A DNA stretch of 49,590 nucleotides from Octopus sinensis (taxonomy: Eukaryota): contig NW_021834353.1 in NCBI RefSeq assembly GCF_006345805.1, forward strand, positions 1-49,590, read 5' to 3'. Positions 1 to 49,590 of the stretch are shown in pieces. The notes beneath the pieces were generated by a model. The model was not told the DNA's origin and ran no database searches. It saw nothing but the letters and a program-made list of their open reading frames with translations. Each line of letters opens with the position of its first letter. Position 1 is the stretch's first letter. A program made the translations under genes and the position numbers.

Positions 1-59
1 ATAACCGACTTCTTGAACTTTGAGTAAAGTTGCCGTCACACATGATTGCTCACAGCTGT

Positions 60-280
60 ACTACCATTACACGACCAACACTCCACCATCACCATCACTA
101 CCAATCGACACCTCCGCCGCCGCCGCCACAATTGCACCACCAACAACAACACCTCCACCATCATCACCACTACTACCACCGCCACGGCTGCCACACCACC
201 ACCAACATCATCACTACCACCACAATTACACCAACACCGCCGCCGCCGCCGCCATTCACACCACCTCCACCACCATCACT
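60..280. repeat. Degenerate (ACC/CCG/CCA)n trinucleotide low-complexity tract
   Basis: Runs of CAC/CCA/GCC; open in three frames only because of composition. Confidence 0.8.
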
Positions 281-283
281 GTG

Positions 284-490
284 TATGCATGTCTTTGTGT
301 CCCCCCACCACCGATTGACAACTGGTGTTGGTTTGTTTACGTCTCTGCAACCTAACCGTTCGGTAAAAAGACACCGACAGAATAAGTACCAGGCTTTAAA
401 AAAAAATAGATAAGGACTAGGATTAAAAGTTCTTCAATGCAGCGCCACAGCATGACTGCAGTCTAATAACCGAAACAGAAAAGATAAGAT
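284..490 (+). mobile_element. 3' half of SINE family A, diverged
   Basis: ttgacaactggtgttggtttgtttacgtc...aataagtacc...cagcatgactgcagtc matches the 3' module of the copies at 9351 and 18008. Confidence 0.7.
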
Positions 491-1581
491 ATAAATATAT
501 GTTTAAGAAGACCTTTAACCAAATCAGGTGAGAAGTTACGCAAATTATATAAGTTAATGTAAATACATACAAAGACAACCTATTTTTTCACGCTACATTA
601 GGTTGTTAAATGCTTCTTTTATAATTCAAGAATTATTCGGTTTAACAAAAGTCTTTTATCTTTTATCGTGTACTTGTTTCAGTTTGACACCCAGGAAGAA
701 TGGAAAGGTCTTTGATGTTTCAAGCCTACGCCGTTCAACAGAGAGGATTGAGAGGGTGGAGATGGAGAGAAAAGGATTAAAAAAAGGAGAGAGAGAGAAA
801 GAGAAAATTTGTAGGGATTAACGGTTCAACATGATGAAATGACTGGAAGAAAGAGTCTGAGTGAAAGGGAGATAATGGCGGTGACCCGGCTAAACTAGGG
901 TGCGCAAGTGCGTGTGTGTATGTAAGAACGGTGTGTGTGTGAGTGTGTATGTGTGAATGGGTGCGAGCACGTGTGAATATATGTGTGGGCGAGCTTAAAA
1001 TTATGTGAGTCTGTGTGTGCATATGGAAGCGTGTGTGTTTGCGTTCGTTGTGTAGAGTGATGTACGTTTCGTGTATCTGTGTGTGTATGGATGTGTATAT
1101 ATGTTGTGATGTTATCTTGTGTGTGTATGTGCACGCGTGCTAACACTTGTGTGCTCACATTTCTTCTCTTAAGGTCAAGTTCAGTATTGGTAAGTAAATT
1201 GATAAACACTTACCTTCCTGCCACACATGTAGAATGCTTTTCAGTAAACACACGCTTAAAGCTTTATTCAGTTGCTTATCCAGCATGAAAGTATCATTTC
1301 GCTCACACTACCCCTAAGACTAGAGCCATTATTGTAGAGGTACCACCACTTGCTTGCTCAATGTTCACAGGAATGTAGAGGCCATTGTTTATGCATCCAG
1401 CATAAATCACTATAGCGGACTGTCGAATGGCCTAATTAAGAAACGCCTACACAACCACACCTTCAGAAACTTCACTACACTGGAAAACACAGTGGTTGAA
1501 GGAAAAGACTACATTCTATGACATCAAATATCTATTAAAACATACACACACACGCATTTTCTTTTTGTAACATATTTCTAC

Positions 1582-1654
<73 letters not shown>

Positions 1655-1825
1655 AGCTTAGAGAAGAAGAAATGAAACGAAACCAAACGAATCGAATCGA
1701 AACGACGCGAAGGCGCTCAGTCATACAATAAGTGTAATAAATAAAATATATGCATACATACATACATATATGTACGTACCTACATCTACATGTATATATA
1801 CATGCATATATAAATATATATACGT

Positions 1826-2305
1826 GTGTACAGGACACCACAAATAGACGTAGAACTCAACGAGAAACGAAAACGTAAAAACAGTATGGAACGGACCATT
1901 CCTTTAACAACGAAAAAACAGAGTACAAGACAACTACACAAGGAAAAATCTCCTTCATCAGCCGTCCCTAGTTCAACTCCAGCGTGTTTCGAAGGTGAGG
2001 ACAGAACACGTCTCGTCGACCTAGTCCTTCCTGCGAAAGAATTAAATAAAATTCCTTTGCAGAGGGGTAAAAAATGTGACAAAAACAATACAATTAAAAA
2101 CAAATACAAAATAAAAATACAATTACAAGAAATGCAGTACAAGAAGGAATAGAAACAGGACAGGAAAACAAATAAAGAGGGCCTATAAGCCTAGACGAGG
2201 AAAAAAAATTTTTTTGACGAGCGCTGGAAGAAACATGTTTACTTGAGTAAGGCCGCCGGCGAAAGGAATTTCGTGGAGCCGGCTGTGAGAGAGATGAGGA
2301 GGAGT

Positions 2306-2345
<40 letters not shown>

Positions 2346-2400
2346 AAGGAAGCAAAAGAGGGTGAAAGAAAGAGAGAAGAAGGAGTTATGGAGTTTCGCG
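1826..2400 (-). mobile_element. Non-coding Penelope-pLTR-like repeat with degenerate hammerhead-like boxes
   Basis: Minus strand cttcGAAAcacg...ggCTGATGAaggag...ttgtcttg...tcctgtac aligns by eye with 18600-18890 and 22717-22975; abuts a (TA)/(TACA) tract. Confidence 0.45.
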
Positions 2401-2599
2401 TCATATGTATTAATATGTATCTTTTATTTCTTACTTGCTTCAGTCAGCCTTGTAACACTTTATGTGACACTGAATCTCCCTGAGAACTATGTTAAGGGCA
2501 CGTGAGTCTGTTGAGTGCTTAGCCACTTGCACGTTAATCATACGAGCAGGCTATTCCATTGATCGGGTCAAGTGAAACACTCATTATCATAACCGACGG

Positions 2600-2957
2600 A
2601 GTGCTTCAGTCATTGGAGTGCGACCATGCGGGACACCGCCTTGACGAATCGACACCAATAACTTTCTGGGTTTAATTTTTTTTTTTGTCGGTTTCTTTTG
2701 CTGAACCACTAAATTACGAGAAGGTAAACATGTCCACACTGGTTGTCCAACAGATTGGAGGACAAACACAAACACACGCATACGAATATAGGCGACGAAC
2801 TTCTTTCAGTTTTGGTCTACAAAATCCACTTACATGGCTTTGGTCAGCCCGAGGCTATAGTCGTAATAAACACTTGTCCAAAGTACCACGATATGGAACT
2901 GAACCCGGGGCCGTGTGATTGGGACGTAAACTTCTTACCACAGAGCCACGCCTGCGC
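2600..2957 (-). mobile_element. SINE family A, diverged
   Basis: Reverse complement of the gcaggcgtggctctgtggtaag head, ggttcagt B-box region and gaaagaag module seen in other copies. Confidence 0.75.
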
Positions 2958-3466
2958 GTATATATATGCACGCATTCAAACACATACTTCCTCACACACA
3001 AATACACTTTGATATTCACACGTACAAATATTTGCAGACATATGCACACATATGTGCATTCACTTGACATACGCAAACACAAATACATCCACACATACGC
3101 TCACTTAAAATCATGCTCAAATTTACACACATATGTTTTATACATAAACACTCACGCACATACGTTCGCGCGCACATACACACACTGGTGGTGTAGGAGG
3201 CAGGAAACTGACAGATGTTTAAAGAGGATGGGTATGTGATTGGAGGGGGAGGTAAAGTGGAATGAAATATTTAGATTGCGAAACCATTCATGGAACTGGG
3301 TCACATCATACTAATCCACGGTTAAACAGACGTGTGTGAGCGTGTGTTAATGTGCGTGTTTGTGTGTCATATATGTGTGTGTATACATATATACATACAT
3401 ATATTATATATATACACACATACACACACACATATATACAAATATGTATGTATATATATATATATG

Positions 3467-3506
<40 letters not shown>

Positions 3507-3510
<4 letters not shown>

Positions 3511-3704
3511 GGTTTCGAAGGGGGATACGACAACCTACCCTTTCTTTGTCATAGCGCTTATGTTGAATGTGACATTTGAGTCACGCCAACGATTGGCAAA
3601 GAAGGCCGCAGATGTTGCAAGCAAGAGGGTTTATATATATATTATATACTATATATATATATATATATATTTATATTGTATATATATATATACTATATAT
3701 ATAT

Positions 3705-3745
<41 letters not shown>

Positions 3746-3945
3746 TATATATCTACATATATATATATAAATAATATATGTTTATATATATGTATGTGTG
3801 TATGTACATATGTATGTATATAACCATCTTACTTGCAACATCTGCAGGCTTCTTTGCCGATCGTTGACACATTCGACATAAGCACTTTGACAAACAAAGG
3901 GTAGGTTGTCGTATCCTCCCTTCGAAAACGACGGGAGAGTCCGTC
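3507..3945. repeat. Inverted pair of ~125-bp repeats around a (TA)n tract
   Basis: 3507-3634 is the diverged reverse complement of 3821-3932 (ttcgaagg...atacgacaacctaccc...gcagatgttgcaag). Confidence 0.8.
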
Positions 3946-4278
3946 ATATATAACTTTAAAAGTATCAATTTGTTCCTGTTTGATTTAATTTATCAAAGTT
4001 GTTTTCTTTCTTTTTTTTTTTTCATATTTTCTAAGCATCACTTTATGAGATTGCTTGCACCATCAGTTGTATGTCGAGAGTTAAGAACGCAAATTTATAT
4101 GTTGGCGATCAGTATGTGGAACGATTTTAACATCTAAGCGATATTAGCACAGGAATTCAGCATATAAAGTCTTTGCAGGTATTTTGTTGTACGGCGGCCC
4201 TTGCTAAGTTAGTTACTTATTAAATATATTTCCGATTCTAATATAAATTTTATTCACGTTTTTAAAGCACGTGTGTAG

Positions 4279-4326
<48 letters not shown>

Positions 4327-4344
4327 AGGAGAGAGAGAGAAGAA

Positions 4345-4376
<32 letters not shown>

Positions 4377-4458
4377 AAGAGAGAGAGTGTGTGTGTGTGA
4401 ACGTTTGTAGGTATGCATGCACGCATCAATCTATGTATGTATGTTTTCCTCATTTTAA

Positions 4459-4566
4459 CCTTTAGCACACTGTAGGTGCATCATGCCAGCGTATGAGTTT
4501 TCTCCCTTGTAGTAACAGAGCAGTTGCAGGGGAAACAGTTCTAGAGAAAATGAAATGTGCTAAAGG
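4459..4566. mobile_element. piggyBac-type MITE (108 bp)
   Basis: TTAA|cctttagcaca ... tgtgctaaagg|TTAA: 11-bp perfect TIR with TTAA on both sides. Confidence 0.6.
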
Positions 4567-4589
4567 TTAATTCTGAGTTCATTTTGACT

Positions 4590-6100
4590 AGCTACCTGTT
4601 TTGTTCATCGTTCTTTAAATCTTAAGAAGGTCTTGCAGATTTTTACTGTCCCATACATCGTGATCACTTGTTGTTAAGATATTATGGAGTTGCGCTCTCA
4701 CCACAAGAACCCAATTTTAGCCAGTCTTTGCTCCAAGCGATTTGGTACGTATTCTGTTGCTTCAATAATTATAGATAGAAAGCTGTAAGTTTATCTTGGA
4801 TATTTGATTTGCGAACTTTTTATCAGTGGTTCATAAATTTCCTCTTTCCCCTCTGTTTCTAAGACATCCGTTAGTCTTAGAGACTTGGAACCTGGGACCT
4901 TGAAAGTCTATATTCGATCTTGTTGGCAAAGCAGTATCTATTGTGTCTGTAGAAGCACACACGTGACAATTCCAACTGCAGTGACAGCATTTGAAGGAAC
5001 TGTATTTCAGTTTGTCCTGGTGCTGGTTTCTCTTCGAGTGTCCTTTTCTTTAGCACCAAAATCTCAGCTTTGCATCTTGCTCTTTAAACTCCCGATTGTT
5101 CCAGCCTTCCCTGTAAACGATGACTAACACTGTTCACATATATATACTTATTTCAACATGTTAAGCGTCTTCATATCTTTCTTGTAGATGTCCCTAAAAT
5201 AAAGATGAGGTTACCTTTATAATCGCTTCCCAGATGACAGCTCTTCAAACTGTAGGCCTTTCTGTTTCCTTCAGTCTGACATAAGGGTGGCAAAAGGTTG
5301 GATACGTTGACAAAAGCCAGGGTTTATTATTGGTGACATGGTCAGTCCCCTTGATATTCAGGAGTGTTTCCGGATGTGTAAATGGGTAGCACTGAGACAC
5401 TTCTTTTGTCTAAATCGACGCTCCAGACTCACTGCTGGTAAATCGATGTGCCGAGGACTGTTGACTGTAACTTTGATGTTCATTATTAGCTTGCTATTCT
5501 TCTAGACTCTCTTTATCAGTCTGGTGAGTGTTACAGCTGCTCTACAAATACGTTTCTAAATCCCAGGCTCTAGAGTGGAGTTGTGTGAACTCGGAGATTT
5601 TCTCCAGCTGGCAGTTGTCAGTGGCAATCGTATAGGAATGCTCAATACCTTTATCTAGCTTTTCATCTTCTTCAGACTGATAGTTAAAGTGAAGTCTTGC
5701 CAAACTCTTGAGTGGTTATCTCCGAATGTGATGCCAGCAAACTTACTCCTAAACCAGTATATCACATAAGTTGGTGGATACCCTCTACCGAGACACTGAT
5801 AAGCTTTCCTTCTATTCTTGTGTAAAGTTAGATGCTATCAGGTGATGTTCCAAAATCTTGTTAAAGCATGCTGGCAAAGAAAATGCTGGAGTGTGTAAAG
5901 GAAAGCACACTACCCTGTCCCACTCCACTAAAGGCTTCTCGTGGAAGAATCGTCAAAATGAATCAGCATATGATCTCAACGGTGATCTTAGGAGCCTACA
6001 AAGCAAGTTGAGTTTAATCCTAGGCGCCGGCAAGAGTCTCACTGAAGTGCATTAATGTAAATGCGAAATAACAGGTAATGTGGTTACGCCCGGTGCTGAG
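4590..6100 (-). mobile_element. Highly decayed non-LTR retrotransposon, probably restriction-like-endonuclease type
   Basis: Fragmentary minus-strand translation (C..C-H..., YRHN, IEATEYVP...RLAKIGF) resembles the RLE C-terminus; many stops and frameshifts. Confidence 0.45.
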
Positions 6101-6126
6101 GGAGCATGCCTCCATTGTCAGTCATT

Positions 6127-6338
6127 CTTTTCTACTGTAGGCACAAGGCCCGAAATTTTGGGAGAGGGGCCAGTCTATTGCATCGACCCCAGTGCGCAAC
6201 TGGTACTTAATTTATCGACCCCGAAAGGATGAAAGGCAAAGTCGACCTCGGTGGAATTTGAACTCAGAACGTAAAGACAGACGAAATAACGCTAAGCATT
6301 TCGCCCGACGCGCTCACGTTTCTGCCAGCTCGCCGCCT
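6127..6338 (-). mobile_element. SINE family B (ggcggcgagctggcag head) with 12-bp TSD
   Basis: A-box-like gagctggcag, B-box gagttcaaattcc, central gcctttcatcctttcggggtcgataaattaagtacc; ttgtcagtcatt duplicated at 6115-6126 and 6344-6355. Confidence 0.9.
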
Positions 6339-6509
6339 TCTTCTTGTCAGTCATTAAGATAGTGCTTATCGTCGCTAAGAGCTGTTTTGACTCTTATTTC
6401 TACCAATACTGGTGCTGACTAGTCGCTTTAGTGACGTATATAGTTTTGCCTTTCAATTGAAAAATTGCTAACGAGCCATCCTTATTATTTGTGTGTGTGT
6501 GTGTGTGTG

Positions 6510-6550
<41 letters not shown>

Positions 6551-6651
6551 GTGGTGTGTGTGTAGTTCATTGAAAATATATATCAGAAAGAAGCACACTT
6601 TAAAGAATAGAGCAGTAATTATTACAGCAAAAAATTTTTTTTATCTTGGAC

Positions 6652-6715
6652 ATAGGGTTACCCAAGGTTTCGCATCCTCAAAGCAAATCTTTGTGGACAG
6701 CTTGTCAGAATCTAT
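6652..6715 (-). ncRNA. Degenerate type I hammerhead ribozyme motif (G8A core)
   Basis: atagatt-CTGACAA-gctgtccacaaag..ctttgaggatgc-GAAA-ccttggg-TA-accctat; stem I has two mismatches. Confidence 0.5.
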
Positions 6716-6974
6716 ACAAATACAAACTTTAAAATATTTACGTCGCAGACGTGAGGAAACGCTCAGAACTCGAGGAATACGTCATAACAACAACAAAAAA
6801 ATGTTAATGAAGACGGATTATCTCCCTTGAATTAGAGGTGGGGGGGAATCCCCATATAGACCCGAAGTGGCCTAACAAGAAAACGGGGAGATCCAATTTT
6901 GCACTAAGTAGCACTTGAAATTGATACATTTAGAAAACACTTCTTTACGGCTGTTCAATGCACCTTCAGTAAGT

Positions 6975-7360
6975 TCCTTCTGCTATTGCCTTGGGGTGAC
7001 CGAAGTCATACGAATGGATTTGATAGACAGAAACTGAAGAGCCCATTGTGTGTGTATATACACATACACAGATGTGCGTGTGTCCTACTGTTGGTGTGTC
7101 CCCTACCAGTGCTTGACAACAGGAGTTGGTTTGTTTACATCCCCATAACCTAGATGTGCCAGGTTTGAAAAAATAAGCAGGAGGACTGATTCATTTGGTT
7201 AAAGTTGAAGGGGTTTGATCAATCAAATCGGCCCGGTTGCTTATTCTTTCCAGCCTAGGACTTATTCTTTCGGCCTCTTTTGCCAAACCTCTAAGTGTTG
7301 AGAATGTAAACAAATCAACTCCTGCTGCCAAGCACTGTAAGGGGACACAAACACTAAGAC
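6975..7360. mobile_element. Two partial SINE family A copies in opposite orientation
   Basis: Plus-strand gatttgatagacagaaactgaagagccc...ttgacaac followed by minus-strand 3' module (ttattctttc...aatgtaaacaaatcaactc). Confidence 0.6.
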
Positions 7361-7503
7361 ACATGCACACATCAGTGTGCATGTATATATACATACAAAA
7401 CGGGCATGTGAATAGCATGTACGATTTGCCTATGTATGTATATTTGTATATTTTTTTGATATGTATTATATATATATATAGATATATATATATATTATAT
7501 ATA

Positions 7504-7541
<38 letters not shown>

Positions 7542-7778
7542 ATATAAAAATATAACAGGAACCAAGAGGTGGAACGAAACGACGAATCGGAACGAACCTA
7601 TATATATATATAATTAATATATATATATATTATATACATTAAAAACATAAGTGATGGCCATAATAGGACATCTGACTCTAGAAAGAGCACAAGAGTTAAA
7701 CTCCAAACCACTAATAGTTGTAATTCTGAAATGGAAGAGAGAAATAAAAACGTTACCCTAAAATTTATTTATATATAT

Positions 7779-7817
<39 letters not shown>

Positions 7818-8270
7818 ATTTTGGATATTTGTTTTATTATCTATTTGTATATATTGGATAATAAGTGAAGCATGTTTTGTATATCAATATTAGTATTATA
7901 CTTTTCAAGTTTATTATATCCTCTGACGAGGTCTATGGTTCTTTTAACATATAAGTATAATTTTTAATGCCTGAACCCATAATACACTGACATAAGAAAA
8001 TGGAAGGGATCAATAGGTGTTTCATCAACTTTTAGACATTATATTATGTTAACTTATTTATTTATTTACTAAACTGACAATTACTAGAATATACATACAT
8101 GTATAATATATTATGCTTTACATGTAAGTTATAAAATATATTGATATATAAGGATACCAGTAATTACTACAAAATAACATACATGAATATAAATTGGGCA
8201 AATAGCTTACAGCTGTTTCAGCCAAGAGGCAAAATTACCACATTCTGCCTTTATTACTCAAGTAGACACT

Positions 8271-8679
8271 TTCTCTTTTACTTGTTTCAGTCATTTGACT
8301 GCGGCCATGCTGGAGCACCGCCTTTTTTTAGTCGAGCAAATCGACCCCGGGACTTATTCTTTGTAAGCCCAGTACTTATTCTATCGGTCTCTTTTTTGCC
8401 GAACCTCTAAGTGACGGGGACGTAAACACACCAGCATCGGTTGTCAAGCAATGCTAGGGGGACAAACACAGACACACAAACACACACACACATACATATA
8501 TATATACATATATACGACAGGCCTTCTTTCAGTTCCGTCTACCAAATCCACTCACAAGGCATTGGTCGGCCCGGGGCTATAGCAGAAGACACTTGCCCAA
8601 GATGCCACGCAGTAGGACTGAACCCGGAACCATGTGGTTGGTTAGCAAGCTACTCACCACACAGCCACTCCTGCGCCTA
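8271..8679 (-). mobile_element. Full-length SINE family A (tRNA head, internal microsatellite, 3' module)
   Basis: taggcgcaggagtggctgtgtgg...ggttccgggttcagtcc...cttgggcaagtgtcttc...ggcggtgctccagcatggccgcagtc. Confidence 0.9.
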
Positions 8680-8834
8680 TACTGAAGTAATAGGTAGATT
8701 TTTTTAAGGAAATCAATCTCAAAGAAATTGATATCAGCATTTCATGTCTCTATCTATATCTATCTGTTTGTTGTGTGTCAGATGTTTTTATTTATTTAAA
8801 AAGCATAACTTGGTTGCGTGGAGAAATGTACACC

Positions 8835-9335
8835 GAAATAGGGAGGAGGGGGTGCAAGAGAAGGGGGGGTGCAGAGAGGGGGGTGCAAGAGAGGGGGGGG
8901 GCAAGAGAAGGGGGGAGGAGGAGGAGGGGGAATGGTAAGAGAAGGTGGTGGTGTGGAGTCGTATTGAGGTGGTGGCGTTGTTCTTGTTGCTGGTGGTGGT
9001 GGTGGTGGTGGTGATGGTGGAGGCAGGAGGCAACAACGGCGGCAGCGGAGGTGGCAACGGCGATGGCAGCGGCGATGGCAGCGGCGATGGCAGCGGCGGC
9101 GGAGGTGGTGGCGTTGGATGGGATGGTGAAGGCGACGGTGGAGGCAACGATGGAGGCGACGGTGACGGCTGAGATTGTGACGACAATGGCGACGACGGAG
9201 ACGACGACGAGCAAGAGGAGGAGAACGGGGAAGAGAGGAAGAGGACAACGGGGGAAAGAGGAGGACAACGGGAAGGAGGACGACGATGATGACGGGAAGG
9301 CGAACGGGAACCACGATGAGGGACATGATAATGAT
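8835..9335. repeat. G-rich compound trinucleotide tract (GAG/GGT/GGC/GAC)
   Basis: Successive GGT, GGCGAT and GACGAT repeats; stop-poor on both strands. Confidence 0.8.
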
Positions 9336-9350
9336 GGCCTTCTTTCTGTT

Positions 9351-9519
9351 GTAGGAGTGGCCGTGTGGTAAGTAGCTTGCTTACCGACCACGTGGTTCCA
9401 GGTTCAGTCCCACTGCGTGGCACCTTGGGTAAGTGTCTTCTACTATAGCCTCGGGTCGACCAAAGCCTTGTGAGTCGATTTGGTAGACGGAAATTGAAAG
9501 AAGCCCGTAGCATATATAT

Positions 9520-9609
<90 letters not shown>

Positions 9610-9856
9610 GTGTGTGTATATGTTTTGTGTTCTGTGTTTGTCCACCCCCACCCAACCCCGACATCGCTTGACACCCGATGCTGGTGTGTTTACGTCCCCG
9701 TAACTTAGCAGTTCGGCAAAAGATAAAGATAGAATAAGTACTACTAGGCTTACAAAGAATAAGTCCTGGGGTCGATTTGCTCGACTAAAGGCGGTGCTCC
9801 AGCATGGCCACAGTCAAATGACTGAAACAAGTAAAAGAGTAAAAGCATAAAAGAGA
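9351..9856 (+). mobile_element. SINE family A with expanded internal (TA)n
   Basis: Same head and tail as the 8271 copy; (TA)n at 9512-9605. Confidence 0.9.
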
Positions 9857-10083
9857 TTACTTGATACAAGTAATCTGCCGCTAAACCAGGAGCGCGCGCG
9901 CACACACACATTGAAGTATATAAACACTTCCCGTTCTGCCAAGATCAGAACACTAGAGTCATTTGTTTGTTTTGTTAACTTAATTCTATAAATATTATAT
10001 AAATAATGGTCTTAAGGCATTTTTTCCTTTTTCAAGTACTATAAGCGTGTACCTCTCTCTCTTTCTCTCTCTCTCTCTCACTC

Positions 10084-10157
<74 letters not shown>

Positions 10158-10229
10158 TATGTATATATATGTATATACATAGATATATATACATATATAT
10201 ATTTATATATGTACATATACATATATATG

Positions 10230-10263
<34 letters not shown>

Positions 10264-10333
10264 TATTGTATGTATATATATATATATGTATGTATATATA
10301 TATGTGTGTGTGTGTATATATATATATATATAG

Positions 10334-10389
<56 letters not shown>

Positions 10390-11126
10390 ATGTATGTAAA
10401 TAAAGTATAGAGAAAATTATTCCTTCTTGTTAATAACGGGATACAGAGATACACATATGCATACATACATATATAAAAACATACGTGCGTACATACATAC
10501 ATTTACATATGCATACACACATATACATATATATATATATATATATATAATATATGAATATACACATATACATATATAGATATATATTCATACATATTGA
10601 TTTAGTATTGTTTCTTCACTTCCTTCTCCCGTTGTTTTCTTATATTTACAGTAGTTTATAGTCAGTTTTCTTCTGTATGATGTCTATATTACACCCTTCA
10701 ACTCTTCTTGTGTGTGTGTGTGTGTGTGTGTGTGTACAGACACATTTATATATACACAAATACATTAAAACAACTGCTACAGTATCTTGGAAACGGAAGA
10801 TTCTAACCTGACCAAAATTTCTTTATTACACATAAATCAGCCTTGCCTCGTCACTTCGCTTCCGTCTGCAGTAAATACCGTCTTCTAACATTATTGATTT
10901 TGTCTTTCATACAGGATCCAGGATAAAAAAAAAAATTGTTGGTGGATGATGGGGACCAATTGCTTCTTCTAATGTCCCATTTTTTATAGTTTTCGTTTTT
11001 CATTTGTTTACAACCTATATCCATATTATATCATGTTTTACATATAACATACTGTGCAGCCATCCATCATTTCTATCGCTGGCGATACTTATAAGAGCCA
11101 TCATCTTCTCAATGGTCTACAAATAT

Positions 11127-11347
11127 ACTCTTTTACTCTTTTACTTGTTTCAGTCATTTGACTGCGGCCATGCTGGATTACCGCCTTTAGTCGAGCAAAT
11201 CGACCCCAGGTCTTATTCTTTGTAAGCCTAGGACTTATTCTATCTGTCTCTTTTGCCGAACCGCTAAGTTACGGGGACGTAAACACACCAGCATCGGTTG
11301 TCAAGCGATGTTGGGGTGATAAACACAGACACACCAAAAATGTACAT

Positions 11348-11390
<43 letters not shown>

Positions 11391-11555
11391 CAACGGGCTT
11401 CTTTCAGTTTCCGTCTACCAAATCCACTCACAAGGCTTTAGTTGACCCGAGGCTATAGTAGAAGACACTTGCCCAAGGTGCCACGTAGTAGGACTGAACC
11501 CAGAACCATGTGGTTCGTAAGCAAGCTACTTACCACACAGCCACTCCTACGCCTA
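11127..11555 (-). mobile_element. SINE family A
   Basis: Complete head and tail modules; flanking ctacaaatat/ctataaatat may be a TSD. Confidence 0.9.
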
Positions 11556-13265
11556 TAAATATGTTAGACTTTAAAACTTTTAGAAAACACCAAATGAGGA
11601 CCGCAGCCCACCTATTTGCCGGCCCCTAGTGTAATATATGAAGTATTTTAGTAAAAATAGCAAATTGCAAGCGCATTGTATTAAACTCTTGTGTCTCCTT
11701 ATATTAATGGTTGGGAATGTTTCATTTGGTAACTCACAAAAGTTTATTCAAGTACAATGAAATTGTCCTCAAACTTCAAACTGAATAATATTTCAATTGA
11801 TCTTGAAACTGTTTCGTAAGGTATAAAAAAATACTTACATTAAAATTACATTTTGGATGACTTACTATCAAGAAAAATATCAAATATATTGACATAAATA
11901 TAATACACAAACAAATTTATCGAAAAGCAGTAAATTAAAACAGAAGCATTTTTTAGGTTTTGTAAAAATATTGCTCTTTCCTGACTATAATCGTGAAGCA
12001 GTGATTGAAAGTAATCAAAATTAGGTATTTGCTTTTAACATTTTTTTTGTTTCAGGCGATAGTTCTTTTTCTCCACGACAAACTGCCTTTTACGGATTCA
12101 AATATATTTCAGCTGGCAGCTAGCTTTGACAGCTTCATTTTTTATATATAGCAACATCCAACATTGATATATCAGTATCCAGCTGCCAAGACAATTTGGA
12201 TGCTGTCTTCGGGGTCCAACTGATTTCTATACTCATTCGCAAGTGTGTCACAAAAATAGGTAGTGTTGAAGGCTTTTGCTTCACTTTTGCAAAGGAGTCC
12301 AAAAAATGTTTCTGCTAAACCTTTAGGCTTTCAGTTATCAACCCAAATAACCCAAATACAACCCAAATAACAAGTATAAATCAGACACTAGAAATTAATC
12401 AGAGTTTGGTAAGATACAATGTAACTGATTCCTTGATGCTGCCAACACTGATATCTCCACAATCTTCGAAAACCCCTGCTGTTTGGATTCGCTATATTTT
12501 TTTTAGTGGTATTAATTACTTCCTCTAGTAGTTCCTTGTTTGGGGAATCACATTACCCAGACATCAACTGAATATGGGAAATAGGCCAGCCAAATAGAGT
12601 TACTAAACTTATCGGAAAAAGTATGGTTCTGACACTCAAGAAGGCATTTAAATAGCTATGAAAACAATATAATAAAGACGTTATATTTAATAGTATATTT
12701 TCTCGATAAACACTAAGTTTGTACTTCGAAGAGAGTAAATAAGAATTTTAGTTTTTTGTCATACAATTAACATCTATTATATAACTACAGAATAAATCTG
12801 CAAAATATATGGATAGTTTTTCTGAAAAAAATTATTCGTAATTCATTTTTGATTTTTACAAATTCTTAAGAACATTATCACGAGATAAGAAGCAAACTTC
12901 GGAATAGTATATTTATGTTGACGTTTTATTTTACAAGAAACTATTTTAAAGTGTCTATTATTTAAAATTAAACCTTCTGAAAATTATAATTGAAAATATA
13001 ATTCAATTACAAATATCAAAATAGGTAAAATAATCTATTTAGCATTCATGTATATGTGTGTGTGTATTGTCAATATAACATATATTAGAATAAGATGCAC
13101 ACTCTAAAGAATAGAGCAGTAAGTATTATAACATAGAGTTAAAGTCTGGTTCCTATACCTTTCGTGGATACGAAACCATTGGTCACTCCATGACCAGACT
13201 AACTTTATGTTTATATATACATATATATATATATATATATTTATTTTGAGATTTTAAATTCTTGG

Positions 13266-13351
13266 ATTTTCCTGAAGAGAAAGCTGCAGAATGGTCTCCT
13301 TATTCAATCCGAATTTGGGAATTTGCAGCCTTTGAAACATGTGTAGAAAAT
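13266..13351 (+). ncRNA. Type I hammerhead ribozyme motif, intact core
   Basis: attttc-CTGAAGA-gaaagctgcaga...tttgcagccttt-GAAA-catgtg-TA^-gaaaat: 6-bp stem I, ~12-bp stem II, short stem III, GUA triplet. Confidence 0.75.
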
Positions 13352-13603
13352 AATAAAAGGGAATTTTGTAGAATCTTCGTTCGGCTCCATTTCTTCCCTT
13401 CACTAAATATATAAAACTTCAATTATCCGCGCTAAAGCACGGGGGCGAAACCCCATGGTCGTAACCTCAACCGTGTCTTTTCTGGTGTGATTTTTGCTAC
13501 ACAGGTATCGGTTAAATTTTGAATAATCCGTAACAAGATAATTCATTTATCCATTTCATTAAATATATATATATATATGTGTGTGTGTATGTATGTATGT
13601 ATG

Positions 13604-13634
<31 letters not shown>

Positions 13635-13654
13635 GTATATGTATATATATATAT

Positions 13655-13880
13655 ATTCTTTTACTCTTTTACTCTTTTATTTTTTCAGTCATTTGACTGC
13701 GGCCATGCTGGAGCACCGCGTTCAGTCGAAAAGATCGACCGCGGGATTTTGTAAGCCTAGTACTTATTCTATCGGTCTATTTTGCCGAACCGCTAAGTTA
13801 CGGGGATGTAAACACACCAGTATCAGTTGTCAAGCGATGGTGGGGGACACGCGCGCACACAAACATACACACACACACAC

Positions 13881-13923
<43 letters not shown>

Positions 13924-13931
13924 ATATATAT

Positions 13932-13980
<49 letters not shown>

Positions 13981-14214
13981 CGGGAAGCTTTATGAAAATA
14001 GACAAAAGACGAAGGCAGGTGGAAAACAAACAAACAATTGTATTAGTATGGCGCTCAGGAAATATAAATAAAACAAGTCTTTAACACGCCAGGCTTCTTT
14101 CAGTTTTCGTCTACCAAATCTACTCACAAAGCTTTGGTCGGCCCAAGGTGCCATGCAGTGGGACTGAACCCGGAACCATGTGCTTAGTAATCAAGCTACT
14201 TATCACACAGCCAC
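13655..14214 (-). mobile_element. SINE family A interrupted by a ~105-bp insertion in its microsatellite
   Basis: Tail 13655-13850, (CA)/(TA) tract, foreign segment 13981-14085, head 14086-14214. Confidence 0.8.
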
Positions 14215-15599
14215 ATATTTGATGAAGCACTAGTCTTTATTCAGTACGACGATCGTTTCGACCCATCGTGAAACTGTCCATTATGGGTAGGATATTGTGC
14301 ATCTAATTGTGTTGCATTAATCAGTGCAGTTTGTGTCACATCGGGTATGCATAAAGAAGGGGATGTATCAAAGCAAATTGAACAGCGAAATTTAATTTAT
14401 GCGCTTTTATAATATTTAATATAATAATTGAAAGTAATTACATAAATAGAATTTATGTAAAAATAAATTAATAGCTATCTAATTTTAATTGATAAGAATT
14501 TAAATATAATAGCTGATTTTTTTCTTTGCTCACGTTTATGAACTGTCACGCAGATGCTGTTTTTCGCTTTACGTAACGTACATTGCTTTGAAAAATTCTG
14601 ATATTTATTAATAATAAAATAGAAAATAACATTTACATGAATTTTAACACCATGTATTTTATTAAATGATAATGAGTCCACTCTTAGAGTTAAAAGTGTA
14701 CGATTCAAAATGTAAAACTAAATATTATTTTTATACCGTGTAGGTGTGATATCAGTACAGCATTTTTTTTATCAATTATATATATATATATATGTTATAG
14801 ACTTTAAAAATAAAACTATTATTCTCTAGAAGTTTCACACTCCATCATAACCTTAACGCACTTGATATTAAATTGTATATATGTAAAATATATACATCAA
14901 TGACTGAAAAGACACTGAATTTCTGTAAATCGTGGCCGTGAGTTTTGGCTGTAAAGCGGTCACCGAAGCCTGAAGAAGTCCAGTTGACTGACATCACGTA
15001 ATCTTGCAGTTTCGACGCTCATAACAGATGATTCTCGTCTGCTATGACATACGTTTGTGCTTTCATGCGTCAAACACCTATATGAGAGAACCTTACAATT
15101 TTAGTACCACAGTGTTTAGCCTTCTAACAAGACATCTACGTTAAGTCGGATATAAAGATTTAATTTTGGTACTAATACTGCTTCAGTCGCTAAATAATTA
15201 TTACGTAAAATATAATTTCGCACTCAATACAATGACAGAATTTAGAAAACTTATAACGCAAATTGGTAACAATGAAAAACTTGTAAATAACACCGCATTT
15301 GTCTAAGAGAAGAAAAGAAAACAATATGCAAATAAAATATCAACACAATATGTCAGGTAATAAAAGCACCAGTTTGTTTCACGATTAAATAAACCTGACT
15401 GAGTACTAATAAAAGTCTCTCTCGTGCTACATGTATTGCACTCAAATTACCCCCAAATGGAGTAAAAAAAATTTTGAAGCTCATTTGGAGTAATTTATGC
15501 CAGTCCCCCGATCCCCGTCCTATATGATAAATAAACTGTTTACTGTAAAATGAGAGGAATCAATAAATATATATTGTAAATAAGAAATAAATAATATTG

Positions 15600-16090
15600 T
15601 GTAACACGATCTTTGACCTTGGGTAGCAGTTGTTATTTCCTATTTGCTTACTCCTAGAAAGTATGAAAAATGGCTAATATTTCTTTCAAAATTTGGTTTT
15701 GTTACATTTATCGAAACTGCAAAGAATCCTTCTCAACACATGACTATGATACTCCCCTATTACTCCTGCTCATGATCAGAGATGCACATCTTGTGAACCA
15801 CTAAGGGACATGCTCAAAGGATTAATTAAGCTCAAGCAAGTGACAAGCAAATTTGTTGTGCTGAGGAGAATATTTGCTATAACGATACTTCTACTTCAGC
15901 AACTCAGCACTGAATCTGTCTGAAATGTAATGGAAAATAGGTCAGTTTCCAGACATTGATGTTCAGATCACAAAAGAAGAGTTTGAAGGGAATGGTAGTC
16001 ATTTGACTTCTAAATAGAAGCAATGGTAGTCATTTGACTTCTAAATAGAAGCAAATAGGAAGTAACACTTACTCACCAGAGACAAAAAAT
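15600..16090. mobile_element. Probable MITE with imperfect inverted ends and a 31-bp tandem duplication
   Basis: tgttatttcctatttgctt (~15632) vs aagcaaataggaagtaaca (~16049); aatggtagtcatttgacttctaaatagaagc twice (15991-16052). Confidence 0.45.
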
Positions 16091-16366
16091 AATAAAAATA
16101 TTGTTATATAGTGTAATCTACACTTTCGTTTATTTTAAATATACAAAAACTAATTAGAAATAAGCATTTAAAAAACAAAATAAAATATTTCCGTTATTTG
16201 TAAATAACACATCCACACAAATATAAGTGAATACATACATACATATACATCCATGTATGTATATGCACACGTATAAACATACACACATGCATAGACGCAT
16301 ACATACGAATACATATGCATGCTAACAATACAAACATTCACATAAAAATATGTCTAGGTCCTGATG

Positions 16367-16415
<49 letters not shown>

Positions 16416-16794
16416 CAAACAACACTTTCTAAAAATTGCTGAGTGGATACTAATAAAATTCGGATAAATGACATGCAAAATAGAATTATCTATAAATTAA
16501 ATGATTCAAATGGGTTAATAAAATACAATAAAATGAAAGAAAAGAAAATAAAAGTAGAATCTTAAACAAGAAAATAATAATTGCATATAACAGTCGAAGG
16601 TTTTTTCTAAGAAGTATGTCGAAATATATACAATAACTTTGCGATGCGAAATACAATAAGAAAAAAATCCAACAGTGTGATTAAAAACTAGTCCAAGATT
16701 CAAAAAAATATACTCTATCCATATGGTATATTGCTAGCCGACATTTTAAATTTAATTGCGTATCTGCAGAAATTCAAGAGTTTGCGTCTTTGAT

Positions 16795-17390
16795 TTAAGG
16801 AGTTATTGTCCTTGAAAAAAAAAAATATTTTTCCAGCAGGCATAAATCACATTTGATGGGTCTTTTATGAGTACCGTGCCTGTAAGGTGCAGCTCTATCT
16901 AAAATACTCCATGTGACGTTGAAAGGTCGAGCTTCTTTTTCTTTTAATTCCCAGACATATTTTGCCAGGCTGGTCTTCGTCCTATTTTCGGGGTATCTGA
17001 AGGAATTTTTATGCGAATAAAATTGGGTTGTAAAAGAATTTTCAGAAGCCCCTGTATAAGTTCTATATTCGCGTGAGCCTTCTATCTGCACCTTGGCTCT
17101 ATACACGATTTATTTTTCCAGAAATTTTCCTTCCAACGGACAGGAGGCTCCATCTTTGAAATTGCAACTTTTAAAAAGAGAATCGGCACTATGATTATTA
17201 GCAATTATCCTACTGCTGTGCAGGTTAATAAAAGAGACGAAGTTTTCCCAGCAAGAATAGCTGATCTTAAGCGTTCTTCTATTAAATATTCAGGTTGAAT
17301 GGTCAGGTTGAAAATGTCAAGAGACTAATTTTAAGAATTCCCTACCTATATTTGTTTTTACAGCCATAATTGAAAGCTGGGTTAAACTAC
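16795..17390 (-). mobile_element. Penelope-like element 3' fragment, GIY-YIG endonuclease (pseudogenised)
   Basis: C..CPLEG linker, VYRA...YTGASENSFTTQFYSHKNSF...SLAKYVWELK...WSIL...CDLCLLEK matches the PLE GIY-YIG; frameshifts upstream. Confidence 0.85.
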
Positions 17391-17397
17391 AAAACCG

Positions 17398-17419
17398 ATA
17401 GATAGATAGATAGATAGAC

Positions 17420-17485
<66 letters not shown>

Positions 17486-17502
17486 GTAGATAGACAGATA
17501 AG

Positions 17503-17573
<71 letters not shown>

Positions 17574-17617
17574 GTAGATAGATAAACTTACGAGGTGTTC
17601 AATCGTGTAATAATATA

Positions 17618-17665
<48 letters not shown>
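17398..17665. repeat. (GATA)n then (TA)n microsatellites
   Basis: Direct observation. Confidence 0.95.
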
Positions 17666-17667
<2 letters not shown>

Positions 17668-17670
<3 letters not shown>

Positions 17671-17930
17671 GGTGGTATGTTGTCAACTTAATGTGGCAGT
17701 CCCATGAAAGGGAAGAATACAACTGCTATTTAGCCCTAGGAAGCACCGCTTCCTGTCGGCCATGACACATTTCCTGTCCTTATCTTTACAAAAGGGGAGA
17801 TAAGCACATCCATCCAGCAAATCCAGCATTAAGAGACTAGTTTCTGAGTCATTGCTCGTCATCAGTCTGGAATAGCATGGCTTGCTAGCTGTCGATGCCT
17901 ATCTTCCTCTGTAAACATATAATTCAAGTG
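17668..17930 (-). mobile_element. Penelope pseudo-LTR-like segment carrying a hammerhead
   Basis: Colinear similarity to 46150-46275 (cccat..ggg, tagccc.aggaag, gacaca, aaggggag); lies 5' of the GIY-YIG fragment on the same strand. Confidence 0.6.
17832..17868 (-). ncRNA. Minimal type I hammerhead ribozyme motif, intact core
   Basis: aga-CTGATGA-c-gag-caatga-ctc-a-GAAA-ctag-TC^-tct: palindromic stem III (ACTAGT), GUC triplet; stem I extends with bulges. Confidence 0.75.
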
Positions 17931-18007
17931 AAATACATTCACTAATTTCAAAAATAGAAATAATAGATTTCTAAATCTCTCAGAGATTTAGAAATATATT
18001 ATTCATA

Positions 18008-18403
18008 CAGGAGTGGCTGTGTGGTAAGTAGCTTGCTAACCAACCACATGGTTCCGGGTTCAGTCCCACTGCGTGGCATCTTGGGCAAGTGTATTCTGCT
18101 ATAGCCCCGGGCCGACCAATGCTTTGTGAGTGGATTTTATAGACGGAAACTGAAAGAAACCTGTCGTATATATGTATATATATATATATGTGTGTGTGTG
18201 TCTGTGTTTGACCCCCCCAGCATTGCTTGACAACCGATGCTGGTGTGTTTACGTCCCCGTCACTTAGCGGTTCGGCAAAAGAGACCGATAAAATAAGTAC
18301 TGGGCTTACAAAGAATAAGTCTCGGGGTCAATTCGGTCGACTAAAGGCGGTGCTCCAGCATGGCCGCAGTCAAATGACTGAAACAGGTAAAAGAGTAAAA
18401 GAG
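18008..18403 (+). mobile_element. SINE family A
   Basis: caggagtggctgtgtggtaag...ggcggtgctccagcatggccgcagtcaaatgactgaaacagg. Confidence 0.9.
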
Positions 18404-18459
18404 TATATATATGCATATGTTCATACATATATGTACGTACTTATGTATATATATGTATG

Positions 18460-18890
18460 TATATGCATATATGGGTACAGGACGTTACAAAACGTAAACA
18501 ACATAACATGAAATGCAAAGACAAACTTGGGTATGAGAAACAAATGGAAAAAAAAGACAAGTAACATAACGGCCCTCCCTGTTTGTTTTCGTTTGCTTTG
18601 TAGTATGTTCTGTTTTTGTTACCAAATTTGACCCTCCACCAATCCCAAAATTTATTTTGGTTCCTCGAAGACACGTATTGTCGAAAATTGCTCGAAATTT
18701 GGAGTAGATAAACAGCCGACAACTGATGAAGGGTAGTTCCTTATGTTACTTGTCTTGTTTTCAATTTGTTTCTTTCGTTGTTCACATACCCAGGTTTGCC
18801 TTCGTATTTCATGTTTTCGTATTTCGCAATTCATGTTGTTTTCTTATTTCATGTTGTTAACGTTTTGTGACGTCCTGTACCCATATATGC

Positions 18891-18895
<5 letters not shown>
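18460..18895. mobile_element. pLTR-like element with ~110-bp imperfect inverted ends
   Basis: atgcatatatgggtacaggacg.acaaaacg (18463) vs cgttttgtgacgtcctgtacccatatatgcat (18861-18892); internal ctcGAAA...CTGATGAaggg. Confidence 0.6.
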
Positions 18896-18936
<41 letters not shown>

Positions 18937-19221
18937 ATGTGTATGTATATATATATATATATGTATATATATATGTATGTATTTATATATATGTATATAT
19001 ATATATATATGTATATATGTGTATATATATATATATATATAAATATATATGTGTATATCTATATGTGTATACATATATATGTATATATATGTGTGTATAT
19101 ATATATGTATATATATTTGTATATATATATGTGTATATATATATATGTATATATATATGTGTATATATATATGTATATATATTTGTATATATATATATGT
19201 GTATATATATGTATATATATA

Positions 19222-22200
19222 ATCTTTCCGCTAACTCATTTGACCTTGGATGGTATGGCGGAGTTAACACATGCTTCTTCTGAACCGACTTACAGAATCT
19301 TTCGAAATCCTTCGCCGTGAATTGTGTACCATTATCTGACACGATCGTATCTTCCAAGAAGTTGATAGTCACACTTGTGCTTGGCTTTGAACATTTACAC
19401 ACTTCAGGCCATTTGGAATAGCTATCCACCACAATGATATAATAAGAGCCATTTATTGGTCCTGCGAAATTCACATGTAGTCTAGACCATGCCGAATCCG
19501 TTTTTGGCCACGGCTGAATCTGCACAGGGGGTGCCTTTGCTGGCCTAGCGCATCCCCTACACTTTTGCCAGTCTCTCAATTTGCTTGTCCATATTCGGCC
19601 AATAAACGTAACTTCTCATAAGGCTCTTCATCCGGACAATCGCCGGACAATCCCATGATGTCCAACATGAAAGTCTTTTAATACTGTTTCGCAGTGCTTC
19701 AGGTATTACCACTCTTTGTGCATAATAATACTGCATCACATGCTGAATAGTGCTTTGAACCTGCGTCCCGCTCATTAATATTTTTCGTGTTACACAACAT
19801 TTTAAAAATCTTATTTACGAACCTATCATTTCAATTTAATTGCTTCCAGCGTTACCAGCAAATCACGTACTACATTGCACAAAATGTTCTTCAGCTCCAT
19901 TTCTAGTTTTAACGATGCAATCACCGTGACTTCAAAAGGTTTCTCATATTTTGGAATTAGCCTAGACAACCCGTCTGCGTGTCCCATTTTCATTGATTGC
20001 AAAAACTCCATCTGGAAATCGTAGTTCAACAGAGTAGTCCCCCAGCGCTGTAAGCGGTTTGCTGAGTGCGTTGGGATACCCTTTTTCGAACCAAAAATAG
20101 ACAATAACGGTCGGCGATCCGTCTGAAGTGTTAACTTCCTTCCATGTAAGAATTTATGGATTTTTTTTTTACTGCGAAGATTAATGATAACGCCTCTTTT
20201 ACAATCTGGCTGTAGTTTCTTTCTGCTGGTAATAGAACTCCCGATGCATGTGCAATAGCTTTGATTTTACCATCATTAAATTTATGCAATATCACAGTTC
20301 CTATACCATATTCACAGGCATCCGATGCTACAATTATTTTCAGATTTGGGTCGAAATGAGTTAATGATAACTCTGATGTTAACCGCTTTTTTTAATTCCT
20401 TGAATTATTTCTGATATTCGTTTGTCCAGCTCCATTTCGAGTCTTTCTTTAGCAACTTATTCAACTGAGCTCTTAGCTCATACATTTTAGGTATGTACAA
20501 CTGGTAATTACTTACTAAACCTAGAAATGCTTGTAGTGTTGTTTTGTTAGTGGGAGCAGGCATTGTTTTTATCGCGTCGATCCTAGAAGGGTCCGGTTTT
20601 CCTCTGTTTTCATCGATCACCTGTCCTAAGTACTTAATTTTTGTCAAGAAAAATTCACATTTATCCTCCTTTACTTTGAACCCGTAATCACATATTCTAT
20701 ATGTTCAATATGTTGGTCCCTTGATTCACTTTTGATCAATATATCATCCAAGTATGGGACCGCGAACTCACAGTCTGCTAGCATAATATCCATCACTTGC
20801 TGAAATATTGCTGGTGCGACTTTTACCCCAAATGGCAGTCTTTTGAAATGGTACAGACCTTTATGAGTATTGATTGTTAATACTTAGCACATTCTTCATC
20901 TACCAGTAATTGGAGGTAGGCCTCTGACAAGTGCAGCTTGGAAAAAAATTTCCTTCCATTGCACTTGGCAAATATTTCTTTTGGGTTTGGAAGTGGATAT
21001 TTGTAATTTTTTTAACAATCATTAAAACCAGTTGAGAAGTCCGCACATACTCTTACCTCGTTGTTGTTCCTTTTTATATATACCGTAGGAGCCGCCCACT
21101 CAGAGGAGCCTATTTTTGCAATTACTTCCATGTCTTCCAATCTTTTTAATTCCTTCTCAACTTGATTTAACGCCGCAAAAGGTACATTCCTTTTCGGTTT
21201 GAACACCGGCACCGCATTTTCTTTCAACTCAAACTTTACTTTAATTTTTTTACACAAAACGATCTCTTTCGAAAAAATATCAGAGTACATCTTTTTCAAT
21301 TTTAATTTCATTTTTTGTGATGCTTTCTCTGACACAGACTGTGACGCATTCACCTTGTTACATAATCAATTCAGTGATAGATCCCACAGGTCGAATCCTT
21401 CCATTAATTCTGTCCTGAACACATTCATTGTATTCTTAGATACCATTAGTTTACATTTCCGCGTCTTGTTTTTAAGTTTTATTTCTGGTGAAATTTCGCC
21501 CAAGAATTGAACTCGTTCCCCTTACACACCGTGGTAGTTTTTTTTTTTATACAACGGCCTGCCTATCTTACTCCATGTTGCCGTATTTATTATCGTTACG
21601 TTTGAACCAGTATCCAATTGCATTTTCGTCTGAAACCCATTTATTTCTACCAACACAAATTTTCGGTTTTGTCTGGTATAATTTACTTTTGTTGAGTAGA
21701 CTTTCTTCTGTTTTACCATTTTCTTTGACCGGCATTTCGTCTGTATATGTCCCATCAATTTTACCACACTTAAAACAGGTTTTATCTTTAAAGGGGCAAT
21801 CTTTCCTCAGATGTCGATCTCCGCAACCATAGCACCGTTTTGAATTTAAATTTTTCCTTCTTTCTGTAATTTCTTTACACATTTGTACATTATTATTCTT
21901 GTCTTCTGTCTTTCTTGTATCATCTCGAAGGTTTATTATTTGTTGGCATTCCTCAGCCATTTTCTCAAAGTGAGTTTCACATCTTGATTCAACTTTGATA
22001 ATATTCTTTTTCTAATTTCCGCGTCTTCCGTTGCCACTAGCCCTTTAACGAATATTAGGCACTTGAACATATCTGACGTTAATTCTTCCAGCTTAAACCT
22101 TTCGCAAGCCTTATTAACCATGCCGGCACAAGTTACAAAACCATCGGACTCGTTTGTCTTTAAATTTAAACATTCCCATCGAATGTTAAACTGCGAACTT

Positions 22201-22574
22201 TTCTCGCTAAAAATATTAGTCAAAATATTTATCGTTTCATCAAAACACAATTCCGCGGGCTTTATCGACAAAATAAAGTTACAAAAACTTTCGTGTTCCG
22301 GAGTAGCAAGCTTCCGCAAAAGGAGCCTTACCTTCCTTTCACTAGACCATCCCTTGCATTTCTCTCGGAATATGTCTTCGTATTGTCTATAATATGCAGC
22401 AAAAGTAGTTCCTTCATCCGGATTGTAGTGAAATTCTTCAATGGAATTTGCAACACCATCTGCTGAAAATTATTCTGTCGTATTTCTCGACTGCAGTAAC
22501 AATTCTGTTAACTTCTGTAGTTGCTGCTGCTGATGCTCTTGTTGTTTTACAACTGCTTTCAGTAACTCTTCCAT
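19222..22574 (-). mobile_element. Decayed Gypsy/Ty3 (Mag/K02A2.6-like) gag-pol
   Basis: Gag with CCHC knuckles (CYGCGDRHLRKDC, CFKCGK), protease LDTG, RT (WAAP, VRVCADFSTG, YLDD), RNase H (DACEYGIG, RLQRW), integrase ([38 protein letters not shown]); many frameshifts; truncated at (TA)n. Confidence 0.92.
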
Positions 22575-22603
22575 TTCAGTACTATTCGAATCCTCGTCGC
22601 CCC

Positions 22604-22716
22604 TGTTATATTGCACGTTCCGATGACCTCTACTTAACTCTCGACGTCTAGACTTCTCCCTCTATATCTACGTATTGGGCTAGCCTACTTCATCGTCTGG
22701 AGGTGTCCACACAACA
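22604..22716 (-). repeat. Putative short 5' LTR of the Gypsy element with PBS-like motif
   Basis: Minus strand TGTTG...TAACA termini, then GGGGCGACGAGG (resembles the TGGCGACGAG PBS of Mag-group elements) and the gag ATG at 22574; no 3' LTR to confirm. Confidence 0.55.
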
Positions 22717-22975
22717 GTTACCAACTTTGAGCTTCCGCAAAAATACTAAATTTTATTTGCTTTACGGGAGCAAATGTTTTGTCGAAGGCTTATCTTGTCG
22801 TGAATTGCTCGAAATACGAAGTAGAAAACAGCCGACAACTGGTGAAAGGTCGTTCTTTATGTAGCTTGTCTTGTTTTCCATTTCTTTCTTTCGTTGTTCG
22901 CAAAAAAAGTTTGTATTCCACGTTTTCGTATTTCATGTTGTTTACGTTCTCTGACGTGCCCCTATATGCATATGT
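22717..22975 (+). mobile_element. pLTR-like repeat abutting the Gypsy LTR
   Basis: Aligns to 18618-18890 (gttacc..., ttgctcgaaa, aaacagccgacaactg.tgaa.gg, ttgtcttgttttc). Confidence 0.6.
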
Positions 22976-23018
22976 ATATACAAATATATGTAAGTATGTA
23001 CATATATGTATGTATGTA

Positions 23019-23096
<78 letters not shown>

Positions 23097-23120
23097 GCAC
23101 TCACACATCGATAGATAGAT

Positions 23121-23168
<48 letters not shown>

Positions 23169-23170
<2 letters not shown>

Positions 23171-23553
23171 AGTCGTCGTTGACTTACGAGCTATCCGACT
23201 TACGACCAATCGACTTTACGACGATTGGCGCGCCAGCTCCCGGCAGCAATAATAAATAATCTAGTTGAAATCTAATGGGCTTAATATCTTAGAAATTAAC
23301 CCGTCTATGGATGATGTCAGCTAACAAACGCTTCCCCTAGGTTTGGTTATCGATCGCTACTGTGTTGCATGACAATCCTGTCGCGGAGACATTGAGGCAA
23401 CCTCATATTTGTTTATAAGACGAATGTTTGAGACTCCAAAATGTAAAAATATAAAACAAAGCTATATAGGCCTATAGGCCGACTTATGACCAAATCGACT
23501 TACGACCAGCCAGTCGGAACCAACTGTTGTCGTAAGTCGGCGACGACGACCTG
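23169..23553. mobile_element. Tc1/mariner-pogo (Tigger-like) MITE
   Basis: TA|gaagtcgtcgttgacttacga ... tcgtaagtcggcgacgacgacctg|TA inverted ends; internal gacttacgacc sub-repeats. Confidence 0.7.
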
Positions 23554-23715
23554 TATATATATGTACATATAGGTATGTGTGTGTGTGCGCGCACGCGCGT
23601 CTGTGTGTATGATGGCAAAATTCAGTTTATGAATTAACTCTAAGCAAAGTTTACTATCTTGGACAATAAGAGAAATATAACAAATACACAATAACAATGA
23701 AATTCGCTTACTTAC

Positions 23716-24421
23716 CTGCGTATTCGTTTCCAATTTCACTCCTGAGTGTTTCCGAAATATTTTTGTTGTCCATTTTGTAATGATCCGTTTTTGTGTCGTT
23801 AACAAATTCTTTTATTTCGTAGTGAAGAGTTTCCGTAACTAACTTACAAAATTGTGTAGAAATTGAATCGAAACCATCCCGATAATAAAGCAACTTTAAC
23901 TTTTTCCATTTATAGTAATCCATGGTGTATGCAATGAAGCTGGGAAGATAATTCAAGTTAGCGGGACCGACCCGGGTGAGTAAGGGGTATAATGTTTCTC
24001 TGGACTCGGAAAAATCCCTGGCCGTAGCACCAATACTTACTAGGGGTGTATTCCAGAATTTTACTTGGCGAGCAATTGGTGCAACTGCATAATTACAAGC
24101 AGGGCCAAAGAAGACATTTACAGATCTGTTCATGTACATGTCTATCGCTTGATTCATTGCTGTGGCAATAGAACAGCCTGAGTCAGCAAATATCACGGTA
24201 AAGTTAAAATGCTTTTTTAGATATGTATCCCGCATCAGCGCTTCGATGCCCAGTTCTAAGGCTGGTTTCATTCGGTCAATGGAAAATAAAAAAGTATTGT
24301 TCCGAGGGAGTATGGAGGCAATTTGAACTTCTGTTTTCGACAGACATTTGTGAAAACAAAATATAATAAAGAAAAATATGTTGAGTTTCATTTTATGGCA
24401 ACTGCGCCATAACCAATCCAT
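23716..24421 (-). CDS. First coding exon of a natriuretic-peptide-receptor / receptor-guanylyl-cyclase-like protein (signal peptide + ANF_receptor extracellular domain)
   Basis: Non-repetitive ORF with hydrophobic leader (MKLNIFFFIIFCF), ASILP, PALELGI, ADSGC, VFFGPACNYAVAPIAR...WNTPLVSIGA, YPLLTRVGP, YYKWKK; ends at CAG|GTAAGT donor (phase 1); polypyrimidine-CAG acceptor at 24500; start is ATG 24421 or 24391. Confidence 0.9.
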
Positions 24422-24744
24422 TGTGACTGGGATGGCGTCAATGAGTATGATTCGAATTAACTTGAACTATTGTTCCGAAACATATTTTAGCATCCTGACC
24501 TGTATAAGAGAAAAAAAAACTTAGGTTACAATTTGAATTATACTGATCATATTGCAGTTGTTGTTACTGTTGTATAGTCCTAGGCTAGACCTGACTAAAC
24601 GAACCCGAGAAGCCGTGGAATCCTATGTTTTAGGATGTGTATCTAGGCCTACATTATCCAATTTGACCTTTCTATTTTAACATACTACTGCATGGATCGT
24701 GGGAAATTTGACTGCTATTTCTAAAGCGATCGCAAAGAAACAGC

Positions 24745-24747
<3 letters not shown>

Positions 24748-24779
<32 letters not shown>

Positions 24780-25058
24780 CGACGACAACGACGATGATGA
24801 CGATAACAATGACGACGACGATGATGATGATGACGACGATGACGAGTGGTGAGGAGAAGGCAAAGCAGGATTATATTTTCATTATCAACCTATATAGAAA
24901 AGTGCAATTCCTATATTCTTCAAGAATCCTCAGAAAGATTCATGAGATTTTAAATAGACTTGTTATCCCTAACCCTCCAGAAGAAGAAGAAGAAGAAGAA
25001 GAAGAAGAAGAAGAAGAAGAAGAAGAAGAAGAGAAGAAGAAGAAGAAGAAGAAGAAGA
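24748..25058. repeat. (GAT/GAC)n and (GAA)n tracts
   Basis: Direct observation; these explain the poly-M/T/E/K ORFs. Confidence 0.95.
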
Positions 25059-25089
25059 ACGACGATGACGAACAGGAGGATGAGGTAAT

Positions 25090-25620
25090 AGGGAGGAAAT
25101 TTTATCAGGAGCCGTTAGTGTAACAGCAAGAGATAGGGAAACCAAAAACCAAATGTAGTTAAAGTCAGAAAAAAGAGCAAGATTATTTGACTGGCAGGAG
25201 AAGACTTTCCTTGGTAGATTTCCAAAGATAATTGGAGAAAATAGTAATAGTGAGAGATGGTTGTAGTTGCAAAAAGGGAGGCTGAAAAGGAGAGAATAAG
25301 CCTGATAGTAGCACAAGATTAGGCATTGGGGACTAACTAAATAAAAACCAGGCAGGTTGCTAATGTAGGTTACATAAATCAAAAGAAGAATTTGTTGCTC
25401 ATATACTTAGTGAATGTAGTATGTTGGCACAGAAAGAATACAAGAAAAAACATGACAACCTAGAAAGAATAATCCCCTGGGAGTTACGTAGAAAGCTAGA
25501 ATTTGACCATACTGGTAAGTGGCATGAACATGAACCAAGTAAAGTGCTAGAAAGTAGTAAATATAAGATGTGGAATTTTAACTCTCTGACAGTATATAGA
25601 ATCTAGAGAGCGTGATTTAC

Positions 25621-25668
<48 letters not shown>

Positions 25669-26010
25669 ACAAAAAAATAGAAAGTACATGGTAATAACTC
25701 TACAGTCCCAAATGATGAGAACATCAATATGAGCGTATAAAGAAAGCGGCAAAGTATCAGGACCTAGCCATTGAGTCACTGAGACTAGAGAAAATGTAGG
25801 TAAAATGTATCCCTACAGGGACAGGTGAATTAGGAACTATTTCTAAAAACTGGAGCAGATGGATAGAGGAAATAGGCATAAAGCTCCAGAATCAGGGACA
25901 GCGAAGATACTTAGGAAGGTTCTTGGCATTTAAGGTTACTTCTTGCAGCCCGATGTTAAGAATTTTTCCAACAGTCTAATTTGTTGTGCGCAAATGAAAT
26001 AATAAGTAAT
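25090..26010 (+). mobile_element. Decayed R4/Dong-like LINE 3' end (RLE endonuclease)
   Basis: LAQKEYKKKHDN...WEL...W.EHEP.KVLE, DLLVVDKK, KAAKYQDLAIE; TAA-rich tail. Confidence 0.75.
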
Positions 26011-26059
26011 TAATTAATTAATTATTAGCGACGAAAGCAATTATTAGCGACCAAAAGCT

Positions 26060-26230
26060 GATCTTTATATCCAACTTAGTATGGATGACTTATCATTAAC
26101 ATAGAGAGATCCTTAAAGGCGCTTGGTGCATAACAGCACATACACACCTATATGAGAGGATCTCTCAATGTTAATAACGTAGTATTCGTTGTTTTAACAA
26201 AGCATCCATGTTAAATTGGATATAAAGATC
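26060..26230. mobile_element. Short MITE with inverted ends; related sequence at ~15070-15160
   Basis: gatctttatatccaacttagtatggatg / catccatgttaaattggatataaagatc. Confidence 0.55.
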
Positions 26231-26242
26231 ACCTTAAAATAT

Positions 26243-26690
26243 ATTTCTTTACTACCCACAAGGGGCTAAACACAGAGGGGACAAATAAGGACAGACAAAG
26301 GGATTTAAGTCGATTACATCGACCCCAGTGCGTAACTGGTACTTAATTTATTGACCCCGAAAGGATGAAAGGCAAAGTCGACCTCGGCGGAATTTGAACT
26401 CGGAACGTAACGACAGACGAAATACGGCTACGCATTTCGCTCGGCGTGCTAACGTTTCTACCAGCTCGCCGCCTTTAAATAATGATTTCAAATTTTGGTA
26501 CAAGGCCAACAATTTCTGGAGAGGGGTTAGTCGATTACATCGACCCCAGGATCTACTGAAACTTATTTTATCCACCCCGAAAGGATGAAAGGCAAAGTTG
26601 ATCTCGGCGGAATTTGAACTCAGAACTAGAGACGGACGAAATGTTGCTAAGCATTTTGCCAGACGCGGTAATGAATCTACCAGCTTACTA
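26243..26690 (-). mobile_element. Two SINE family B copies
   Basis: Repeated cccgaaaggatgaaaggcaaagt.ga.ctcggcggaatttgaactc. Confidence 0.85.
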
Positions 26691-26739
26691 CCTTAGATCA
26701 CCTTTTAATAATAATAATAATCATAATGCATTTTTTGTC

Positions 26740-29700
26740 AATAGAATACGGATACAGATGGATATAATTAATAGGGTGGTAGATTTAGTAAATTCCCAAC
26801 ATATACATGGAGTTCATGATCTCCAAAAAGCAAATCAATGAAAGTTGAACTTTAAGAAAAATGTAAGTTTATAAAATTTAGCAGCACATAAGAACAAATA
26901 GAAAAATAAGGACCTGTAGGTTTATTGAAGCAACGAGTCAGAGTCGTATAAAATTTGGGATTAAAAGTCAGTGAAAGAACATACCAAGTGAAGAATACAC
27001 AAAACTAAGATTTATAGTGGAAAAGAAGAATATGAAGAATATAGAGAGGCTTGTTGGTGATGTATCAATATTGCAAAGAAAAAGAAAATATGAGCTTATT
27101 AATGGTTATAAACATGACGAACTGAAGAAAAAGTATAGCATTGACAGAAAAGGCTGCATGTTATAATTAAAGCATTTTAGTGAAGAGAGGAAAGATAACA
27201 AGACATGATTAAAGAACGAAATATTAAAGGCAAGATAGATTATTCCAAATTGATCAGAAGAAACTTTATCATGAAATAAGTTGGGAAGACATACACGAAA
27301 GAGTTATATCAGAAGCCGACTAAAGTTGCGTTTTGCAGAGAGATGTAGAATAAGGAAGAGTAGCATAATGCTGACTGGCTATAAATTTTGAATGGGTCTA
27401 TTTGTTACATTAAAATTGAAAAAGAAAATGTGCAGCAATTATGAAGATGAGTAATTGGACTGGAAAGCAGCTGAACCTAATAGTTTTGGATAAAGACGCT
27501 GACGGAATGCCATAAAAGAATTGCAGAACAGTTTAGTGCTCCAATCATTGGGAATGCAGAGGTTCCTGAGTAGATAACTATTGAATGAGCAGTACTGTGA
27601 TTTAAGGATGCTTCATAAGGGAATGCTGTAGATAACTACAGACGCATATCATGCCTCCTACTGATGTGGAAGGTACTAACATGAATAATCGCTACTGAAA
27701 TGTATACAATTCTTGATGATAATGGAATTATCTCTGTTGAGCAGAAAGGTTGTAAACGGAATTGCAGGGGAACTAAGGACCAGCTACATGTTTGGGATTG
27801 CAAAGAAAGTTAAAAGGTTTTTGAGAAAAAGTGGGGAAATCTGGAAGACTGAAGTGACGTCATATGGACAAAACTTAGGAATGTTAAGAATCAAAAGAAT
27901 TTAACTGTGTCTCCTTTACTATTTGTTTTATACATGATTCCTGTAATATTGCTACTGAGCAAAAATAACATTTAGATATGAGTTTAAAGAAAAACATCAA
28001 AAAAATCGACCATCTATTATTTATGGGTGACCTCAAGCAGTATGGTAAGGACAAAGCTCAAGTTATTTCTTCAATGAACACAACTCATTGTTTTAGCAAA
28101 TCATTAAAATGGAATTTGATCTAAATAAATGTGGAATTATACACCTGATGAGAGGGTAAGTGAAGACTTAGTGTAGAATTACTATCAGAAGAAATCATGA
28201 AAAAGATTGGTGATACAGGATTTATACAACCAGCACAAAGTGGGCTGAGGGCTTATCAGCTATGAAAGCTGTATATGCTCGGAACAAAAATAACTTGGGT
28301 GGTATATCAAGTGTGCCATAGAACCTTTGAGGATTCATGTGAAACTATCTAGTATAACCAGAACAGCTATTTTCGTAGAGACAAGAGTTCAAAGAAAAAA
28401 GAGTAAGGAAGACGAAAGAAAAATGGAATAGGAAAATGTTGTGTGGGCAGTTAGTGAGAGCAGTGAGCAGGAATACAGATGTCGATGGGAAGTAGCACTG
28501 ACTAAGGAGGAATGGCGAGAAGCCAGAAAGAGAAGCGCCTGTCTTTGCTGCACAGGGACAAACACTTTGTAGAAATTACATCAGATGCAAGATGGACAAC
28601 ACAGCAAAAAGTGACAAGTGCAGGTCATACGGTGATAAAGGCATATTGTGAATGAGTGCAGGAAGCTAACCCAAAAAAAAGAAATGCGAAAGAAAATGCG
28701 ATAATGTCACAAGAATGTTAGTTAGTTAGTTAGTTAGTTAATTTTTTGGCTCAAAAAGCAAAAAGCAAGGCCATGTAGGGGTACATGGAGTTATGTACAG
28801 GGTGGTGTTCATGTAAAGAGTTCTGGCAACTTGAGGTCAAGGGAGACTTTGAACCGAGCGGTCGTCGGCATCTTCACCATCTCGTCTGGCAGCTTATTCC
28901 ACGAATCCGCAACCCGGACGGAGAAAGTCTCTCTCCTTCGATTGAGATGAAATCGTCGCAGATAGAGCTTTTTGGAATGACCCCGCAGTCGACGTTCTGG
29001 AGCAGGAGTGAAGAACAGCTCTTTCGAGAGGTTACACTTTCCGCTTATGATGTTGTGAGCAAGAATGAGATCTCCCCGGCGTCGTCGTTTTTCTAGAGAA
29101 TAAAGGTCGAGCGTCTTCAGCCTTTCTTCATAAGACAAATTCTTGAGACCAAGAACCATGCGGGTAGCCAGCTTCTGGACTCTTTCAAGATGCTGTATGT
29201 CTTTGAGGAGATAAGGAGAAGAGGCTTGAATCCCGTACTCCAATATGGGTCTCACCAGCGTGACATAGAGCGGTAGGAATATGGCTGCTGTGAGCATTCC
29301 GAATGACCGTCGAATCAAGAACAGAATTCCGCGTGCTTTGTTGGCAGCATGGACGCACTGGGCCGAAGGCGAAAAGGAGGAATCCACCAAGATACCCAGG
29401 TACTTTACCTGACCGGTCCTCTCCAGCAGCAGACCCGGCTCGAAATCAAGTTGAGTTGCAGGAGGAGAGCCAACAGGCAGATGACAGCACTTTGACACGC
29501 AGAATGATTCATTAGGGCCGGTGTGACAAGTATGCATTAGATGGAGCAAAGGCGTGCTATGAGCAGATTATTCTCAGAAGGAGTAAACGAGAATGATAAA
29601 GAAGATACAGGGGAATGTAACAATCCAATATGATCATGAAATTCAATATTGAAAGCTGGATATAGTTGTTGCGAATAAAGTAAAAAAAACACCCTGCTTA

Positions 29701-29965
29701 ATTTTAGATATGGCACGTCTTGGTGATGAAAAAGTATCGGAAAAAGAAGTGAAGTAGGTCAAATGTGATAATATGAAATTGGAAACCAGAAGATTGTGGA
29801 CATTGAGGAAGGTAACTGCCATACTTATTGTTTTTGTTGTTGTTGTTGTTGTTGTAGCTTTATGTGCTATAAGTACGAAGCTAACAAACTGAAAAGTTAG
29901 GGGTAAATGTGAAGTCAGAGCATCTGCAGAAAACAGTGTTGCTTGAAATTGCACAAATCTTCCAA
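26740..29965 (+). mobile_element. Long decayed R4/Dong-like LINE (RT + RLE), split by a CR1 insertion
   Basis: Fragments FWIK, NYRRISCLLLMWKVLT, EQKGCKRNCRGTKDQL, SPLLF, HLLFMGDLK, MEFDLNKCG, HIVNECRKL, DNVTRMIH, LQKTVLLEIAQI; many stops. Confidence 0.75.
28718..29500 (-). mobile_element. 5'-truncated CR1/Jockey-group LINE with (TAAC)n tail and 6-bp TSD
   Basis: KYLGI, LYVTLVRPILEY, LERVQKLATRMV, YEERL, RGDLI, RLRGH, FSVRVADSWNKLP; AGAATG at 28712-28717 and 29501-29506. Confidence 0.9.
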
Positions 29966-30639
29966 AGAAGAAGAAGAAGAAGAAAAGAAGAAGAAGAAGA
30001 AAAGAAGAAGAAGAAGAAGAAGAAGAAGAAGAAGAAGAAATTCTCAATACTACACACTACCCAAAGAATATCCCTGCTTGGAACAGCTTACATCCTACGC
30101 AATATCAATTCAATAATACAACCTAAACAAATCAATCCACAAACACAAGACAGTCTATACAGCAAATATCCAATGAAATAAACTTCCATCAACAGGTCAA
30201 GTAATCAATGCATTACACACAACACACAATACAACAAAAGATTGCACAACACTTCATAATAAAAAGAAACTGGTGCAACACAATACCGGAAAGAGTGCAC
30301 ACTCCCAACAACAATAAAGAACATACAATGTTGCTCTCATCCCAGCAGGTGAAGCAGTAGAAATTTGCCTGAAACTATTGAACAATGATAATAATAATAA
30401 TCCTTTCTACTGCAAGTACAGGGCCTCAAAAGGAAGATAAATAACACAAATATAGAAGTCTTAACAAGGCTTGCTTGCCTTTGAACTGGACTGGCCTCTT
30501 ACTTTTTTAACTATCCCCGATATTTCTCCAACCATAACCACTTTATTATTGTAAGGTTATGACATGGTAATGCAATTCGTATCATCTGACAGTTCCTAAG
30601 CTGCAGGAAATCAATTGATTTGTAGATATCCTAACTCAC

Positions 30640-31092
30640 CTCGATATAGCTGTTAAGATCGAAAAATGTCCGTTGCATTCACAGCTTCACTTCCACTCAA
30701 ATCTATATTTTCAAAAACTAAAACACACAAGGCCAACTGAACTTATTCGTGTTACTTCCCTTGCTTGTTAATTTTAGGTTTTAAATACCCGCAAGATGTA
30801 GTGTTAGTTCGACAAATTACTTGTCTAATTAATCTCAATTCACCGAGGTTTTCCATCGCACTATTTTATCGAAGCCCAATAGTAATTCGCATTAACTATG
30901 CAGAACATTCCCCTTCAACTATTTTCATTCATCTACATTGTTGATACTGAATAATGGTCATTCATTGTTGACATGTAAACGCAATAAGAATAATTCGTTT
31001 AAACACAAATCTCACACGTGACGCTTCACTTGATATTTAGGACATCCTCGAACGCTTTCGATAAAAATGTTAATCTCTGCTACTCTGCTACT
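30640..31092 (-). other. Candidate non-coding first exon (5' UTR) of the receptor gene
   Basis: Unique sequence island ending in GAG|GTGAGT donor at 30640; the next exon (24499) starts with an acceptor, so an upstream exon is required. Confidence 0.35.
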
Positions 31093-31125
31093 GTATACTA
31101 CGCTTTTTGTACATTTTTTATATAT
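31085..31125 (-). promoter_or_regulatory. Candidate TATA box and Inr-like element
   Basis: Minus-strand TATAAAA (31122-31116) 30 nt upstream of the A of CAGT (31092); AT-rich context lowers specificity. Confidence 0.25.
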
Positions 31126-31373
31126 TTGCATATATTAGTATACTTGAATGTGTGTGTATGTGTGTGTTTGTGTGTGCGTGTGTGTGTGTGTGAGAGAGAG
31201 AGAGAATGTGAGAGAGAGAAAGTTATTGAGTGAGTGAGTGTGTGTATGTATGTATCATAAACATTCTGGATTTATTATATATCTGTATAAACACGCAAAG
31301 CTGATAGTAGTTAAAACTATTGCGATTCTCTCAGACAGACACGTACACTCACTCACTAACTTTATTTATATAT

Positions 31374-31412
<39 letters not shown>

Positions 31413-31473
31413 CATATATGTATATATATATGTATATATATATGTGTATATATTATATGTGTATATATATATG

Positions 31474-31563
<90 letters not shown>

Positions 31564-31592
31564 TCAGACATATACATACATGCAAACATACA

Positions 31593-32545
31593 TACAGGCT
31601 GGACAAAATATTTGGAAAATAACACGTTTTATTTAAGTATTTTTTGTATTGGCAACATAACACATTCAAAACTGTTCAAGTCCGTATATATGCGTTTATA
31701 TGCATTATGTACACCTGGTACTTTATGATATATCTCTCTTTTTTATTTTCTTGTTTTGCAGATATTTATATTTAAATAAGTTAAAATGAGTGACCTATAT
31801 GATTTTCAAGGCGGACACGTTGTTGGCGAGCGGATAATTGATGCTTCAAACGAAGGTAAAACCAGCACTGACAAGCACCGAATTGAAGGCATAGCTCACA
31901 GAATTGGAGGAAAGCTCACAGGATTGAAGGCAAAGCTCACAGAAATGAACCGCAAAATGGTGAAACGTTGTCTAAAAGTCATAGAACGGCAACAAAAGTG
32001 TCACCAGAACTAAGCTACTACCTTGCAAAGCATGTGTAAACTTAAACTGTTCATCGAGAACTCTATAAAGTTGGGAAGGCTACACCTGTCCCCCGTCAAC
32101 ATTGATAAGCGGGGAAACGGTGGCTGGGCCGTCAGAAATAGTCAGTGGCTCAACAAAACAATGTCATCTCTGATGAATCATCATTCAATCTCTTTCCCAC
32201 TTTGGGTGAATTTATATCTAGCAACAGTCCAATAAAACCTTGAAACCTGACTACTTAGCTTCTGCAGTAAAGCATGGAGGTTGCTCTGTGATGAATTGAG
32301 CGGCCATATCACGGAATTCTCTTGGCTCTTCAGTTGTTTTATATGATAGAGATAAACCGCAGAGACTGAGTAGTTTGGTTGATTGTATGGTACAAACATT
32401 GTTCCCTGATGGTATAATACACCAATTTACACAGTGAATATTTTTCAAAATAACAAACTGGAACATACCCGCTTCAGTCACCGTATCTCAGAATATAATC
32501 GAGCATTTGTGGTGCATCTTGGAGCAGCAAATTACCAGCATACAA
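31593..32545 (+). mobile_element. Decayed Tc1-like transposon
   Basis: TA|CAGG start; MSDLYDFQGGHVVG HTH start, SDESSF, VKHGGCSVM, IFQNN motifs, with deletions and frameshifts. Confidence 0.75.
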
Positions 32546-32576
32546 ATATATATAGATAGATAGATATACCCATGTT

Positions 32577-32615
<39 letters not shown>

Positions 32616-32629
32616 GCATAAATATATTC

Positions 32630-32659
<30 letters not shown>

Positions 32660-32661
<2 letters not shown>

Positions 32662-32945
32662 CACGTCACGTGACCGACCAGACCATCAGATGTTGTTACA
32701 CATCGCTGGTCACAATGCTTTCGCATTGTTTTAGCCTTCGAATGACGCCAGCAGGCCGACAGAAGAAAGAGTGGGAGAAAGAGTGGTGAAAGAATACAGC
32801 AGGGATCGCCACACCCTGCCGGAGCCTCGTGGAGCTTTTAGGTGTTTTCGCTCAATAAACACTCACAACGCCCAGTCTGGGAATCGAAACTGCGATCCTA
32901 CAACCGCGGGTCCACTGCCCTAACCACTGGGCCATTGCGCCTCCA
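32660..32945 (-). mobile_element. SINE family C (tggaggcgcaatggcccagtggttaggg head)
   Basis: A box tggcccagtgg and B-box-like gtttcgattccc; a close copy lies at 34235. Confidence 0.85.
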
Positions 32946-32951
32946 CATATA

Positions 32952-33003
<52 letters not shown>

Positions 33004-33092
33004 ACCAAGAAAAAAGCAACAAGAATGGATTAGTAGTTTAGTACAATTGTTTCATACTAAGAGCAATTTTTTCATACTGGATTATATAATGG

Positions 33093-33131
<39 letters not shown>

Positions 33132-33162
33132 AAGGGTGAAAAGGAACACACGAGTTGATATA

Positions 33163-33602
33163 TATGAAAAAACAAGTCAAAATAGAAAATGCTAAAATAA
33201 TTTTATAAAGAACATTTCAGTACCGGTTTCGGTCATTTTGAGACCTTTTCAACTGTAACGATTAAATAAATAAATTTGGAAAAATTAAAAGAAAAGTTTT
33301 TTTAAGGGAATGTTTGTATAGTGTTCAAATATAAGTGGCATTCTGCCTTTCTCTGTCTCCCTTGTTTGCACTTGTGTGTTCGAGGTCGTTGTAAATTCTT
33401 GGTAGGGTAGAAGAAGAAGAAGGTTGATGAGGAGAGGGGGTGGAAAACACCTACGCAAATTCCATAAACAAACCTTTCAATAGAAATATTCTCCTGAATT
33501 GAACTGCAACTGACCATTCAAAATACGACCATCAAGGCACTCCAAATTTTTCTGAAATGTTCTTTATAAAATTATTTTAGCATTTTCTATTTTGACTTGT
33601 TT

Positions 33603-33609
<7 letters not shown>
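33163..33609. mobile_element. 447-bp (TA)n-flanked element with perfect 58-bp inverted ends and a hammerhead
   Basis: 33163-33220 is the reverse complement of 33552-33609. Confidence 0.85.
33218..33255 (-). ncRNA. Minimal type I hammerhead motif with compensatory U3-A8 core
   Basis: cag-TTGAAAA-ggtc-tcaaaat-gacc-GAAA-ccgg-TA^-ctg; all three stems pair; stem I extends (cgtt/aatg). Confidence 0.7.
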
Positions 33610-33695
<86 letters not shown>

Positions 33696-33814
33696 TATAT
33701 ATAATATATATATATATATATAATACATATATATATATATACTATATATATAAATACATATATATATATGGAGCATGAGTAAGAAAGATAGACATACATA
33801 TGTATGTGTGTATG

Positions 33815-33871
<57 letters not shown>

Positions 33872-33979
33872 ATGTACATACATACACATACATATACACA
33901 TGCATATATATATGTATATAAATATATATAAGTATATTCAATTATATATATAAATATAAATATATATGTATATGTGTAT

Positions 33980-34179
33980 GTGACCGCGTGTGTACCGTTG
34001 GCGATTTTTTTTCCTCTGTCTTCCCTTCTCTGGATCTTTCCTTCTCCTATGTTTCCGACGAAGAGCTCCGCTCGAAACGTTTAACTCTCCTTCTTTCTTT
34101 CTTTCCTGAGCGTCCAATAATACTATATTTGTTCCACGTCCTCGCATTGTTGTGTTTTTTTGTGCTTTCTTGTTTGGAT

Positions 34180-34184
<5 letters not shown>
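33980..34184 (+). mobile_element. ~200-bp (TA)n-embedded element with hammerhead-like motif at 34051-34085
   Basis: gttt-CCGACGA-a-gagc-tcc-gctc-GAAA-cg-TT^-taac: U4C core change, ACGT palindromic stem III. Confidence 0.6.
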
Positions 34185-34230
<46 letters not shown>

Positions 34231-34234
34231 GGAG

Positions 34235-34528
34235 CACGTAATCACGTGACCGAGCAGGCTATCAGATGTTGCTAAACATCACTGGTCTCAATGCGCTTCG
34301 CATTGTTTTAGCCTTCAAATGACACCACCACGCTGGTTAAGCAAGCAGACCAACAGAAGAAAGAGTGAGAGAAAGTTGTGGTGAAAGAGTACAGCATGGA
34401 TCGCCACCACACCCTGTCAGAGCCTCGTGGAGCTTTAGGTGTTTTCGCTCAATAAACACTCACAACGCCCGGTCTGGGAATCGAAAACGCGAGTCCGCTG
34501 CCCTAACCACTGGGCCATTGCGCCTCCA
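34235..34528 (-). mobile_element. SINE family C
   Basis: Aligns to 32660-32945. Confidence 0.85.
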
Positions 34529-34546
34529 CATATATATATATATATA

Positions 34547-34585
<39 letters not shown>

Positions 34586-34699
34586 CATACATATATATGC
34601 ATTAATATATATACATACATATACATATATACATACATACACATACATACATACATACACACACATATATATATTATATATATATATATACATATTTAC

Positions 34700-34731
<32 letters not shown>

Positions 34732-34891
34732 GCATATATATATACATATATATATATATAGCATATATATATATATACATATATATATATACATATATAT
34801 ATGCATATATATATACATATATATATACACATATATATACACATATATATATACATAATATATATATATATTATATATATATATAGAGAGA

Positions 34892-34926
<35 letters not shown>

Positions 34927-34941
34927 GAGAGAGAGAGAGAG

Positions 34942-34995
<54 letters not shown>

Positions 34996-34996
34996 G

Positions 34997-35090
<94 letters not shown>

Positions 35091-35148
35091 TGTATGCATT
35101 GAAGACATGAAAAAGAAGTCAAAGACAATCGAAACCGAAACTTTGTGC

Positions 35149-35180
<32 letters not shown>

Positions 35181-35552
35181 TGGGTGTTGCTGCTGCAAGA
35201 ACGCACATATGCTAAATATTTGATATCTGACTGCACTTAAAAAAAAATACATAGGAAACAAGATTATTCATGTAGAAAGAAAATTTATAAATGTGTGATG
35301 ACTTGCATAATGAAATATAATGTCAATAGTTATCAGTTGTATTTTACCATTCAATAAACATATTTTGAGAGGTGGGGCTTACTGAGGGAGATTAAAATTA
35401 TGTTATGCTAGAATGACGGAGAACAATTACACCTATATTTACTGGAACTCCTCGTCAAAGAAACAAAAATATTGAATTCATTCCTAATTGTTCTTATACA
35501 TGAGATGTGTTCAAGTCTTAAAATACGATACAGCTCGTCTGATATTCTAAGT

Positions 35553-36175
35553 AAGGCGGTAAACTGGCAGAATCGTTAGCACGCCGAGCGAAATGCTTAG
35601 CGATATTTCATCTGTCTTTACGTTCTGAGTTCAAATTCCACCGAGGTCTAATTTGCTTTTCATCCTTTCGGGGTCGATAAATTAAGTACCAGTTGCGTAC
35701 TGGGCTCAATCTAATCAACTGGCCTCCTCTCCTAAAATTTCAGACCCTGTGCTTAGAGTAGTAAAGAATATTCTACAGCAATTTTGAGAAGAAAGCAAAG
35801 TTGATTACATCGGCCTTAGGTCTCAACTGGTACTTATTTTATCGACTCCTGAAGTATTTTAATTTGGAACGTAAAGAGCGGAAGAAATGCTGTTAGCATT
35901 TTGTCCGTCATGAAAACGATTCCGCCAGAAAATCACCGTCATCTTGTCCAATATTTTGTCTGCTATCTACTACATGCACAAGATCTGAAATTTTGGAGGA
36001 ATTAGGTTGATCGACTGCCTCGACTCCCAGTGCTCAACTGGTACTTATTTTATTGACCCCTAAAAAATGAAAGACAAAATCGATTTGGGTGCCATTCGAA
36101 CTCAGAACGTAAAGAGCCGAAATAGATGTTCCAAGTATTTTGCCTAAACTGTAACGATGCGCCCAATTCGCCGCA
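35553..36175. mobile_element. Cluster of SINE family B copies (one +, two diverged -)
   Basis: Repeated ctggtactta..ttatcgac.cc and gaactcagaacgtaaaga motifs. Confidence 0.8.
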
Positions 36176-36311
36176 TTCATCTCGTCTAAGGTTAATGGTT
36201 TGGCTGAATCACTTGAAATCGTTTACTTAAGCTGTTTTCTTTCCGAACCAACGAGAGAGATGGGGAGAGAGCGAGAGAGAGAGAGATTATCTATATCAGC
36301 GCACATGTTTT

Positions 36312-36600
36312 TCCATTTACATGTTTCAGTCTTTTGACTGCGGCCAACCTGGTACACAGCCTTGAAGAGTTCAATCGAACAAATCGACCTCAGTACTTTT
36401 TTTCTGTTCAAGTTTAGTACTTATTCCATTGCTCTTTTTTCTTCCGAACCGTTTAGTTACGGGGACCATAGCTAAACGAGACACTGGTTATCATGGGGAA
36501 CAAACATAACGCAATGACATTTACCCAAGGTGCCGCACAGTGGAACTGAACCCAAGATCCCATGGATGAGATGCAAGCTTCTAAGCCACACAACCACATC
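36312..36600 (-). mobile_element. Diverged, internally deleted SINE family A
   Basis: ttttgactgcggcc...agtacttattc...cccaaggtgccgcacagtggaactgaaccc. Confidence 0.65.
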
Positions 36601-37340
36601 AGAGCCAACTTTTTCACCAATCGCCTCTTTTCCTTTACAAACAATTTAACAGCATCCCTTGATTCAACACCCTCTTCATCCAAAACCTAATCTACATACG
36701 TATAGTATCAGGCCAGGGTAATTTGGTTCCATGCGCCAGTTTGACTTGGCTTTCTTACCATAGTGTCATCCTTTGCATAAGTGACTATTTGAGATATCGC
36801 AGCTTGACTTTTGATACTCTTCTATACTCTAATACGTGCCTCCGATCAAACTTGGTTGTGTATTGTTTATGCATTATATATAAATAGATATATAATTCTC
36901 ATATATAATCCCACTTTGAAAAGCATTGATCTACGAGGTTACATGACCTGTTAGCCTGTTAGAAATAGCAACCGAACCTCTCTCAAAATCATACCCGACA
37001 ATCATAGGAAAGGAAGGACGCATTGAATGATGTAGTCCTAAATATGATGAGACGCTTTTAATTAGAGATAGGCTTAATCAGAATGTTCTGAAGCTATACA
37101 ATAGCAATAACAGCAAATGTAACAACAACGTGAAATCAACGACAGCAACAACAGCAATAACAACCATAACACCAAATTTTGCTTCATGTTACAGAAACCC
37201 TTTTTTCAGCTTAAGAGTGAGGAATCAATAGATAGTTGATGTTGATTAATGTTTTTGTTATTATTTTGTTTAACCCCAGCTCAGATCCTATTCCGCAGAT
37301 CCAGCTCAAAGAAATTGAAACAGTGACCATCGTATCTTAT

Positions 37341-37533
37341 TTCAACTCTTTAGCATTCAGATCATCCTGTCAGAATTAGTTATGCATTATCTTGCAGCTT
37401 CGAAATTTCAATGATGTGACTGTTTATTTTTAGAATGATATCGTACAGTAGGTGTTTGGATTTGGTTGATTTGAATATAAAACAGATAGAATATTTGAGC
37501 TTTACACAGCCATTTTAAATATCAGAGGGTTAA
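37341..37533. mobile_element. Old piggyBac-type MITE
   Basis: tcaactctttagcatt ... aatatcagagggttaa degenerate TIRs ending in TTAA. Confidence 0.35.
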
Positions 37534-38034
37534 GACAAAATATATCAAAGCCTACACTATCCCATGCATCTTCCCTTCTAAAACGGCTGGGGCATAACTT
37601 GAGCAAATTTGGCTGTTATGATTTACAGATCGAAATTCAATTCGGTGACATGAGAGAATTAGTAATAATGTTGAAGAATAAATTCTGGGTAACCTTGACT
37701 GGAACACATTCCTGATGATTCACGAAACTGGTCCTCTTGTGTGAAAGATGTATTGCATTGTGCCATTCATGAGAAAATTTAACCAAAACAAGTTTTCAAA
37801 CATTTTCAAACAGGAAAATTACTATATGCAAATAAAGGTGTTCAAAATGTTTATTTTCGATCAGATATCGATATGAGAAAATTTCATCCTGATCTATAGT
37901 ATTTGGAAGATATAGAAAACATTTGTCTTGAAAATGCCACATCGATTTTTGTCACGCGCGTCACACCAGATAAATGAGAACTGTGACCACCAAACTTGTT
38001 GTCCAGCAAATAGATTAGCATCTTTTGATATATC

Positions 38035-38478
38035 GGTTTCAAATTTTGGCTCAAGGCCAATAATTTCGGGGTGGAGTTCAGTCGATTACATCGACCTCAG
38101 AGCTCAACAGGCGGCGAGCTGGCAGAAACGTTAGCACGCCGGGCGAAATGTGTAGCTGTATTTCGTCTGCCGTTACGTTCTGAGTTCAAATTCCGCCGAG
38201 GTCGACTTTGCCTTCCATCCTTTCGGGGTCGATAAATTAAGTACCAGTTACGCACTGGGGTCGATATAATCGACTTAATCCGTTTATCTGTCCTTGTTTG
38301 TCCCCTCTGTGTTTAGCCCCTTGTGGGCAATAAAGAAATAGGTATTTATTTTATCCACCCCGAAAGGATTAAGGCCAAAGTCGACATCGGCAGAACTTGA
38401 ACTCAGAACGTAAAGATGGACGCAATGCCGCTAAGCATTTTGCTTGGCACGTTAACGATTCTGCCAGCTCGCTGCCTT
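38035..38478. mobile_element. Nested SINE family B: young + copy (38110-38340) inside an older - copy
   Basis: Old copy tail 38035-38109 and head 38341-38478 flank a near-consensus copy in opposite orientation. Confidence 0.75.
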
Positions 38479-38889
38479 ATCTTTTGAAATATCTAAGTCA
38501 ATTTAAACACCTAGAAGCTTTTTGTGCTGCTCTAGCAAAAACTTCAGAGAAATTTGCAGTAAATATTTTCAGGTGAAAAAAAACGTTGTGTGGTGTCACG
38601 TACGTCACACATTTTTTATCCTCTTCGAAAATTTCAGTATTCTATCCAGGTCTTTTTTTTTTTTTTTAATATTTGCTTCGATAGTCAGACTTTACTGTTC
38701 AAAAGAAATCATTACAATTCTTGTAAATATTCAAGACAGGTTAGGTACTTCGTAGTATATGTCTCTGATTGCCACGTACGTCAACCGACGTTGACCCAGT
38801 GCAGATATTTTAGACGTAGACTAGTGAACAACAATAAAACAACAACATCAACAAACCAACTACGGAATCTCTACGTGGTAGCTTGGCAT

Positions 38890-39855
38890 GTTAGTTAGTT
38901 AGTTAGTTAGTTAGTTAATTTGGCTCAAAAGCAAATAGCAAGGCCATGTAGGAGGACATGGAGTTAAGTACAGGGTGGTGTTCATGTAAAGAGTTCAGGC
39001 CACTTGAGGTCCAGGGAGGCTTTGAACAAAGCGGTCGTCGGCATCTTCACCATCTCGTCTGGCAGCTTGTTCCACGGATCCGCAACCCGGACGGAGAAAG
39101 CTCCTCTCCTTCGATTGAGATGAAATCGTCGCTGGTAGAGCTTTTCGGAATGACCCCGCAGCCGACGCTCTGGAGCAGGAGTGAAGAACAGCTCTTTCGA
39201 GAGGTTACACTTTCCGCTTATGATGTTGTGATCGAGAATGAGATCACCACGGCGGCGGCGTTTTTCAAAAGAATAAAGGTCGAGCGTCCTCAGCCTTTCT
39301 TCGTAGGACAAATTTCTAGAGACCATGAACCATGCGGGTAGCCAGCTTCTGGACTCTTTCGAGATGCTGTATGTCTTTGAGGAGATAAGGAGAAGAGGCT
39401 TGAATCCCATACTCCAATATGGGTATCACCAGCGTGACATAGAGTGGTAGGAATATGGCTGCTGTGAGCATTCCGAATGACCGTCGAATCAAGAACAGAA
39501 TTCCGCGTGCTTTGTTGGCAGCATGGACGCACTGGGCCGAAGGCGAAAAGGAGGAATCCACCAAGATACCTAGGTCCTTTACCTGATCGGTCCTCTCCAG
39601 CAGCAGACGACCCGGCTCGAAATCAAGTTGAGTTGCAGGAGGAGAGCCGACAGGCAGATGACAGCACTTTGACACGTTCAGACACAGGTCCCAATCGTTA
39701 GACCACTTCCAAATTTGGTGGAGGCATCGACGAAGATCCTCTGTATTACCGCGAGGAGCGACCAGTTTGATATCGTCGGCAAATAGAAGGGTGTGTTGCG
39801 TGAGGTCGTCGGGCAGCTACAAATAACCCCCAAATGACGCTCTATCAGCTCAAAA
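38890..39855 (-). mobile_element. Second 5'-truncated CR1/Jockey-group LINE copy
   Basis: Highly similar to 28718-29500, extends further to the FADDIKL motif; frameshift near 39320; (TAAC)n tail. Confidence 0.9.
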
Positions 39856-39856
39856 A

Positions 39857-40027
39857 TAGGCGCAGGAGTGGCTGTGTGATAAGTAGCTTGTTTACCAGTC
39901 ACATGGTTCCGGGTTCAGTCCCACTGCGTGGCACCTTCGACAAGTGTCTTCTACTATAGCTTCAGGCCAACCAAAGCCTTGTGAGTGGATTTGGTAGACG
40001 GAAACTGAAAGAAGCCCGTCGTATATA

Positions 40028-40102
<75 letters not shown>

Positions 40103-40131
40103 TATGTCTGTGTTTGTTCCCCCAACATCGC
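39857..40131 (+). mobile_element. 5' half of SINE family A
   Basis: taggcgcaggagtggctgtg...gaagcccgtcgt + (TG)n. Confidence 0.9.
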
Positions 40132-41439
40132 TAAAATATTGAAGAACACAACTACAACACCATCAAAAGAACACCGGCTTTCTTACACAGGGCAAAGTTA
40201 TCTACAGCACATCTCCAACCGTATTACAGCAAGCAACCTAAAATACTACCATAATACACCACAAACTACTACAACTCTTCCTCAAAAAACACCTTGCTAC
40301 AAAACCTCTTAACAGTAGTACAAGAACATTCCTGAACACTACTACAACAACCTCAAAACATTACTACACCACCCTACAACACTGTTATAACGCCCTAAAA
40401 CACTACGGCAGCGTCCCATACAACTGTAGCATCTTTCAACCCCATAACAACATCAGTAAACGAACGAGGAAACTTTTACGTGATCAACCTGCTATATATA
40501 GCAACCAAATCTCTCTCAAATCACACACTACCATCTGAAAAAACAGAAACCGTGTCATAATGAAGTCATAGATACAGATGGGATGATCATGACTGGAGTG
40601 TCTATAATGATAAATCTGCTTGATGAGAACTCTCCTAAGGCGGGCGCTAACCAACAATAATTATTACTACTACTACCACTACTACTACTATTACTACTAC
40701 TGCTACTACAACATAACCCCACATATCCTGTCCAGTCAGGCACATTTGCAAAGCATCAGAAAAAAACATGTTAGAAAATATATTATAGAAAATTGACAAA
40801 AGGAGAGGAGTAGTTTTCTTAATCAGCGAAAAAGGAAATAATAGAAAGAAATCTTGATGAAACCAAAGAAATTCAGCACGAATAAGGAATAAGAAATCTT
40901 TGCAGTTAAAAAAATACCCAAACAATTTGTTCTGAACAAAGACATGCTTGATAAGATTATTTGAAATTTGTGAGCGATTTCTCAACCAGAAATCGTCTAT
41001 TTGAAACAACTACCGAGTTAAGTCTTCCGGGACACCAATAATGAACATAAATAATATTGGAAGACGTACTAGAAGCAGGAATTGGAACAGCAAGGGAAAT
41101 TGTAGGAATTAAACGTACATTTTTATTGATTTCTCTCATATTATATTCTATAATTTTGCTTTATTATTTGTAATACAATATAGAATATAAGGACGAATAA
41201 TAGATTTAAAAAAAAGAATAGCACAAGGATAATACAACACATCCACAAGCATGGACCACGATGACTTGCGGGAAATTAACCAAGAAAAGCAAAAAGTTAA
41301 ACAACTAAGAAGGATGGATATTGCAATTCTTCAAGTCATCCATTTTTGCTATAAAGCACTTCAGCATTATTCATGAATATATGATATCAGAATATAAAGA
41401 ATTAACTAAACTGACTAGATTCTACACTTGTATTGGCTA

Positions 41440-41696
41440 TCACATTACTTTTTCGAGTCATAAGACTCGTCGGGTGGATTACCAGGTCTCCTTGGCGTAT
41501 AAGCGCCCAAGATCACAATATTTTCTTCAACGGAACACCAGTCCGTGGAAGGTTTACACGTTTACAGCTGAGGTGACTGGGACAACATGAACTGAAGATT
41601 TTCCTTAAGAACATAACGCAACGCCAGGGCCGTGAATCGCAACTACGATCTTGCGATCTTGACTACTACGCCTAACTAATAGGCCATGCGCCTTCA
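41440..41696 (-). mobile_element. Old tRNA-derived SINE (family C-like)
   Basis: Minus strand tgaaggcgcatggcctattagttagg...gcgattcacgg head; related fragment at ~42190-42385. Confidence 0.5.
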
Positions 41697-42481
41697 TCCA
41701 CTGGCTATTAGAAGGAAAATAAACGTGGGTGTTAGAGTCGCTGAAGATGTCACAGATGTGTGACGAAAGATTTCCAGACAGTGGACATAAGATAGAATAA
41801 GAACAATAATAAACGAGTGAAGAACGAATATATAGTGCGGGAGTTTATTTGGCAAGAAAAGAAATACCGTCCCAAGATATAAGAAAAAGTATTGATTCCA
41901 GAAACCAAAAATGCCAGAACTAATCCACCCCATCCCCCGCATATTGTACTGCTTTTTACTTTAAAATTTTACAATCATTATTGTGTAAGATTCAAAGACA
42001 AAGATCTGACATTGAAAAAACATTAAGTTGGAAAAGAGATTTAAGGAAAAATAATCAAGTTGAATCAGAATTGAAAACTTGATTTGGTAATGTTCGAGAA
42101 AAGAATATTTTAATTACTGATAGGTCAAAAAACGGAATATTTTGAAAAGAAATAGGCGCAGAAAACATCATACCAACTGACGAAAGGAGAATAAAAATAC
42201 TGTGTATGCGTTCATGGTGAGGTTATAGTGCACCATTTGCTTTTATCAACTGAAAGGTGGATAAAGGAAGAATGGCCCAAAATTATGAATAAGTAACTGA
42301 AAGGAAGTACCTTGCTCAAGAATACAGCGCACCAATCTGTTCGGGGAATCGAAGTGACAAGCTTATGACTGTGAGCCCAGCATCAAACATGCATATATGT
42401 ATGTATATGTACAGATATACATATATATATATATATATATAATATATATATTATATATATATTATATATATATATATATAT

Positions 42482-42554
<73 letters not shown>

Positions 42555-43055
42555 TATATATATATATTATATATATATATATATGATATATATATATATA
42601 TATATAGATATATATATACATGTATGTATGAATATGTGTATATCATATCATAATTCTCTTAATACATGGCATATTCTTATTGTTATATTTTGTTCACTTC
42701 TTTTGTTATGAATTTGACTCCTTTTTTATCATGTTTACTCTCATGATACATGCATACATATTCACACATATACATGCATATAGACATATATATATATAAG
42801 AGAGAGAGAGAGAGAGAGAGCACTACATACATGTGTGCGTATCTGTTTGTGTGTGTGTGCGTATCTCTATGTGTGTATGTGTGCATATGTGTATGTGTGT
42901 GTGCGAGTGTGTGTATGGATACTTATAGTTAATGTTTGTGCAATGGTTTAATTTCTTTAAACATATTCTCTGTCCTACAACATTTCAAGGACTCTATACT
43001 TGGTGGCTTAAAACAAATCTCTATGTAATATGTATGTGTGTATATATATATATAT

Positions 43056-43154
<99 letters not shown>

Positions 43155-43326
43155 AGAAGTTGAGATAACAACAAACGAAATAGACAAAGGTTTATTGTAA
43201 TCTGGTCTTTTCTCTAAATCAACATGAGAACACATTATCAACACTGTTGTACAGTGAACTGGAATTCCAGCACGAATTTGATGATGACTTTTTCAATACA
43301 GTGATAATATCAAGGTCGGGTCGACT

Positions 43327-43336
43327 CAGTTGATAC

Positions 43337-43395
<59 letters not shown>

Positions 43396-43474
43396 ATATA
43401 CATATATATATACATATACATATATATATGCATATACATATATATACATATATATATACATATACATATATATA

Positions 43475-43505
<31 letters not shown>

Positions 43506-43715
43506 ACATACATATATATACATATATATACATACATATATATATACATATATATACATATATATATATACATATACTTACATATACATATATATACATA
43601 TATATATATACATACATATATATACATATATATACATATATATATATACATATATATACATATATATACATATATATATATACATATATATACATATATA
43701 TATACATATACATAC

Positions 43716-43746
<31 letters not shown>

Positions 43747-43853
43747 CACATATATATATACATATACATATATATACACATACATATACACATACATATA
43801 CATATATATACATATAAATATATATATATACATATATATATATAACGTCAGTA
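43327..43853. repeat. Compound (TA)n/(TACA)n microsatellite (similar tracts at 10060-10600, 18895-19220, 33610-33970, 34530-35090, 42390-42640)
   Basis: Direct observation. Confidence 0.95.
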
Positions 43854-43994
43854 AATCATAAATCCGAAAGAGAAGTACCCACTAAGCTATAGAGCAGTAG
43901 AGTAATTAGATAAAGATGGCTATGGGCGACCGTAGACATCTTTATCTAATTACTTATATATATATATATACATACTTATATATATATATACACA

Positions 43995-44217
43995 TAAGGG
44001 CTTTTCATAGAAAAAAAAGCACCTTTTTGATGTAAATAATTTTTGGTGTTAACATGATCCGATTTGAATTTTATCTTCTACAGAATAAAGAGCACGCCTT
44101 CTTCTATCATACTCTCAATTTTGGTCAACTTGCGATGCGGGGTCTCGAAGGAGATAGTGTTAGTTGAAGGCTACCAAACCTGCCATACACAGACAACTTC
44201 AGCTTTATATATATAGA
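43995..44217 (-). mobile_element. Possible non-autonomous Helitron 5' end
   Basis: Minus strand begins A|TCTATATATATAAAGCTG, a Helitron-like TC start; no 3' CTRR or hairpin found. Confidence 0.35.
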
Positions 44218-44332
44218 TTTGCTACACACTACTTTCCATCCTTAATAATGAAACTTGGTAGATCCAAAAGTTAAACACACAGACACACACACAGATACAC
44301 ACACAGACACACAAGTTGTTATACATATAACA

Positions 44333-45840
44333 ACTCAAGGTGTGGTTATTGAACCTGGCCTTGAAATTACCCTCTGTAAGGCCCACGTATTTCTTCGTTG
44401 AAACGGTGTCTTTAGTGGTTATAGAGTCCACGGCAGCTTCATAGATGATGGTCTCGGACATGCAAGCTCCATTTAGCGGGCACAATTTTTTATTCCTGCA
44501 TGAACAGCTGTTTTCTTGTGGTTTTTGTGTGTTATGTGTGATTATATTTTTAAAATTGGTAGTAGAACTAAAACTAATTTTTAAATTATGTTTATTGAAG
44601 AGTTTCCTATAAGTATGGTTGACTGGAAAATGTCTATCTATCAGTGTTAAGAAATATTTACCTATATTGAAGGTCACCTCGGGTGAGTAAGGGGGTGTAA
44701 ACCAGATGATCTTCCTATTTCTATTTTTCCTCTTCTTTACTGTTGGGCTAGTAACAGGTGTATATTTTATTTTTTCGCTAAATCCACTATCTTTTAAAGC
44801 CTTATTATAAACTGGGGCAACGCTATTAAAAATGTCCTTATCGGAGGAGAGGCTAGAAATTCTCTTACTAATATTTTTAACTAAATTTTTGAATACTATA
44901 GGGGGATGGCATGAATCTACATTAATATAACTAAGTCTATCATTGGGCTTCCTATAAGGCTTATAAATATTCTTATTTAGATCTAAGGAAACGCCTAGGA
45001 AATTGACAACCGTCAGGTTAGTATCTATAGTTATACTAAGTCCGAAATATTTCATTAATTGGATATCCTTCCTAAAACGATCCTGTGCTGGTCCATTTGT
45101 ATTAGCGGTTAAAGCGAGGGCATCATCTTTGTAGATGGCGAAATATACGTCAGGAAATGTCTTACCTAAAGTATCTAGGAGAAAAAATCCAATAAGATCG
45201 CAAATGCCTGCTCCATCATATGACCCCATGCTCACATCGAAAGCACCCTCTGTGTCGGTATTTTTGACCCACTTTGCGTTCTCACTGAAAAGCAAGGTTT
45301 TTCTAACATGGAAGATTATGTCCTTATCATTTGTATTGTTTTCTATGAAATCGCTAGCGAAGACGAGGGCGTTATCTAGCAGTTCTTTAGAGATAGTGGC
45401 ATAAAAATCAACAATATCGAATTGTGTAAACCTCGCTTTTTTCTTATTCTTAATGGCTTTAAACCAGTCTACGACTTCTATACTATTGGACCATTGTACT
45501 AGCCTAGTAGCGGTCTTAATTTTCGCATTTATTTTATCTAAAATTTCTTTACTAATAATCCCAAGTTCTGACTTAGCTGGGTTGATAAGCTCACATTTAG
45601 GGTTGGAAAGGAAGTTCTCTTTGTGGTCTTTAATTGTAATAAAGGCCTCTTTTTGGGGGAGGACTTCTATTTTTTTATTTAATTTAAGTTTAGCGGCGAT
45701 AACGCTAGCTTCTTTATTAATTTCATTATATGTCTGTGGCCTAGCCCTAGTGTAATTATTAATGATGCTGTTGTGTAAGAGTTGTGTATATATGCTGTTA
45801 TCTATCAGGTATAAGTTCTTGGTTTTATCCGAAAAAAAAT
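44333..45840 (-). mobile_element. Penelope-like element RT + partial GIY-YIG, ~500 uninterrupted codons
   Basis: SDKTKNLY, FITIKDHK, LINPAKSELG, QFDIVDFY, MGSYDGA, YKDD, VNFLGVSLD, PYRKPN, WFTPPY, CSC..CPLNGAC, IIY..YVGLTEG.FK.RF..H; hand translation finds no stop between 45296 and ~45855. Confidence 0.92.
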
Positions 45841-45880
45841 ATATATATATATAATGTTATTAATATTTGTCTTTGCTTTT

Positions 45881-46090
45881 AGGCGGCGAACTAGCAGAAT
45901 CTTTAGCACTCCAGGCAAAATGCTTAGCGACATTTCGTCCCTCTTTACGTTCTGAGTTCAAATTCCGCCAAGGTCAATTTTGCCTTTCAGGTCGATAAAA
46001 TAAGTACCAGTAGAGCACTAGAATTGATGTAATCTATTCATCCCCTCCTTCATACTTGCTGGCCTTGTGCCAAACTTTGAAACCAATAAT
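45881..46090 (+). mobile_element. SINE family B
   Basis: ggcggcgaactagcagaatc...gttctgagttcaaattccgcc. Confidence 0.8.
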
Positions 46091-46136
46091 GTACATGCTT
46101 TGGCAGTAGATATACTAAAACTAGAACGATATATTT

Positions 46137-46466
46137 GTGATGCATATATGCCATTTGAATATGGCTAACCCATAAGGGTGGATGCTACTGTAGTTTGTAG
46201 CCCCAGGAAGATATCTCCTCCAGCTGGCTATAGACACACTATCTGTGTCCTGTCAGTATTTGTGAAGGGGAGTCACACGTACCCGAGTTTCGGGTACGTG
46301 TGTATCATGTGTTGAAGACGGGGAGGATGACTCCCCTTCACAAATACTGACAGGACACAGATAGTGTGTCTATAGCCAGCTGGAGGAGATATCTTCCTGG
46401 GGCTACAAACTACAGTAGCATCCACCCTTATGGGTTAGCCATATTCAAATGGCATATATGTATCAC
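46137..46466. repeat. 139-bp inverted repeat (one mismatch) with 52-bp spacer; inverted Penelope pLTR-like
   Basis: 46137-46275 vs 46328-46466; spacer region contains a 13-bp hairpin (46274-46302). Confidence 0.92.
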
Positions 46467-46881
46467 GATGTGTTACCGCTACTGTTTATAACTCGCTCTG
46501 AGATTTATCATTGATATATTTGTGTTTGCTTTCATTAAGTCAGTGATAGTCAGGTTTGCGTTATTTATTACTGTTGTTTTTTTGATAGTCGAGTTTTTAT
46601 CTTTAGGAGCGATTTCCTTTGATCTCTTGCAAAACATTTTATTGTTTGTCATTCTTGAATTATTTCCAGTTTGAGATTGTTATAGTCATGATTTAAACAT
46701 TTTCTTTGGAATTTCCTATTCGTAAATCTTCTACATATTCGCTTTTATTTATGTTTATGTGGTTCTAATTCGATTTTTGTTGACCTGTATTATAAAGGTG
46801 TACTACGGTTTGGATTTGTCATATGTTTTCTGTTATTTGTTTAAATAATTTACACCTCTTAACTTTATTCTCTTGGTTTAT

Positions 46882-46925
<44 letters not shown>

Positions 46926-47059
46926 TCACTCTCTCTCTCTCTCTCTCTCTCTCTTAACTTCCAATCAGTTAAGATCAGAAGCCATGAGAGCCACTAACTG
47001 GCACTGCATGAGGGCAATTATTATTATTCTTGTTTCTGTTGTTGTTGTTATTATTATTA

Positions 47060-47232
47060 AGGCAGTGAGCTGGCCGAATCGTTAGCACGCTGGACAAAAT
47101 GCTTAGCGATATTTCGCCCGTCTCTACGTTCTGAGTTCAAATTCATCCTTACGCGTTGAACACTGGCGTCGATGTAATCGACTCATCCTCTCCTCCAAAA
47201 TGGCTGCCCTTGTGACAAAATTCGAAACCATT
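47060..47232 (+). mobile_element. Internally deleted SINE family B
   Basis: ggcagtgagctggccgaatcgttagcacg...gagttcaaattc. Confidence 0.75.
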
Positions 47233-47913
47233 ATTATCATCATCATCATCATCATTATCATCATCATTACTGTTGTTGCAGTTGTTTACCATGCATTGTT
47301 GTGCTTCACATTTTCATTTCTTTCAAGCGATTTTTTTCCCTATGAAGCATGGGCCATCGACAACTATTATCCGGTGTTATCGGCGCTGGGCTGTCTTTTC
47401 TACATCTCTCCAGTTGGATTCCTGCTTTTCCACCTTTGCCTCAATATTTCGCCTTATATGTTTCCCTGAGGTAAGGCCTCCCTCTCCCAGGTCGTGTTTG
47501 TTTTGAATTGTCATCACTACTTCCATAACTTTCGTTTTCTCTCTTTATTGAGACGTTGGCCCGACGCAAATCTATTTTTACCACTAAGAGGCTGACCAAT
47601 TGAAGGTACCCCCCTGTGAGGATAGATCAGCAATTCTACTTATTCCCGCTACAACTTCAAAATTATATCTGGCAGGTGGTCGAATTTTTACGGATATAAA
47701 TAGTGGTCTAATAGTACTCTGCTTGAGATATACATATACGTGTGTGCATATGTGACGTGAGGGTATTTGTTACGATTGTATAGAATTTAAAGAACAGAAG
47801 AAAAGTACTTATTACCTTATGAGAAATTGGTATTTAGTCAGGTCCGATGGCATGTTACTACGAATCAATCTTATCATTCACTCTCTTTTTAACTCTCTCT
47901 CACTACCTCTCTT

Positions 47914-47971
<58 letters not shown>

Positions 47972-48034
47972 CACACACACACACACACATATATTCTATA
48001 TACATGTACGTACATGATTATTGATACAACTGTA

Positions 48035-48662
48035 TATTTTGGCACAAGCCCAGCAATTTCGGTGGAGAGAGTAAGTCGATTACATCAATCCCAGTGCTCA
48101 ATTGGTACTTTTTTTTGTCGTGCCCCACAAGGAGGAAAGACAAAGTCAACCTCGGCGGAATATGAATTCTGACAGAACGGAAAGACGGACGAAATACCTA
48201 TTTCTTTACTACCCACAAGGGGCTAAACACAGAGAGGACAAACAACGGATGCGCTTCACTTGTTTACCGGTTCGCTGCGGAACGGCGCTGTGGGGACGAC
48301 TCCCTCATAGCACTGGTTTTACATCGACCCCAGTGTGTAACTGGTACTTAATTTATCGACCCCCGAAAGGATGAAAGGCAATGTCAACCTCGGCGGAATT
48401 TGAACTCAGAATGTAGCGGCAGACGACATACCTATTTCTTTACTACCTACAAGGGCTAAGCACAGAGGGGACAAACAAGGACAGACACACAGATTAAGTC
48501 GATTATATCGACCCCAGTGCGTAACTGGTACTTATTTAATCGACCCCGAAAGGATGAAAGACAATGTCGACCTCGGCGGAATTCGAACTCAGAACGTAGC
48601 GGCAGACGAAATATCGCTACGTATTTAGCTCGGCGAGCTAACGATTCTGCCAGCTCGCCACC
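48035..48662 (-). mobile_element. Tandem head-to-tail array of SINE family B units
   Basis: Three units, joined twice at gacga.atacc|tatttctttactacc (~48198, ~48432). Confidence 0.85.
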
Positions 48663-49093
48663 TTGTGTAGGTGTGCGTGCGTGCGTGTGTGTGTGTGTGT
48701 ATTTATATGTATATACTTTGAACGCCAATTCACGCAAAAGTCCCAAGTGAAAGGTTTCTGGAATATTTGCGGTTTTAAACATTGGAGTAAGACTTCTTCA
48801 GGCCTGCATTAAAGGTGCTCTCTTACCTTGAGCGTCCGCCAGGTTTTTCGTTTTGTTATATCGGGAGGAAACAAAATGCAAATAAAAATAAAAATGTAAA
48901 CACATTTGTACAAAGTCGTGATGTCGAAAAGCCACTAAAATGGCAAAATATTGGTATCCAACACTCCTCGATGGGACTGGGGCGAGTTGTTCTCACCTGT
49001 CTATGACTTTCAGGTACTTTAAAACCCAGTGCTATGAGGGAGTCGTCCCCACAGCGCCGTTCCGCAGCGAACCGGTAAACAAGTGAAGCGCAT
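48249..49093. repeat. Perfect 68-bp dispersed inverted repeat
   Basis: 48249-48316 is the exact reverse complement of 49026-49093. Confidence 0.9.
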
Positions 49094-49411
49094 TCATTAA
49101 TTACGTTCGGTCGGTAATGTTTTCAAGACTGGCGCTGCTTTTAATTCATAAGTAAATATATATAGAGAGAAAGAGACAGATAGATAGATAGAGAGAGAAG
49201 AGATGGGGGGATATACACAAAAACACACACACATTTATATATATATATACTATATATATATATATATATATATATAAGGGACAATCGCATTTGTGAACTT
49301 GACAAGCCGGTGTCCTTTGTCAAGTTGTATATTCCAGGTAAGACAAGCACACAAAATTGAAAAAGAACATCTTCATGTACATTGTCAATGTTACATGTCT
49401 GTATGCACATG

Positions 49412-49442
<31 letters not shown>

Positions 49443-49590
49443 TGTGTGTGCGTGTGTACTTTCTGCGTATGTAGCCATATGTATTCCGTTTATACTTCCC
49501 AGCCACCAGGTTCAGGCTATAATAGTCAGTATATCAAAGGGAAAAGCTAAATATAGGACAATGACAAGTCTGTATGTGTGTGAGTCTGTG

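What the first reader, a model, noticed from the sequence alone, without database searches (positions are those of the whole stretch)
33163..33609. Inverted duplication begins exactly at the predicted ribozyme cleavage site
Seen: the minus-strand hammerhead would cut GUA^CUGAAAUGUUC, with the 3' product starting at 33220. The 58-bp inverted copy on the plus strand starts at exactly CTGAAATGTTC (33552), with no homology upstream, and both arms run into (TA)n. Inference: one arm is a cDNA copy of an RNA whose 5' end was made by self-cleavage. That would be a genomic footprint of in vivo ribozyme activity during retrotransposition, producing a MITE look-alike.
Basis: partly seen in the sequence, partly recalled or inferred. 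Interest (0 to 1): 0.75.

Follow-up and report, generated by a model that had tools for sequence, protein, structure and literature searches.

The report
Penelope insertion arm starting at ribozyme cut
Two truncated ends of a Penelope-like jumping gene sit head to head in a TA repeat, and one arm starts exactly where the element's hammerhead ribozyme is predicted to cut, a start point over-used across this genome, which likely records the ribozyme cutting its RNA in living cells.

Summary
A perfect 58-nt inverted repeat (33163-33220 / 33552-33609) is present, and the right arm begins at the base after the predicted GUA cut of a minus-strand minimal hammerhead.

It is not a MITE. It is a head-to-head insertion of two 5'-truncated 3' ends of a Penelope-like retroelement (RT plus C-terminal GIY-YIG) in a (TA)n tract. 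The left arm carries the 35-nt "tail"; the right arm has none.

Genome-wide, 871 exact copies of the first 30 nt of the arm exist.
- 842 run on into the hammerhead.
- 17 arms (about 14 events) lose homology exactly at the cut.
- A control site 5 nt upstream shows 0 breaks of 14; one 4 nt downstream shows 8 of 18.
- A sample gives about 1 break per position upstream.

Three loci join the 5' hammerhead part of two other Penelope families, at their own predicted GUC cuts, to this 58-nt module.

In the window, the right arm likely copied the cleaved 58-nt RNA fragment. Synthesis then likely switched to the element RNA at the point where the other arm stops.

No direct RNA evidence was obtainable. 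Only about 2% of copies show the footprint. The scan has noted the same kind of case in other genomes.

The parts
33096..33127 (.). (TA)n microsatellite, left flank of the insertion (target)
   Evidence: Sequence reading. Many other copies of the family abut (TA)n in the same way.
33128..33162 (-). 35-nt 'tail' that follows the 58-nt module on the minus strand (TATAT + 30 nt). It matches the start of the sequence that follows the module in partial-tandem copies.
   Evidence: same sequence after the module in L003; 30 of 91 sampled copies carry a 30-42-nt extension (mode 39), 60 of 91 have none, and 1 runs on for at least 398 nt.
33163..33220 (-). Left arm: 58-nt 3' module 'S' (CTGAAATG...TTTTTTCATA on the minus strand), contiguous with the hammerhead
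   Evidence: 100% to the right arm.
33213..33260 (-). Minimal type-I hammerhead motif. It has helix I (3+4 bp), a U3-A8 core variant, a 4-bp helix II, and a 1-bp helix III with a palindromic CCGG loop. The predicted cut lies between 33221 and 33220.
   Evidence: Weak Rfam HH9 alignment. The minimum-free-energy fold gives helices I and II, and a dimer is 7.5 kcal/mol better than two monomers. Family variation sits at pair-preserving sites.
33221..33446 (-). 226 nt of the element's 3' untranslated / pseudo-LTR region upstream of the cut. This arm is 5'-truncated at 33446.
   Evidence: 96-98% identity to more than 30 genomic copies. Maps to L176 5766-5992.
33446..33447 (.). Head-to-head junction of the two arms
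33447..33551 (+). 105-nt sense piece (a') of the same element region. In the source element it lies immediately upstream of the point where the other arm stops (4-nt overlap).
   Evidence: 96.2% to L176 5665-5769, while the inverted arm ends at L176 5766. Identity is 87% to the commonest subfamily and 96% to L015.
33552..33609 (+). Right arm: the 58-nt module S alone. It starts at the base after the predicted cut, has no tail, and runs into (TA)n.
33610..33769 (.). Imperfect (TA)n, right flank of the insertion

Best explanation
The region is one head-to-head insertion of two 5'-truncated 3' ends of an endonuclease-bearing Penelope-like retroelement in a (TA)n tract, and its right arm was likely reverse-transcribed from the 58-nt 3' fragment left by hammerhead self-cleavage.

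**Shown**
- The family encodes RT followed by GIY-YIG.
- Its copies are 5'-truncated and often paired head to head.
- They end either at the 58-nt module or 30-42 nt further on (the 'tail').
- They sit in (TA)n.

**Inferred sequence of events**
1. Both DNA ends of a cut (TA)n target primed cDNA, as shown in vitro for another Penelope-like element (PAc).
2. The left end started at the tail site and copied through an uncut hammerhead for 226 nt.
3. The right end started at the module's end and ran off after 58 nt, because that RNA ended at the ribozyme cut.
4. It then switched, with 1 nt of microhomology, onto element RNA just upstream of where the first cDNA had stopped, and copied 105 nt more.
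5. The two cDNA ends were joined. This resembles twin priming in L1 elements.
For: **Family identity**
- RVT_1 scores 33.5 bits (cut-off 29.6) and GIY-YIG 23.6 bits (cut-off 22.6) on one strand of L177; GIY-YIG is also found in L176.
- 5' truncation and head-to-head pairs are frequent.
- 3' ends are bimodal: 60 of 91 without a tail, 30 of 91 with a tail, and 1 that runs on for at least 398 nt.
- Copies abut (TA)n flanks.

**Hammerhead**
- A weak Rfam alignment places the cut at GUA^C.
- In 61 unique rows the core pair is U3-A8 in 57. Pair 10.1-11.1 is GC 31 / GU 20 / AU 4. The other variable sites are pair-preserving or lie in loop 2.
- The minimum-free-energy fold gives helices I and II, and the dimer is favoured.
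- The U3-A8 variant and dimeric minimal hammerheads are described for Penelope-like elements (PMC4209133, parts 1-2 read).

**Excess of breakpoints at the cut**
- Of 871 exact copies of S1-30, 29 lack A at -1.
- Those 29 comprise 17 arms (about 14 events) that lose homology exactly there, 10 point mutants and 2 small deletions.
- Same test at -5: 0 breaks of 14 (Fisher p 1.5e-4).
- A sample of 106 copies gives 20 breaks over positions -1..-140, about 1.2 per position when scaled to 871 copies. P(17 or more) is about 2e-14.
- The filtered pattern (76 hits, classed by eye) gives 16 breaks at 0 against a mean of about 2.3 per position at +1..+10.

**Both-ends evidence**
- L037 (both arms) joins the family-3 hammerhead 5' part, ending GAAAC-UGCA-GUC, to S. 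The junction has the same 1-nt C ambiguity as in the window.
- L043 and L058 join the family-2 part, ending GAAAC-AUGCxU-GUC, to S.
- In their own copies these families continue with different 3' modules: 4 of 4 loci for family 3 and 11 of 11 loci for family 2.

**This locus**
- The sense piece maps to L176 5665-5769 and the inverted arm ends at L176 5766.
- L057 has the same layout.
- The tail is present on one arm only, as described for Penelope-like elements (PMC8557442 passages; PMC11167929 main text).
Against: - Only 17 of 871 copies (about 2%) break at the cut; 842 run through it.
- The +4 control has 8 breaks of 18. As a fraction, 17/29 against 8/18 is not different (Fisher p 0.38). If lambda is taken as 8, P(17 or more) is only 0.004. 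The excess is therefore a peak on a raised shoulder inside the module.
- Only two unfiltered control positions were run. The series was classed by eye.
- The hammerhead scores far below Rfam's threshold. Families 2 and 3 have C at core position 4 and get no Rfam match. No activity data exist.
- For the anole element PAc, ribozyme mutants still inserted in vitro, and no RNA-seq reads began or ended at the cut (PMC11167929).
- No RNA run with raw reads was available here.
- No listed contig bridges 33551|33552, so the junction rests on the assembly.
- The junction is ambiguous by 1 nt.
Confidence: 0.65

Rival explanations
1. Coincidence at this locus. The right arm is an ordinary, very short 5'-truncated copy, or a template switch during cDNA synthesis on uncut RNA, that happens to end at the cut site.
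For: - Short truncations inside the module are common: 8 breaks at +4 and about 2 per position at +1..+10.
- Background breaks of 1-4 per position predict that roughly a tenth to a fifth of the events at position 0 are unrelated to cleavage.
Against: - 17 arms at 0 against 0 at -5 and about 1.2 per position upstream.
- The cross-family junctions lie at two predicted cuts at once.
Confidence: 0.15
2. The reverse transcriptase stalls at the folded hammerhead without any cleavage, and switches template from that position.
For: - The site lies at the junction of helices I and III.
- Stalling could also explain the shoulder at +1..+10.
- The PAc ribozyme was dispensable in vitro (PMC11167929).
Against: - 842 of 871 copies read through the site.
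- Helix I is only 3+4 bp and helix II 4 bp. A stall would be expected on the 3' side of helix I, not at the scissile bond.
- It does not explain why the acceptor ends of L037, L043 and L058 are the 3' ends of other families' predicted 5' cleavage products.
Confidence: 0.08
3. Post-insertion DNA rearrangement. An original palindromic insertion (inverted arm + a'-B-S) lost the 222-nt B segment of the right arm by deletion in an unstable palindrome.
For: - Palindromic pairs with both arms complete exist (L002/L027, L102, L128, L165).
- Slippage deletions near the site exist, such as the AATGA|CTGAAATG class and L040, L048.
Against: - The deletion would need one edge at the cut and the other at the exact point where the opposite arm stops.
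- Only 1 nt of microhomology is present.
- The same layout recurs in L057 with other coordinates.
Confidence: 0.07
4. A DNA transposon or MITE with 58-bp terminal inverted repeats.
For: Perfect 58-nt inverted repeat, about 450 bp overall, AT-rich flanks.
Against: - The arms are the 3' end of an RT/GIY-YIG retroelement.
- In other loci the arms have any length from 0 to more than 1000 nt upstream of the module.
- The internal sequence is the element's own 3' region.
- The exact junction occurs only twice in the genome.
Confidence: 0.01

Closest known systems
Insertion architecture of endonuclease-bearing Penelope-like elements (Craig et al. 2021, PMC8557442, passages read; Arkhipova 2006 as cited there)
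   Same: - Strong 5' truncation.
- Partial tandems (pseudo-LTRs).
- An inverted 5'-truncated copy placed head to head.
- A 30-40-bp tail at one end only.
- (TA)n targets.
- A hammerhead near the 3' end.
- RT plus C-terminal GIY-YIG.
   Different: That description does not tie any copy boundary to the ribozyme cut, and calls the ribozyme's function 'still unclear'. Here a subset of arms starts at the cut.
PAc (Poseidon, green anole) in vitro mechanism (Frangieh et al. 2024, PMC11167929, main text read)
   Same: - Both DNA strands are cut and extended.
- Reverse transcription starts at two adjacent internal sites, and the interval between them is the tail. This matches the bimodal 3' ends here (0 or about 39 nt past the module).
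- AT-rich targets.
   Different: - In PAc the cut lies inside the ORF start. The ribozyme was not needed for insertion in vitro, and no reads ended at the cut.
- Here genomic junctions suggest that cleaved RNA is sometimes the template.
Minimal dimeric hammerheads of Penelope-like elements, including the U3-A8 core covariant of Schistosoma Cercyon (Cervera & De la Pena 2014, PMC4209133, parts 1-2 read)
   Same: - Type-I motif with a very short helix III and a palindromic loop.
- U3-A8 in place of C3-G8.
- Pairs of motifs on opposite strands 100-700 bp apart.
   Different: - That paper had no in vivo evidence and saw low activity in vitro.
- This family has a 4-bp helix II and a short helix I.
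- Families 2 and 3 here carry C at core position 4.
L1 twin priming and template-switch chimeras such as U6/L1
   Same: - An inverted and a direct segment that are contiguous in the source RNA with a few nt of overlap.
- Junctions formed when the reverse transcriptase reaches the 5' end of one RNA and continues on another.
   Different: - Here the second primer first copied a 58-nt ribozyme-released fragment.
- The enzyme is a Penelope-type RT with GIY-YIG, not an L1 ORF2 protein.
HDV-like ribozymes that set the 5' end of R2 and other non-LTR elements (cited in PMC4209133; original papers not read)
   Same: A self-cleaving ribozyme defines an RNA 5' end that becomes a DNA copy boundary.
   Different: There the cut defines the 5' end of the full-length element. 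Here it lies 58 nt from the 3' end, so cutting removes almost the whole element from the priming site.

Membership tests
Penelope-like elements, canonical EN+ (C-terminal GIY-YIG) | Reverse transcriptase followed by a GIY-YIG endonuclease on the same strand | tested here: met
   L177 951-2438(-) hits RVT_1 at 33.5 bits (cut-off 29.6), and the adjoining 584-994(-) hits GIY-YIG at 23.6 bits (cut-off 22.6); the L176 ORF hits GIY-YIG at 22.5-22.6 bits. These copies are degenerate, so the two domains lie in adjoining frames.
Penelope-like elements, canonical EN+ (C-terminal GIY-YIG) | Frequent 5' truncation, plus an inverted 5'-truncated copy head to head | tested here: met
   upstream lengths run from 0 to more than 1100 nt. 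Many minus/plus pairs are present (L098, L102, L104, L121, L125, L128, L134, L140, L152, L165 ...).
Penelope-like elements, canonical EN+ (C-terminal GIY-YIG) | Partial tandem copies forming pseudo-LTRs | tested here: met
   In L003 the module is followed by at least 398 nt of element 5' region. 1 of 91 sampled copies does the same. Rare in the sample.
Penelope-like elements, canonical EN+ (C-terminal GIY-YIG) | Optional 30-40-bp tail, often at one end only | tested here: met
   30 of 91 copies have a 30-42-nt extension; in L037, L059 and the window one arm has the tail and the other does not.
Penelope-like elements, canonical EN+ (C-terminal GIY-YIG) | RT groups with the Penelope/telomerase RT clade in a phylogeny | not tested
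   No tree was built and the clade (Neptune, Nematis, Poseidon) was not assigned. A CxxxxCxxC motif before the GIY-YIG was seen by eye in L003.
Hammerhead ribozyme, type I, minimal Penelope type | Conserved core CUGANGA ... GAAA ... cleavage after H17 | tested here: met
   The core is UUGAAAA ... GAAA ... GUA^C, which is the described U3-A8 covariant (alignment; PMC4209133). U3-A8 occurs in 57 of 61 unique rows.
Hammerhead ribozyme, type I, minimal Penelope type | Helices I and II supported by pairing and variation; short palindromic helix III allowing a dimer | tested here: met
   helix I pairs are 58-61 of 61, except one fixed A-A mismatch. Helix II pairs are 54-57 of 61, with GC/GU/AU at 10.1-11.1; dimer -27.1 against 2 x -9.8 kcal/mol. 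The copies are related by descent, so this is weak covariation.
Hammerhead ribozyme, type I, minimal Penelope type | Match to a curated Rfam hammerhead model at gathering score | tested here: not met
   20.9 bits against 52 for RF02275, and none at gathering. Families 2 and 3 get no match at E of 1 or 0.1 or better. Minimal Penelope-type motifs lack the helix III that these models expect.
Hammerhead ribozyme, type I, minimal Penelope type | Self-cleavage at the predicted bond | not testable with these tools
   Only indirect genomic junction evidence is available.
MITE / DNA transposon with terminal inverted repeats | Fixed terminal inverted repeats and internal sequence shared by many copies, with target-site duplications | tested here: not met
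   Arm lengths vary from locus to locus. The exact a'-S junction is found twice in 2.7 Gb. The flanks are (TA)n, so no duplication can be read.
Twin-priming-type inversion (L1 model) | Inverted and direct segments contiguous in the source sequence, with a few nt of overlap or loss | tested here: met
   the sense piece maps to L176 5665-5769 and the inverted arm ends at L176 5766. In L057 the sense piece is 5820-5843 and the inverted arm ends at 5842.
Non-LTR retrozymes (tandem hammerhead repeats giving circular RNAs) | Short tandem repeats, each with a hammerhead; circular RNA | not tested
   No tandem array of short units was seen in the loci read. Circular RNA could not be tested.

The most novel reading that the evidence does not exclude
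Penelope hammerheads do cut in vivo, and the element's reverse transcriptase routinely works on the cleavage products. Under this reading, synthesis starts at its internal site in the 58-nt 3' fragment, runs off at the ribozyme-made 5' end, and jumps end to end onto the 3' end of a 5' cleavage product, or copies a re-ligated RNA. The normal hammerhead-module junction, and the partial-tandem pseudo-LTRs, would thus be rebuilt at each cycle. Mis-jumps would give the about 2% of arms that start at the cut. They would also shuffle modules between families exactly at ribozyme sites, as in L037, L043 and L058, seeding new non-autonomous elements.
Probability: 0.2. Interest if true: 0.85.

Novelty: new variant of a known kind. 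Interest (0 to 1): 0.6.

Why it matters
**The open question.** Whether the hammerheads carried by Penelope-like elements act in living cells, and what they are for, is unresolved. [quoted passage not shown] Craig 2021 called the function 'still unclear'. Frangieh 2024 found no reads ending at the cut and no need for the ribozyme in vitro.

**What this genome adds.**
- Copy boundaries give a cheap, purely genomic read-out: an excess of arms starting at the cut.
- More tellingly, some junctions join the 5' product of one family's ribozyme to the 3' product of another's.

**If this holds up.** It would be the first in vivo trace of these ribozymes, would point to a side route (or a core step) of the insertion cycle, and would turn the question into a countable test in any genome rich in these elements.

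**Literature check.** My three searches found no paper that reports copy boundaries at the cut. The held library is incomplete and supplements were not read.

Tried and rejected
- **Rfam at gathering threshold** gave nothing. The many miRNA-family matches at loose E-values fall on TA/TG microsatellites or on the L037 palindrome and are artefacts.
- **RNA evidence.** No RNA holder was listed; all runs are contigs and 'RNA?' is a guess. Laying them gave short contigs, some of which bridge the cut. It gave no starts or ends, and no listed contig bridges 33551|33552. This says nothing about cleavage and does not verify the junction.
- **The repeat finder** was swamped by microsatellite pairs.
- **Removal of the 222-nt segment as an intron** was rejected. 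Its ends read CC...TA, not GT...AG.
- **Nested insertion of a short copy into a family-2 or family-3 element** was rejected. Nothing of those families follows the module in L037, L043 or L058.
- **A-tailing.** I first thought untemplated A-tailing pairing with the U5 tract explained the a'-S junction. One nt of microhomology (C) is enough, and L053, L036 and L057 show the same.
- **The L059 junction** lies at an internal site of another abundant repeat, not at an RNA end, so it is a plain template switch or target.
I stopped that step and classed those rows by eye.
- **An upstream series (-11..-1)** by pattern was therefore not run.
- **The search of earlier findings by place** found nothing near.

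Full report
**1. What is in the window**

Positions 33163-33220 and 33552-33609 are a perfect 58-nt inverted repeat. With the TATAT that follows both arms, the perfect match is 63 nt.

On the minus strand the left arm follows ...CAG-UUGAAAA-GGUC-UCAAAAU-GACC-GAAA-CCGG-UA. Rfam aligns this weakly to Hammerhead_HH9 (33201-33266 minus, 20.9 bits against a gathering score of 52, E 0.01-0.02). Nothing passes at gathering threshold. The alignment puts the scissile bond after GUA, between 33221 and 33220.

The right arm begins at 33552 with the same CTGAAATG. The sequence before it is unrelated to the hammerhead.

The left arm is followed by a 35-nt element sequence (33128-33162) before the (TA)n. 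Only the right arm abuts (TA)n directly.

**2. What family it belongs to**

The 501-nt region has thousands of first-look candidates in the window's own 2.72-Gb genome (3239, of which 40 were scored).

Oriented copies share homology far upstream of the arm. They differ in where that homology starts, and they are often arranged head to head.

The upstream part encodes a reverse transcriptase (RVT_1, 33.5 bits, cut-off 29.6). A GIY-YIG domain follows on the same strand (23.6 bits, cut-off 22.6).

The 3' ends are bimodal. Of 91 sampled copies with a whole module:
- 60 stop at the module;
- 30 run 30-42 nt further (mode 39);
- 1 continues for at least 398 nt into the element's 5' region, a partial tandem.

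Many 5' ends abut (TA)n.

These are the published hallmarks of endonuclease-bearing Penelope-like elements: 5' truncation, pseudo-LTRs, an adjoining inverted truncated copy, a one-sided 30-40-bp tail and (TA)n targets (PMC8557442, passages). The two 3' end classes match the two internal start sites of reverse transcription mapped for the anole element PAc, whose protein cuts and extends both DNA strands (PMC11167929, main text).

The inverted layout in the window is therefore the ordinary two-ended insertion of this class, not a MITE.

**3. The ribozyme motif**

The core carries U3 and A8 in place of C3 and G8. Helix III is one pair closed by the palindrome CCGG. Both features are described for the minimal, dimer-dependent hammerheads of Penelope-like elements, including the U3-A8 covariant (PMC4209133, parts 1-2 read).

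In 61 unique sequences from my sample:
- U3-A8 is kept in 57;
- helix I pairs hold in 58-61, apart from one fixed A-A mismatch;
- helix II pairs hold in 54-57;
- the sites that vary most are -40 (C/U opposite G), -39 (G/A opposite U), pair 10.1-11.1 (GC 31, GU 20, AU 4) and the length of loop 2.

The minimum-free-energy fold of the monomer gives helices I and II. Two copies gain 7.5 kcal/mol by pairing through ACCGGU.

The copies are related by descent and the module was fixed by my sampling, so this is modest support. There is no activity measurement.

**4. Is the cut site a favoured boundary?**

| Test | Anchor | Hits with non-canonical preceding base | True breaks |
|---|---|---|---|
| Cut site (0) | module bases 1-30 | 29 (plus 842 with canonical A) | 17 arms, about 14 events |
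| 5 nt upstream (-5) | -5 to +25 | 14 | 0 |
| 4 nt downstream (+4) | bases 5-34 | 19 (18 unique) | 8 |

Of the 29 hits at the cut site, 10 keep the hammerhead and are point mutants of A17, and 2 are small deletions. A script flagged 20 as breaks. I set aside three of these:
- L042, a diverged copy;
- L039, whose break lies at -14;
- L040, a 27-nt deletion.

The Fisher test for 17/29 against 0/14 gives p 1.5e-4.

A pattern demanding two non-canonical bases upstream, with positions -2..+10 left free, gave 76 hits. Classed by eye, these give:
- 16 breaks at 0, including 6 where an A or TA before the module could be chance;
- about 2 per position at +1..+10, with 6 at +4;
- about nine slippage deletions between two ACTGAAA repeats;
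- about fifteen copies with small indels.

For the upstream background I fetched 80 regions holding 91 of the first 100 places listed. They contain 106 hits to the module. By length of homology upstream of the cut:
- 20 end somewhere in -1..-140, which is 0.14 per position, or about 1.2 per position when scaled to 871 copies;
- 46 end at -144..-183;
- 6 end at +1 or inside the module.

Against a mean of 1.2, seeing 17 has P of about 2e-14. Against 4.1 (the downstream mean corrected for the filter) P is about 2e-6. Against 8 (the +4 value) P is 0.004.

So there is a real peak at the cut. It stands on a shoulder that extends a few bases into the module, with far fewer breaks just upstream. This is the shape expected if some templates end at the cut. 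It is not expected from random truncation.

None of the arms that start at the cut runs past the tail, so they are short 3'-terminal copies, not full-length elements.

**5. What is joined to the module at the cut**

- **Target-like (TA)n:** L041, L047.
- **An inverted copy of the element:** L044, L051.
- **A sense piece of the same element from further upstream**:
  - the window;
  - L053, which skips 628 nt;
  - L057 and L036.
- **Other repeats or unknown sequence**:
  - L033 and L050;
  - L059, joined at an internal site of an abundant repeat.

Three loci are the strongest evidence.
- In L037, both arms carry 58 nt ending ...GAAAC-UGCA-GUC directly before the module.
- In L043 and L058, the module follows ...GAAAC-AUGCAU/AUGCGU-GUC.

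These are the 5' parts of two other abundant families (804 and 394 first-look candidates). In their own copies they continue after GUC with different sequences:
- CGTGCGTATCAC... in 4 of 4 loci read;
- TCTAGATGCAGG... in 11 of 11 loci read.

Both families fold with a long helix I around that GUC, a short helix II and a palindromic helix III that pairs in a dimer. Their core reads CCGANGA, with C at position 4, and Rfam does not find them. Their ribozyme status rests on my reading of the motif.

Nothing of families 2 or 3 follows the module in these loci, so they are not nested insertions.

A junction that lies at the predicted cut of both partners is hard to get from DNA-level events or from polymerase stalling. 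It fits a jump of the reverse transcriptase from the 5' end of one cleavage product to the 3' end of another. It also fits ligation of the two products before copying.

**6. The window's own structure**

Against the long copy L176:
- the 296 nt left of 33447 are the antisense of L176 5766-6061 (tail, module, hammerhead, 226 nt);
- the 105 nt at 33447-33551 are the sense of L176 5665-5769, at 96.2% identity.

The sense piece thus ends where the inverted arm stops, with 4 nt of overlap. Its other end is fused to base 1 of the module. L057 repeats this layout at other coordinates (sense 5820-5843, inverted arm to 5842).

Contiguity of an inverted and a direct segment is the signature of twin priming as described for L1 (recalled, not read here).

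My reading, inferred:
1. Both ends of a cut (TA)n primed synthesis.
2. One cDNA began at the tail site and read through an uncut hammerhead to position 5766.
3. The other began at the end of the module on a cleaved fragment and ran off after 58 nt.
4. It re-annealed through one C to the still single-stranded RNA just 5' of the first cDNA, and copied 105 nt.
5. The two 3' ends then primed on each other.

The exact a'-module junction occurs only twice in the genome. The second copy, on contig C3, has different flanks and a different upstream piece.

**7. Limits**

- About 2% of copies carry the footprint.
- Unfiltered controls were run at two positions only, and one series was classed by eye.
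- The +4 shoulder is unexplained. It may reflect loss of a few terminal bases during joining.
- The hammerhead is sub-threshold for Rfam.
- No raw RNA reads exist for this organism in the tools.
- The junction at 33551|33552 could not be confirmed in independent contigs.
- The anole study found the ribozyme dispensable in vitro and saw no RNA ends at its cut (PMC11167929).

**8. Relation to earlier notes and to print**

The scan's own notes list the same kind of case in at least seven other genomes. Follow-up verdicts there range from 'over-used start point' to 'only mildly favoured'. These are unchecked AI notes on other DNA and I do not count them as evidence.

Three literature searches, and the passages and sections I read, did not turn up a report of Penelope copy boundaries or inter-family junctions at the hammerhead cut. 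Supplements were not read and the library is incomplete.

Noticed in passing
L095-L174 (sample of family copies); equivalent window position about 33392-33400 minus strand: 46 of 106 sampled copies begin 144-183 nt upstream of the cut, around (ATTC)ACAACGACCTCGAAC, and most abut (TA)n directly. This looks like a fixed RNA 5' end (a transcription start in the pseudo-LTR?) or a short unit of about 230 nt. Earlier scan notes describe a similar fixed start in other genomes.
   Followed up: partly
L102, L128, L134, L152, L165 and others: There are symmetric palindromes whose two arms have equal length (for example 150/150, 178/178, 176/176). In L128 the arms share a private base change. This suggests snap-back copying of one cDNA, or two copies of one RNA.
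   Followed up: partly
L186-L189 and L191-L201: Two further abundant Penelope-type families (804 and 394 first-look candidates) have hammerhead-like motifs whose core reads CCGANGA, with C at position 4. They have long helices I and palindromic helix III loops (UGCA, AUGCGU). In L186 the inverted arm starts within 1 nt of that family's own predicted cut.
   Followed up: partly
Genome places listed (for example C4:76356027, C22:4758437/4758779): About nine copies carry the same 12-nt deletion, AATGA|CTGAAATG. It lies between two ACTGAAA repeats that flank the cut in the GACT subfamily. It is either slippage or a small subfamily that has lost helix III and the cut site.
   Followed up: no
window 32666-32718 and 34242-34294: A 53-nt direct repeat (87% identity, 1576 nt apart), TCACGTGACCGACCAGACC..., flanks the whole TA-rich block. 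The same sequence, reversed, lies next to (TA)n in L129. It is probably another dispersed repeat associated with TA microsatellites.
   Followed up: no
window 32900-32945: This is a tRNA-like SINE fragment (...CCACTGCCCTAACCACTGGGCCATTGCGCC) next to a (CA)n/(TA)n tract.
   Followed up: no
L059 / L178-L185: The sequence fused to the module in L059 belongs to a repeat with 834 first-look candidates at 96-98% identity. That repeat continues past the fusion point, and the fusion follows a GTA with one extra T.
   Followed up: partly
L034 (G000 C3:105651884): A second locus has TTCCAAATTTTT fused to base 1 of the module, as in the window. Its preceding 40 nt differ and it has no inverted arm. This may be a recurrent acceptor site or an old relative.
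   Followed up: partly
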